In this document: piece after piece, positions 1 through 64,000 of the stretch
Layout of the letters: the number at the start of each line of letters is the position of its first letter
How positions within the stretch are numbered: position 1 is the stretch's first letter
Assembly: GCA_951804945.1 (NCBI GenBank)
Contig: OX638149.1
Span: forward strand, 14,694,001 to 14,758,000
Length of the DNA stretch: 64,000 nt
Direction: 5' to 3'
Source: Podarcis cretensis
Taxonomy: Eukaryota
Program-made: the position numbers and the translations under genes
The notes under the pieces: generated by a model
Seen by the model: the letters and a program-made list of their open reading frames with translations, nothing else
Databases searched by the model: none
What the model was told of the DNA's origin: nothing

Positions 1-369
1 GAGAGCCCTGATCTGATTGGGACCATTGTGCATGAGGAGGAGGTTAAACCCCCACCCCTTCCCCCGCTGCGATCATGGAAAAATGAGCTCCTTGCAAAAT
101 AAACAGTGATGGGGGGACAACCTGCCTCAGGCATCAATATAACTTTTTTTTTTACAGGCTAGTTGCAAGAAAGAGAAATGTTAAACCTCTCCCCCTGACA
201 CGTGGGGGTCCCAATCCAGACCACTGCCCCCACCCGGTGCTTGGTTCCAATTTCCTGCTTCAAGCAACGCATCTGGAGTAATGTGCAAGGGAACCATTTA
301 AATCCAAGGAAATGGGAATGTTCACATTAGAATAGCTGTGTGTCCGTCCCCCCCAGCTCCTTTCCTTAC

Positions 370-3300
370 CTGTTGATCTTTTCTTTGGGGATTTCAAACT
401 TCTCATGCGACCAGGCGAAGACATGCCACTTTCGCTCATGGAATCATGCGCCGAGGATGCACTGCCAGTGGCTTCGCTGTCACGGATCATGCTTTCGTAG
501 CCGCTGCTGCCGCCGCTGTGGTAGAAAAGAGCCGTCCGGCCCATTGCTGGGGGCAGCTCCCCACTCAGGACGCTGCTGTTGTCGCTCCCGTGCCCGCTGC
601 TGTAGCGCTGAGGCCGCCTTGGGGCAGTTATCTTGCTGTACGGAGACGGCAGCACCGGGACCTGCGACTTCTCGTCGCTCAGATTAATCCCGCTGTCGTT
701 GCCGCTGTCGGAGTCCGTCGACACCCGGAAGTGGCTCATCTTGACCGAACTGCCCGATGCCAGCTCGTTCACACGGCTGTTGGCTGCCCTGATGGCCTGT
801 TTGGTCCCCATGATGGTTCCTCGACCCGGCTTGCTGCTTACGCCTTGCAGAGACCGCGGCACGGCTTTCCCACTCAAGGGGATGCCGGAGGTCTTCCCAA
901 CGGACGGAGCCAACGATTTCACAGAGGAGCTCAAAGACTTGGACCCGCTGGCCGAAAGGCTGCGGCTCTTATTCCCGTTGGCCGGTGTCTTCTGGCTTGC
1001 GGCACCTTTGGCCTGGCTGTTTTTGCCGGGCAAAGGTGTGGTGAGCGATGGAGGCGATGTCAAGCCAGAAGGGACAGGGGGAACTCCAAGCCTTGGAACC
1101 ATCCGGCCATTCCTGCCATTCCCAATGCTGCCATTTTCCCTACTCAGGTTGGCTTTTGATCCGACTGACGTCAGGCTGTCGCACCTCTCGAGGGACATGT
1201 GGCTCCCATATCGATGGACAGCTTCATTTTTGGATGCCTTTGCCTTCAAACTAGATGTCGCTTTGGGCAAGGAGTGGTCTGCCTTAAGGTTGCCTCTGCC
1301 GCCACTGTTTTCGGTAGCGCACAACCCAGCTCTTAATCGCAAATCAAACTCGTCCTCGTTCTTCGATGTAGTGGCCTTCCCCCCACTGTTCTGTATCCCG
1401 CCATTTTTCTGCTCGAGGCTTGATTTACGCACGGGGGGTGCTGGAGGTATTGTCCCACTTGGCCTGGGCAACATGCTGGATTTTTGCTGTAGGGTTTTCT
1501 TTTTCAGGCTTCCGGTGGCAAAAACAGCTTCACAACTTCCCCTGCTCATAGCTTCTGCAGCCGCACCGCTGCTGTGCGACACAGGAACCACACCCAGTGT
1601 TGTAGCACCTCTCCTGAGCTGCGGCATTTTTGTGACGGCATCGGGTTTTTTAGCCGCTCCGCTGGACGTTTTGCAGGCCATTTCACAACCATCGACAACC
1701 CTCTGTGAACAAGCAAGCATTGTCTGGGATTTTGTTGGCCTAGCTGTGCCATCTAAATGTTGGGCAGTCTTCGCCGACTGCTTCTCAGCGCTGAACATGG
1801 GAGAGTTTGGAGATATCAGCGAGTCTGCTTCCAAATGATCACCAGTACGAACCAGCCAGGGGTCTTCAAACATCACACGTGGTTTCTGCAGTTCCTTACA
1901 GCTGAGGGTGCTGTTGTTGTGGGTTGGGGATGAGGTAGCTTTTGTTCTCCGGGGAAGACTGGAGTGTATCGTTTCTATCACCATTGTGTTTTGAGAGCTG
2001 GAAGGCTTAGCATACGCTGGCTGGTCGGTGATGCAAAGAGCACTTTCTGTCTGAGATGCTTTGGTTACATCGCAGTTCTGAGGACTCCTGTTGACCCCTG
2101 GTGATGCTCTGATGGAAATCATGCTCTTGCTCTCCGGTTCCGAAAAGCAGAAGCCACTGTCGTTTAGGGCGGCTTGCAAGGGAACAGGAGCGTTGGGAGA
2201 ACCCATGATAAAGGGCTCCTCAGACTTGCTGCAGCTGTAAGAGGACTGAGCAAGAAAACCATCGCCGGACCGGCAGCCATCGCTCTCAATCGTACAGATG
2301 CTGACTTCGCTTAGCCACGAGCTGATGGAGGAACGTCTGCTACTGCTCGAGAACGGGTCTTCAGCAAAAGGCACGACGATATCAATGTTGACACCGGTGG
2401 CACTTGCCTGGGAGGTATAAGCATCAAACTCATCATTTATACTGCTGATGATACTAACTGGCCTGGATCCAGAGGCAAGGGCCTGCAGGGAGCAGTCGCT
2501 GTTGAAGCTGATGATGCTGGCAGGCCTCCCGTTATCCAAGATCCCACTGATGGACAACTCCTCAACAACCGTGAAGACAAGCTCATCTTCGCCATTGAGC
2601 TCCACAGGCTGCTGCAACGTCACCGTCGTCGTCAGGATATCCCGGTCGAAGCACTTGCTTCGGAAAGATGACCGGAACCTATGGACCTCTATGCCATCTC
2701 CTTGGTGCTCTGTGTTGCTAGTTGCCGAAAATGTGCTTCCTTCAGGGTTAGATTCAGATTCGCTACCCACTTGCTTGCTCATTCCCACGGGAGGCGTCCT
2801 GATTGCGTTACAGTGGTCAAACTTCAGGTACGTTTGCTTGGTCCTCATTGGAGACTCCTGCTGCTGCTGCTGCTGAGGGGGTGGGGGTGCAGGGCTGGGC
2901 AACGGCCTCTTGGCATACAAAGATTTCTCTTTCACAACCGGCTCAGCGACGGCTTGGCTTGGCTCTTGATCCTTAGCAGTATTACATGCCGGCAACTTAT
3001 AGGAGTCCTCCTTCTCTCCGTCTGAGTCCGCTCTCTTGCCTTCAGGCTTGGCTTGCTGTTTGGCGTGTTCCATCTTCGCGGGAGGGGCCTTCTTCTCAGG
3101 GCAGCTGCCATTGCGCTGGAAGTAAAGGCTGTGTCCTTTTTTGGGAGGCCCCGTTTCCTGCAATGCTGGTTTTTTAAACCCCCCAGGAGGAGACGGTGGT
3201 TTTGGTTTGGACTGTTCGCTTTCTGTACTCACCAGGATGGTGCCGCTGCAAGACGTGCCGGGAGCTTCCCCACCAAGGAACTTGGCAGGCTCTTCGCTTC

Positions 3301-3679
3301 CGTCGATGCATTCCAGCCGCTCCTGCAGCTCTGCGAAAGTGTTGCACTTAAAAAGGTCTTTGTCGGAGCTCTTTGTGAGGCCAGGGGTGTCCTTGTTTCT
3401 TTTCTTGTTCAGGGAAGGGATGATGGGAACAAACTCTGGGGGGCCTTCGTTATCTGTCAGCTCCCGGTCCGACAAAGCTGCACCGTTGGGACCCACGTAG
3501 ATGACTGTGTCGCAGGACTGTTCGCTGCTTGAGGAATAATCAGTCTCATTGGAAAGGTTCAGCACAGGAATGTCAGGGTCAAGAGCTACAGTCCTTGGAT
3601 GAAATGGCCTCAGGTGAGGAGGTCTTCGTATGTGTCCCTCTTCACATGAGCTTTCTCCTCCAGAAGAGCTGGATGCATA
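370..3679 (-). CDS. KIF26A: KIF26A large coding exon (3310 bp; probably the orthologue of mammalian exon 12), post-motor Ser/Pro-rich tail
   Basis: Acceptor ttgacAG|TATGCATCC at 3679 and donor TCAACAG|GTAAGG at 370. Translates YASSSSGGESSCEEGHIRRPPHLRPFHPRTVALDPD...TFAELQERLECIDGSEEP...QLRRGATTLGV...GRGTIMGTKQAIRAANSRV...RRPQRYSSGHGSDNSSVLSGELPPAMGRTALF...SLKSPKKRSTG. The motifs RRPPHLRPFHPRTVALDPD and GRGTIMGTKQA favour KIF26A over KIF26B (recalled sequences). Confidence 0.95.
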
Positions 3680-4539
3680 CTGTCAATTGCACAAAACAAT
3701 AAAATGCATTTTTTCGCATTAAATGCATTAAGTAGGGTGAGAGGCAGGTATATCCCTCCCACCCAGTGGCATTTGCAGTTCCACACCCCAAATCTTATTC
3801 TCTACTATAATTATGAGCAACATTTATAAATAGTCACGCTACAGAAAATTTGTTTGGCTCCCTGCAACAGATTTAGAGCACTTGGTCCATTCAAGCAACG
3901 CAGAAACTGTAGCCGCCCACAACTGAAAAGACCTTCAGCATTGTTTTGCCACAGCAGGAGCACCGATCCTGGTAACTTCTGGTTTGTTGTTGTTGTGTTA
4001 ACTAAGAAGTTCTCTGATTATGATGCTATATCATCTTGTTGTGTCCTATTGTTATTATTTATAGTCTGCCTTTTTCCCAGAGCAGGACTCAAGGCGGCTT
4101 ATGGATAGAATACCGAGGGAACTTCAGGGGATGTTAGAGGCAGCCTCCTGGGAGCAGAAGTGGCGGTAAAGTTTCCCATCCCTTTGAAAAGCCCTCAAGT
4201 GCACCCACCTACTGCCTACAAAAGGGACGGCAAAGTTCAGTGGGGAACATTTCATAGCACCTGCATATGCAATCCCAATATCTGATTTGCTTCTGTGCTG
4301 CTACCTTCTGAGTAGTGATTTTATTGCTGGGACAGACACTGAGTTACTGCATTTTAAAAAAATAAAAAAGCACTCGTTGCTTTGCAGCTTGTATCAGGCA
4401 AGTAAGATACATGAGTTAATGCTTGACACAGACTCAGGGCATGGTGCTGCCACAAACCATCTCCACTCTTTAGAGGTGTAAAAACAGCAGACATTATCCC
4501 TGGGTCAAGTATGGCAACCTAGACTTATATAGTTTACCA

Positions 4540-4670
4540 CACTGTTCTTCAACCCTTGGTCTCCAGAAGTTGTTGGACTACAACTCCCATCATCCTTAGC
4601 AAGCTAAGCCAATAGTCAGGGGAAATGGGACCTGCAGTCTAACACACGGGGACCTAGGTTGAGGAATTCT
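4540..4670. mobile_element. Degraded palindromic hAT-like MITE
   Basis: Shares the GGACTACAACTCCCATCATCC core with the MITEs at 11086, 36842 and 54374; ends eroded. Confidence 0.6.
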
Positions 4671-4715
4671 GAGGTAGAGGAGAGAACTCTTGCTTCACTG
4701 GTTTTGCGCACCAAC

Positions 4716-4878
4716 CTTGGATTTCTTCTTCCTCATCCTATGGATACGGGAGGCAAGCTGGATTGTTGTGAGACTTTCTGCATAATTAGCCGGGGAATCC
4801 GATATGTGAGCTAGCATGGTCGTCCTGCAGTTGATGTTCCCGAGCGATTCTCTCAGCAGCATGGTCAGTTTGTTGTCC
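4716..4878 (-). CDS. KIF26A: KIF26A exon (163 bp), end of motor domain
   Basis: ttccccAG|GGACAAC ... AAATCCAAG|GTTGGT; encodes (K)[54 protein letters not shown]; phase 2 in, phase 0 out, matching both neighbours. Confidence 0.95.
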
Positions 4879-5174
4879 CTGGGGAACACGAGAGAAACAC
4901 AAATAAAAACATGAGAAAAGCTTTACTGGAGCAGACCAAAGGCCTGTCTAGTCCAGCACCCTATCCTTACAATTCTTTCCTTAGGCTTTCTAAGCACCAC
5001 TTGTAGTTTATTCACTTGTGTTTGTTTTCTAAGGTTATATGCGAGTGTGAGACTTTCCATGCATGAGCCATCTCATGCTCACGTATAACCTTCAAGGAGA
5101 GGAAAGCAATCCAGCCCAATTTTGCAATAAAATAAAAATAGCATGCGCCTTATTGTGCTATTCTCTTTTTTCCC

Positions 5175-5468
5175 TTCTTTGAAATAATTTTTATTTGGTT
5201 TTACAAGTATAAAACTGTAACAATACAATCATACACATCCACATTTACAGATTCCTCCAAATCTCTTGACTTCCCACCTCCCCTCCATGGGTCCTATTAT
5301 TAAACCTTTTCTACTGCACCTTTCCCAATAATCTGTATTTTGTATAACTCCATTGTCTCCATAGTACTTGCTACATTACAAGCGTTATTGTAAGCCTGCT
5401 AATGTTTTCATTTGCTTCTAGCGGTCTCCAAGATAAATTATGATTTTTTTCCATTCTTTGTTAAGACC
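5175..5468 (-). mobile_element. L1/Tx1-like 3' fragment
   Basis: Minus strand reads a decayed ORF2 end (KEWKKIIIYL...KQMKTLAGLQ*), then a GT-rich 3' UTR ending in AATAAA and an A-rich tail. Confidence 0.55.
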
Positions 5469-5784
5469 AGTGCTATTTTCACACTGCTTTCATACTAAAA
5501 GGAACAAAACAACGCTGGCCTTACAAGAGACTTGGGGGAAAGGCTTTCTTGGGGGGTCGGGGGAAAGAACTAACAGGAAGCAGCTACATGTGGACATTAT
5601 CCGGACACAGCGGAATCCTTTCTGATTGCTTGGAGAAGGAAGTAATTAAATCTGGGGCTGTAACGTCCAACAGTGTAACACCTTTAAGGCACCAACTGAC
5701 CTGGACTATAGGTAGGTGATAAGGCTTTGAAAAGCAATCTGAAAATCAGGTCAGAGGCCACGAGTTTCACATGGGTAGAACAGT

Positions 5785-6128
5785 TACTGAATTGCAACTT
5801 ATTACCAAACTTAAAACCATGGAGAGACCTGGTCTGAACAAAGACATTGGATTCTTATCTCATTATACATGGCAAAGCCATTTTTCACCTTCTCACCCCT
5901 GTAAGAGTCGTTAAGAGTCGTCAACAGGCTCATCACAGCTATCGGCCTATCACCCATTCCCACCACCCTTCTGAGTAATACCCCTCCCCACCTTCTCACT
6001 ATATAGAAAGGTCTGGTGACTTCTGTTTCAGTGTATCTGAAGAAGTGTGCATGCACACGAAAGCTCATACCAAGAACTAACTTAGTTGGTCTTTAAGGTG
6101 CTACTGGAAGGATTTTTTTTATTTTGTT
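5785..6128 (+). mobile_element. Penelope-like element, 3' fragment (GIY-YIG C-terminus plus pseudo-LTR)
   Basis: From 5789 it translates ELQLITKLKTMERPGLNKDIGFLSHYT, resembling the PLE endonuclease C-terminus. The pLTR carries TATATA (6000-6005) and a hammerhead motif. A 14-bp TSD with one mismatch flanks it: ATGGGTAGAACAGT (5771-5784) and ATGGGTAAAACAGT (6129-6142). Confidence 0.85.
6033..6070 (+). ncRNA. Minimal type I hammerhead ribozyme (PLE-associated)
   Basis: GTAT-CTGAAGA-A-GTGTG CATG CACAC-GAAA-G-CTC-ATAC: helix I GTAT/ATAC, CUGANGA and GAAA core boxes, 5-6 bp helix II, very short palindromic helix III (AGCT); predicted cleavage after C6066. Confidence 0.8.
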
Positions 6129-6150
6129 ATGGGTAAAACAGTGCACTTAC

Positions 6151-6310
6151 TTGTAGGGCACATGTTTGGCATCGTTGATTAAGGCCAGAATGACACTGCC
6201 CAAGGCGGAGAGAGACAGGCAGAAGGAGCCCCCTCCATCTCGACTCTTGCTTAGAACCTTCTCACAGCTTCCCAGGTCAATGAGATGTAAACGGCTGCGT
6301 CCGCCTGACA
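6151..6310 (-). CDS. KIF26A: KIF26A exon (160 bp), switch II region; coding frame not in ORF track
   Basis: gcttttcAG|TGTCAGGC ... CCCTACAA|GTAAGT; encodes (M)[52 protein letters not shown](K). Confidence 0.95.
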
Positions 6311-6359
6311 CTGAAAAGCAACAGCAACACTACTTACACAATGCTCGCTGATCCAACCC

Positions 6360-6443
6360 TGGCTGGAATGGCAGATAATCATCTAGTCCAACCCCCCGCA
6401 ATGCAGGAATCTCAGCTGAAGCATCCATGACAGATGGCCATCC
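6360..6443 (-). mobile_element. CR1 3' UTR fragment
   Basis: ATCATCTAGTCCAACCCCCCGCAATGCAGGAATCTCAGCTGAAGCATCCATGACAGATGGCCATCC is the reverse complement of the CR1 tail at about 51485-51550. Confidence 0.7.
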
Positions 6444-6629
6444 GTCATGGAATTAAATGGTGATGGGTAGATGGATGTAAAGCTTCAGTGAACAGGCAAA
6501 ATTAGCTGACCAATGCACCAAATTCTATGGGCAGTCGGTATTTAAGTCACGGCTCCCAAAGAACTCGGCTTACTTTCATACAGCATGAACCAACTTGAAA
6601 AGGCGCAAGGATATGTCAAAGGGAAGAGC

Positions 6630-6726
6630 TTGTTAGCCGCCCTGAGCCCGGCTTCGGCTGGGGAGGGCGGGATATAAATAAAATTATTTATTATTATTAT
6701 TGTTGTTGTTGTTGTTGTTGTTGTTG
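6630..6726 (+). mobile_element. L2 3' terminal fragment with (TTA)n/(TTG)n tail
   Basis: Near-identical to the L2 end at 51230-51284 (GTTAGCCGCCCTGAGCCCGGCTTCGGCTGGGGAGGGCGGGATATAAATAAAAT). Confidence 0.75.
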
Positions 6727-6912
6727 AAAGAAAGGGATAGAACTTCCTTCAAAATCCCAATGGCCAAGCAGATGGGACTGTCTGCAAAGGCGTACAATTG
6801 CCCCAACCCAGCAAAATGAATTCTTGGCTAATATTAACCCGGCTCCACATGGATTCACTCTTCTAAAATAAGTGAAGGCAGTACGAATTAAATGTGAGAC
6901 AGATCAACGTAC

Positions 6913-7096
6913 TTCCGCCTTTTCCTCCTTTCTCCATGCGATACTGATAGATGTGGAGGGTGAAGAGCATGTGCGAATTCCTCCGATCCTCTTCGTTGCA
7001 CTCGGGTTTGCTCGTACTCCTGGCTGCCAGGGCTGCGTCAAGGAAGAAAGCAGCCTTCTCTGCTGTTGGGGCCCTTAATTCGCTTTGATTTTGAAG
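6913..7096 (-). CDS. KIF26A: KIF26A exon (184 bp), switch I region
   Basis: atattccAG|CTTCAAAAT ... GGCGGAA|GTACGT; encodes [61 protein letters not shown]. Confidence 0.95.
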
Positions 7097-7365
7097 CTGG
7101 AATATAAACAAGAAAACGACTAATTAAGACGGGGTAACTGATCCCCCCCTCTCTGAACAGAGCAAGCCTCAAGGGTGCTAACGGAAACAAATATGTACAC
7201 TCTGGGATTAGGGATTAAAAATGGGAAAAAAAGCAATTAAAAAGTATTGTCTTTAAAATTGGTGAGAATTGTTGTCAGATCAAAGGAATTCATAAAAACA
7301 TTTATATAAATAAACCAGGGAACAAGGGTAAACCAGAATTTCAAAACTGCCCTGAGATCACATAC

Positions 7366-7628
7366 CTGAGTTCCGCATATCGGATCCTCGCGCAGATAGA
7401 CCCCTGGGGATTGCCCGTCCTGCAGGCTGCCGGTGGCTACTTCAGCTAACAAATCCTGAAGGTTTTCATCTTTCCCACTGATCTCCACAGCAGACACGCG
7501 AATGGAGAAACGAGTGCCGGTCTTCTCCTTCCGCTCGTTGATTAGTTTGAAGAGCCACGAGATGGCACAGGGAACAATGCCGAGACTTTGGGTGGAGTTA
7601 TCCTTTCCAATCATCGTGTAGGATTTGC
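7366..7628 (-). CDS. KIF26A: KIF26A exon (263 bp), motor domain
   Basis: cccttccAG|GCAAATCC ... GGAACTCAG|GTATGT; encodes (G)[87 protein letters not shown]. Confidence 0.95.
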
Positions 7629-7931
7629 CTGGAAGGGAAAGCGGAAATTTTATAATCATCAAGCACACAGCGGTAGCCCCGGTGCTGTCTTGCTCTGGAA
7701 GGCAACGGGTGTGCGCATCAGCACTGTTCTTCTTACTGAAGAGAAAGAAGTAGGGGAGGGATGTTCCCCATTTTGCCTCTCTTTGTCCCTGTGTTGTGCT
7801 TCCTGTGTGGCTCATGGCGTAGAGAACCTTAGTCCCAGGGGCCAAATGCCAGGCCTCTCTGTTCACCTATTAAGACTCTACCCATGCCACACACCTCACT
7901 GGCCTTCCTCTGCACCCATAGAGGATGGACA

Positions 7932-7933
7932 AA

Positions 7934-7985
<52 letters not shown>

Positions 7986-8263
7986 TATTTATACCCTGCC
8001 CATCTGGCTGGGTTTCCCCAGCCACTCTGGGTGCCTCCCAACAGAATATTAAAAACACGATAAAACATCAAACATTAAATATGTCCCTAAATGAGGCTGC
8101 CTTCAAATGTCTTCTAAAAGTCAGGTAGTTGTTTATTTCCTTGGCATCTGATGGAAGGGCGTTCCACAGGGCGGACACCACTACCGAGAAGGCCCTCTGA
8201 CTGGTTCCCTGTAACCTCACGTCTCGCAGTGAGGGAACCGCCAGAAGACCCTCAGAGCTCGAC
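7932..8263 (-). mobile_element. L2 3' fragment with (TAA)n tail
   Basis: Encodes SSEGLLAVPSLRDVRLQGTSQRAFSVVVSALWNALPSDAKEINNYLTFRRHLKAASFRDIFNV*; same subfamily as the long L2 at 54851-57656. Confidence 0.88.
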
Positions 8264-9600
8264 ATGCATTCATGTGTCTGTGTGAAGAAACTTACGACTG
8301 ACTGAAATGTCATCAACTATACAAAAGTTAGGACTCCCCTCATTTGTTTTGCCCGCTTTTACCTCAGGCCCTGCTGACCCCTGGCATGCAGCCTCTGGAA
8401 GTCCACCCTCAAGGGAAAGATGGCTGCCTGCCTTCAACACAGCTGCCCGCCCTGTCAATTACTGTGCTGATGGGGGAGGGAACGAGGCGACATCACTCAA
8501 GATGCCTCAAGGAACACTGTGAGGTGAAATGATTTTCCCCTCATTGAACCTGGAAATGGAGGCCCAGAGTCTGAAGTATTTCTCCGCTTTGTGGTGATCG
8601 GGGGTTGACCGTGAACTCCACAACCCATAACTATATCGCCCATGCAGCTCTCTGCAGCTGATGGATTGGCAGTCGGCCGTAAGAAGAAACCATCTGTCTT
8701 TCAGGAATCAGAAAAAAATACCCCTATTTGAACATGCCCTTATATAAGGGTGGTGCAATGTGTGGCCCTCAAAGCCTTTTTCGGTTGTCTTTGGCAACAT
8801 TTGAGGCCCCTGTGTGCCCTGACAGGGTCTAAGAGTGCTCCCCTTTCCTTTCCTTTCCAAAGGCTAGTTGGAGCTTTGCCTGTTTTTTGAGAAGGACGCG
8901 TGAGGGCTCTAGGACACTGCCAGAGCCTTGCACCTACTTCCTAAAGCTGAGCGCCTAGCTTAGCCAGCTTTGGGCAGGCAACCTGAGGGCTGGGCAGGGA
9001 TGTCAAATTTTGGCCTCACTTCCCTCCAACCTCACGTGTGCATGACAAGACAGTGTGCGGTCCACTGGTTCCATGCTAAAAGTACTCTAGTAGCCCACTT
9101 GGTATAAAAGGTTGGGCCACTCTACCTTGGATTGTAGATAACTCCAAACACAGAGACAATGGGAGAAAACAGATGTAAAAAGTACCTTTTGCATATGTCA
9201 TTATTAATCCTTAGGTATTAAACTCAATTAATTTCTCCCAGTCTTGGCTAACTCCCCCCCCCCAGCCAATTAATTTGTTGAAGCCTTATGGATCTTTTGA
9301 TTTTTATCACACCTTTCCCTACCAAAAAAAAGGGAAAAAAAGCTGTTCCTGAAGCAACGAGTGTGTATGTTTTCGTGTGTGTGGCTGAATTTTCCCTCTC
9401 CCCCCCCCCCCACCAATGGATTGAAAAAGTGGGGGGAACCTTAAGGTCCCAATGCAAAAATAAAGCAGGAGAAGTTTGCAAAGCTAATTAAAAAGAAATT
9501 CTAATCTGTTCATATACTCCAGGTTTATTGTTCCAAGGGCTGACAGCATGTAATTACCAGACTGACATAGTAATTAACTGTAATGAATTTGGGAGCTCAC

Positions 9601-9694
9601 CAAGCTTGACATGGCCAAAGCAAAAGATGCAGCCATCTGCACCGTTCACGACAGACTGGATTACTTCTGCGACTGTTCCGGAACAAACCTCAGC
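9601..9694 (-). CDS. KIF26A: KIF26A exon (94 bp), P-loop region; not in ORF track
   Basis: cctttctAG|GCTGAGGTT ... AAGCTTG|GTGAGC; encodes [31 protein letters not shown](G). Confidence 0.95.
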
Positions 9695-11085
9695 CTAGAA
9701 AGGAAGTTGGAAACCCGTCACGGAGCATGTAATCGGCATGTGCTTTCCCATGCCTTTGACACGAGAGAAAAAACCCAAACACAATGTTGTTGCGCATTTC
9801 ATGCCATTAGTCGTATTATTTTAGTGTCTACATCTCATTTTCGCCCCCTCTAATAAAAACTACTATCTAAGCCCACAATAGTTTCGTATCCCATTATCCC
9901 AGCTCCCATGGAGTATCAATTTTATGACCTCGGTAACAAAGGAGATGCTCTCCATCGAAGCGTAGGGCTAATATAATATCTCATCCATGCATTCGCAGTA
10001 ATAAGCAGTGGCTTCACTGCTAAGGAGCTCCACCAGACATTGGCTTAGGGAAGGCGGGGGGACGAGCAGACGGATTCTGGAGCTTCAAATTAAAATTTTG
10101 AAATTTCTCTTGTTTTATCTTAGCTATGGGAACTATAACCATTGGAACCCACGGTGGGGGGAAGCATTTTGGAAAATGCACGGAAATAATGAGAAAGAGG
10201 AAGAATGAGTTACTTGTGCAAACTTTCCCTACACTTTTGGGTCTTGTCTACAGGGGAAGGTGTTTGTGTCATGTCCCCACACCCCCAAAAAATACTCTTA
10301 CTATTGGTCCATATCCAACACAACACAGCCTCCTCTTCTGTCCCCTCCAGCCCCACAACCATGCACCTTCAAGTAAGTTTTGGAGGGTTAGGGCCCCCTC
10401 CAGAGCAGAATTTTGGGGGGTGCAGACAGAACAGGGAATGAAAACCCCAATATGTTGTGTGTGTGAAGCACTGGTTTCCACCTGCTATTATTTGAACTTA
10501 GTTGGTCGCTAGACAGAAAAGTTTCCAAGCAACTTACGAAACTTGTGAGCAATATGGGAAGGGAGTGTGCTATCCCCCCCTGTGGCAGAAATGCACACCT
10601 CACCAGTTCAAACAAGACAGGGGCACAGGGGAAAGAAGTGCAAGTCAAATCACACTTGCTCTCTTACTGCATTCTGGCTTCTACTTTATAGCACATTTTG
10701 CATTACTTCCAGCCTTCCAGAGAAGTTTGGGTTGCCTTGCATTTCCAATCCATTTGCGTGTCGGGATATCAAGTAACATGGCAGAACTAGATGCTCTACT
10801 TTGATGTCTGTCAAACACTAAAGCTTGCCAAATGCTTAACATTTTGAAAAAGTGAGGTTTTGACAGAGCTTCGAAACTGACAGAAATCAGAAGTCTACAG
10901 TATAATCTTTTTGCACCGTTCAAATCCCAAATTCAAAAAATTAATTCAAGCTTCTTTTCTGGTCTCCACGGCTATGAGAGACATCGGCATACATGGAACC
11001 TGCAGAGGGAGATTTGGGGAGGAGTAAAGCCCATTACCCCTAGTCTCAACCTACTTCTGTCAGACACCCACACTTTTCCTTAGTC

Positions 11086-11221
11086 CAGGCATCCCCAAAC
11101 TCGACCCTCCAGATGTTTTCGGACTACAATTCCCATCATCCCTGACTACTGGTCCTGTTAGCTAGGGATGATAGACGTTGTAGTCCCAAAACATCTGGAG
11201 GGCCAAGTTTGGGGATGCCTG
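11086..11221. mobile_element. Palindromic hAT-type MITE
   Basis: TIR CAGGCATCCCCAAACT ... AGTTTGGGGATGCCTG; the whole element is a near-perfect hairpin; imperfect 8-bp TSD CCTTAGTC/CTTTAGTT. Confidence 0.85.
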
Positions 11222-12102
11222 CTTTAGTTCAATTCCTCTTTCTTCTTCTAATTAATCAAGTGGATGACACTGCCAAGTTACTTGGGGCCAAGGGTTCATG
11301 CACCACCTCCTCCCTCCCCTTGCATGTGCACCCTGATGCCCAGCCTAACTTCCTGGTTTGAGCAAATCACAGTTTGCCGTGCATCTGAGTTGGGGAAACT
11401 GTGGTTTGCACAAATAATACCGTGACAATAACTCTGAGAGATGAAGGTTTCAAATTGTTGTGGGGAACCAATGTGAGTACAACAGGCTTTCAGTTACCCC
11501 TGCAACTTATGGAGGACAATAGGAACAGTGGTGGAGTGAAAGGGTTAGAATACCAGCATATTGCTTTGGAGCCATGTGTTGCTAAAGAGTTTGAAGTTTG
11601 GAAACCGTGATCTTCATGGTTAGTAATTCACATGATCCACGCCCTTAAAACACACCATAAAAACCACTGCTCTGTTGTGTCCTTCTCAGCTAAACACCTG
11701 AAGATGTGATAGATGTGGAATACCTCCTAAAATATCTATAAATGGTCTCCCGAACCCAAGGCTTAGAGAGGCATGTGATTGTGAACTGTGCCACTGCAAT
11801 TCACAGGTTGTGTGTGTGTGTGTGTTGCTTTAAATAACACAAGGAAGTACAGCAGGGAAGTATTCATAGAGCAGAATTATCTCCACAGATATTGCTTCTT
11901 AATTTCACATCTGGGCTAAATTAAAACAGCGTGAGACCTTGCGAACTGACTATTAATTAGCATGCCTTCCCAGTAATTAAACCAACTAATTCAAAGGGGG
12001 GGGGGGGAATTCATCCTAAAAGCTGCGAAGAATTTTCCTGCTGAAATTAAAATGCCACGGCAGCGACCCAAATTATTAGCATTATATCCTCAGTTCTGGT
12101 AC

Positions 12103-12312
12103 CTGGGAAGCATCCTGGGGGAATACAGCATCAAAGGCAAACATCTTTGGGATGGCTACTGCTCCTCTTCGGTGGCCAGCATTGGAAAGGCTGCTTGTAG
12201 ATGGGTCATAAAGTGTGATCTGCTTTTTCCGCGGGTCCACCTTCAAAAACGACATGGATTCCGATGTGTCATGTGTTCCTTGCGAGGGGCAAATTCTCAC
12301 CATCACTTTTAC
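12103..12312 (-). CDS. KIF26A: KIF26A exon (210 bp), start of motor domain
   Basis: gacttgcAG|GTAAAAGTGATG ... TCCCAG|GTACCA; encodes [70 protein letters not shown]. Confidence 0.95.
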
Positions 12313-13079
12313 CTGCAAGTCGTCAAAAATGCATGGGTTTAACTCTTTTAACTCCAAACAAAAACTGAGCTCAGACTTAAGATCATGGCCACTGGGCCCA
12401 TCACCATTATTTTATCTACACAACCAGAATGAATTTCAGGAACCCAAAAGTTGTATTGAAAAATATGGCTTTCAAGCCACCTGCCTCAAAATGACAACTA
12501 GGCATTCAGTTTTGGTGACTGCAACCCTGGTTTAAGGAGCCATTTGGCACCTAGATTATACAGTATATCTTATGTTTCTAATGCTGCTTGGTTCACCCAG
12601 CATAGCATTGTCTATGCCACTTGGAATCGGCTTTTTGACAGGGTTCTTTTCCAGCTCTGGCTTGAGTTGCCGGATACTGGGACCTTCTGAATGCAAAGCA
12701 TATGCTCTACCACAGAGTTATCTTCTGCTATGGCCTGTGGACTAGCACAAGAAACACTGTTCTGTTCTATTCATTGAGCTATGGCCCTTCCCCTAAGTAA
12801 CAGCATGGAGGGAGGTTCGCGTATTTATCATCTGAAGACTGTGACAAGTGTTGGCTTGCAAGAATGAATGGGGCAACAGGAAAATAACCTTGTATGTAGA
12901 GCACTGACATCACTTCAAATGCTGTGCTTTTCCATGGAGCCTTCACACACTCAGCTGCCAATCATTTAAAAGCACATGGTTGTCAAAGCAGGGAGAAATT
13001 AAGTTGTGCAAATGCAAGTGTGAACTAGCCTATAGTCTTGGTAGTATCTGCGATAGCTGTTACTCCTCCAACTCATCTC

Positions 13080-13221
13080 TAGGGCTGGGCAGTATCAGGT
13101 TTTCAACATCGTGATATATCACCAGCTAAACATCGCGATACACGATGTCTGAAATAATAATGGAGCTATGCAGAGACATTGGATGGCTTTATGGTTTTCC
13201 CCACATTGCGATTTTTGCATA

Positions 13222-13273
<52 letters not shown>

Positions 13274-13350
13274 TTCTTGATACATTGCCAGGTCAAAAAT
13301 TATGAAACTGATATCACAATATGGACTTCAAACCCGTTTTGGACAATATC
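13080..13350. mobile_element. Probable non-autonomous DNA transposon with internal (CA)n(GA)n microsatellite
   Basis: Starts TAGGGCTGGGCAGTATC with CGAT/ATCG-rich subterminal motifs; compound microsatellite at about 13222-13271; right end not resolved. Confidence 0.4.
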
Positions 13351-13988
13351 TCCTCTGTAGTTGCCCTGATCCAACTGCTTCCTTGGGTAAGCAGGAACTC
13401 CAAACCACCCACACATTCTAGCTTCCCCCTTCCCCTCTATTCTAAAAGGAGCACCGGTGCAGAGCGCTATGCTGTGCCCAGATATAACTGCTTATTTTAT
13501 CCATCTCAAGAAATATTCCTTTGCACGCAGCACTGTACATCTTTCTTCCAAATAACAAAGAGGTTAAATATCTACTGAGGCCTCCTTGGCTAGGGGGAAA
13601 AAATGTTGCTCTCAGGAACACAACATCACTCAAACACGTTAGCTCTGCAAAGTGGTCCTCTTATTCTTCTGCTGTTTGGCTTTCTTTCCCTTCTCCGCCT
13701 CCCCCAGCGCCTAGGCTGATATGAATATGAAAAGACAGTCCTAGAAAATAAGCGAACCTTAAAATAAAAGAAGCAGTTGCTTCAAAGGGGGGGAAAAGTG
13801 TATTGTAGGTGACACATTCAAGGCTGCGTGAAGCTCCTAGCAGTGCATGCATGCTAGAGAGCGTCCTCCGACCTTGACATATCGCCAAGAGGGCGGGAAA
13901 ACACTCCTCTCTGTGCAAAAATATACAAAAAAGAGGACACCACTTCAAAAATGCACCGAATTAGAAGGAAACTGAAAGCACATGTCGT

Positions 13989-14241
13989 AGAAGAAGAAGA
14001 AGAGTTTGGATTTGATATCACACTTTATAACTACCCTAAGGAGTCTCCAAGCGGCTAACAATCTCCTTTCCCTTCCTCCCTCACAACAAACACTCTGTGA
14101 GGTGAGTGGGGCTGAGAGACTTCAGAGAAGTGTGACTAGCCCAAGGTCACCCAGCAGCTGCATGTGGAGGAGCGGAGACCCGAACCCGGTTCACCAGATT
14201 ACGAGTCCATTGCTCTTAACCACTACACCACGCTGGCTCTC
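13989..14241 (-). mobile_element. tRNA-derived SINE, Squam3-like, (CTT)n tail
   Basis: Minus strand reads GAGAGCCAGCGTGGTGTAGTGGTTAAGAGC (box A) ... GAACCGGGTTCG (box B) ... CAAATCCAAACTCTTCTTCTT. Confidence 0.85.
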
Positions 14242-14575
14242 CAAATACACCGGTAAACTGTGTTTATCTGCACTGAGTTTTACAGTTAGTGTGGGATGGT
14301 GGCTAAGGTAATCACATTTCCATCCTGACCTTAAGAAGAATGTTACCTTCAACAGCAACAATTTGCTGTAGTGTCTTAAAAACACTTGGCTATGCGAAAG
14401 GATGTAAGCCAAGGCTGACTCTTTTCACACCCAGAGCCTAAAATATGTCGTCCCATAACGGCTCATATACTCTTATGTTAGGCTTGTAAACAGAAAGAGA
14501 AATTATAATCATAATCTTAATAAATTGCAAGCTAATAAGAGGGGAAAAACTAGGCCAACACATTCCTTAGGAGTT

Positions 14576-15040
14576 TGTTGTTGTTTAGTCGTTTAGTCGT
14601 GTCCGACTCTTCGTGGCCCCATGGACCAGAGCACGCCAGGCACTCCTGTCTTCCACTGCCTCCCGCAGTTTGGTCAAACTCACGTTAGTAGCTTCGAGAA
14701 CACTGTCCAACCATCTCATCCTCTGTCGCCCCCTTCTCCTTGTGCCCTCCATCTTTCCCAACATCAGCGTCTTTTCCAGGGAGGCTTCTCTTCTCATGAG
14801 GTAGCCAAAGTATTGGAGCCTCAGCTTCAGGATCTGTCCTTCCAGTGAGCACTCGGGGCTGATTTCCTTAAGAATGGATATGTTGGATCTTCTTGCAGCC
14901 CATGGGACTCTCAAGAGTCTCCTCCAGCACCATAATTCAAAAGCATCAATTCTTTGGCGATCAGCCTTCTTTATGGTCCAGTTCTCATTTCCATACATCA
15001 CTACTGGGAAAACCATAGCTTGAACTATACGGACCTTTGT
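14576..15040 (-). mobile_element. BovB (RTE LINE) 3' fragment
   Basis: ORF MVFPVVMYGNENWTIKKADRQRIDAFELWCWRRLLRVPW...LEKTLMLGKMEGTRRRGRQRMRWLDSV...HGATKSRTRLND* with a (CAA)n tail; possible 7-bp TSD AGGAGTT (14569-14575, 15045-15051). Confidence 0.92.
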
Positions 15041-16639
15041 ACTGAGGAGTTATAATACCTGCCAGAACCTAATACCTGCCAGAACCCAGCACTGGAAAGG
15101 TGTCTCCTATCTAGAATTAAGGGTTGGCACTTGGAAGGATTGTTTTTACTTCCTAAGTATCCTTTTTAAAGAAGTAAGCCATCCCATAGTTCCCACTCAG
15201 CTGTCTTGTGTGTGAATGCAATAAGGAAATTAATTCTTCTCTCTGTAAGCTTTATGGGGTGGACAAGGACGTACAGCATAATTAAAAACGAGTCCGAATA
15301 CAACTGCTCCCATCAAGTAATGTGTACAAAAATGCACATATTAGAGTGCACATATGTGCATAATTTTAGGGGAAATGACATACAAAAATATCTGACACTG
15401 GGGGAAACGGCTTGGTGCATATTTCTCAAAGCTCCACTTAATACTGAAACCAAAAACCTGTTCATTAGTTATGTTGAAGAATTTTCATGAGGATTTTTAA
15501 AAAAGAAAAAAGAACCCTCAACAGATTACAGCAGAATTGTGGAGAACTGAATTTTAGGGAAAACGAGAAACTGAGAGAACCAAAACTGACGAATTTGTCC
15601 AGCCTTAGCCCCAAGCAGCAAAATGTTTTGGGGACAGAACTGCTTTTCTTCCCCCCAATTCCTATCCACTCTCTATTGTGTCTCTCAGACAAAGCAACAT
15701 GGAAGTAGCCAGACAACTACGAATGGCGGCACAATCCATGGTTTTGTGGGTGTAAGGCATTGTCTCTATTTTCCTGGGGTTGCCTCTAGCTCTCTGCAGG
15801 GAGATGTGAGGCCGTGAGAAGGGGTGGAGGAAAGCAGGTGAGGAGGAGAAGATCAAAAGGACATCTCAAGGGGAAAACTTCTTTTTTTTAAGAGACTTAC
15901 AGGCCCATAACCATGGGGGCGATTAAAGTGTTTCAATCACAATTCATCGCCCTAGGGATAAAGGTGATTCCCCTAGAGGCCACAACCTGCCCAGTCAACA
16001 AGAACAAGAGGAAAAGCCCAGACTTGAACGCCTGAGGACATCACCACCCGCATCCAGGGGAGCTGAGAAAAAGCTATACACTTGCAAAGTCAGCGGCAGA
16101 AAGCTTGCAATTTCGAGGAGTAAAAACAGGATGCGTCATCATCATCCTGACACCGAGCCCCTAATTTTCATAATTCATTTTGCCTTGCCCTTCCCCTCTC
16201 CTCTCACAAGTATGCAATCTCAGTTATGCACACTGATGACTGAACAAATTTAAGGGGATGAAAACACCTGCCATGTATTCAAATGCTTTTATTCCCTTAA
16301 TTAAGCGTTTTTTAAAAAAACTTATTTTTTCTCTCCTGTGCAACAAGAACAAGTGACCTCATCTGAGAGCGAGAGAATTGAGGACTTCACACAAAAACAC
16401 TGAAGATGAGTTTGAATTGGCTTCTGGTGTACACATGTGCAAAGAATTCAAAAGTTACTTTCCGAAATGATGAAACAAGAGGCAGAGATGGCCACCAACT
16501 TTGGCGGCTTTGAAAGGGTTTTCTTTCTCCAAGATGGAGCTACCTTCCCAGGTGGATGAGCCCCATGTGAATAGAACAAATTCATAGAGGATAAGGCTAC
16601 TTAGCCACACACTCTTTTTGAAGAGCTAGGGCAAGGGTA

Positions 16640-16772
16640 ACCAATGTTATGACCTCCAGAAGATGTTGGACTACAACTTCCATCATCCCTGACCACAAGC
16701 CTTTCTGGCTGCGGCTGATGGGAAGTACAGTCCAACGACATCTGAAGAACACCATGTTGGAGACCCAAGGGC
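16640..16772. mobile_element. Degraded palindromic hAT-like MITE
   Basis: GGACTACAACTTCCATCATCCCTGACC ... GATGGGAAGTACAGTCCAACGACATCTG core shared with the other MITE copies. Confidence 0.6.
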
Positions 16773-17356
16773 TGGAGAACTGCAAAATGATTTCATTCGC
16801 ACCATCGCAGTCACAGAAAGATATTGAAGATGTCTGCCGAAATTTGTTCAGAGCATGCATTTGTATACCATATATATCTATATCTCCATCTGTGCATTTG
16901 ACAAACATTAAAATCTGAAGAGAAACATATGGTGACCTTTTCTGTCACACTTGAATATTCCTTGGCTTTCAGTTCCCTTCTTTCTGCCTTTTTAGAAAAG
17001 GACCTAAATCAGATGTGCCTTTTGGCTTAACCCATCAGTCCTCATCCCTAGCAAAAATGAAGTCTACATGACTGTACATAACTGCAGATAAAGCTCTGTT
17101 GTACTGCTTGACAGGAGCTGAAAGCAAGCTAGTGGAGAACCAGTCTGGTTTGCTAGTTTTCTGTTTAGACTTCTGTGTTGCTCTTCAATATAAAACTTTC
17201 AGGGCAATATACATAAAAACCAACTGAGCTAACTGGCGTTAGCAGCAAGTGAGGAAACTGGGAGAGCCTGTTTGCAAGCTATTTATTGGTCCCTCGCCCT
17301 GCAAACTCAAGCCTGAGATACCATCTTTCCTGATACCAAATGTAGGCATTTAGGGC

Positions 17357-17703
17357 AGGTAAGCGCTGTGGGTTAAACCACAGAGCCTAGGACTTGCCAA
17401 TCAGAAGGACGGTGGTTCGAATCCCCGGGACGGGGTGAGCTCCCGTTGCTTGGTCCCTGCACCTGCCAACCTAGCAGTTCGAAAGCACGTCAAAGTGCAA
17501 GTAGATAAATAGGTACCGCTCCGGCGGGAAGGTAAACGGTGTTTCCGTGCACTGCTCTGGTTCGCCAGAAGCGGCTTAGTCATGCTGGCCACATGACCCG
17601 GAAGCTGTACGCCGGCTTCCTCAGCCAATAAAGCAAGATGAGCGCCATAATCCCAGAGTCTGTCACGACGGGACCTAATGGTCAGGGGTCCCTTTACCTT
17701 TAC
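17357..17703 (+). mobile_element. Sauria SINE
   Basis: GCGCTGTGGGTTAAACCACAGAGCCTAGG head, box B GGTTCGAATCCC, TTTACCTTTA tail; closely similar to the copies at 33700 and 47793. Confidence 0.92.
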
Positions 17704-19339
17704 GCCAGAGGTAGCGTCTCTGTGTCACACAAAGTAGTAAGTCACCAAATGACTAAACTGAGATGTCAGGGTAATCAGAAAGAAGGACTTTTAACACTAT
17801 ATATTGTTGACACTATTCTGCTGGTGGGGGACCTCTGTTCCATGGGCCCATTCAGGCCTCCCACTTTGGCCCGCAAGACCATTCTGGCTAGGCCACACCC
17901 ACCTGACACTCGCCTGACATGTGCCATCAGGTGTGGGGGCAGGTAAAGCTACAGCTGTATTCTAAAGCCTTAGGAGTGTGGTCCTGGTTGTTTTCAGCTG
18001 TGGCTGGCTGGCATTCAGTGCTGTTTCGCTCTGCTGTCGATAACAAAGCGCACTGCTTTCGGCAGATATCAGAGCACCCATACAACTTGTATTCGGCGCC
18101 AAACTGAAACAACGCCAAACACAAACCACCCTGCAAAGGAATAACTGGGAACACACTCTAAGCCACGTGCTTCCAGTGCTCCTTTGCAATGCAGCAGGAG
18201 TTGGACCCATTCCTGCCATCATGTGGAAAAAAGACTGCTCACCTATCAATGAGGTTCATGTGGGGATGGCCACTCTTGAATCGGGCCCTGTTTGGAAAAA
18301 GTGCTCCCCGCCCATCAATATGACTACTTCCTTCTCTTTTGCTACAACAGGGCAAGTGGCAAGATGGCAGACGTGACTTTCAAAGACCTAAATCCACATT
18401 GGCCATGCAATTTCAACTAGCCTGTTTCTTTGGAAGGCTTTCTGCTAAGAACCAAGTTGTAATTTCTGCAAATTACCCTAAAACAAACGCACGCAAGGCA
18501 GCCCCACTAAGCATCCTCATAAGAGCGGATGCTTGTCTTTATTCATGAAGCCGTCTGTATTATGCAAATCACACAACTATCTTGCTAATTAACTGCCTCT
18601 GTAATTCATGTGGGTTTTGTACACTGTAGGTTAACATTAAACTGCTGAACTTCCCAGATTTATATATTTGAGCCAGTCTGGGGGGAGGGGGAGGGGGGTC
18701 AGTAGAATTACTAAGGGAAATCCTATTAAATTCCAAGCCTGTTTGGTTAAAGAGAGAAAGAGAAGAAGAAAAAGAAAAAGAAAAAGAATATGATAATTGC
18801 ATACGCTGAAAAGGCTTCAAGGGACAGGGGTTTTCATGTGAGTAAGTAATTTGGAAAGTTCCTGGAAATGGATGGGCAGGAGGATCAGGGTATATCTGGC
18901 AAGGAACTGTTAACAATGGGTGTTCATTTAAATGTCAATGCAGTGGATGGAAGGAAGATATCCTGGGAATGTCCTTTTCTCTCATTGATCTGGTTGTCAA
19001 CATATAGCAGGAGTCAGGGAAAAAGAAAGGTTACCAAAGCAAAACATACACATGCACACAAGTTGTAATCCTCCTGTTCCTGCCACTTTTAAGGGCAAAT
19101 TAAGTGGATATATGCTGAAGTCGGCAAAAAAAGAAAGAGAGAACAAAGATTTCCCCCTCCTTTCAAACACTCATTTATGCGTACACAGCAAAACATTTAA
19201 AGAAGACTTGTAAACAGCACAAAAAAGACAATTCTCTTTTTAGCATTTTTTTCTTTCTTTCCTAAGGGAATAGTCCAATATAGGCAGAAAACAAGCACTG
19301 GGTTGTTATCAATGAAGTCAACGGGCCACTGGGCTATTC

Positions 19340-19620
19340 AGATGGGGCTCATCTACCTGGGAAGGTAGCCCATCTAACAGAAAGAAAACTCTGATGCAAA
19401 AACCCCACGGCTTTCAGGGTTATCTTTGGAAGAAGAAAAGGCTAAGGTGTAAACCCTACACAAATCCGGAGTGGAGTCCCTAAGGCCTTGTACGCCTCCT
19501 CCAGGCAACTCCTGCAGCCAAACTGTTGTTCTTCATCCTTTGGACCACATCAGCAGCCCAGGACCGCCATACACACTGCCCAGGCATTCGACTTCAGTTC
19601 TGGAGGTGCACTCCATTCTC
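19340..19620 (+). repeat. Unclassified dispersed repeat, copy 1 of 3
   Basis: GAAGAAGAAAAGGCTAAGG-TAAACCCTACACAAATCCGGAG...GCAACTCCTGCAGCCAA...TTTGGACCACATCAGC...CCATACACACTGCCCAGGC recurs at 54290/58063 and 60545. Confidence 0.75.
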
Positions 19621-21974
19621 TCTCAAGACAAAGCAACAATAACTGGGCGATTCATGTCCACTGAGTCTAATGGGTCTACGATGAGTATTACTTAGTTGGA
19701 TTCAACCCAAGGGGCCTTCAACAACCACCCAGAAAGCAGCGGTGGATGGGGGCAGCAGCAAAGAGGTCCAGGATTTAAGGCCCATTTCCTTTCCTTCCTG
19801 CTCTTTCTATGTCCCCACTTGAAATTGCCCACATTCTATCTAACCAATGGGCCACGCCGCCATAACATGTAGTAGTTACAGCCTTAGTTCAGAGTTAAAG
19901 GTGTTTTGTGGATTTAATTGCAACTGACAGATATATAACCCTTGCAAAATTGGTTTACTGTGCGCAGTTCTCAGACACCCCTCCATGTACTGCTTCTGAT
20001 AGCATATGGCAAATTTATATGCAAAAATGGCTACGCTAGGGGAGACTATCAAACTCTCGTGGGAGAACGTCAAAGAAGCACTTTTATATTGTCGCCGTTA
20101 GAAAGTGGCCTCTATTACGCAAAAATTGATTCCCTGCTTCCCCAAAGGTGTGCACAAAACCATTTTATTTTATTTTATTTTCAAAGTAGGCACAGAATAG
20201 AAGAAAATATGTATTTTCTATACAATTTTCCACCTTTGGTTTCATTCATTGAACGTATTAGCTGGAGCGACTTCATCCTACTGTGCGCATTATTAATCAT
20301 TCATATAGCTGCACAATGCACACAGGCTGTCTGGGGGCTGTTTTTTAGGATTGTTTTCTCTTGTTTTGCTTTACAACAATCCTGTGAGGGAGATCACCAC
20401 GAGTTTCATTTTCCAGAGAGGGCTATGGAGGGTCTTCGGCATTCAAAGGAGGAGAGGGAGAGGTAGATGCCTTTGACCCAACCGTAGGCATGGACTGAAT
20501 TTTTTTCCAAAGGAGCAAGATGATTTATATTGGAAGCTGCATTCCAGTCATTAGGAAACAAGCGGCAATAAAGATGACAAAATTAAGTAGCTATTTGTTA
20601 TCCATCAAACAGCTATCATAAGGAGAAGTGATTAGGGCATACAAGCAGCTTAGGAAAAAGCCTACAGGATCAGTAAATCATGTTAGTGGGACTTGGCTAT
20701 GGCTTGGGGAAATGAATAAGAAAACAAAAAAGACCAAATGTCATTTTAAGAAATGATAGAAGGCAAAACGCATGATTTTTCCACGTACGTTGTTGGATGA
20801 TTCAAGTTCTCTCTCTCATGCAATCATGGGCATGCGCGTGCATGCACACCCTTCAATTGTCTGACATCAAAGGATTCTGTCATTCCAACAATTGTTGTTT
20901 TCTTTAAAAAAAAAAAAAAAACCCTGACAGGAGCTTAGGAAAAAGACAGGCACTTACAGTTACTCTGGTAAGCGATGCTGCGCTACAAAGCGTGTACAGA
21001 ATAGAACCCCAGGAAAAACAACATTTTTTCACAGGGGAGAAGGGAAGTTCCTTACTAATCTACATAGGTTGGGGGGGGCAGTCAAATTAGAATGCAATGC
21101 AGCAGTCGTTGCAAAAAGGATGTCTTTTTTTTTTAATACCACAATCTGATAAATTATCTTAAGTAGCACATTAATGTCAGAAATTGAGCATAATCTAACT
21201 TCTTTTGGTAGCAGTATTAAATGGCTTTCAAACATCTTTCCTACTAGTCTGACATTAAATTTAATAGCACTCAAAGAGACGTGGGGGAAAAAATGTTTCG
21301 GTTTTTCTTTTTTAAAAAAGGGGGGCCCAAACTACAGCACTATTGCCTCTTAACCAAGATCCTGTTGAAATGATGTGAATTCTGAGGTTATTGGCACTTC
21401 TAGGGAACAAGATAAGTAATTTGCTGTGTAACATTAATCAAATTAACAGGGCCATAAGCATTCCATGTTGTATGTGTGTGGCCTAGCACAGAGTTGCATC
21501 TCTCAAACATGGCTAATAGACTTGGAACACAGGCTTATGCATTCATTTTCTCTCCAATATTTCCAGTACAAATGCATCCCTCACCTGAACACCATTTGGT
21601 GGACATTTGCATTGTGACATAAATTTAGGAAAACATGAGCAACGATGGCATCACTTGTTGACTTTGCCTGTAGATGGCTTCACAGGTGCCTAGCATGGTG
21701 CGAGACATTCCTCTGAGTTTGGTGACTTAGGATGTTTGTACTAGCAATGAAGGTGTCCTCTGAATATTCCCACTATCGGCTTAAATTATAGGTTCGGTGC
21801 AGATGTCAGTTTAACCGTAACGGGGCATCATCTTGGCAGCTACATGGTTAACCCTAACCAGGCAACGAAAGTCCACTTCTACTCTGGTTGCACAGAATGC
21901 CTGGTTTGGTGCAAATGTTACAGTAAACTATGGTTAGAGGCAAGAGGGTAAAGGTAGCAGAATTTATGCCAGAG

Positions 21975-22024
21975 AAGAAGAAGAGGAGGAGGAGGAGGAG
22001 GAGGAGGAGGAGGAGGAGGAGGAG
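21975..22024. repeat. (GAA)n(GGA)n microsatellite
   Basis: Directly visible purine triplet run. Confidence 0.95.
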
Positions 22025-23420
22025 AGTGGAGCATTTGTCTGGAAACCTTGTGGTAGGGAACATTTTTTTACATGGGAGAGACTTGAGGGAAGATTGGGGA
22101 ATCAGCAACTGGGGGTCTTTGGTGCCAAACACAGCCCCTTTAAGAGGATTATGGGGTCCCAAAGTAACCAGCCTAGAAGGTGTGGCATGACTGACAGCTG
22201 TGGCAATGGGGCTTACTGCCACGTCACCTTAAAGGTTGGGGCGGATTGAGAACCTAGACCTCTCAAAAGTGGTCTTCTAGCAAAACTAGTTGCTGACGAC
22301 GACACTAAATTAGCTCTTTCCAGCTCCATGATTCCATGAATTAATTCTGTCATAACTGTGCTTAAAATGTTAACACAAGTCGGTGCTCCTTTTTCAGCTC
22401 TCCAGAAACGAGCAGAGTTCTGAAGTTTAAAGCGGTAACCTTTTCTCTAGCTCAATCATAAGAGCCAGCTTTCATCTGACAAGGTAATTTAGAGAGATAT
22501 ACACTGGGGGGAAATTCTTGCAAGTTGTAATATGTTTCTTTAGTTCTTGCGCTCCTTTATTAGGTTTTGGGTTTTTTTAAGGCACAATTTCACAAGGGGG
22601 GGGGGAAATCCAATGAATGACAGTAATCGAATCAATGGGGGCTTAATTTGCTAAAGAACAACACATGTTTAGATTCTACACTCTTAACAAAAGAATCCCT
22701 CAAGACTGGCTTTTCTGCATGTATGTTTATGTAGTCAAAAATAATCTGTCTGCAAAATCTCTAGCAAGGAACTGAATCTGTAGTGGTAGCCAACAAGCTG
22801 TGCAGTGCTATTCCTGATTTATGCCCTCTGGGCACGGATAGGATTGTTCCCAATGCCACGTCTGTCGGTGAAACCTGAAGTTGCCCGTGTAGGAAATCTA
22901 CCTGGCTGTTAACAACACTGGTGAAACTCTTACACTAGTGGAAAACTGCTGATGTGAAGGAAATTCTGGATGTACCAAGGGGTCAGACGGATTGGCCTCA
23001 ACCAAGGACGTATGCCCAGGGGGCACAAAAATCGTGCTTCTCCACTCTGGCTCAAAATGGATAGGAGACAACCTGCCCATCCACACACTCCCCGGGCAGC
23101 TGCTACACTGCTCAGGGTGGCCAACATCTCCTTGCCAATGGCACAAGGGATGGTGGAGGGGTAACAGCTCCTTGCCAATGGAACAAGGGATTTGGGGGGG
23201 GGGGCACAGATACAACTTCTTGCCCAGAAGGGAACAGGGAATGCCAATATGTCTCCTTGCCAAGGTGAAGGAATGGGTTTCTGTGCAGTCAGTTTGAAAC
23301 TGACCCAAAATCCCCATTTTTCCTCCTCCAAGGGAGCATTTCTAAAATGCTCTAACTTGAGCTCTTGAGCCAAAACCCAGCTGTATAAACAAGTGCTCAA
23401 AGCTCTCTCCTTTATCAGTC

Positions 23421-23868
23421 TGTGACAGCAATGAGTGGCCTTGCCAGTTCCAGTAGAGCAGGGATGACACATCTGGGTCTTATCTTACATCCTGACCACA
23501 AAAGAGGCACAGACCTTGTCTGACAAGAGACCCGGGAAAGGCGCCAGGGGTTGGTGACCTCCTGCCCCAGATAAGAGTATAGGAACAGGAACAACCTTTT
23601 ATGATCAAGAGTGCCGGAACAGGAATAACTGTGGTCATGGATGTCAACTTACATGTATAAGCTGACGTGCTTGAATTCCTGGGGAAGGGGGGAGAGGGTG
23701 CCTGGAGGATATATATACTGCATGAAAATTCTCATTTCTTTGGACATACTGTGGACTGACCAGGCAAGTGCCTTCTGCTATCCGGAAAGCAGAATAAACT
23801 CTTTCTCTGAATCAACCTAGGTGTCATTTGACTTCCTTCCTCCCTCCCGGGAGCAACGCAGACCCCAC
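23421..23868 (+). mobile_element. Solo LTR, ERV-like
   Basis: Starts TGTGAC; internal TGACGT, TATATATA (about 23710) and AATAAA (about 23793) in U3-R-U5 order; 5-bp direct repeat CAGTC at 23416-23420 and 23869-23873. The 3' end reads ...CCCCAC rather than canonical CA. Confidence 0.65.
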
Positions 23869-26050
23869 CAGTCGGTGAAGTCTAATAAGGCTACAAAGGG
23901 AGCCTAGTGATGCCTCTAGATATAGTTCTAGGCATGAAATAGGAAGAGTAGAATCTAAGTGCAGGTCCTGTGTCTGTGCAGGACTCAGTCCTACTGTTGA
24001 TGATGCCGTAACATTACGTGTACAAAATAAGTGGTCCAAAACAGAGAGTCCAATATTACTGTCTCCCCCTCGAACCCATAGACAAAGCAGAGGATAGGAT
24101 TGTAACTAGCTTACTGCCACACAGCACCAGAAATATCCATGTGCAGGATGGGATCACACCATCTAGGAGCAAAGAAATAGGAGCTTGCTGATGGAAACTT
24201 TGGTGGCGGGGGGTGCTTAACCTATAGGGGTGGGTGTACTTTGCACAGACAACAAAGACTCATCAGCCAGGAGAACCAAAAAGATATAAAGGGAATAGCA
24301 CTTGAGATCTCAGTCTTGCCTCAGTACTTTAGATATCAGCATGAACCAACTCCTCTTCTTCAAATGAAGCTGCAAGGCCAAGGCACTCCAAGTAAGCAAA
24401 AGAGAGAGGCTCACCAGGGAGAGGAGTCCATCCCTCAAAGCATGATTCCTGAACATCCTTCATTTCTTCCCTATAAATGCTCCAAGGAAGGAGAGGGATG
24501 TGTAGAGCTACTCACAAACACCAGCGGCCACAGAAATGTGCCCTACCACCTCCTCACTGCAGTTAAGACAAAAAAATACTGTAAAATTCTAAATATGTTT
24601 CAAGTATAGTAAAATAAGCCAATGTTAATATTCTCTGCTGTTCTCCAGAACCCTAAAGAGCCATCCACATTTTGCACCATTAGTTTGGCCCTGGCCATAT
24701 TATCTTTCTTTTTCACTGAGAATGACTTTATCATATACAGTGTGATGCAGAATATCAAAGGAATTAAAGCTTCTTGACCTCAGTTCCAATTTGTATGATC
24801 ACTCAGTGGGGATTTCTTTGAAGCTCGACTTGGTACTTTAGTACCTCCCTGAAATGGAAATCGGCAGTAACCTGTATAATTATGCATTCCAAAGCTACTT
24901 CGTGTTCTTTCTAAACCTTGGGAGAGTGAATTAAACACTCCCAAGATTTCAGCTGCAAAAACACGGCACTCGTTAAGAAACTTCATTTTGCGATTCCATT
25001 CTTAGGCCCAAATTCCGTGTTGCATTTTGAGGACCTAGGAGCGCTCCTGCAAGTCTCTTCCATATCAAAAACACAACGCATGGGACCATAGTATCACAGA
25101 GCTGGGATAAATCCAGTGGATCACCGGATCTAATCCCCACTCATGGGCCTCAGATGTGGTGTGGCTAGCAAACTCTTCATTCCTGAGCACCACTTTGAAG
25201 GTGGTGTATTGCATTATTGTTATTATTATTATTAATTATTATTATTATTATTATTATTATGCAGTATATCAAATTTATGAAATAAGTAAATAATAAACGT
25301 TGCTGACATAAGAGCAGCTAAACATCTCTGGGAACCTTGCCATACCTGGTATTAGTCACCCCTGTTAGATTAATTTCCCTGGAAATGTTTCTTCCTTCCT
25401 TAAATTAAGATCGTGCAGGGTTCCCCTTACTGACACAGTCCAATGATCCATTTAGCCTGCCATTTTGCCTCTCGTAGTAGACAAGCAAAAATGCTTCAAT
25501 GAACGCTTAGTAGGGCATCATTTTTCTTCTACCCAAAATGGCAGAGTGTCCTTCTGTTGGGCAGAAGGAACCAATGGGCTGCTAGAGAAACTTCTAGTAC
25601 CACTTCCAAAGCAGCAGCAAACCTTTCTGCTGTTATTCAAAAGAAAGAAAAACTTAAAGAAACCCACTGCTACAGGCTCCTTAAAAAGCCAGGTCTCAGC
25701 TACACTGTCTGCTGCCTCCCCTCCACCCCACCCCATCAGATTGTTGAAAGAAGCTGGACCTAAAGCTTTGGATCAGTTCTAGTATCCTATAGTAGCACAA
25801 AGGGAACTTCCAGACAACCTGTTAATTATTGAGCATTCATTCTGATTTGTTCGTAGGGACGTTAGATGATGTTGCGTCAAAATAAATGCTCTCTCACACT
25901 TTCCAGTGTATTTTCTTGTCATTTCCCTTACTGAAAGAAGCCTGTTGCAGCTTTGCTGTGAAAGACCTTCCAATCAACTGCAATAAGCACAACCTGATTT
26001 AGTCAGCATATGACTGAAGTCATTGTATGTGATTTGGAGCTGTCTATATG

Positions 26051-26403
26051 TTTAAACCACTGAGCCTCTTGGTCGGCGGTTCGAATCCCCGTGACGGGGT
26101 GAGCTCCCGTTGCTCGGTCCCAGCTCCTGCCAACCTAGCAGTTCGAAAGCACGCCAAAAAAAGAAGTGCAAGTAGATAAATAGGTACTGCTCTGGCGGGA
26201 AGGTAAACGGCATTTCCGTGCGTTGCTCTGGTTTCAGTGTTCCATTGCGCCAGAAGCAGCTTAGTCATGCTGGCCACATGACTTGGAAAAACTGTCTGTG
26301 GACAAACGCCGGCTCCCTCGGCCTATAGAGCGAGATGAGCGCCACAACCCCAGAGTCGTCTGTGACTTGACTTAACCATCAGGGGTCCTTTACCTTTACC
26401 TTT
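26051..26403 (+). mobile_element. Sauria SINE, 5'-truncated, inserted into a MITE-like repeat
   Basis: Box B GGTTCGAATCCCCG, Sauria body and TTTACCTTTACCTTT tail; followed by an ATTTAAAGCAC...GAATCCTGGGAA...CTACAGTTCCCAAGATTC repeat also seen at about 32490 and 40655. Confidence 0.88.
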
Positions 26404-26657
26404 TATACATTTAAAGCACATTTAAAGCATATGACCACCCCCACCCCTCAAAGAATCCTGGGAATTACAGTTTCTCTCAAGCAGGGTTATAATTCCCAGC
26501 ACCCTTAAAAACTACAGTTCCCAAGATTCTTTGGGGGACTGACCTCTGAAGCAGTCTGTTCCACTGCTGGACACTCACACCAGAAAAGGTATCTGAAAAT
26601 CCAGCCCACCCACCCAAAAAAAGAGAAAATCTCTGCAGCATGCAGTTCAGTTTGGTA

Positions 26658-26903
26658 CAGTCGTACCTCGGAAGTCGAACGCCTTGCGCCTCAAACGTTT
26701 TGGCTCCCAAACGCCACAAACTCGGAAGTGAGTGTTCCGGTCCGGTTTGTGAATGTTCTTTGGAACCCAAACGTCTGACGCAGGTTCTGATCGGCTGCGG
26801 GAGCTTCCTGCAGCTAATCAGAAGCTGTGCCTTGGTTTCTAAACATTTTGGAAGTTGAATGGACTTCCGGAACGGATTCCGTTCGACTTTCGAGGTACGA
26901 CTG
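26658..26903. mobile_element. Tc1/mariner (Tigger-like) MITE
   Basis: TIR CAGTCGTACCTCGGAAGTCGAACG / CGTTCGACTTTCGAGGTACGACTG, flanked by TA on both sides. Confidence 0.88.
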
Positions 26904-27144
26904 TATAAAGATTTGCCAACTGCAAATCGAAACCTGTCCACTGTGATCTGAATCCAAGCAACGCACAGCTTGTTCATCCTTGACCAATGGTTGCAAAGAC
27001 TTGATGTAGCAGATCAGCCTCCTAAGGGACTGAAACATCATTGCTATCCAGTCTTGATCCCAGATACATTTGAATTTTTTACGTTTCCTGTTGGGCTTTA
27101 AATGCTAATGAAGGAGTAACAAAGCGATGGAGAGATTCAAATAC

Positions 27145-27328
27145 CTTCCCAATCCCCGGGTTTTCTTTGACTTTCGACACAGCTCTTAAAAGGCATGGCG
27201 GTGCAGGAGGAGGACACATCTGCAGAATGCCACTAAAATTAGTGGCGTAGATGGAGAATTCATGGGAGTGCAGCAATGGGGCATGATGCTTCTTTCTCTT
27301 CGAGGACAGGTTAAGTTTCTGGGCGGCT
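27145..27328 (-). CDS. KIF26A: KIF26A exon (184 bp), pre-motor region
   Basis: ctttgttcAG|AGCCGCC ... GGGAAG|GTATTT; encodes (R)[61 protein letters not shown], a conserved KIF26 block that joins in phase to VKVM. Confidence 0.93.
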
Positions 27329-29641
27329 CTGAACAAAGTAATATTGAAGAAAGAAAGAAAAAAAAGGACAGTGTTATTATCTAGGAGGATCAATTTAGGC
27401 CAGTAAACCAGATGTTCAGTGCCATCGCTGCCTGTTGAACAAATCAAGCCATTTCTTTTTGCAATCAGATTTCATGAGAACCTTTCGCCAGGAGATTAAT
27501 AGAAGGAAACAGGGGCCAAAATATGGCTGGCATGACATTTGTGCAATTTCTCTCTCCAGTAGAGTTTCAATTATATCCTTTTTTAAAAAAAGAGAGAGAG
27601 AGAGACTTTTGGCAAGAGCTAAGAAGAAGAATCAAAGGTTGCCAAAGCCTCACGCCATTAAATGCTGAAATCATCCCCTTGTCACTCGCAGGCCCAGATG
27701 GACTTTGCCACTGCTCTGTTCACTAAGAAGTTATATTTTGTACCTAACAATTGAAGAGACAAAAGGGAAATGACTTCTGGCTATGGTTTACACAGGAGTT
27801 ATATTTTGTACTTAACAAGGTAAGAGACAAAGTGGCTTCTGGCTATAGCATAAGCCAGTTGGGTTGTGAGCCCCACTAGGGGGGATGGGGAGAGACAGTT
27901 GCATTTTCAAGCACACAAAAAATGAGAGCCCATGGCAGAATTCAGTTTGGTTCAAATGGATCAAATTCAATGTCCCTAATTTTTCATGTGCAGGTAACAT
28001 TTCTGCATGGAGGAGCATTTGGTCATGAGAGTTCCAACCTATAGTCTGATCTGGTTGAGCCCAGACTATAGCTTTACATCCGCATTCAGAATTTGGCCTT
28101 CAATGTGTAGAATGCCTATTTTGCTTTGATGGAGCAGAACATGATCTCCAGATACAGAATCTCAAGCAGTTCAGCTGGGACCAACTGTCATGTGATTCCT
28201 CCCCTCCTAGAACTGTCTCCCAATACAGCAAGATCAACTCCATTAGCTTTGGCCAAGGCAAGCAGATATTCGGCTCCTCCCCTCTCAGACCTGTTTCCCT
28301 CAGCGGCCATTTCACCTGATCCCAACAATAATCATGAAAGGATCTGTATTTGTATTTGCTTCCTTTCCTGCTCCCTTTTATATTGTATCTAAGGTATAGA
28401 AATACTTGGGAATAAATGCCTTGGAAGAAAGGTAACGTGTAACTGGATTAAGCAAAAAACAGTGCAATCCTACACATGCCTATTAAGAAAAGAACAATGG
28501 ACTTACAAGAAAGTGTGTACAGAGTTGTATAAGTAAAGAAGACATGCATGAACATCACTAAGGTTGACTCCCATTCCTCCAAAATTAAGAGAAACATTTG
28601 CCCACTAGAAAAATGGCAGAATCTGAAGCAACATCTAGTAACAAAAGTAAGGCTGAAAGGCAGCGCGAACCAAGGGGCCACAGAAAACAGTTCCATCTTA
28701 AAAGCACAATTTAATTTACATAATGTTTACATAAATGTGATTGACAACTGACATGAGGATTGTCTTGCAATTCAAGGACATTACTGCTGCATTTTTGGTC
28801 CTCATGCTTAAGTTTATTCTCTACGGCCAAACATCCACGTCTCAAAATGTTCCCGGGTTTATAAATGACACTTCCCATATTTTTGATTAATAGGGAATAT
28901 TATGCATATTCTAGCTTCCATTATGTGCTATAACATGGAAATAACAAACAGGGGGGAAATAGCTCTGGTGAATACTTTCAAAGCTCTATGAAGGGATGTA
29001 CACGGAATCCTGATAGATTAATGATTGCTTCAATACAGTCTGCAAATGGAGTCGCCTTGGGAGAAATATATAAAAGAGGATGCCAAGATTGAATTTACAC
29101 ATCCAATGTTTATTCAGACACCCAGGCTGAGTGTTAATAGCCAGATACGTTTAGCATACACAAGGGGATCAGCGAATGAAAAATGTAGGTCAAGTATGCT
29201 GTAAAGGTGTAAGTTCTGCCATAAAAGCCAAGGCCACAAACCAAGTTAGCTGTGCTCAGATGCACTGAAATCAACGGACTTAAACACATCTGACTGTGTT
29301 GGATTATGGCGTAACTTTTTAAAATAAAAAGGGCCAAAGCTGCCCACTGGAACTGGTAGGGTAAAAGTCAAGAATTCTAGCCAACGACAGGCAGAGCCCA
29401 ATAATTCTAGGTATTCCTCCATCCTCCTCACTGCCAAGTTCTACAAAGACGAAACGGAGGCTAAGGAGGAGGAAACTGACAGCCAGGTCTGCCTCCTGGA
29501 CTGGCTGCATAAGAAGGCAGGGTGTTTAGGGTTAAACCATGTCTAGGATGCCTAGGGAAGGATGTCAGTTTCAGCAACTGATTTTCATGGAGGAAGTCCA
29601 CCAGGAATGAGTTGCTCTGCTCATTAGGCCTGACGCTCAAC

Positions 29642-30156
29642 CAGGGGCGCCGACTTATAAAAAATATTGGGGGGGCGGGGGCCCATACCGACTTATAAAA
29701 AATATTGGGGGGGCCCAAGACCTCCAAACCGCTGCTGCTGGGGGAACGAAAGGGGCGAGCCCCGGGCTGCCCCGACCTTAAGTGAACCTGTGAGGGCCCG
29801 CCCTTTGCGGCAGCCGATTGGCTGCCGCCGTGGGCGGTGAATATTAATGAGCTAGGGGGAATCCCCGCTTCTCGCGGGGCTGACGCCAGCCCCGTGAGAT
29901 TGTTGATGGGTCGAGAGCCCGCAACCCCACCCCCTCTCTAGATCGGGAGTGGCTTTGTTTTAACTCATTACTGAATGTATTTTAAAAGGTAACTATCGTC
30001 AAACAAGGAAAATAAAAAATACCAACATAATTTTGTGATTTTACAAAGCATAATATAACTAATAATTTTTTTTAATTATTGGGGGGGCGGAGTCCCCCCA
30101 AACGAATTTTTGAGGGGGCTCGGGCCCCCTCAGGCCCCATGGAGTCGGCGCCTATG
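29642..30156. mobile_element. Non-autonomous hAT transposon (515 bp)
   Basis: 14-bp imperfect TIR CAGGGGCGCCGACT / AGTCGGCGCCTATG; perfect 8-bp TSD CGCTCAAC (29634-29641, 30157-30164); CpG-rich interior. Confidence 0.88.
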
Positions 30157-30211
30157 CGCTCAACCAAGTCTGTGGAGATCGTGTTTTTGCTAATAAAGAG
30201 TTAACTCCATC

Positions 30212-31078
30212 TTTTTTTTTTTTACGTTTGGCATTTTATGATTTTATTAAATTTCACCACCACCACCACCCTGCACAATACCATTTTGAGGCTTTGCCTC
30301 TTTTTCTCCTTTCTGATGCTGATGGTGGCTTTCTAAAAAGTTTAGAACATGTGAGCGGGGAAAGAAGTGTGTTTTGTGGTTGCTAGCCAAAACAGCAGCT
30401 TCTGTGGTCAGAAGTGGGCTATGCAGTGGTGGCGACTTGTAGTGGGGGATGGCTCTCACCATCAGTATGCCCTCCTCCTCTTGTTCCTTTTTTTTTTTTG
30501 AATAATATTTTATTAAGGGTTTTCTTGTTTTACAGTGTGAGTGTAATGCCTCGTATTTTTTTTCTCCATGTAACATTTTTACAAATCCAGCATGGACCAG
30601 TGGTACCAAATAGTATGGGAAACAGCCCTACTAGAAAAATTAACTAATAAACTGAAACTGACACGGGGACAAACAGAAGACACCTTCACCCCGGTATGGC
30701 TCCCCTTTATCACATACACAGCCCAACAGGACAATGACAATAATCCACCAACAGCATACAAATCAATATGGCTAACCTGATCCAAAACACCCACCCACCC
30801 CACTCACACACGAAAACAAAGATCACCACAGCCAATCACAAACAAACAATCACACCCTAGGCCAACCCCAACTTCTCTCACCACCAAAGGAACACAAGTG
30901 AACAACACAAGCATGCTGACACCAAACTCTACATACATTAAGCAAAATAGAAACACCGCTACCCGACCCCACCCCCATCCATCTCCCCTCCCTCCACCCC
31001 CTTTCTTTTTCTTTTCTTTTTTCTTCTTCTCCCCCTAATGCCTCAACAAATGAAACGGATTTGTAAAAATGTTACATG
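30212..31078 (-). mobile_element. L1-type insertion with 5' inversion and putative 3' transduction
   Basis: TSD GAGTTAACTCCATCTTT (30198-30214, 31079-31095); poly(T) runs at 30212-30223 and 30488-30499, each paired with AATAAA on the minus strand; inverted ORF2-end/3' UTR segment at 30589-31081 (MDQWYQIVWETALLEKL...FTPVWLPFITY). Confidence 0.8.
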
Positions 31079-33699
31079 GAGTTAACTCCATCTTTGAACT
31101 GTGCAATTACTGATCGGCACACTGCTGTGACATTCTGGCATGTTGAGAGAAGGAGGGGAAAACTTCTTCCTATCCACTTTTTCTGCATCATGCATAATTT
31201 TATGCGCCCCTTATCCTATCGCCCATTCCAACTCGCCTTTCCCTGAACTAAAAAGCCTTCGAATGATTTTAGGGAAAAGCTGAAGCAGCTGCTAGAGAGG
31301 GTCATTAACAATAAGAAAGGCCAAATGCAATGCTAATTTTACTTCACGTGGATCTTTTAAATATATACCAGACATTACAGTGCCCTCAGAGCACCCATTT
31401 GTACATGAAAGCATTTGGAAGAGCATCATCTGCCTTCTTAGTCACTTCTGAAGAGTATTAGAAGTATTGTTGGCACCAACGATTTCCAGCAGCAGATTCA
31501 GTGCATGAAAAGAAAGGGAGCCCCGGCTGAAAACAAGATGGAGGACTTAGATGCATGGAATGCAATGATCAAAAAGGCAAGGATTACCCAGTTACCCATC
31601 GGATCTTGGAATGACCACAAGAGAGCCTAGACTATTTATACATTAAATGCAAGACAGCTGCTCCCCCAGCATCTTTTGAGTTCCTGAGCCACTGGGCCAA
31701 TGTCAAGAGGCAGAGCCGCAGTTTGTACCACACATGATGCCTCTTGCAGCAAAAAAATTGAGCAGCTGCTACCTTGGTGGGCTTCCTTGGAGGAATTAAT
31801 AAAGCTACGCTGTAACCAAAACTGGCATGGCACCGCGCCTGAAACAGCAACCGGGAGAGCAAGCAATTTTAATTCCCAGAGTGCTCACCGATTCCAGAAC
31901 ATGCTTAGCAGTTTGCCCATATGGCGGAAGGAGGGTAGCGCTTAGCCCCATGACAAAAGTAAGTGAAATCTGTTTTGTTTTCCTTTCAAATGCCTCGGAT
32001 GTCGACAGAGGTGGGTCATACCAACTTGTGGCAGAATTGCACTTTGGGTGAAACCCAGAGGCAATTCTAGGACACGACGAGAAGATGTTTGGAAAGCTTC
32101 TTCCAAATCATTGTTCTGTTTAGGCGCCGGACTTTTCTGTGACTGCAGCCAGCTGTGCCACGCCAAATATCTGCCATAAAAAGAACGTTGCTTTGTCCAG
32201 GTGCAGCAATTTGTGCATATGGCGGACATGGCGATCTGGCAAGGAAAGCCTGCACTGGAAAGTTTCAATGAATACCATTTACGTAGTAAAGAGGTTCAGT
32301 GGTCAAGCACGTGTTTTCCATGTAAAGGTTCCCAGTACAATCCTTGCCAACTCCAGTTAAGGTGTGGAAACCCTGAAGATCTATCAGCCACTCAGTATAA
32401 GACAAGGCTGAGGTATATGGACAAATGGTCTGATTTCAAATAAAGCAGCCTTCTACATAAAACAGAAAGAGTAAGGCTGCTTGCCTTTATTTAAAGCACC
32501 TTTCCCACTCCTCCCCAAAAAAGGAATCCTGGGAAATGTAGTTTGTTAACAGCAACCCTCTTGGGGTAAACTACAGCTCCCAAGAGTCTTTGGAGTGTGT
32601 GTACTTTGAATATATGATGTGTACACAGCCTAAAATCTAACACAGTTACGAGGACAAATGAGCGATAACATGGTTTCCATTTACCTTCTTCAAGCTTATC
32701 ACTGACATATTTCAAAAGAAAGAGCCTGTGGTTGATTTCTAGCTCATGCACGTGACATAAATTAGTTCTCTCCTTCTGTTCAATCCCTAGCATAATTCCC
32801 AGACACAATCCGCAAGGCTGAGAAATGAAGGGATGCAGAAGTGGAGGAGGACAACAATGAGATGGAAGGACCACATGTTTGATTCCCGATGAGGAAGCTC
32901 CTCAAATTCTGACTAAGGTTAAGACGCATGCACTATTCCTTTCCTTGCACTTATGTAGCCTTCTAAAAGGACTCCAGAAAAAGAAGCCAAGGCACAGACT
33001 TTCAACAGCTTTCCCAATTAAGGCTTCTGAAATGCCGCTGTATATTAAATTCCCCTCCGACTGTGAGATCTACTGTCTGCATTTTGCTTAACTTTTCATC
33101 TTTAATAGAAGTTGTCTTTTAAGATGCTCCAGAGAGTTCTTTGCTCATAGCTAGGTGTCACAGCAGAAAATAAAAAATGAATATATGGCACAAGGAGGAG
33201 CACTCAAATATCAAGTGACAAGGGACAGGCCTCTAACCCGCTCTTTCCTCTGCACAATTTACAGATTGCTCAGTTGGCTGCTGTGCATGGAAGGCGAGGC
33301 AAAGCACACAGGGAGCCGGAGAAGACCAATTAACTAATGGCCTGCATCTGGAGAACAAAATGAAAGAGGAGGTGACAAACCCAGATACAGAAAGAAGTTC
33401 ACACTGGCCTGGTTTGCATGCAACACAAAACCATGGTCTAAAACACATCATGGTTTACCCAGTAACTTTATTGCAAATGATTAGCGTGCTGGTGCATGTT
33501 ACTCACTTACTCCTTACTCCTCCTTCCATGCAGTATAAGAAACAAACTAGAGTATGGGCTTAGCCCATACACTTGGGTTTGCTTCCTCTCTCATCCAGCA
33601 CACGGAGGGGTCACTGGAATAAATGGGCAACGGGCAACAGCATGCTGCTCAATCATGATAAGCCATGCTTTGTTTTAGACAATGGCTTTGTGTTACATA

Positions 33700-34052
33700 G
33701 GGACGCGGGTGGCGCTGTGGGTTAAACCACAGAGCCTAGGACTTGCCAATCAGTAGGTCGGCGGTTCGAATCCCCACGACGGGGCGAGCTCCCGTTGCTC
33801 AGTCCCTGCTCCTGCCAACCTAGCAGTTCGAAAGCACATCAAACTGCAAGTAGATAAATAGGTACCGCTCCAGCGGGAAGGTAAACGGTGTTTCCGTGCG
33901 CTGCTCTGGTTCACCAGAAGTGGCTTAGTCATGCTGGCCACATGTCCCAGAAGCTGTACGCCGGCTCCCTCAGCCACTAAACCGAGATGAGCGCTGCAAC
34001 CCCAGTGTCGGCCATGATTGGACCTAATGGTCAGGGGTCCCTTTACCTTTAC
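33700..34052 (+). mobile_element. Sauria SINE, full length
   Basis: GGGACGCGGGTGGCGCTGTGG head, (ACCTTT)n tail, 13-bp TSD CTTTGTGTTACAT (33686-33698, 34053-34065). Confidence 0.95.
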
Positions 34053-34067
34053 CTTTGTGTTACATGC

Positions 34068-34455
34068 TGTCATGGACCGGGAGTCAGCTTCACCTGCTGA
34101 ACAGCAGCCTGAAGAGGGAGAAGATGGAGTGACTCCACCAGCAGCTGATCAGTCTTCAAGGACTCAGAGGAGAAGGCGCTGATATGAACCAGCTGGCTTC
34201 AGCCTTCTTAAGGCAGGGCTTCCAGCCTCACTCAGATGCTGGAAACAATGCTTATCAGGCCTGGTCCGACCTTGCTGCTTCTTGTCCTTTGATCATCAGA
34301 TTCCCTGACCCCTGGACTGTCTGACCATGTTGCCCGACCCTAGGACTGGACCTGACTTTGGATACAGACGCTGTCAATAGGCAGAGACTCTGTTGGTTGG
34401 CTGGGTTCCCAATCCACTGAGTTCACTCCTCGTTACTCAGCACGAGATTATAACA
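34068..34455 (+). mobile_element. Solo LTR, Gypsy-like (388 bp)
   Basis: TGTCATG...TATAACA termini; 5-bp TSD CATGC/CACGC differing by one CpG-type change. Strand is tentative. Confidence 0.72.
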
Positions 34456-34824
34456 CACGCCAAAAAAAACTGCTGAAATGTGTCTCTGAGCCTGACCTAC
34501 AAGCTCCAGAACAGGGGTAAGTAAAGGTGAGGCTGCTTGTTTGTTTGCTTGTTTGTTTGTTTGTTTGTTTACTGGATGCTAATGAACCAGGCACTCAGAG
34601 GGGCAGTTGCACATTTAGAACTGAGGACGCAGAGTGATATTAGCTCAGTGCCAGAAGACATACACTGGATGAACAAAGAACCGAGTTCAATTCCTAGTAT
34701 CGCCTCTTTAAAGGATCTGAAAGCAGATGATGGAAAATAACTTTCCCAGTCTCAGACCCTGGAGAGCTGAGGCCTTTCAGTATGGAGAATACTGAGCTAG
34801 ACAGGAAAATAATCTCACCAGATA

Positions 34825-35076
34825 CAGTGGTACCTCTGGATGCGAACGGGATCCGTTCCGGAGCCCCATTCGCATCCAGAAGCAAACGCAACCCGCGCCC
34901 GTGCATGCGCAGGTCGCGATTCGCCGCTTCTGTGCATGTGCGTGACATAATTTTGACCGTCTGCCCATGCGCGTGCAGTGAAACCCGAAAGTAACGCGCT
35001 CCGTTACTTCCAGGTCGCCGCAGCACACAACCCGAAAATACTTAGCCCGAACCTATTTCAACCCGAGGTATGACAG
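34825..35076. mobile_element. Tc1/mariner-type MITE inserted into an older SINE tail
   Basis: TA-CAGTGGTACCTC ... GAGGTATGACAG-TA; interrupts AATACTGAGCTAGA...TAAGGCAGCTTCCTA, a Squam2-like tail also seen near 32400-32455 and 47640. Confidence 0.8.
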
Positions 35077-36041
35077 TATAAGGCAGCTTCCTACGAACAG
35101 TGCACATTTAAGGACACAGCCTAGGAATTTGTTTACAGTACCTGGACTGAGATCACAGTCATCTCTCACTACTGGTTTTCCTCTAAACTCTCTTCATTTC
35201 ACCAGCTTAATTTAGGCGTGGGTGTGGAACAATTTTGCGGTTGCCATTGTTGAAGGATTAGGCGTCGATAACCTTTGATGATCTGCTGCACGTCACCCAG
35301 AGATCAGCCTTCTGTCCATCCCACCCCAAATAAAGGCACAGATGCCATCACTGAGGAATAGAGTAAAAGAATGCCAGCCACCAAGCGTTCTTTGAAATCT
35401 GCCTGCAGATAAGACAGATACAACCTTTACAGAGCAGTGGGGAAAGTCGAGAAGCATCCTAGGTTCATTGAATACAGGTAGCGGTGTTTTTTTTTCTGAT
35501 TCTAGGTTTGTGGGGTGGGTTGTGGGGTGGACAGAATTAGGTCTGCAAGCCTGGAGAAAATGTCAGGTATGGCTAGTAGTGATAAGCTAGCATCTGTGAC
35601 ATTAACCAAGAGGATGCATACAAACACAAACCAATCTCTAGAGCAGTTTTGCAACCATTTTTTTAATTAAAAAAAAATCCACTTTTTTTAACACAAGGTG
35701 AAAGAATTTAAGGGAAAGTAAACACACATAGGATGCTCTAAACTTCCTCTTAAAAGCAGGCAACCTAACTGAAACACTGATGAGGAATGAGACTGAAGGC
35801 TGATCCGGCTGACATGGAAATTATGACGCCTCTAGGAAAGCTGACTCATGCTGAAGGAGCTGCTGTGACTTTTCTTCAAATGTTTTGTCTGTCTTCATTA
35901 CAGATGGATGCATCTGCCTATTTCCATTTCATGTCAGTTTCATATGCATCTAAATCATAGGTCCATTTGGTTCAAATTTTTTGGTGAATTTAAAAACACA
36001 CATTAAAAATGTGAATTTAAATAGTACACACTTCCTACAAA

Positions 36042-36201
36042 TACAATTGTAGAGTTAGAAGGGAACCCAAGGGTCATTTAATCCAACCGTCTGCAATGCT
36101 GGAATCTCAACATGCAGTTCCCCCATCCACTTTGAAACCACACCAGCCCCTGCTTAGCTTTGCAAATGTGCTAGCAAGTTTTATAGCTGCACCACTAGGA
36201 G
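36042..36201 (-). mobile_element. Putative 5S-rRNA-derived SINE with CR1 tail
   Basis: Minus strand AAGCTAAGCAGGGGCTGGTGTGGTTTCAAAGTGGATGGGGGAACTGC aligns by eye to the 5S internal control region (AAGCTAAGCAGGGTCGGGCCTGGTTAGTACTTGGATGGGAGACCGC), followed by a CR1 3' end (GAGATTCCAGCATTGCAG...TTCCCTTCTAACTCTACAATT). Confidence 0.6.
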
Positions 36202-36841
36202 GGAAATGGCGCAGCACACTCCTAGTGGTGCAGCAGTAAAACTGCTAGCATATTTGCATAGCTAAGCAGCGTGAAGTAATTCCCCTAAAATACACCCACA
36301 CCCAGCTATGCTGCAAACATTGTGACCTGCAACTAAATGGGGAACCGCGAGAAACACAGCAAAAGCTTTCTACCTTCTCTTTAAGTTTGCACAACAAATC
36401 TGTACCTGAAAGATTGGGGGGGGGGACCTGTGTACTCTTATACAGAAGGCTGTTCCCTCACCACAAGACAAACCCCCAAAGAAAAAGCCCATGTAGTTTA
36501 ATCTTTAGATAAGCAGAACTGTCAACATCTAGCCTTAGAGTCTATGTCAGTTCCTGATCTGCGTAGGGAACACTTAATGAGGTATTGAAAATGCAGTTAC
36601 TGCAAAGTCAACAATGTTTACACACCCTACTGAATGAACTAGAGCAGGCAAAAGTGCCTCAGTTAAGCATGCTACTTCTGGACCCGAAAAAGCAGGGAGG
36701 TCGCATATTTTTTAATGTGTCACTTGTTTCCCTAATAACCAGAATGAAGTTAGCAGAACTTGAGCCTAGTTCTTAATTCCACCAAGAAATCTGTTTTTCG
36801 AACTGGAGTCCCACAGGCACAAACAGTAAGTGGATGACATG

Positions 36842-36977
36842 CAGGCATGGCCAAACTTGGCCCTCCAGCAGTTTTGGGACTACAACTCCCATCATCCCTA
36901 GCTAACAGGGCCAGTGGTCAGGGATGATGGGAACTGTAGTCCCAAAACAGCTGGAGGACCAAGTTTGGCCATGCCTG
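36842..36977. mobile_element. Palindromic hAT-type MITE
   Basis: TIR CAGGCATGGCCAAACTTGG / CCAAGTTTGGCCATGCCTG; same family as 11086; no TSD evident. Confidence 0.85.
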
Positions 36978-37397
36978 CTAGAGGTATGAGTGAGCAATCA
37001 TAGGGTTCCCACTTACGAGTTTTCCAGCTGTTGATCACATGCTCCAAGCCCTACCCATTTGTGGGTGGAGCTTGGGACCAATGAATGACAACCACATTGC
37101 AGGTTCCAGTGGAGGTCCTTAATATTTTCACACCCTTGCCCTTCAGCTCAAAGGATGATAAGGTGAGGGTGGGGGAATTCAGCTCCTATGCTAATGGACG
37201 CCCCAGCAGCCTTCATTTTTCCACGGGAATGCAAGGGAAGAATTAAGTTGTTTGTATTTTTTTCTTATACAGGGCCTACTGGAGAAGTAATACTTTGGCC
37301 AGAGCGTCTCGAATGTCAACTTGAGAGCAACACCATTCAGCCACAATTCCTAGAGTGTAGATTTGGGGAACTGTCCGGTAAAGTAGAGCTAATGCTT

Positions 37398-37432
<35 letters not shown>

Positions 37433-40122
37433 TGGGAAAGGGGTATTGAGTGAGTGGACTAAAGTCCTTCCCTAAAGTAAAAGAGCATCCTTACTTCAGC
37501 TCTCTCTGTATGTATTTTTGTTGTTTTAAGTGACCGCAAAGCGACGGAACAACAGCAACAGTTGCATTACCAACAATTTTCTAACAAAGTCAACTCTATA
37601 AGCAGAGCACTTGACATTTTGGCCCACAATACCGCACTGAAGAGGAAAGCCACTTCTAACAGAAACTTTACTGGCAGTTCCAATTATTTGTCCTACAAAG
37701 TCGCTGCTTTACATTACGGCTCACAGAAAGGCATACGCAGCAGGACAAGAGACCAAAATGGCATTTTGATTGACATCTGATGTTGACTGAAGGCCACTTC
37801 TCACCCTGCATTTCAAAAGCAAAGAACTCTCCTCCCTTTCTTTGGAGAGAAAGAAGAAAAAGAAAAACATGCAAAGTATTTTGTTTGAGTAATACATTTA
37901 TCTGGCCCCCAGCCAGACCCGTGAACTTCAAAACTGCAGAGAAGTTTTGGCAGTTCATGGTTCTGGCTGGGAGCCAGATGTGCATATTCCCCCCATTCCA
38001 GAAAGACATTTGCATGCTTTTTGAAAGACATGAGCTTTATCCTGTGTATTTAAATGGTAACACGAGACATAGACCTCATTCCTCCCAGATGCAATGAGGA
38101 AAATCAATGTCTTCTGAGACCAAGATTTGGGGAATAACCAGACTTAATAAATCACAATGAAACTATTAAATTCTATCCCATTTGCCTTCGCTTTTATTCC
38201 AAAAAGCAAAAAAGTAAATAAATAAAAATGCTGGTCTATTATATTCCTGTGTGCTCCATCTACATTCAGTTCATTTCAAGAGTGATGTTTCTGCAATAAC
38301 CGTGCAAATTTGCAGATTGCTAGTGTGATCGATGGGTGCAAGAAGAGTTCTTGTTTGGGACTTTAAAACAAACAAACCAAGAGGAGCATAATAACTGCTT
38401 TGCTGGATCAGACCAAGGTCCATCCAATGTCCAGCATCTGTTGTCCAGATGCTAGCGAGTGCTCAGAAGCAAGACAGGAAATGGAGATGGATGTGCAATC
38501 TCTTTAACATCCAAATGGACTAAAAACATAAAGCCAAATGGTGCAGAATGTGACTGGGAAGAAGAGGAGCTGCATTGCTCATTCAAAATTGGACCAGATC
38601 ACATACCCCAACAGGCGCAAAAGGCACTCAAGCCTACAACTATATTCAATATGGTAAGTATAAGAGCAATGATATAGCAGTGCTTTCAGGGGAGGGGCGA
38701 TTACATTTTAAAAGATAAAATCTATTGCACAGCAAGTGCTTAAGAAGTGCAATAACCACAATGGAAACGCTATCTTTCGGAAAGATGCCCCTTCAAAATG
38801 CACTTTCGAATACAAAATTCAGAAAATGTACTGGCACAATTTGGTGCACCGTGTGGCAAGAAAATGCCAAGAAATACGGGCTTTAAAGTTTTATTAGAAT
38901 AAACTCATGCTTTGAATACAGGAGATAACATTTCACGTGATTGTGGGCCTTTTCTAAAAGCTGGGATTTACTGGGGCCAGAGGATGTTGAAGAATTATAT
39001 CTGATCTGGCTATCCCATCTTTGCAGACTTTTAAAGTCCCAAAATGCATCACACATTACATTATATGCAGGGGAACAAGTCTGCATGGGGCCAGTACCCC
39101 ACCATATATATGGACTTTCTGGATGGGTATTGTAATTACCAGAGCTAACTTTGAAAGCAATCTGGGTTCCAACCACTATATGGTTGACATCCTTTCTCTA
39201 TGATTAATCGGATCCACTTTCTTGGAAGTTAGTCCCATTGATCTCGGTGGGACTTACTTCTGAGCATACGATTGCTGTGCCAGACACACATGAGCAAGTC
39301 ACACAAACACACACACACAGAGCACATCAGTGGACAAACCCTCAAACTTTATTGGGCTATGCCTGGGAGTCTTCAATCATAACACTGGCATTTTCTGGAC
39401 CAACAGCCAAATGGCTTACTCAAGGGGATACTTAAATTATTCTCAGATTTATAGGTTTTAATGGGCACTGACAGCAATAAACGATGCATTACAAATCATG
39501 GCTGTGCTGGCGTGCCAGGTGACAACAGAGTTTTCTCTAAATTTTATGTTTGATGTAGTAGTTCTAAGCACAAAGGGAACAACAAAAGCTTCTAGAGCCT
39601 CTATCCCATCAAGAGCCTTCCATTTACACAACTTCAGCTCCAATAGTTTCAATGGGACTTAGGCATGACCAATTTACACAGCATTGCTCCTGACCTCCTA
39701 AGCAACTGGAGACAAAAGCAATATTAAAAGTAAAGCTCAGAGTATTTAAAAACCGAATTCTCCACCCAAAATTATTCACATTGTCATTTTTCCCCCATGA
39801 CGACCTACATGAATACTCTTTAATGGCACCAACTCTTCTGAGAACAACATGGCAATATGTTGATAGTTCTGGAAGAACCCATGGGAAATTAGGGGTGCCT
39901 AAAAACCAAAGTCGACATTATAAGGTAAACACAGAGTTATCAACCCTGGATGGGGGATGTTCAACTCTTTCTCCAGCTACCAATTATCTCCTTCAAATAC
40001 ACCTCTGACCATTTTTTTACTTCACCGCCCCTTGAGGCTATGAGCCAAAACCTTAATTAGTCCAAAGATGGGGGCCTGCATTGAGCACCCAGTAGAAGAT
40101 CAAATATGGGGTTCATCAGATG

Positions 40123-40295
40123 TCCCATCAGATGTCAAAGCTACCTGACATTCAGAAGACATCTTAAGGCAGCCCTGTTCAGGGAAGCTTTTAATGGGTG
40201 ACATTTTAGTGTATTTTAGGTCTCTGTGGAAGCCGCCCAGAGTGGCTGGGGAAACCCAACCAGATGGGTGGGGTACAAATAATAAATTATTATTA

Positions 40296-40329
<34 letters not shown>
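40123..40329 (+). mobile_element. L2 3' fragment with (TTA)n tail
   Basis: Reverse complement of the L2 ends at 7932 and 54851 (GGAAGCCGCCCAGAGTGGCTGGGGAAACCC..CCAGATGGG). Confidence 0.85.
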
Positions 40330-40332
<3 letters not shown>

Positions 40333-40892
40333 AACACCCATTTGCCAAGGCAGCATCTAAATGTCAGTGAAATCAATGGGATTTACAGTTCACCCTCTAT
40401 AGCAGCGTGAGGAGCTGAAGCCAGAGTGGAAGGAAGTGTGCTGAGAAATACAGACTTCCTCAAAGTTAGTGCTGGTTCTAGGTTTTGGAACCTGAAGATG
40501 CCCTTAGTGGGGCCTGAATGGACCTTTGCTTCCACCTTCAGCTAACCCCTCGTTTGCCCTCTCCCTCTATGTCCAACCTGTACGCCTGTCCAAATAGAGA
40601 GAAGGCAAATGGGTGCTGCTGCTCACTCTATTCCCCCTTGTTAAATCCACACCACGCATTTAAAGCACTCTTATACCAAATTTAAGTTATGGAGAATCCT
40701 GGGAAGTGTAGTTTGTGAATGGTGCTGGGAACTGTAGGTGTCTGAGGTCAGCAGCCATAACAAAGTATAATTTTTAGGATTCTCTGTTAAAATTGCAGAA
40801 TATAGCTTTGAATGTCTGGTGCAGGCGTGATTGCAAAGAGAAGCCACAGCAAGGAAGAGGAGCAGCAGCAACAGTGAGGCAAAGAGGCTCTA

Positions 40893-41075
40893 GAGAAGAA
40901 GATATCCCGCCTTTCACTTCCCTTAAGGAGTCTCAAAGCAGCTAACAATCTCCTTTCCCTTCCTCCCCCACAACAAACACTCTGCGAGGTGAGGCTGAAA
41001 GACTTCAGAGCAGGGTGACCCGGTTCACCAGATTATGAGTCCACCGCTCTTAACCACTACACCATGCTGGCTCCC
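40893..41075 (-). mobile_element. Squam3-like SINE with internal deletion
   Basis: Matches 13989-14241 at both ends and lacks part of the middle. Confidence 0.8.
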
Positions 41076-41120
41076 TGAGGCTGATCCGGAGATGGAGAAG
41101 ATACCCAGCAATTCTAACAT

Positions 41121-41355
41121 AGGGAGCCAGTGTTGTACAGTGGGAACAGTGCTAGATTTGGACCGGGGAGAGCCAGGTTCAAATATCCGCTCAGCCATGA
41201 AGCTCACTGGGTGACCTGGGTCAACCACACACACACACACACACACATACTCAGCCTAACCTACCTTACAGGGTTGTTGTGGGGATAAAATGGTGATGGT
41301 GAAGGGAACCAGTACGCTGCCTTGAGCTCCTTGCAAGGAGAAATGGTAAGAAATG
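41121..41355 (+). mobile_element. Older tRNA/CORE-type SINE (Squam3/MIR-like) with internal (CA)n
   Basis: AGGGAGCCAGTGTTGTACAGTGG head, GGTTCAAAT box B, CTCAGCCTAACCTACCTTACAGGGTTGTTGTGGGGATAAAATGG body. Confidence 0.7.
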
Positions 41356-42813
41356 TACTTAACCCAATAAAATAGCAAATATCCCTGATGCCAACTCTAC
41401 TAATAATGAACCAATAGGTTCGATGAAGTGCTTATGAGTACCTAAGTAGCTAGCTGGAGCCTGGCCATGAAGTCTAAAGTATTGGGTGCATTTATTTGTA
41501 AGTGCCAAGGGTGATTAATAGCAGCAATAACAACAGGAGAGGCAAGGCTGCCGGAGTCCCACATGGAGAGCGCATGGGACAAAGGCAGTCGACAGCGGCA
41601 CTGAAACCACGCTCCTTTTTAATCCTGTTGCTGCTATGAATTATAACGTGGGAGACGGACATAAAGTATGTTATTACAGCATCATCTGTAATGCAAAGAT
41701 TAACATCTCTCCTGCAAACAGCACCCAGGGGCAAACAAACAAAGTCGGAGCCACTGAAGAACCAGACCAGCCTGCAGGCTCTACAAGTGTGTGTATATAT
41801 GATGAATGCCGAAACGCTTTCTATCATTCAGCAGTAAGAAACAAATATATACCTATCTATTCACAATGAGCAGCAGTCGGGGTTTTATCGCTCAGTCTGT
41901 CAAGGCTGTCAGCCCCAGAGAGGCATTACAATAGTTAAATATCTAATGGTACCGAAGAGCCGGAATGTCACCAATAAAGAGAGAGAGAGAGAGGGAGACG
42001 AAACAGGTGCACGCTGTCAAATTACCACCCGCTTGGAAAGTCACGATTATCGCTTTAACTATGGAATGCTACAATCCCCAGTGAAGCAAAGACAACCCCC
42101 CCCCCAACCCGAACACAACAGCTGGTACTCCCAGACCTGGAGGGAAGGGGGCGGGCAGGCAGGGAGATATCGAGATCGGTGCATGTAATGAAGGAACGAG
42201 GTTAAAGACAGGGGAATGTCAAAGGAGAAAGTGGAAAAAAGCTGGCTGTAGGGTTTTTGTTTTTTTGAGATCACACTCAAACGTCGGTGGAGCGCAGGAT
42301 AACAAAGAGCGAAAAATGAAAAAATGGAAGGCGCAAGAGAAACGAGGACCTCTGGTTGAGGAGAACCTCTGGAGATGAGTTATGGGAGTTGAGGTAGGGG
42401 CTCGGGGAGAAGCTGGCGCTTCAGATTTGCAGGGTGGTAGCCACGGGGGGGGGGGGAGTGATAGCCTGGCTTCATCACTAGCCTCCTCTCTAAATCTTCT
42501 TGAATCTTGTTTCTCATTCAGGTGTGTCCACTCTCTCAGAGCAGAGTCCAAGAAGGACCAGCCACGCTGCAGCTGCAGAAGGAAAGGAGGAGTTGCGATC
42601 CAAGAGATTGTACAGCACACCTGGAATGGGACTGACTAAACCAGGAGAGCATTTCTCATGCCTGTTTTATCATCCGGCAAAGGCACGAGATTTACAGTTT
42701 GATGATTGGTTTTTAACGTCTACCAATATTTTCCCAAAAAATATTCTATATCATTTTACGTAAACCACTTACAAGTTTGTTTGTCTATTAAGTGGCACAT
42801 AACTCCTATAATT

Positions 42814-43170
42814 AGGACGCGGGTGGCGCTGTGGGTAAAACCTCAGCGCCTAGGACTTGCTGATCGCATGGTCGGCGGTTCGAATCCCCGCGGTGGGGTG
42901 CGCTCCCGTCGTTCGGTCCCAGCGCCTGCCAACCTAGCAGTTCGAAAGCACCTCCGGGTGCAAGTAGATAAATAGGGACCGCTTACCAGCGGGAAGGTAA
43001 ACGGCGTTCCGTGTGCTGCGCTGGCTCGCCAGATGCAGCTTGTCATGCTGGCCACGTGACCTGGAAGTGTCTGCGGACAGCGCTGGCTCCCGGCCTCTAG
43101 AGTGAGATGAGCGCACAACCCTAGAGTCTGGCAAGACTGGCCCGTACGGGCAGGGGTACCTTTACCTTTT
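42814..43170 (+). mobile_element. Sauria SINE, distinct subfamily
   Basis: Full length; perfect 14-bp TSD TAACTCCTATAATT (42800-42813, 43171-43184); many diagnostic differences from the other copies. Confidence 0.93.
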
Positions 43171-43260
43171 TAACTCCTATAATTGGGACCTGCTTGAGGC
43201 CATCTGGGTGAGAACAGGACTCTGGACTAGTTGGGCCACTGGCAAGATCCAGCAGGCTCT

Positions 43261-43416
43261 TAGAATCATAGAACTGTAGAGCTGGAAGGATTCCCGGGGA
43301 TCATCTAGTCCAACCCCTTGCAATGCAGGGAATCCTGCCCACAGCCATCCCTGGTTGGGCTTGAACCACCAACCTTCTGGTTAACAGTCAGATGCACTAG
43401 CCCACGGTGCCACTGG
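43261..43416 (-). mobile_element. tRNA-Asn(GTT)-derived SINE with CR1 tail
   Basis: Minus strand CAGTGGCACCGTGGGCTAGTGCATCTGACTGTTAACCAGAAGGTTGGTGGTTCAAGCCCAACCAGGGATG resembles vertebrate tRNA-Asn (CTGTTAACC anticodon arm, AAGGTTGGTGGTTCGAGCCC T arm), then a CR1 end ...CTCTACAGTTCTATGATTCTA. Confidence 0.75.
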
Positions 43417-43789
43417 TGGCTTCTAACATTCTTAATAAATGAATAAATAAAAATGCATACAAGCAAATCTCTAGCCCAATAATGTGAATTAAGTAGTACT
43501 GTAAATAATTTTTGAGCAGAAGAGGGGGGAAAGTTGGAGGGGGAGTCCTATCTAAAGGGGGCCACCCAAACAGGCCAGTGAAGACATATTATGCCAAGGC
43601 ACCACAGAAGGTTAACTATTGGGAGGAGAAAACAGAAAACCAGGGCGCAGGGGGCTGCAGTGACAAGAATCTGAGCAGAAGCACTCAGCGCGGCAACATT
43701 TTGTTGCACTTACTATAGTCTGCTGCCTACTATCCTTGGCAGATGCTGATCAAAGACTCTTTCCAAACAGTGATTTTACCAAAGTCATT

Positions 43790-44448
43790 TCCCTTCTCCG
43801 GGGAAATGGAGCTGCGGGCTGGACGCGATCCCACCCCTTGCACAGGGGTGTGGCTAGCCCCCACGTCACAGGGAGTCCCCTCCGCGCCCTAGGCCAACCA
43901 ATCCAGTCAGCCAGGGGGTGTGGCGTGCAGCATTCAAGCAGCCCGCAGGCGGGAATTCGCCCCTTTTTTCTGATTCCCACTCACGCAGTTCTCCCGCCCT
44001 CCCTCCCTAAGATTAGGCTCTTAATCCTTTGACCTTGCTATGGACCTTGGTTGGTCACCTGTTAAAGGCGCCTGGTAGAATTTTTTTTCCACTTGTCGAA
44101 TTGGCACCAGCCATTTGGTTTTTCTCCTACCTCATAGCAAATCATCACAACTTTGTAAGGTTTGGCAATAAGGCATTGGAGTATTCGGCTGGAGGTGAGG
44201 GGAGGTAGTGGCCATCACCTACCCCTCGTATTTCAAGGGTATTCTGTTAAAGGAATCCGGGGGGGGGTGGATTGGTGTCAAATATCTTTATTCCAACACA
44301 GGGGGCGGGTTCAGGGCCTTGCCATTCAGTTTCACATTAGGCAAGGGTATTCTGTTAAAGGAATCCGGCGGGAATTGGTGTCAAATATCTTTATTCCAAC
44401 ACAGGGGGCGGGTTCAGGGCCTTGCCATTAAATTTCACATTTGGCAAG
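43790..44448. mobile_element. Unclassified GC-rich retroelement-terminal-like segment with ~105-bp tandem duplication
   Basis: Abrupt GC/CpG-rich block with CCAAT and GC boxes; tandem units at 44234-44341 and 44342-44444. Family uncertain (LTR or DIRS/Ngaro-type terminal repeat). Confidence 0.45.
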
Positions 44449-46644
44449 TGGGGTAAAACTACTCCTACATCTGAGTGTAAGTCGGGGGACCACATTTTTT
44501 TTTTAAAGGACACTGTGCAAAGAAAAGCAGCATATGAAGCAACAAGAATGCTTCTCTCTAGTTGGACTAGCTTTCCGCAGGCAGGGAGTTACCGAGAAAG
44601 GGGAACATTTTCCCTTATGTGATCTAAAGTGGAAAAGCCCCTGGAGGGTTGTATCACTTCATTCTCCTGAATGCGCAGATCCTGCCCCTGAAGACATTTC
44701 AGTTTCCATCCTGTTCCCTTTGGTTTCTATCCTGCCGGTGTTTAATAAAAACTAAGTATTACTTCACTTGCCTTAAGGACCTGTACAAATTAGGACTGCC
44801 ACCTTTTGTTTTTAAGAAAACACAGCAGCCCTGCCCTTGATGGATGATTGACACAGTGGCAGTCTCAGCAGAGCACCTGGGCTGTAGCGCTGGGTTCGCC
44901 TTGCACTGCAAAGGGTGCCTCTACGTTTGTGTGCCTTTGGCTTAGTCTAGGATTACCTTTTCGCTGAGATAGGCAAGCGTTCACAGCGCAGCTAATAGAA
45001 CAGGCTTCCAATAGCATTACTGCGGATTCACAGAAAGAATCTTGTGCAACTGAGCCTGTTGCGCAGAATGGAGAGGGAAGCATAATAACAATTATCGGCA
45101 ACGACGGTCTGGGCATTGGAGAAAAGAAAAAAAGGCAGACTCTTGCATGCCCAGAAGTCCTGAAACACTGTCAAAGGTATTATGTCTCTGAACACCAGTT
45201 GCAGGGAATCGCTCAAGTCCTGTTGATGGCTTCCCACAGGAACCTGGCTGGGCACTGTGAGAACAGGATTCTGGGCTATATTGACCACTGGCTTAACCCA
45301 GTAACATTCTTCTTATGCAATTCCTGAAGAGGAATGGCTGGAAGTGGTGGTGGTGGTGGTGTTTTACTCCCTTGTGAAGCAGACTTCAAACATTTCCATT
45401 TTACAGGCGGAGAGGGTGATAGTGGCACCACTCACTCATTTACAACTCTGGTTGGCTGCTGAAACTCGGCCTCCCATTTCCAATGCACATTCATTTCTTG
45501 CATTTTCCTTCCTTGTCCAAACCTTCCTTCCTTTCTTTTCTCCTGTCGCCACACGCGCACATACCCCTCCCACCAATCCTTTTGCTCTCTTTCCCAGTCT
45601 CCTAACTGCAGCCACCAGCCGCCCATTTGCACACCTTCCTGCATCCAGATTGATCTCATTCTCCTACGCCGATAGCCCCTCTGATCCCATTGGCTCCACG
45701 TGCCCCCTTGTTAACCCCCATCTCCAGTTGTGGATTGACTCTCCCATTCATTGCTGCAAGCCCCCCTCCTGGCTGTTCTTTTCTGTTCCAATGCCATTTG
45801 CTCTGGTCTGAAATTGCCTGCTTCTCCCGTCCCTCCCTCCTGCCTGATCCCTCAGTCCCCCTCCTGATATTCAGTCTATTAACCTCCCTGACTTCTCCGT
45901 GGCTGTCAGCCTTCGCAATCCCTCCCTTTCCCCAACTGCCATCTGCAAACATGTTCAACCCGAGCCCTCCCACTCCTGAACGCCTCCTGCAGGTTCTCTC
46001 CCCACCTAATCTCCCTTTTCTCCTCCACTACCACTGTGCCTTTGACCGGTTATTATTCTGCATATCCTCTTTTATTTGATTCGCCTACCCTCAGAATATA
46101 AACTCTTCCTAGCAGGGAGTTCGTCTCCACTACATTCATAAAGCACTGTGGAAAATGTGCAAAGCTGCATTCGAGAGGTTAAATCGCTTTCCCAAGACTC
46201 GTTGCTGACTTCCAAGTTAGGCTCAAAAAGCTTATTCAGATTAAGCACAGTTCTCCTCTCCCCGACAAGTGCTAACATAAAACAGAACACAAGCCAGGCA
46301 AACATCATTCTGTTTGCTGTTCATTAGAGAGAAACGCCACTTGAGTGCCACAGCAACGAAGAAAACAAGGGCCATGCACAGTGAAAGGAGACGGCAATTT
46401 CCAAACAATCATACTGCCTTGGCTAGCTGCTGTCCGTCATTCCAAGGTGCCAATGAACCAGACTGTGCATGCAACCCAAGAGTGACCACACTTTTAAAGG
46501 CCTCAATGCGTCAATGTGCAGTCCAAGAAGAACCGCCTGAGATCATATACACACGATTGGGAGCAACCCTCTGAACCCCCCAAGGGATTTAATGCGACAG
46601 TGCAAGAGGTCTTGGGCAGCATGTCTCAGATCATACAGTACAAT

Positions 46645-47276
46645 TGCTTAGGAAGGGCTCCAACACATGAGGAGGAGGTGACAGAGGAGGGGAATGAATG
46701 GCAGGAACCTGGGTTGGAGGAGAAGTGGTCTCCCTCCTCCCCCCCCCCCATCAGTCACTTTGGGAGGGGGAACAGGGATGTCAGTTCTTAACCCTCCCCC
46801 CTCCATAAACCTTCCTGTACAGTGGAGAGTCTTGGTGAAGACATGGGAGAGCCTGAAGCAGCCAGAAGAGAAGACAGAACAGGAGGTAGCAGCGACTGAA
46901 CAGGAGCCCAAACAGGAGGGCGCAGTCTTGTCACCTGGAACCAGGTGCTGCCTTCACAGATGGAAGCAGACCCACTCACCCCGACAGAGCACATGTTTGC
47001 AATCCCCACATTCCTGCAATGTGAGTGAGTCTCATGAGTGAGCGCGCCAAGCCTAGCCTTTAATAGCTTGGCGGGCACGGCAACTTGTTGGGACATCTTC
47101 CTTGCTTCTATCCAGTACTTAACTACTTGCCTTGCTCCTGAACTGTGACTCCTTAGCCCAATGTCTGCTGCTAAGTCTGTACCATTACATGCCTGAATCT
47201 TTTTTTAAAAAAAACAACTCACAATTAAGAGCCTCTACTTGCTTGTTTGGGGAGGGAGCCAGGCCAGAATTCCTCA
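46645..47276. mobile_element. Degraded Gypsy-like solo LTR (tentative)
   Basis: TGCTTAGGAA...GAATTCCTCA imperfect inverted termini and a GA-rich first half; no convincing TSD. Confidence 0.4.
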
Positions 47277-47519
47277 AGTCCTCTTGCAAGCACAATTAGC
47301 ACAAATACGAGTCTGTAAAGGCCTCCGAAGATCCATGCATCCACTGTGGGTATGCTTGGCCACTGTAGAATATGGGATGTTGGCCTAAATAGAGTTTATT
47401 TTTGATCCAGCAGGGATGCTCTTGCGTAATACCAAGTATTTTATCTGTCACCTTCAAATCTTGCCCTATGTACAAAGGTAAGGTGAATTCCCAAGGACAC
47501 ACCAGGAGCTTCACACCTG

Positions 47520-47685
47520 AAGGGGGAGAACACAGGCTTTGTACGAAAAAGGTCCCTGGGATCCCCAGCATCCTTCAGGTATGGCTGGGAAGAATTTCTG
47601 CCTGAAACTCTGGAGTGCTGCTTCCAGCCAAGTGTTGACAATGCTGAGCTAGATGGACCAATGGTTTGACTTGATGATGTTCCTA
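47520..47685 (+). mobile_element. Older tRNA-derived SINE (Squam2-like)
   Basis: ...CTGCCTGAAACTCTGGAG...GACAATGCTGAGCTAGATGGACCAATGG; related decayed copies near 12545-12735 (minus), 32290-32455, 34680-35095 and 50395-50500. Confidence 0.6.
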
Positions 47686-47792
47686 ATCCAGCACAATAGT
47701 GAATGCTGCACCTTAGGTTAAAACAGTGTATATCTAAGTGTGGTGTTTCCTATGTCCTGAGATTTGATTAACCCACTACTACAGACATAACA

Positions 47793-48146
47793 GGGACGCG
47801 GGTGGCGCTGTGGGTTAAACCACAGAGCCTAGGACTTGCTGATCAGAAGGTCGGTGGTTCGAATCCCCGTGACGGGGTGAGCTCCCGTTGCTCGGTCCCT
47901 GCTCCTGCCAACCTAGCATTTCGAAAGCACCTCAAAGTGCAAGTAGATAAATAGGTACCGCTCCGGCGGGAAGGTAAACGGTGTTTCCGTGCGCTGCTCT
48001 GGTTCGCCAGAAGCGGCTTAGTCATGCTGGCCACATGACCCGGAAGCTGTACACCGGCTCCCTCGGCCAATAAAGTGATATGAGCACCAGCAACCCCAGA
48101 GTCGTCCATGACTGGACTTCATGGTTAGGGGTCCCTTTACTTTTAC
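47793..48146 (+). mobile_element. Sauria SINE, full length
   Basis: GGGACGCGGGTGGCGCTGTGGG head to GTCCCTTTACTTTTA tail. Confidence 0.93.
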
Positions 48147-50521
48147 AAGCTTGTAGAAGCAGCATTGATAGGAGATGAGATGCCAATGAGATGTCAGATC
48201 CGGCCTCCAAGGAGGGTGCCACAGCTATCATTGCCACTATAGCAGTAGCCGCAGTGGCAAGCAAACTTGGGAGGCTGGCTCTGCTGCCCCTGCAGATTCT
48301 GCCACCTGAGCCAGCTGCCTCACCTTGCGTCATGTGTGGGCCGGACCTTCCCATTCCTGCCAGATCAAATAGGTACATGAAGATGCAACATTCCATCCTG
48401 CTTTGTCTGCAGTACAGTGAAAGTGAAGCTTTTCCTTTTTGAAGGCAAAGGAGGAATTTTGTGCACAGGCGGATTCTAACTGAGGTACTTGACGCCCTTT
48501 CCACCTGTGGTTTTCATGCAGCAAACCATTTACCTGGATGCACCTCCTCCACACAGCAAGAACCGAGATCCATCGTACCCTGCAGAACTTTTAGCATCGT
48601 CCAATGCCTGGCAAATCACATGGGCATTGCATTCAGAAGACATTTTGTGGCTCGGCCACATGGCGTGAAAAATCTGCCTTTTGTTTAACAAGTACCCCTC
48701 ATTTAAAGAGACTTCCCTGTTAGCACTCTTAGCAACACTTAAGGACCATCTTATAAACTCCAAACCCACCCCACCCCACGCCACCCCCACCAAAAGTCTA
48801 TGCAGGTTCACTGCACAGCTTCCAGAAATTCTACATGCAGCACTGTTAAAAGGGCTAACTTGGTATCTGATGAGTCACAGAATCCATTTGCTTCTACTGA
48901 CCTACTTAACTACTAACCCAGTTATCTCTCTCTCCATCTGTCAAGACGGGTTTTAAATCATGCCAGCTCTGTGTGTGCAAAAGCTGCAGTGCCAAGTTAT
49001 TCCCAGAGGGACGGGGGGGGGGGGACGTTGAGTAAATGTTTCTAGCTATTAAATATAGAAAACTGGAGGACTACATCATCAACTCAGTGGAGAAACAATG
49101 CTCACATTTAACAGCTAAGCCAAGTCTCAGGATGACAGCTTCCAAAGATTTAGCTGCAAATATTTGTAAAGCAGGCTATTTTAAAAATGCGTAGTACGTC
49201 TCCATACACTTTCCCCTTCCCTCCATGAAAATTATGAGAAGCGCTGATCATCTCAGAATAATCAGGTTTAACAGGTTAGAAGTAATATATGCTTCTAGTA
49301 TCCTTAATACATCATAACCTCCTCTCGCGGAATTTGAATCCCTGTCATTCCAAACTACTGATTTTTTTCCCCTCTATTCTTTTTTCTTTTTAGGCTTATG
49401 CTTTTAACACGTTTCTATGGTTACTACCCAAGGTCACATCACAGAAGCCTGGACAGCAAGCAGTTCAGAAAGACAAAAGGCAGTTCACATCCACTGCTGT
49501 ATTAAATAATGTATGAATGTTAAGGCACTCACGTTGTGGTGGGGGGGGGGGAGGTGAAAAAGAAAATTGTATGCACACCTAAGTCTAGGGGTCTCTGTTA
49601 TCCAAGGCAGCACAGGAAGTATGTTAATGATTTAGAGTGTTCTGATGAATTTTCTTTTGGCACAAATGCTCTAGAATATATATTTTGACCTCAGATCTGC
49701 ATGGGCAAATCACTGAAAAATCCGAGAGAGGGATCTGCTGGAATAACTATTTTGATAAGGACACTTTAGCAGAATAAGATAAAGGAGATTCCTTGCTGGA
49801 GGTACATCAGGGGCTGCCCCAAATTTCCTTTCGGAAAATGAGCATCCCAGTCCCATGTATGCTTCCTTGGAAATCATCACTATATTAAATGGGGATTGCT
49901 CCCAGTTTGCAGTCTTCGTGCTCACAATTGCAAGTATAGCCATAACTGAGATAGAGAAGGACTTTTCCCTCCAGACCAAATGACCAGGGTCCCCTGAAGC
50001 TGTGTTTGCCTGTTCTGAATAGTTTTGAGTCTCTTGTTCAAGTTGTTGGTCGTTGACATAATGCAGGTCACATAAGCCATGAACACCATATAAACGTATG
50101 GTAAAAAATAAAATAAAAAATACTGTGTCCCATAATGCATGAATGAACCAATAAATGGCTAGTCCTAGATCTGAAAATGTTGAAGATAAGTGGTTAATGT
50201 TATGTTTAGATATATCAGGGGTGGGGAACCTCAGACCAGGTGTCAAATAAAACCATCTGGGACCTTCTACCTGCTTCTTAGACCATACACTTTTCTCCAG
50301 GGTGACACAACTCACTGACCCTGCTAAAGTGATTTTGCCTGGCTGGGATGGGTTTTTTGATTGCAATAACACCTCTTTCATGTTTGGATGGAGATATATG
50401 CACCTTTGCACAATCCCATGTTCAGTCCCCAGTTCTCCAAGGTGGCCTGGGAGAAATGGCTCTCGTCTGAAACTCTGGAGAGCAGTTGTTGCCAATCAGG
50501 TGATGAAGACGGAGGAGTTAA

Positions 50522-51592
50522 GGATATTGACGAGGTGGAACATGTGCAGAGGATGGTGACCAAGATGGTCAAAGGTCTGGAAACAAAGCCTTATGGGGAA
50601 TGGTAGAAAGAGCTGGGTATGTTTAGCCCAGGAAAAGAGGAGACCAAGAAGATATATGATAGCCAGAATCTCCAGCGGGTGCAGAATGCCGCGGCAAGAC
50701 TCCTTACGGGGTCCTCGCCACAGGATCACATTCACCCGGAGCTATACCAGCTGCACTGGCTCCCGGTGCAGTACAGGATCAGGTTTAAGGTGCTGGTTTT
50801 AACCCTTAAAGCCCTATACGGCCTAGGACCCTCAAAGCTACAGGACCACCTCTCCTGGTATGTCCCACGGAGGACCTTACGGTCTTCAAATAAAAACATC
50901 TTGGAGATCCTGGACCATAGGGAGGTTAGGCTGGCCTCAACCAGAGCCAAGGCTTTTTCGGCCATGGCCCCGATATGGTGGAACGCTCTGTCACAAGAGA
51001 CTAGGGCCCTACGGGACTTGACATCTTTCCGCAGGGTGTGCAAGACAGAGCTGTTCCACCAGGCCTTTGGCCAGGGCACAGTCTGACCCCCTCCTTCTGT
51101 AATCCTCATAGAACTCTAGCCCAATGGTTGCCATTAATTTGACTCTGAATTGATTTTCGAATGAATGGATTTTAGAATGTATTTCAATTAATTGATTGTG
51201 ATTTCATTTAAACGGTGTTATTTTTACTGTTGTTAGCCGCTCTGAGCCCGGCTTCGGCTGGGGAGGGCAGGATATAAATAAAATATGGAGCAAAGATGGA
51301 GCAAGCTTGTTTTCCCCTGCTCTGGAGGGTGGGACTCCAACCAATGGATTCAAGTTGCAAGAAAGAAGATTCTGACTAAACATCAGGAAGAACTTTTCTG
51401 AAAGGAAGAGATGTTTGACATAGAAACAGGTTCCCTCAGGAGGTAGTGGGTTCTTCTTCCTTGGGGGTTTTTAAGCAGAGGCTGGGTGGCCATCTATCAT
51501 GGATGCTTCAGCTGAGATTCCTGGATAGCAGGGGATTGGACTAGATGACCCTCAGGGTCCCTTCCAACTCTACAATTCTTTGATTCTGTGAT
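50522..51592 (+). mobile_element. CR1 3' fragment split by an L2 (CR1 parts about 50522-50664 and 51293-51592)
   Basis: [24 protein letters not shown], then after the L2 the CR1 ORF end and 3' UTR ending CCAACTCTACAATTCTTTGATTCTGTGAT. Confidence 0.85.
50665..51284 (+). mobile_element. L2 3' fragment, second subfamily
   Basis: NLQRVQNAAARLLTGSSPQDHIHPELYQLHWLPVQYRIRFKVLVLTLKALYGLGP...AFSAMAPIWWNAL...KTELFHQAF plus 3' UTR. Confidence 0.9.
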
Positions 51593-54373
51593 TTATTTGT
51601 TTCCTTACCCAGCCTTCAGCCAAAGATCCCACAGTGGGTTAAAACAGTAAGACAAGACTGAGCTAAATGGACCAGTGATAAGGCAGCTTCTTACGCCTCG
51701 AAGGTAGTCAAGCCCCCCCCCCCCCGAACCTGCCCCCAGCTCCCCAGTTCACAATAAACAGCAAAGCGAACCATTTATCACAACTAATTGAAGCGCCTGA
51801 ACCTTGGAAGAAAAACACATTAGTCATTTAGCAGTTGTGCTAATATTGCAATGCTTTTCTTCCCATTTCATTAGGGGCACAATGTTCCAATGGCCTAATC
51901 GTATGCTCAGTCACTGCTCAGCCAGTACCCTGAGACATGACAAGCTGTCTTGCTAGGGCCTACACTTGATAAGGTGCCTGCTCTCCCAGTCACCTCAATT
52001 ATTGACTGTATTTTATGGTCAATCTAATGGCCAAATGCTTATCAGCAAACCATCAGGTGCCTGTAATAGGAGAGTGACCCTCAGTTTATATGTACCATTA
52101 ATGCTCATTAGTGAATAATTAGATTCTTTAATCCGAAAAACTCAGAGGCATGCAAATATGACCAAGCATTCTGGTTCTAGAAATAAGTCTACTAAATGCT
52201 TCCTTTTGAAGATAAAACATCCAAATACAATTCTGGGCATTTGAGCAGTAAGGGCATGAAATCTGCAACGTGGCAGGTGGTTTCAAAGAGATTTGTCCTA
52301 TCCGGAAAGAGATTTGGGGTTGTTGTTTTTTTAATCTCTCAAATTGCGAAAGAACATTTGTAACTAAGAGGGGGAAAAGAGGAGGAAAGCCGTATATTCC
52401 GTCTACATATACTGGTACAGAAATAGGCATTTGAGTAAGGCAAGAAGATAATATATTTCTTAAGCTGGTTTTCAACATCCCACTTTACTCTCTCAGCATT
52501 CTGCCATATTCTAGTGACCCAAGTCATAGCATGAGGCTGGGTAGATAAAGGTCTGGAGTTTTGAAAATAATATACAAAAAGGTAACAGACAATTATATTT
52601 AATTACAAATAATGAAAGTTAGTACCTTCAAAATAAACTTCATATGGTTGTATACAGCTTAAGTGCACTTTCTAGAAGCATAAAATCTATCCCTAGAGAT
52701 ACTTAACGCCTTTTTTATGTATTGTCTCTATCTATATATCCACTAGTTCCCAAATATGATAGAAGCCACCTTAGGTGAGCAGTGAAAGCTCTCACCTCTC
52801 TTGCTCTCAGATCAATTTATTTTTAATGCTCAACAGTGGTACCTATAGAAGTCTCATCCACAGTTAAAATGCATTGTTATGATTACTATTATTGGTATAT
52901 ATTTATTTATTTATACCCCACCTTTCTTCCCTGACAGGAACTCGTTTACAGATAAAAATAAGAACAGCTGAAAACATAGAAAAATAACTATCTATTAAAG
53001 AACCATTAAACACTGATAGTGGTGGTGGAGTGTAACTTTTATACTAAACGCGCAAGGAAAGGGAGCAAACAATCACCTCTCCCAAGTCGTTCTGCTTTGA
53101 GCTCTGCTGCTTTGAGCTATTTTCTCACATTGGGTATCAGAGTTAGGTTGGGATAAATGGCTTAAAGCAGTGGGGAGTGTTAAAGTAAGACCTAGGAGCC
53201 TTACAGAGCCACAACAGAGACACCAGCATTTAAAAAGTGAGAGGGAAAAAGCACAAGATCTTGTTCGTCATTCTGCCCAACTTGGACCCAACCTTGTTCT
53301 CTTTATTATTATCCAACATTTCCTCCATGGAGCTCAGGTATACTGTATACTGTCCGAACCACCCCTGATTGTATCTGCACTTGAAGCTTATTTGGCGAGT
53401 GCACATTCGAACCCAGATCTCTCTTCAGTCCTCGTCCCATAGTCTAGCTGTGAGGTCACGCTGCCTCTCAGCGAGCATTCATTGCTCTCATAACCTGCTC
53501 TTTGTTCCTAAGCTGTGCATTTTTTAACGTTCACCCCACTCCAAGATCCTTTAAAACCTCTGTAATTTCCCAGCAAGCACCTTTCATGGTGCAGAATTTG
53601 TGCCCTTGCACCTGTGAAAATCAGGACCCTCTCTTATTGCATCTGGGCCTCTATCTAACATCTTAAGATTTTGAGAAAAGAAACCCTTTCTTCTTGTGCC
53701 AGTTCTTTGATGGGAAAATACTGCTTCTGCCAAGCTCTGTGAGCCCTTCTCAGCCAGAAGCATCTTCCTGATTAAGGAATGGTAGTTTGGGATGGCATTT
53801 GCCTTGCAGTCCAACACTAGACAGTCCTTTCTTTCGAGAGAGAGTGGAATTTGGGAGTTAACTCTGTTTCAAATTTTGTTTAGGTGCCAGATTGTATTAT
53901 AGCACGTGTGCGAGCAGGAGAAAACTACGCACTTCCTCTTGAGGCTAATGAGTAAAAATATCAAAGTTAAATGTAAGAGTGTTGCATAATTAAGCTTGAT
54001 GAAGTTGAGCAACCACTTTTAAACAAGGACTCTTGAGTCAATATGCAAATGCAGCCTGCGTACATTTCACCGAGCATAACAAAGCAAAATCTGCCCAAGT
54101 TATGTAACAGCTTGTGGGCGCTATCTACAAAAGATAGAATCAGTGTGAGAAAGAACAAAAGAGAGAAGCCCACAGGACTAATGTTGGAACTCAGCAATAT
54201 CAGGTATCCCAGGAGCTACAGAGAGAAGTGGATGGAAACACCAAAGCAGATCACTCGGTCCTTGTAGCTCAGCAGTGACCATACCACCAGAGAAGGAAAG
54301 CTCCAATCCCAAACCTCTGCTGCCTTGCAGGATATCTTCGGAAGAAGAAAAGGCTAAAGAGTACACCTTACAC

Positions 54374-54502
54374 CAGGGTTTCCCAAACATCTGCTGTGGC
54401 CGGACTACAACTCCCATCATCCCTAGCCAGCAGGGCCAGTGGCCACAGATGATGGGAATTGTAGTCCAAAAAAAGCTAGAGACCCAAGTTTGGGAAACCA
54501 TG
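54374..54502. mobile_element. hAT-type MITE
   Basis: CAGGGTTTCCCAAAC ... GTTTGGGAAACCATG; perfect 8-bp TSD CCTTACAC (54366-54373, 54503-54510). Confidence 0.9.
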
Positions 54503-54644
54503 CCTTACACAAATTTGGAGTGGAGTCTCTAAGACAGTTGGATGGCACCTTGTACATCTCCTTCCAGCAACTCCTGCAGCCAAGCTAGTGCCAAATGTAT
54601 TGCTCTGCTTTCCTTGGTGCACATCAGCAAGGCCAAGAAGGGAA

Positions 54645-57600
54645 ATCATAGAATCATAGAGTTGGAAGAGACCACAAGGGCCATCGAGTCCAACCCCCTG
54701 CCAAGCAGGAAACACCATCAGAGCACTCCTGACATATGGTTGTCAAGCCTCTGCTTAAAGACCTCCAAAGAAGGAGACTCCACCACACTCCTTGGCAGCA
54801 AATTCCCCTGTCGAACAGCTCTTACTGTCAGGAAGTTCTTCCTAATGTTTATAATAATAATAATAATAATTTATTATTTGTACCCCGCCCATCTGGCTGG
54901 GTTTCCCCAGCCACTCTGGGCGGCTTCCAACAGAGATGAAAAATACACTAAAATATCACATATTAAAAACTTCCCTGAACAGGGCTGCCTTCAGATGTTT
55001 TCTGAATGTCAGGTAGTTGTCATACAGTGGTTCCGCTCCTTCCTCCTGGGCCGTGTTCAGAAAGTGGTGGTGGGGGATGAGTGTTCAGACCCCTGGGCTC
55101 TCACTTGTGGGGTGCCTCAGGGTTCTGTCCTCTCCCCCATGCTTTTCAACATCTACATGCAGCCGCTGGGGCATTCCACAGGGCATTCCACAGGGCGGGC
55201 GCCACTACCGAGAAGGCCCTCTGCCTGGTTCCCTGCAACTTGGCCTCTCGCAGTGAGGGAACCGCCAGAAGGCCCTCGGAGCTGGACCTCAGTGTCCGGG
55301 CAGACCGATGGGGGAGGAGACGCTCCTTCAGATATACTGGACCGAGGCCATTTAGGGCTTTAAAGGTCAGCACCAACACTTTGAATTGTGCTCGGAAACG
55401 TACTGGGAGCCAATGTAGGTCTTTCAAGACCGGTGTTATATGGTCTCGGCGGCCGCTCCCAGTCACCAGTCTAGCTGCCGCATTCTGGATTAGTTGTAGT
55501 TTCCGGGTCACCTTCAAAGGTAGCCCCACGTAGAGCGCATTGCAGTAGTCCAAGCGGGAGATAACCAGAGCATGTACCACTCTGGCGAGACAGTCTGCAG
55601 GCAGATAGGGTCTCAGCCTACGTACCAGATGGAGCTGGTAAACAGCTGCCCTGGATACAGATTTGACCTGTGCCTCCATGGACAGCTGTGAGTCCAAAAT
55701 GACTCCCAGGCTGCACACCTGGTCCTTCAGGGGCACAGTTACCCCATTCAGGACCAGGGAATCCTCCACACCTGCCCGCCTCCTGTCCCCCAAAAACAGT
55801 ACTTCTGTCTTGTCAGGATTCAACCTCAATCTGTTAGCCGCCATCCATCCTCCAACCGCTTCCAGACACTCACACAGGACCTTTACCGCCTTCACTGGTT
55901 CTGATTTAAAAGAGAGGTAGAGCTGGGTATCATCTGCATACTGATGAACACCCAGCCCAAACCTCCTGATGATCCCTCCCAGCGGCTGCATGTAGATGTT
56001 GAAAAGCATGGGGGAGAGGACAGAACCCTGAGGCACCCCACAAGTGAGAGCCCAGGGGTCTGAACACTCATCCCCCACCACCACTTTCTGAACACGGCCC
56101 AGGAGGAAGGAGCGGAACCACTGTATGACAGTGCCCCCAGCTCCCAGCCCCTCAAGACGGTCCAGAAGGATGTCATGGTCGATGGTATCAAACGCCGCTG
56201 AGAGATCCAGCAGAACTAGGAAACAGCTCTCACCTTTGTCCCTAGCCCGCCGGAGATCATCAACCAGTGCGACCAAGGCAGTTTCAGTCCCATGATGAGG
56301 CCTGAATCCCGACTGGAAGGGATACAAATGGTCCGCTTCTTCCAGGCGTGCCTGGAGTTGTTCAGCAACCACTCGCTCAATCACCTTGCCCAAGAATGGA
56401 AGGTTTGAGACTGGGCGATAATTGGCCATTGTGGCCGCATCTAGAGATGGTTTTTTAAGAAGCGGTTTAATAACCGCCTCTTTCAGCGGGTCTGGGAAGG
56501 CTCCCTCACGGAGGGAAACATTCACCACCCCACGAAGCCCATCGCCCAGTCCTTCCCGGCTAGCTTTTATAAGCCAGGATGGGCAAGGATCCAGGAGACA
56601 GGTGGTTGGCTTCACTCGTCCAAGCAGCCTGTCCACATCCTCGGAGGTAACAGATTGGAATTGATCCCACACAACTTGACCAGACAGGACTCTAGCACTC
56701 TCCCGCCCCGGCCCTGCTCCCACGGTGGAGTCTACTTCTTCCCGAATCTGAGCGATTTTATCTGCAAAAAAATTTGCAAAATCATTGCAGGAGAACATGT
56801 GGCCCGTACTGGGCCCCGATGTTACAGGTGGTTCCGCTAAATTGTGAACCACCTGAAAGAGTCTCCTGCTGCTGTTTTCTGCAGATGCAATAGAGGCGGT
56901 GAAGAAAGTCTTCTTCGCCGTCACTATCGCTACTTGGTAGGCTCGACGTTGAGCTCTAACCTGTGTCCGGTCAGATTCAGAATGGGTTATCCGCCACCGG
57001 CGCTCTAGCCGTCTCAACGATTGTTTCATTGCCCTCAGATCCGTGGAAAACCACGGGGCTCTCCGGGCTCCATGCAATCGGAGAGGGCGCTTCGGAGCCA
57101 AACAGTCAATAGCCCTGGTTAACTCCACATTCCAGCGGGCCACCAGGGAATCGGCTGAAAGGCCATCAACATGGGATAAAGCATCCCCTACCACTCTCTG
57201 GAAACCATTTGGATCCATTAAGTGGCGGGGGCGGACCATCCGAATCGGTCCCACCTCCCTGCAGAGGGGATGGGTCGCAGAGAAGTCCAGTTGCACCAGG
57301 AAGTGGTCTGACCATGGCACTTCTTTCGTTTCACTTTTACTTAGTGTCAGATCACCAACATCCGTAGAGGTAAACACCAGGTCCAAGGCATGTCCGCGGC
57401 TATGGGTTGGGCCAGACTTATTCAGGGACAGCCCCATGGAGGCCATGCTTTCCACGAAGTCCCGAGCGGCCCCTTGTAAGGTCGTGTCGGCATGGATGTT
57501 AAAATCCCCTAGGACGACCAAGCTAGGTGTCTCCAGGAGAACATCCGCCACGACCTGAAGCAGCTCGGGCAGGGAATCCTTGGTGCAGCGGGGAGGTCGG

Positions 57601-58059
57601 TACACCAAAAGGAATCCTGTACTGCCCCTATTGCCCAACTTCCAGAACATGCACTCAGGTGGAATCTTCTTTCTTGTAGTTTGGAACCATTGCTCCGTGT
57701 CCGCTTCTCTGGAGCAGCAGAAAACAACCTTTCTCCCTCCTCTATGTGACATCCTTTTATATATTTGAACATGGCTATCATATCACCCCTTAACCTCCTC
57801 TTCTCCAGGCTAAACATGCCCAGCTCCCTTAGCCGTTGCTCATAAGGCATCGTTTCCAGGCCTTTGACCATTTTGGTTGCCCTCCTCTGGACACCTTCCA
57901 GTTTGTCAGTGTCCTTCTTGAACTGTGGTGCCCAGAACTGGACACAGTACTCCAGGTGAGGTCTGACCAGAGCAGAATACAGTGGCACTATTACTTCCCT
58001 TGATCTAGATGCTATACTCCTATTGATGCAGCCCAGAATTGCATTGGCTTTTTTAAGCT
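54645..58059 (-). mobile_element. CR1 3' fragment split by L2 (parts 54645-54850 and 57657-58059)
   Basis: [44 protein letters not shown]...ERRFHL continues into the left part, which ends in the ATTCTATG-type CR1 tail (ATCATAGAATCATAG on the plus strand). Confidence 0.92.
54851..57656 (-). mobile_element. Young 5'-truncated L2 LINE with open EN-RT frame
   Basis: About 830 uninterrupted codons: APE motifs VYRPP, GDFN, LDL, SDH; RT motifs YRPVS, QSGFR, LDLSAAFD, GVPQGSVLSP, YADD; L2 C-terminal LDYCNAL, QNAAARL, LHWLPV; (TTA)n tail at 54851. Confidence 0.95.
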
Positions 58060-58867
58060 ACCAAATATTGTTATCTAGGCAGTCTAGGTCTTCCATGCAC
58101 ACTGCTCAGGCTTGCGCCCAGTGGAGGTCCCTTTGGTGCTGCTAACACAGCAGTTTGACTTCACCCCCCAGAGGCGCCCTCCAATGTCTCTCGAGACAGA
58201 CGAATGCCAACAACATACACCAGGGATATAAACCCTGGACTGCAACTTCCATCTTCCCTGGCTATTGCTCATGCTAGCTGGAGCTGATGGGAGATTTTAG
58301 TCCAATGACATCTGGAGGGCTTTCCCTTGTCTATGCTCTCCAGGTTTTCAGAAAGAGGGGCTTTCTGTTGTTCTTTTTAGCTGCCATTGTTCTCAGATGC
58401 CATACTGGGGCTCATGGTTTGGTGAATATCTAGCCTTACTCATGGGGATACAGTTCCCAAGACTGCCTAGTATAAAGAGAATTACTGTTTGTCCACGCAC
58501 ACCTCTGTGAATGAGTGAGAAAAGAAAGCACCTTTGTACATGCTTCCAAAACACAGCTCCCACTTTTCCTGGCACAGGTAAGCAAGATTTCCAGTAGAGA
58601 AGCAAGAGGTGGAAGGAAGGCGCCTAGCCTTTCGGGCAGCCGTTGCTTTTCCGCTACAACTCCACCCTGCTCCCAACCCCACAATCTTTTTCCCCAGCAG
58701 AAGTTGCAAGTTCATGCTTCCATTGCATAGTGATCCCATTCATTACCCAAGCATTCTCCTGCCTGAACTGCCATCTGCAACAACAACACCAACCGCCCAG
58801 TAAGCACTTGGTTTGTGGTCATTTCATACACAAGAGCAACGATGTAAATCGTAATGGTGAAAACTAC

Positions 58868-59034
58868 CTTATGAAGAATGACGCTGCAGCTGAAGTCCCT
58901 GCAGAGACGCCAGCCGGGGCGACCAGACTTTGGGAAGCCAATGGCCCAGTGGTTCCAGTTTGGTCACAGTTGTTTTGCCCTGAGGTGACTTGAATATTGG
59001 AGCCTTCCCTTCCGCACTCTGCTGCTGTAGCCTC
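58868..59034 (-). CDS. KIF26A: KIF26A exon (167 bp), N-terminal region; not in ORF track
   Basis: ttttcccttAG|GAGGCT ... TTCTTCATAAG|GTAGTT; encodes EATAAECGREGSNIQVTSGQNNCDQTGTTGPLASQSLVAPAGVSAGTSAAASFFI(R). It ends in the conserved KIF26 SAAASFFIR motif, and its phase-2 end completes the AGA codon with the exon at 27328. Confidence 0.88.
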
Positions 59035-59721
59035 CTAAGGGAAAAGCAAAATTAAAAACAGGGAGTTATAAATATATTAACTTAAGACTAATAGTACTTC
59101 CACCCACCTGAGATCTGCTGTGGGCATACAATTGGGTTTTTATTTAATTTCATTCATATACCCATCATCATCATCATCATATTTCAATATACCTGACTTG
59201 CACAAAAGAGCAGTCCATTAAAAAGCATCTTGCTTCAAGACTAGTATAGATTTGGAGTTGCTCCCATGAAAGACTGTCACTTCCTTCCTCCTCCTTTTCC
59301 TTTCCTACCTCCCATAACTGCAAGTGCACATATTATTTTTTACACAGCTGTTCTGTGCGACAGCACTTCAAATCAGCGGTTTTAAAAATACAAGCACAAC
59401 CACAATGAACGTTTCTTCAGAAACAACCAGTAGAAAAAGGGCAGGCCACATCCTTCCCTTTGGGCTGGTGGAAACCATGATGATAGATGGCACCCATCGA
59501 AACATCACCACACAGGTGTTTTTTTTTTAAAAAAATAATAATAATAAACACCCATGCACACAATGTGCTTCAGTACGTTCACAATTGGGTAACACACCAT
59601 TTCATGCTGAATGTCTTTCCCTTAATGGATTATCTGCAGACAGGAAAATCCGAATTTAGTGTGGGTTGCCACTTGGTTAAAGAGGATGTCATGTGGACGC
59701 TGAGAGAGAAAGAGAACGAGA

Positions 59722-59767
<46 letters not shown>
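59722..59767. repeat. (GA)n microsatellite
   Basis: Directly visible. Confidence 0.95.
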
Positions 59768-59769
<2 letters not shown>

Positions 59770-60755
59770 TTCAAATCCATGTTCAACACCCATGTGAATG
59801 AGCCACAAAAGACAGGATGACTACCTGTCTGGGAGACTTCAGATCTCTTACCACAACCTAAACTACCATATTTACTTAGTAGCTATGCTATGTGGGACAC
59901 AGATATTAGGCAATTTCGGCCCAGGAGACTACAGAACTGGGATGAGGATAGGATGTCAGGGAAATGAAATGATGAGAGAGGATGACAAAGGATGATGAGG
60001 GAGGATGACAGCATCAAACAGCAATAGAAGTGATGGTGACTGTTCAGAAAACACTAAAGATGTAGGTTTTGACAAGGGGCTTGAAATAAGAGAGGAAGAC
60101 ACCTTGATCAAATTGATAGGGAAGAATCAAAGATGACTCCAAGGATGTGATTCTCAAAGACCGCCTGCTGCAGACTGTTGGCTTTTTCGACGCCAACTAA
60201 AAACCCATTTATTTTACCAAGCTTTCCGTGACTGAAATAATTTTTATGGGGCAGTTCACAGTATTTGTTGGTTTTGTCATGAACCTTACCCAGATTTGAT
60301 TTCCGGTGTCTATCTTTTCTTTTAGTGTATTATTATGGCATAGTTTACATATTGGTTTTGTATGTTTGTAACCAGCTCTGGGGGCGGTTACAATGGATAG
60401 AAATTCCCCAACTAAACTAAACTAAAACAAATGCTATTTCCAACTGTAACTGCACAATTAGGCTCCGGTGGACTGAGAAGACAAGACCAATAGTGGGTCC
60501 AACAGTCAAGAAGGAAGTTTCTGCTGTAGAAGGAAAGGAGGAGCAGATGGGGCTTGGCAACCTGAAAAGCTCTCCCATCTAGAAGAAGGAAAACTCTGGT
60601 CCTAGACCTCCACTGCATTGTGTGACATCTTTGGGAGAAGAAAAAGCTAAGGAATAAACCCTACACAAATCCAGAGAGCAGTCCATGAGGAGGTTGGACG
60701 GCATCTTGTATGCCTCTTTCCGGCAACTCCTGCAGCCAAGCTGGTGCCAAATGTA

Positions 60756-61088
60756 AAAGGTAAAGGTAAAGGGACCCCTGACCACTAGGTCCAGTCGTGG
60801 CCGACTCTGGGGTTGCGGCGCTCATCTCGCTTTATTGGCCGAGGGAGCTTCCGGGTCATGTGGCCAGCATGACTAAGCCACTTCTAGCGAACCAGAACAG
60901 CACACAGAAACGCCGTTTACCTTCCCGCCAGAGTGGTACCTATTTATCTACTTGCACTTTGACGTGCTTTCGAACTGGTAGGTTGGCAGGAGCTGGGACC
61001 GAGCAACGGGAGTTCACTCCGTCGCATGGATTCAAACCGCCGACCTTCTCATCGGCAAGTCCTAGGCTCTGAGGTTTAACCCACAGTG
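60756..61088 (-). mobile_element. Sauria SINE
   Basis: AAAGGTAAAGGTAAAGGGACCCC tail on the plus strand; 12-bp TSD with one mismatch GTGCCAAATGTA/GTGCCAATTGTA (60744-60755, 61086-61097). Confidence 0.92.
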
Positions 61089-61189
61089 CCAATTGTAGTC
61101 CTCTGCTTTCCTTTGGACCACATCAGCGAGATGGAAAGGAGGATCTTGTCGCCTGGGCAGCCGAGGACCTCCATGCACACTGCCCAGCC

Positions 61190-61377
61190 CATAGCTGTCA
61201 ACCTTCCCTTTTTTTGCGGGAAATTCCCTTATTCCAGCGCCGTTCCCCGCTGCTTCCCGGTGCTATCCCAGATTGTTAGATACCCCGTAGACTGTCCCCG
61301 GGACAGGTGAGGCTGCTGATCCCTTATTTTCGAGGCTGCTGATCCCTTATTTTCAAATCTGAAAGTTGACAGCTATG
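61190..61377. mobile_element. hAT MITE
   Basis: Perfect 13-bp TIR CATAGCTGTCAAC/GTTGACAGCTATG; perfect 8-bp TSD GCCCAGCC; internal 23-bp tandem duplication GAGGCTGCTGATCCCTTATTTTC. Confidence 0.92.
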
Positions 61378-62737
61378 GCCCAGCCTTGTGCCCCAGGGAG
61401 GTCACTGCGGTGCTACAAATGCAGCAAAAATAATGCAGGAGGCAGCAGCAGTTAAGAGATAAGGGAGGGAGAAGGAATGGAGTAAAAAGGAATGGAAGAC
61501 TTGAACAGAAGGGAGTTTAAGGTACTATCTGGAAGGCCACATCAGCAGATCTTGGGAGGCCTACCAGCACAAAGATTTGGAACAGGTGACTTCAATGGAT
61601 CATCTAAACCTGTGATGGAGAACCTGTGGACCTCCAAATATTGTTGAACTCCCATCACACCTAGCCCTGATCTAAGCCTGATAGTCCTGTAAGATGCTTC
61701 CCAAACCACCATGTCCGCCTGATAAGCCGTTTTGTCTTTCCTATATTCTGTACACAGCCACAATAATAAGCAATAAAAAGGAAGCCATGTCGGCAAAGGT
61801 CCATCGCCGGACAAGGTTAAAACCATGACCAGAGGCAGACAAGAGGAATAAAACGGAGACCCTTTGTTATAGGTAATGCACTGTTAAACTGTCCGACAAG
61901 CATGAAAACATGGAAAACGATAAGCAGAACCCTTTTTGTTTTACGGCATTATTCGGTGGCTGGCAGAACGGTTTATCTGCTTCAGTTATAACTGTCAGGA
62001 ATTATTTCTCAGTCGCGCATCATCTACAAGCACTATCTGTTTTAAGAGGAACAAACCAAGCGGGCACATTTGTAGCATCTTTCCACATGAGCAGCCAAAA
62101 GAACCGAGTAAAAACATTGATTTCTTTTGGAGGGGGGAGAGAGACACCTACAAACAAACATATAAAAGCCTTCACAGATACACACCACATTTCATATAGC
62201 TCACATTTTCACAAGTGTTTTCATTCTCAGAGGAGATAGCTACTTTTATTTTATTTTTTTTAACCTCCTGCAAAGCCGTGTGTGCAAATAGATCTTTGCC
62301 TGTTCTGGCAACCTGATTTAGAACCCACACCCAGTTATATAAATACCCAGTTATTCATATTGAGGGCATGGTGATTAACACAAGGGGGTCATTAAGACAA
62401 CCCTTCCCTATTTAAACCAGAGGTGTTCTACAGAGATTATGCTTGCAGCTCCCACCCGGCTTTCTAACCTCAAAGCTACGGTCTCTCCAGCCGCAATGAA
62501 GTCTATCCACTTAGAACTATAGAGCTGGAAGGGACCAAATCTACTCCAGCCCCCTGCCCCTCCCCATATGATCAGACCGGGACCCTGTGCTTGTCATCCA
62601 AGGTCCTTCTCTATGTACCTCCATCCCAGAGAGGTTCAGAAGGTGGCAACAGGAGAACAGGCCTTTTCTGTAGTGGCTCCCCAATTGTGGAAGACTCGCC
62701 TGGCGCCATCGTTACATGTCTTCACGGGACATGTATT

Positions 62738-63310
62738 TATGGGACCTCGTATTTATGGGACTGCCTCTCCTGGTATCCCCCACAGAGGACCTTAAGGTCC
62801 ATGAATAATCATAGTTTAGAGGTCCCGGGCCCTAAGGAAGTCAGATTATCCTCCACCAGGGCCAGGGCCTTCTCAGTGATGGCTCCAACCTGGTGAAATG
62901 CTCTGTCCTATGAGACCAGGGCCCTGCAGGATTTAACTTCCTTCCGCAGGGCCTGTAAGACAGAGCTATTCCACCTGGCTTTCAATTTGAACTTAGTCTG
63001 ATCTTTTATTCCCCTTCCTTCCCTCCCCCTCCCCTTTTTATGAAGATTACCTGCTCTGGGATCCCACAGCTAATTCTCCCCTGGTCTCCTCACTGGCTCA
63101 AATAGGACTAATTTAGCCAGCTAGCCCTGGTGATCATCTAATGTTTATTGGATGGATTTTCGCCCTAAATTGATTTTTGAATTCTGAATTTATTGTTATT
63201 CACGTTTTATACTGTATTTTATGCTGTTTTTCGTTGCATCAATTAAGTGTTTTAAATTTGTTGTTAGCTGCCCTGAGCCCAGTTTTTTGAACCAGGAAGG
63301 GCGGGGTATA

Positions 63311-63346
<36 letters not shown>
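62738..63346 (+). mobile_element. L2 3' fragment with (TAA)n tail
   Basis: GTSYLWDCLSWYPPQRTLRS...RARAFSVMAPTW; related to 50665-51284; an older L2 scrap precedes it at about 62590-62700. Confidence 0.88.
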
Positions 63347-63347
<1 letters not shown>

Positions 63348-63572
63348 CCAGGCAAAAACATTCCTCTTTACCCAGGCCTATGGCTATTAAATCATCTACG
63401 GCCTGGGAAAGTGTGGAGGAGAGGACTGCTATTATGAGGACTGTTTTATTATTGGGCTGCCTATCAGTATGCTTGTTATTAGGTTTTTATTACATTTTAA
63501 TACATCTGTAATGTGTTTTTAATGTTGTACACCGACCTGGGATCTTCTGAAAAAGGCCGGTATATAAATTAA

Positions 63573-63605
<33 letters not shown>

Positions 63606-63760
63606 AACAGGGTCTGCATGGCTTCAGGACATGCTAAAACACTATGTAGCCTATTTAGTCAATTATCCAGTTTCCCACCACAGCCAACCAGAAATGCCTA
63701 TGAAACTCACAAAGTGGACAATGGGATGTGAGGGAACAGCCCTCTCCTGATCTCCTGATA

Positions 63761-63973
63761 CAGTGGTACCTCGAGTGAAGAACTTAATTCGTTCTGGAGG
63801 TCCGTTCTTAACCTGAAACTGTTCTTAACCTGAAGCACCACTTTAGCTAATGGGGCCTCCCGCTGCTGCTGTGCCGCCGGAGCACGATTTCTGTTCTCAT
63901 CCTGAAGCAAAGTTCTTAACCCAAGGTTAGCAGAGTCTGTAACCTGAAGCATCTGTAACCTGAGGTACCACTG
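63761..63973. mobile_element. Tc1/mariner-type MITE
   Basis: TA-CAGTGGTACCTC ... GAGGTACCACTG-TA. Confidence 0.9.
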
Positions 63974-64000
63974 TATTGTTATCCACTGACTGGTATTCAG

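Follow-up and report, generated by a model that had tools for sequence, protein, structure and literature searches.

A minimal hammerhead in a recent Penelope-like insertion, antisense in a KIF26A intron of Podarcis cretensis and most likely an inert passenger

A minimal type I hammerhead motif occurs in the 3' pseudo-LTR (pLTR) of a recent, 5'-truncated copy of a Penelope-like retroelement, inserted antisense in an intron of KIF26A in Podarcis cretensis. The stretch of DNA analyzed, referred to here as the window, comprises 64,000 nucleotides (positions 14,694,001 to 14,758,000 of contig OX638149.1). Direct observation established the identity of the element, its copy number, its orientation, its target-site duplication, and its absence at this site in two relatives. 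We consider it highly probable that the hammerhead is an inert passenger here, with no role for KIF26A. The motif is real, of a kind already published (PMC4209133, PMC11167929), and found in an ordinary place.

Read directly, the boxes of the hammerhead follow each other in the expected order at 6033-6070: GTAT, CTGAAGA, A, GTGTGCATGCACAC, GAAA, GCTC, ATAC. By hammerhead numbering, C3 is 6037, G12 is 6059, A15.1 is 6062, U16.1 is 6065, and C17 is 6066. The core contains C3UGANGA9, G12AAA, and NUH in the right order. Helix I is short and open, helix II is long, with G10.1-C11.1 and one unpaired base after A9, and the palindromic 15.1-16.1 segment (AGCT, 6062-6065) would permit helix III only in a dimer. 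A relaxed hammerhead pattern matches the window once, compared to 0.01 matches expected from 100 shuffles, so the motif is not a chance occurrence. The boxes and coordinates proposed by an earlier sequence-only reading are thus borne out by the direct read and the shuffle test, as is a TATATA about 30 nt upstream, read at 6000-6005. Its description of a lone copy holds within the window, with one match, and fails genome-wide, where the exact hammerhead 34-mer occurs 8,170 times (4,015 + 4,155, with 0 for a reversed control), an expected density of 0.35 per 64 kb. The fit to hammerhead models that the same reading anticipated was not obtained, as Rfam returned no hammerhead family either for the whole window at gathering score or for 5500-6600 at E<=10. 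Four weak Rfam matches in 5500-6600 (E<=10) fell far under their gathering scores and were dismissed. We attribute the Rfam miss to the minimal form, which lacks helix III, rather than to absence of the motif. A hammerhead on the KIF26A sense strand was considered and rejected, as the reverse complement has no core.

In predicted folds, helices I and II both form in the 46 nt of 6030-6075 (-7.8 kcal/mol, z -0.14). In the longer segments 6010-6100 and 6030-6131, helix II is kept and helix I is absent. Pairing of two copies through the 14-nt palindrome is predicted at -32.6 kcal/mol, versus 2 x -7.8 for the monomers. Features of the hammerhead, the inserted copy, and the flanking gene are collected in Table 1.

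Table 1. Coordinates of the hammerhead, the element that carries it, and the neighboring KIF26A features, in window positions.
Feature	Position	Strand	Basis
Minimal type I hammerhead	6033..6070	+	sequence read and shuffle test; helices I and II in predicted fold of 6030-6075
Helix I, GTAT/ATAC	6033-36 / 6067-70	+	sequence
Core CTGAAGA	6037-43	+	sequence
Extra unpaired A, just after core A9	6044	+	sequence
Helix II, perfect 14-nt palindrome	6045-58	+	sequence
GAAA box	6059-62	+	sequence
Palindromic AGCT (6062-65) and C6066; predicted cut after C6066 (CUC triplet)	6062..6066	+	sequence; architecture per PMC4209133
5'-truncated Penelope-like retroelement: ORF end, 3' UTR, pLTR, tail-less 3' end	5787..6131	+	family matches
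Left 14-nt target-site duplication, one mismatch vs right	5771..5784	+	sequence
Right target-site duplication	6129..6142	+	sequence
Last codons of RT/GIY-YIG ORF, 86 nt	5787..5872	+	translation matches ORF C-terminus of L002, L060, L066
TATA-like box, 30 nt upstream of A6030	6000..6006	+	common to all copies long enough; putative function from 5'-end clusters
Initiator-like TTCAGT; predicted transcription start zone 6030-6035	6027..6032	+	initiator consensus; 37/114 copies start at 6030-6037
T-rich end, the tail-less one of two family 3' end types	6113..6128	+	family comparison
KIF26A kinesin-motor exon	6151..6310	-	PF00225, E 3e-6 (under Pfam curated cut-off); snake KIF26A tblastn
KIF26A intron with insertion, 1.27 kb	4881..6150	-	tblastn exons; donor GTAAGT at 6150

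Against a young copy, the window copy shows 8 substitutions and deletions of 11 and 9 nt. Its private alleles are A6009, T6112, and the two deletions, and the TGA stop codon of other copies reads TGG, so that the ORF stop is lost. By these changes, the copy is decaying. A search of the genome with the DNA of 5700-6140 found 39 other places that match approximately 5787-6131 at 83-94% identity (the best 40 of 1,277 candidates scored). In 39 other best copies (best of 173 candidates) the reverse transcriptase (RT) region is 98-99% identical, and the family is therefore young. Sister copies contain a single ORF that encodes RT plus GIY-YIG as the C-terminal domain (L012, L060, L066). One of them, L012, has RVT_1 (E 4e-12) followed by GIY-YIG (E 9e-6) in one ORF, and L060 has a stop-free frame of 875 residues. 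The first in-frame ATG of the long ORF lies about 70 nt past the cut site. Copy L066 has the arrangement pLTR-ORF-pLTR, with two hammerheads 3,005 bp apart flanking the ORF. The 21 long loci examined also include a shorter tandem, L069, and several loci with an inverted partner. The pLTR partial tandems (L066, L069), the inverted partners, and an optional tail of 30-40 bp, together with the single ORF, are the features of an EN+ Penelope-like element. The sister copies with RT and GIY-YIG, and the pLTR tandem, support the proposal of the sequence-only reading that this is a Penelope-like pLTR hammerhead of the minimal type with palindromic helix III. The alternative of a non-LTR retrozyme was rejected, because the window holds a single copy with an ORF remnant instead of non-coding tandem repeats. 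An ORF start at the ATG inside helix II, as in the anole element PAc, was rejected also: in the main subfamily that frame reaches TAA after 9 codons, and the long frame starts about 70 nt past the cut.

Genome-wide, the 26-mer just downstream of the hammerhead occurs 13,634 times. To the left of the window, at 14 and 22 kb, are two further copies with a hammerhead (G000:C1:14679831-14679853 and 14671591-14671618). In the 73 sampled copies that span the motif, core G12 is changed to A in 11, and its CpG partner, C6058, to T in 7. These CpG changes indicate that inserted copies decay, rather than being kept intact. A search for other helix II sequences gave 49 variant matches, 46 of which fall in the main family and differ by one change or a small insertion. 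The other three belong to a different family, with a compensatory double change from U-A to G-C at the fourth pair of helix II and the core kept. Some pLTR ends are fused directly to other repeats or composite pieces (L069 near 570 on the minus strand, L059 near 967, and L084, L095, and L140). In two unrelated copies, L095 and L140, a SINE-like sequence follows immediately after GGTGCTACTGG, hinting at a preferred insertion point inside the pLTR.

On the minus strand of the window, a frame of 1,140 residues (3682-263) finds its best matches in squamate KIF26A, at 74-79% identity, and tblastn with snake KIF26A places exons at 6311-6150 and 4880-4716. The squamate matches, the tblastn exons, and the GTAAGT donor agree with the assignment of the motif to a KIF26A intron in the sequence-only reading. 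The strand of the exons likewise upholds its statement that the motif is antisense to KIF26A, and so not part of the pre-mRNA. The hammerhead is 80 nt from the exon and its donor GT (6150), and the 3' end of the element is 19 nt from the splice donor. Elsewhere in the window, an 878-residue frame with endonuclease and RVT_1 domains (55149-57782, minus strand) represents a LINE insertion in a KIF26A intron, with an apparent second LINE fragment beside it at 57512-58057. A weak tRNA match (43353-43413, minus strand, 30.1 bits) is probably the head of a tRNA-derived SINE.

Contigs of four runs, from organisms A-D, were aligned to 5300-6600. For organisms A and B, contigs cross both insertion junctions, where one of these runs may be the source sample and hence not independent. 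The site is empty in organism C, where a single contig joins 5774 to 6141, and in organism D, where a single contig joins 5779 to 6145. These empty alleles are shorter by 365-366 nt; the element plus one duplication accounts for 358 nt, leaving an excess of 7-8 nt. The insertion is therefore younger than the split of these relatives and, since KIF26A lacks it in two of the four organisms, a conserved role in KIF26A is unlikely. No special relation to KIF26A is supported: the window copy belongs to a set of more than 8,000, its sequence is decaying, and neither organism C nor organism D has it here. Conserved intronic host ribozymes, among them HH9/HH10 and CPEB3, are sense to the host RNA and are retained across species at the orthologous position. 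A ribozyme of this type was rejected because the motif is antisense and organisms C and D lack it at this position. The contigs of all four organisms contain, at very high summed depth, another high-copy repeat fragment, unrelated to the element, which lies immediately upstream of the KIF26A exon (6356-6443).

The 5' ends of inserted copies provide a record of where their templates may have begun. The sample took in 99 of the first 100 sites at which the downstream 26-mer occurs (C1, 0-5.55 Mb), along with 15 additional matches at these loci, giving 114 copies, each extended upstream against the window copy. Since the anchor lies 3' of the cut site, this sample is not selected for the hammerhead. 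Copies L157-L163, chosen by hammerhead pattern, were left out of the count, and L074 and L075 look like duplicates of one insertion. Of these 114 copies, 37 have their 5' end at 6030-6037 (4.6 per base), 11 at 6000-6025 (0.4 per base), 19 inside helix II, mostly as inverted junctions, and just one at the cut site (6065-6069). A divergent partner occurs within 1.5 kb in 69 of the 114, and among the 45 copies without an inverted partner, 21 start at 6026-6037. An extra 3' tail is present in 57 and absent in 57. Genome-wide counts were made by adding six bases at either place: across the cut site, 7,252 of 7,487 matches are kept (97%), and upstream of 6033 (6027-6032), 3,632 of 8,762 (41%).

Among matches genome-wide that lack the native T directly ahead of G6033, 1,585 have G there and 846 have A or C. 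The G share, 65%, compares to about 30% expected from base composition. Reverse transcriptase copying of a cap can leave an extra G, although a literature search listed no report on a G of such origin. Judged by eye, an inverted partner or helix I fold-back can account for approximately 7 of the first 30 loci with extra G, and plain substitution for 2; in the remainder the G has no evident genomic source. The TATATA starts exactly 30 nt before A6030, and TTCAGT at 6027-6032 is initiator-like. The clustering of copy 5' ends 30-37 nt downstream makes it plausible that the TATA box noted in the sequence-only reading is a real one. The simplest reading of these junctions is a capped RNA that would start at 6030-6035 and be copied, uncut, to its end. 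We infer both the start site and the cap from DNA junctions, rather than from CAGE or 5' RACE. Because 5' ends pile up at the TATA/initiator site, often with an extra G, and are almost missing at the cut site, the templates were likely capped, uncleaved RNAs that began at the hammerhead. From the scarcity of cut-site starts it follows only that RNA, once cut, is not integrated, and not that cutting is rare. A scan for bacterial promoters found nothing, and that type of model does not apply to RNA polymerase II. Within the literature searched, which has most subscription papers and supplements outside it, we found no published tally of 5' ends at the start site versus the cut site.

Head-to-head mini-copies recur at a constant spacing of 102 nt; one arm begins at 6031-6033, and its counterpart inside helix II or directly behind it (for example, G000:C1: 1697474/1697576, 1741954/1742056, 2236604/2236706, 4028297/4028399, 4998133/4998235, and 1317601/1317703). 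In L083 and L130, there is a perfect fold-back on the helix II palindrome. Inverted junctions seem to be guided by the hammerhead's own helices. In partial tandems of L066 (2434-2478) and L170, the latter with an extra G, and in an RNA joint from 2528 to 2334, the ORF start is fused directly to the predicted site of transcription initiation, which suggests that RT jumped to a second template RNA at its 5' end.

Among the RNA runs listed, none contains the locus (5000-7200). From two studies of organism D, in which the insertion is missing, four raw RNA runs were taken, and 6-12% of each was mapped to the family unit L066. Each run placed 1,171-1,693 reads on L066, of which 66-85% continue into unrelated sequence, as expected from short copies embedded in host transcripts. 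In two bulk runs, reads on the ORF mostly share one orientation; for a library stranded in the usual way, this would be sense. Loose ends at L066 2335-2338, equivalent to window 6031-6034, show the same 5' boundary in the copies of organism D. In none of the four runs do read starts or ends accumulate at the cut site or the predicted start, in libraries poorly suited to reveal either.

For the active element, we propose that a TATA/initiator promoter would start RNA at about 6030-6035, so that the hammerhead would be the first 40 nt or so of the transcript, about 70 nt ahead of the first ORF ATG. Reverse transcription may initiate internally, at the T-rich site or the tail (about +100 and +140), by analogy to PAc. 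Initiation near the RNA 5' end would run off at the cap and could yield mini-copies of about 100-140 nt with the whole hammerhead, often with an extra G, while initiation at the 3' pLTR would yield longer truncated copies such as that in the window. The templates would likely be uncleaved; cutting by the ribozyme is predicted to need dimerization or the protein of the element, and would then probably be slow.

A different model takes up the sequence-only reading, by which plus-strand RNA driven by the pLTR could cleave itself, or act in trans with other copies, and would extend antisense into the KIF26A exon, and assumes in addition a regulatory effect. The TATA box, the initiator-like site, and the hammerhead are indeed intact in the window copy, the exon is a mere 80 nt away, RNA of the family exists in a relative, and predicted pairing of two copies through the palindrome is strong (-32.6 vs 2 x -7.8 kcal/mol). 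At least 3,632 copies share the same upstream context, however, so chance alone should place an antisense copy in an intron close to an exon. Organisms C and D lack the insertion, the window copy is decaying, helix I does not form in the predicted folds of 6010-6100 and 6030-6131, and motifs of this kind did not cleave in vitro as monomers (PMC4209133). Efficient trans cleavage with other copies is less likely given the family-wide lack of cut-site starts and the low activity in vitro (PMC4209133). We regard this regulatory model as very improbable.

The hot spot of 5' ends might instead mark a splice acceptor, or a structural stop for RT at helix I, and not a capped RNA start. Just before helix I, the sequence TTTCAG/T (6026-6032) resembles a splice acceptor, T directly precedes the start in 12 of 12 copies that begin at 6031, and an intron of the Drosophila virilis Penelope ends at helix I (PMC4209133; intron in PMC2377424); these points count against our preferred explanation. 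The junctions share no upstream exon sequence, however, and among the splice joints listed for organism D's four RNA runs, a list that stops short of 11 weaker ones, none leads into the site. The 3' side of the helix would be where an RT, travelling 3' to 5', is expected to stall, and the TATA box is at exactly -30 from A6030. On balance a splice or stall origin is unlikely, though less so than the regulatory model. A further point against our explanation is that antisense templates with self-priming, argued for rotifer elements (PMC3846280), could shape 5' ends differently. The 7-8-nt excess in the empty alleles also counts against it.

Compatible with the explanation we prefer, and concerned with the active element rather than the window copy, is a reading in which the hammerhead often cuts element RNA in vivo, and the cut RNA, once decapped, is lost, so that only uncut RNA is copied. 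Cleavage would then be a dimer-dependent brake on the element. The cut would be placed near +37 of the predicted transcript, ahead of the ORF start; the different family among the variant matches (3 of 49) keeps the core while its helix II differs; and the PAc hammerhead cuts with help from protein (PMC11167929). The four RNA runs, their libraries ill-suited as stated, lack a pile-up at the cut site, none was found for PAc either (PMC11167929), and activity in vitro is low (PMC4209133). We hold such a brake to be possible, at well under even chances. A little more tentative is the fuller picture in which young copies would be a fossil record of element RNA that starts at the hammerhead's first base, with capped, uncut RNA copied to its end and cut RNA never inserted. 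The hammerhead might then act as a switch, triggered by dimer or protein, that removes the cap at +37 and takes the RNA out of the cycle, its palindromic helix II sensing RNA concentration.

The motif resembles the minimal hammerheads found in pLTRs of metazoan Penelope-like elements, which are reported from fish, Xenopus, turtles, and snakes and number thousands of truncated single copies per genome (Cervera and De la Pena 2014, PMC4209133). These do not cleave in vitro as monomers and show low cleavage as dimers. Shared features are a helix I of 4 bp, a long helix II, an unpaired base between 9 and 10.1, G10.1-C11.1, a palindromic 15.2/16.2, the lack of loop III, location in pLTRs, and the thousands of single truncated copies. 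The family here is young and uniform, whereas those described there are highly variable, and its helix II is a perfect 14-nt palindrome. We did not find the present sequence family in the main text of PMC4209133, whose reptile alignments, in supplements, may list it. Like PAc, the Poseidon element from Anolis carolinensis (Frangieh et al. 2024, PMC11167929), it is a lizard element with a pLTR hammerhead, with tailed and tail-less ends and with no RNA-seq ends at the cut site. The work on PAc shows that RT starts at two internal sites, that protein assists cleavage, and that the main substrate is uncut RNA; it finds cleavage dispensable in vitro. Unlike PAc, which belongs to the Penelope/Poseidon clade and whose ORF starts inside the hammerhead, the element here has its first in-frame ATG past the cut and a protein with a CX4CxxC linker.

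That linker, in the L060 protein, fits the CX2-5CxxC that precedes GIY-YIG in Neptune/Nematis-type EN+ Penelope-like elements (Craig et al. 2021, PMC8557442). The family resembles these in its RT, linker, and C-terminal GIY-YIG, and also in its partial tandems, inverted 5'-truncated partner, and 30-40-bp tail, a likeness drawn from linker and architecture and not from an RT tree. Among the matches listed, the closest database proteins are turtle RT proteins without a family name (60-72%), with no named Neptune reference, and a literature search for lizard Neptune elements found nothing relevant. For Penelope pLTRs of the rotifer Adineta vaga, a putative TATA and initiator were already proposed, with antisense templates favored (Arkhipova et al. 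2013, PMC3846280). Both families show a putative TATA plus initiator, inverted pLTRs with palindromic junctions, target-site duplications, and solo pLTRs; unlike here, the available text of that report counts no 5'-end hot spot or extra G. The Penelope of D. virilis is TATA-less (PMC2377424). Non-LTR retrozymes (bioRxiv 10.64898/2026.07.22.740005) also have a type I hammerhead derived from pLTRs of Penelope-like elements, but form non-coding tandem arrays, whereas the window copy is single and retains an ORF end.

For KIF26A, the insertion is very likely of no consequence, being one among thousands of recent insertions. As to the role of Penelope hammerheads, for which processing of precursor RNA has been proposed (PMC4209133), the counts presented here add genome-wide support for inserted copies that derive from uncut RNA starting at the hammerhead. 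The young and simple family of P. cretensis is suited to direct tests of the start site, of cleavage, and of the effect on mobility.

Follow-up and report, generated by a model that had tools for sequence, protein, structure and literature searches.

Surroundings of the insertion

The DNA analysed here is a 64-kb stretch (the window), whose minus strand carries exons of a KIF26-like kinesin gene (Table 1), with kinesin motor exons at about 6-12 kb. An exon encoding the KIF26 N-terminal domain is found 17 kb past the window end (C1:14775406-14775579, minus). The L1 insertion described below is situated between this exon and the motor exons, which places it very likely within an intron of the predicted KIF26-like gene and in sense orientation.

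Two further elements were noted in the window. A short element at 29642-30156 has 14-bp terminal inverted repeats (12/14) and an 8-bp duplication (29634-29641 / 30157-30164) and ends 41 bp from the target site duplication (TSD) of the L1; we take it to resemble a hAT-type MITE. On the minus strand, 55146-57782 holds an 878-aa LINE frame with endonuclease and RT domains.

Table 1. Position and orientation of the parts of the insertion and of the surrounding gene (window coordinates).
Feature	Position	Strand	Remarks
KIF26-like kinesin exons	260-3682, 6278, 7078, 7563-7629, 12138	minus	include a 1140-codon open frame
TSD 5' copy, 17 bp	31079..31095	minus	final 3 nt (31081-31079; CTC read on minus) agree with L1 where the inverted piece starts
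Arm 1 of perfect 25-nt inverted repeat	31057..31081	plus	duplicated L1 sequence; 22 nt and the 3 nt common to the TSD
Inverted L1 segment, 493 nt	30589..31081	plus	ORF2 end and the bulk of the 3' UTR, oriented contrary to the poly(A) end
ORF2 last 63 codons and stop, within inverted segment	30589-30780	plus	
Arm 2 of 25-nt inverted repeat	30564..30588	minus	opens the non-inverted L1 piece; blunt junction 30588/30589
Non-inverted L1 3' end, 89 nt	30500..30588	minus	100% identical to a copy on C12 over 89 nt
L1 poly(A) signal AATAAA	30509..30514	minus	usual signal of the L1 family
Internal A12	30488..30499	minus	final two A common to the C13 origin
264-bp tag	30224..30487	minus	98% identical to G000:C13:52339859-52340122
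Second AATAAA	30243..30248	minus	19 nt ahead of the tail; first AATAAA downstream of the C13 origin
Terminal A12	30212..30223	minus	30222-30215 untemplated; 30223 templated at C13; 30214-30212 within the TSD
TSD 3' copy, 17 bp	30198..30214	minus	

Anatomy of the insertion

In the minus reading the insertion is an 898-nt unit (31095-30198) flanked by identical 17-mers (31095-31079 and 30214-30198; 17 bp, no mismatch) that occur nowhere else in the 64-kb window. Its parts follow in the order TSD, 490 nt of inverted L1, 89 nt of L1 in sense, A12, tag, tail and TSD. The initial annotation, made from the sequence alone, had recognised the bracketing 17-bp TSD. The positions it gave for the two AATAAA signals (30514-30509 and 30248-30243), the internal A12 (30499-30488) and the tag (30487-30224) are all correct, as are the 19-nt spacing from the second signal to the tail and the implied nick CTTT/GA. 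The terminal A12 was likewise placed correctly at 30223-30212; it does not abut the TSD as had been said, but overlaps it by 3 nt. With these 3 nt assigned to the TSD and the first A templated by the C13 origin, about 8 A are left as added tail. The internal A12 is likely the tail of the parent L1.

The recipient site is typical of the L1 family, with its 17-bp TSD and a pyrimidine-then-A start. TSDs measured 12-19 bp in 27 family copies in which they were clear, a set that leaves out copies with no TSD, with a TSD under 12 bp or with a match far from the tail, and three doubtful calls. The base before the TSD was T in 12, C in 9, A in 5 and G in 1 of these copies (T or C in 21), and the first TSD base was A in 17.

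The L1 family

At first look 2668 candidate members of the family were found, of which 40 were scored. The near-full-length copy L069 (C9) has about 7.3 kb in common with another long copy. Its ORF2 contains Exo_endo_phos at residues 10-230 and RVT_1 at 533-784 and, in a comparison with solved structures only, scored 522 bits against LINE-1 ORF2p over residues 6-914 and at most 92 bits against R2 proteins. An upstream 432-aa frame gave three weak matches, all below the cut-off and none to an L1 ORF1 family. Judged by the APE-type endonuclease with RT, by the ORF2p score and by the AATAAA, A-rich tail and TSD, the family likely belongs to the L1 clade, though it may fall within the sister Tx1 group. 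Its 3' end consists of AATAAA and a short A/T-rich tail. The inverted piece in the window matches the end of this ORF2, the segment being 95.8% identical to 6837-7331 of the reference stretch from L069.

Neither the TSD nor the 25-nt duplication has decayed, and over its 493 nt the inverted piece shows 2 private changes, at 30873 and 30945. Within a set of 35 copies drawn from the best matches among the 2668 candidates, the nearest differs at 11/489 sites; the median among the others is 3.1%. These values suggest an insertion that is fairly recent yet not new, with neither a close sibling nor a parent among the best matches. An absent parent would be expected to leave the copy without a near-identical sibling.

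Several other copies showed features of their own. The tail ending of the window copy is also present in L036, L040, L008 and L011, the first two agreeing with it exactly over 36 nt, and is possibly the marker of a sub-lineage. Three near-identical truncated copies (L122, L123 and L124; G000:C10:63.40-63.48 Mb) lie within 80 kb in a tandem repeat unit and were likely duplicated along with the array after insertion; the apparent 180-nt tails of L122 and L123 were considered as transductions and rejected, being due to insertion into the tandem unit. In L064 (G000:C15:43148057-43148089) the tail includes, inside the TSD, a 33-nt piece of another repeat and a second A-tract, which would fit either a short transduction or a template switch. 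This piece has 3076 matches within 2 mismatches and is therefore untraceable, so that L064 was rejected as a second transduction. No second traceable transduction was found among the family copies examined.

5' inversion

Most of the L1 part is a 5' inversion of the twin-priming type, which the initial annotation had overlooked. The minus-strand L1 3' end described initially is correct for 30588-30500 only; beyond it, over 30589-31081, the L1 runs the other way. A repeat scan revealed a perfect 25-nt inverted repeat (30564-30588 / 31057-31081). In four other copies (on C19, C18, C5 and C2) the two L1 parts are co-oriented and overlap by 25 nt, whereas the window has them pointing towards each other, from which it follows that the front L1 part has been inverted. 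At the second priming site the TSD end pairs with the L1 RNA over 3 nt (CTC), and at 5 of the last 7 nt. The internal inversion junction (30588/30589) is blunt, without microhomology. Microhomology at this junction is typical of twin priming and is taken here as not obligatory.

Inversions were also counted in 52 distinct copies, picked by their last 87-89 nt only and excluding the window copy. Seven ran off the fetched DNA. Among the 45 resolved, six were 5'-inverted (L036, L042, L044, L057, L065 and L116; inverted pieces of 23-263 nt), each with a TSD of 12-16 bp, and 39 were without inversion. The internal junction of L036 is likewise blunt, and those of L042, L044, L057 and L065 have 2-4 nt of microhomology. 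L036 carries both the window-type tail ending and an inversion; in L044 near-perfect pairing extends over about 11 nt at the priming site.

The tag and its origin

Outside the window the tag has exactly one match in the genome, on another contig (G000:C13:52339859-52340122), with 5/264 differences. None of 50 other distinct family copies carries it. It is foreign to the L1 family, as had been proposed, and the alternative that it forms part of the normal 3' UTR of the family was rejected on these 50 copies. Identity between tag and C13 begins at the A-tract, where two A are common to both, and ends at the tail; beyond the cleavage point the C13 sequence is T-rich. Since the origin is followed by non-A sequence, the tail was acquired at the RNA stage.

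At C13 the tag lies wholly within an 829-bp GT-AG intron, the last of a CHD3-like gene with exons for CHDCT2 and CHD-II SANT-like domains, and is antisense to that gene. From its C-terminal sequence we take the gene to be CHD3, not CHD4 or CHD5. The nearest same-strand ORF seen encodes a RING finger about 9.3 kb upstream of the tag; six AATAAA lie between them, making a host read-through RNA from the RING-finger gene less likely. This ORF (L003:141-560, plus), which in view of human gene order is perhaps RNF227, is convergent with the CHD3-like gene. A search for structured RNA at the tag origin returned 0 Rfam matches in L002, the sequence holding the origin.

The initial annotation expected the tag to match DNA directly 3' of a full-length L1 and so to identify the active source locus. 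No L1 adjoins the C13 tag origin in the assembly. Nor is there a same-strand family copy in C13:52120001-52350000, which takes in about 220 kb upstream of the tag origin, the sole copy there being on the opposite strand and 89.6% identical. Of the proposed 3' transduction, therefore, the foreign tag, its single origin, its end at the first downstream AATAAA and the untemplated tail stand, and the source L1 does not: the tag leads to an empty site instead of an active source.

Tag contigs in sequencing runs

The C13 site was also inspected in contigs of four sequencing runs (X1-X4; 4 of 24 listed, under one species label and from one study), one of which may be the assembly's own sample. Contigs of all four span the empty junction. 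They contained neither an L1-filled allele, though contigs can drop alleles, nor a loose end towards the L1 5' end at the junction.

A second, diverged copy of the tag was present in three of the four runs (X1, X3 and X4), in two of them after an A-run: the second contigs of X1 and X4 open with 18-19 loose A followed by the tag, where the window has 12 A. The extra contigs show nested sets of 2, 3 and 4 differences in the first 89 nt (L002:1499-1587), the contig of X3 having four. In X1 a branch is also seen at the tail point, and the main contig of X4 carries the base of the daughter insertion at L002:1647. X2 gave one 10.5-kb contig and no second tag copy, contigs being able to show presence, not absence. 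Depth ratios fit an extra part-copy in X4 and do so poorly in X1, and are not taken as copy numbers. From the extra tag contigs in some runs, the daughter insertion may be polymorphic; the extra copies may be alleles of a single daughter or distinct daughters. A 28-nt loose end in X4 at L002:1929 (contig depth 3.4) is probably an error or a chimera.

Origin of the insertion

We consider it probable (roughly 0.8) that the insertion arose by read-through from a parent L1, now rare or lost, followed by twin-primed insertion. Because no source L1 lies at the tag origin, we call the event transduction-like and infer the read-through. Some haplotype would have carried a transcribed L1, in antisense orientation, at C13:52339858/59. 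The polymerase would have run past the AATAAA and the A-tract of this L1, halting at the next AATAAA 264 nt on. ORF2p would have nicked CTTT/GA in the KIF26-like intron and copied the tail, the tag, the A-tract and 89 nt of L1; a second nick, 17 bp off, would have paired via CTC with the same RNA, a further 490 nt would have been copied, and the two cDNAs would have been joined bluntly. The parent allele would have stayed rare or been lost, the short daughter persisting.

In favour of this sequence of events, one TSD of a length and start typical of the family brackets all parts. The tag has a single match elsewhere and is found in 0/50 other copies, and its end lies 19 nt past the first downstream AATAAA. 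Four copies have the L1 parts co-oriented with the 25-nt overlap, and the nearest of the 35 best-match copies is 11/489 off. The six AATAAA upstream of the tag speak against a host read-through RNA. Sources absent from a reference are common in human, where they account for 51/268 high-confidence L1 transductions (PMC9311842, Table 4), and full-length L1 elements in anoles are held at low frequency (PMC3787681, PMC5389967).

Against it stands a parent L1 that was seen neither in the assembly nor in the spanning contigs of all four runs. The implied parent TSD is preceded by G, a base found there in only 1/27 family sites and in one further site. The 5/264 differences in the tag, together with extra contigs having 2, 3 and 4 differences and longer A-tracts, are not simply what one young daughter would give. 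The inversion junction lacks microhomology, and the 35 copies compared come only from the best matches among 2668 candidates.

The empty C13 site would be explained without a parent L1 if ORF2p had begun on a polyadenylated host transcript running antisense to the CHD3-like gene, had copied 264 nt of it, and had jumped via the AA at the tag start to the poly(A) of an L1 RNA, on which twin priming completed the insertion. The AA microhomology at the junction of tag and A-tract and the rarity of G (1/27) at family target sites are in keeping with such a switch, and LINE switching is reported in Anolis for U6 chimeras (PMC4476161). It would, however, require an antisense host RNA ending within the last intron, with six AATAAA before the nearest same-strand ORF seen, as well as a switch and twin priming in a single event; moreover, PMC4476161 describes chimeras with the host RNA on the 5' side, opposite to the order here. 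We regard this course as unlikely.

Far less probable are two successive events, in which an inverted L1 was followed by a short retrocopy of host RNA inserted into its A tail, the duplication being masked as A-runs. A-runs do occur on both sides of the tag and no parent L1 would be required, but about 8 added A after the tag are too few for a family-type TSD of 12-19 bp plus a tail, and the same unobserved host RNA would be needed.

Hardly any weight is given to read-through of a distant upstream L1 on C13 spliced to an acceptor where the tag begins: at C13 the bases just ahead of the tag are indeed pyrimidine-rich and include AG, but the only family copy in C13:52120001-52350000 is the opposite-strand one. 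It is equally improbable that a DNA-level duplication or an assembly artefact produced the 98% identity of the tag with another locus, as this identity ends exactly at the A-tract and at the poly(A) cleavage point, the right flank is single-copy, and a diverged second tag copy is found in three of four runs (one maybe the assembly's own sample), after an A-run in two. Segmental duplication of the recipient flank was rejected, only weak matches to old repeats having been obtained.

Significance

The insertion is a well-resolved instance of known mechanisms, in a host group that is likely new for them. As a single event it combines features well known from mammals, and its value is comparative: scars of mammalian type are seen in what is likely a reptile L1 family, and a cell-culture study linked inversions to host type, human L1 giving inversions in human cells and none in chicken DT40 cells (PMC4245944). 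In the literature no description of twin priming or transduction in reptile L1 was found, a weak result as subscription papers were mostly outside the search. Passages on twin priming in PMC4476161 and PMC5389967 tie it to mammals or do no more than cite it.

The tag serves as a marker for parent elements absent from the assembly. The insertion brings two predicted poly(A) signals, in sense, into an intron of the KIF26-like gene, the inferred parent having stood in an intron of the CHD3-like gene. We give an even chance to the broader proposition that a non-mammalian L1 family routinely undergoes twin priming and 3' transduction, both of which would therefore predate mammals, and that tags from empty sites record purged parents. 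If this is true, a genome-wide count of empty versus filled tag origins would directly measure the loss rate of full-length reptile L1 parents, whose turnover has so far been addressed via allele frequencies.

Comparison with known systems

Twin-primed inversion and 3' transduction are both textbook processes in mammals, and partnered L1 3' transduction was reportedly first described in humans in 1999-2000.

Twin-primed insertions reported in PMC2912911 and PMC4245944 have the same inverted 5' piece beside the TSD, microhomology at the priming site and an overlap or gap at the break. Their TSDs of 10-20 bp likewise agree with the 17 bp found here, whereas the window copy differs from them in having no microhomology at the internal junction. 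Inverted elements made up 639/2068 (30.9%) of human and chimpanzee L1 (PMC2912911, Table 2) against 6/45 here, samples that are not comparable, the present one being small.

The U6/LINE chimeras, including those of Anolis, resemble the insertion in that one TSD surrounds a LINE piece and a host-derived piece (PMC4476161). In the chimeras, however, the snRNA is at the 5' side, whereas here the 3' side is intronic DNA equipped with a signal and tail of its own.

Partnered 3' transduction in human (PMC9311842) differs from the present case in that the family here is likely non-mammalian and no source element stands at the tag origin. In other respects the two agree: an L1 3' end that has a signal and an A-tract of its own, a unique tag from another chromosome and a single TSD around both, with a second signal 10-40 nt before the tail. 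The 264 bp of the tag likewise fall within the 8-997 bp of the human transductions.
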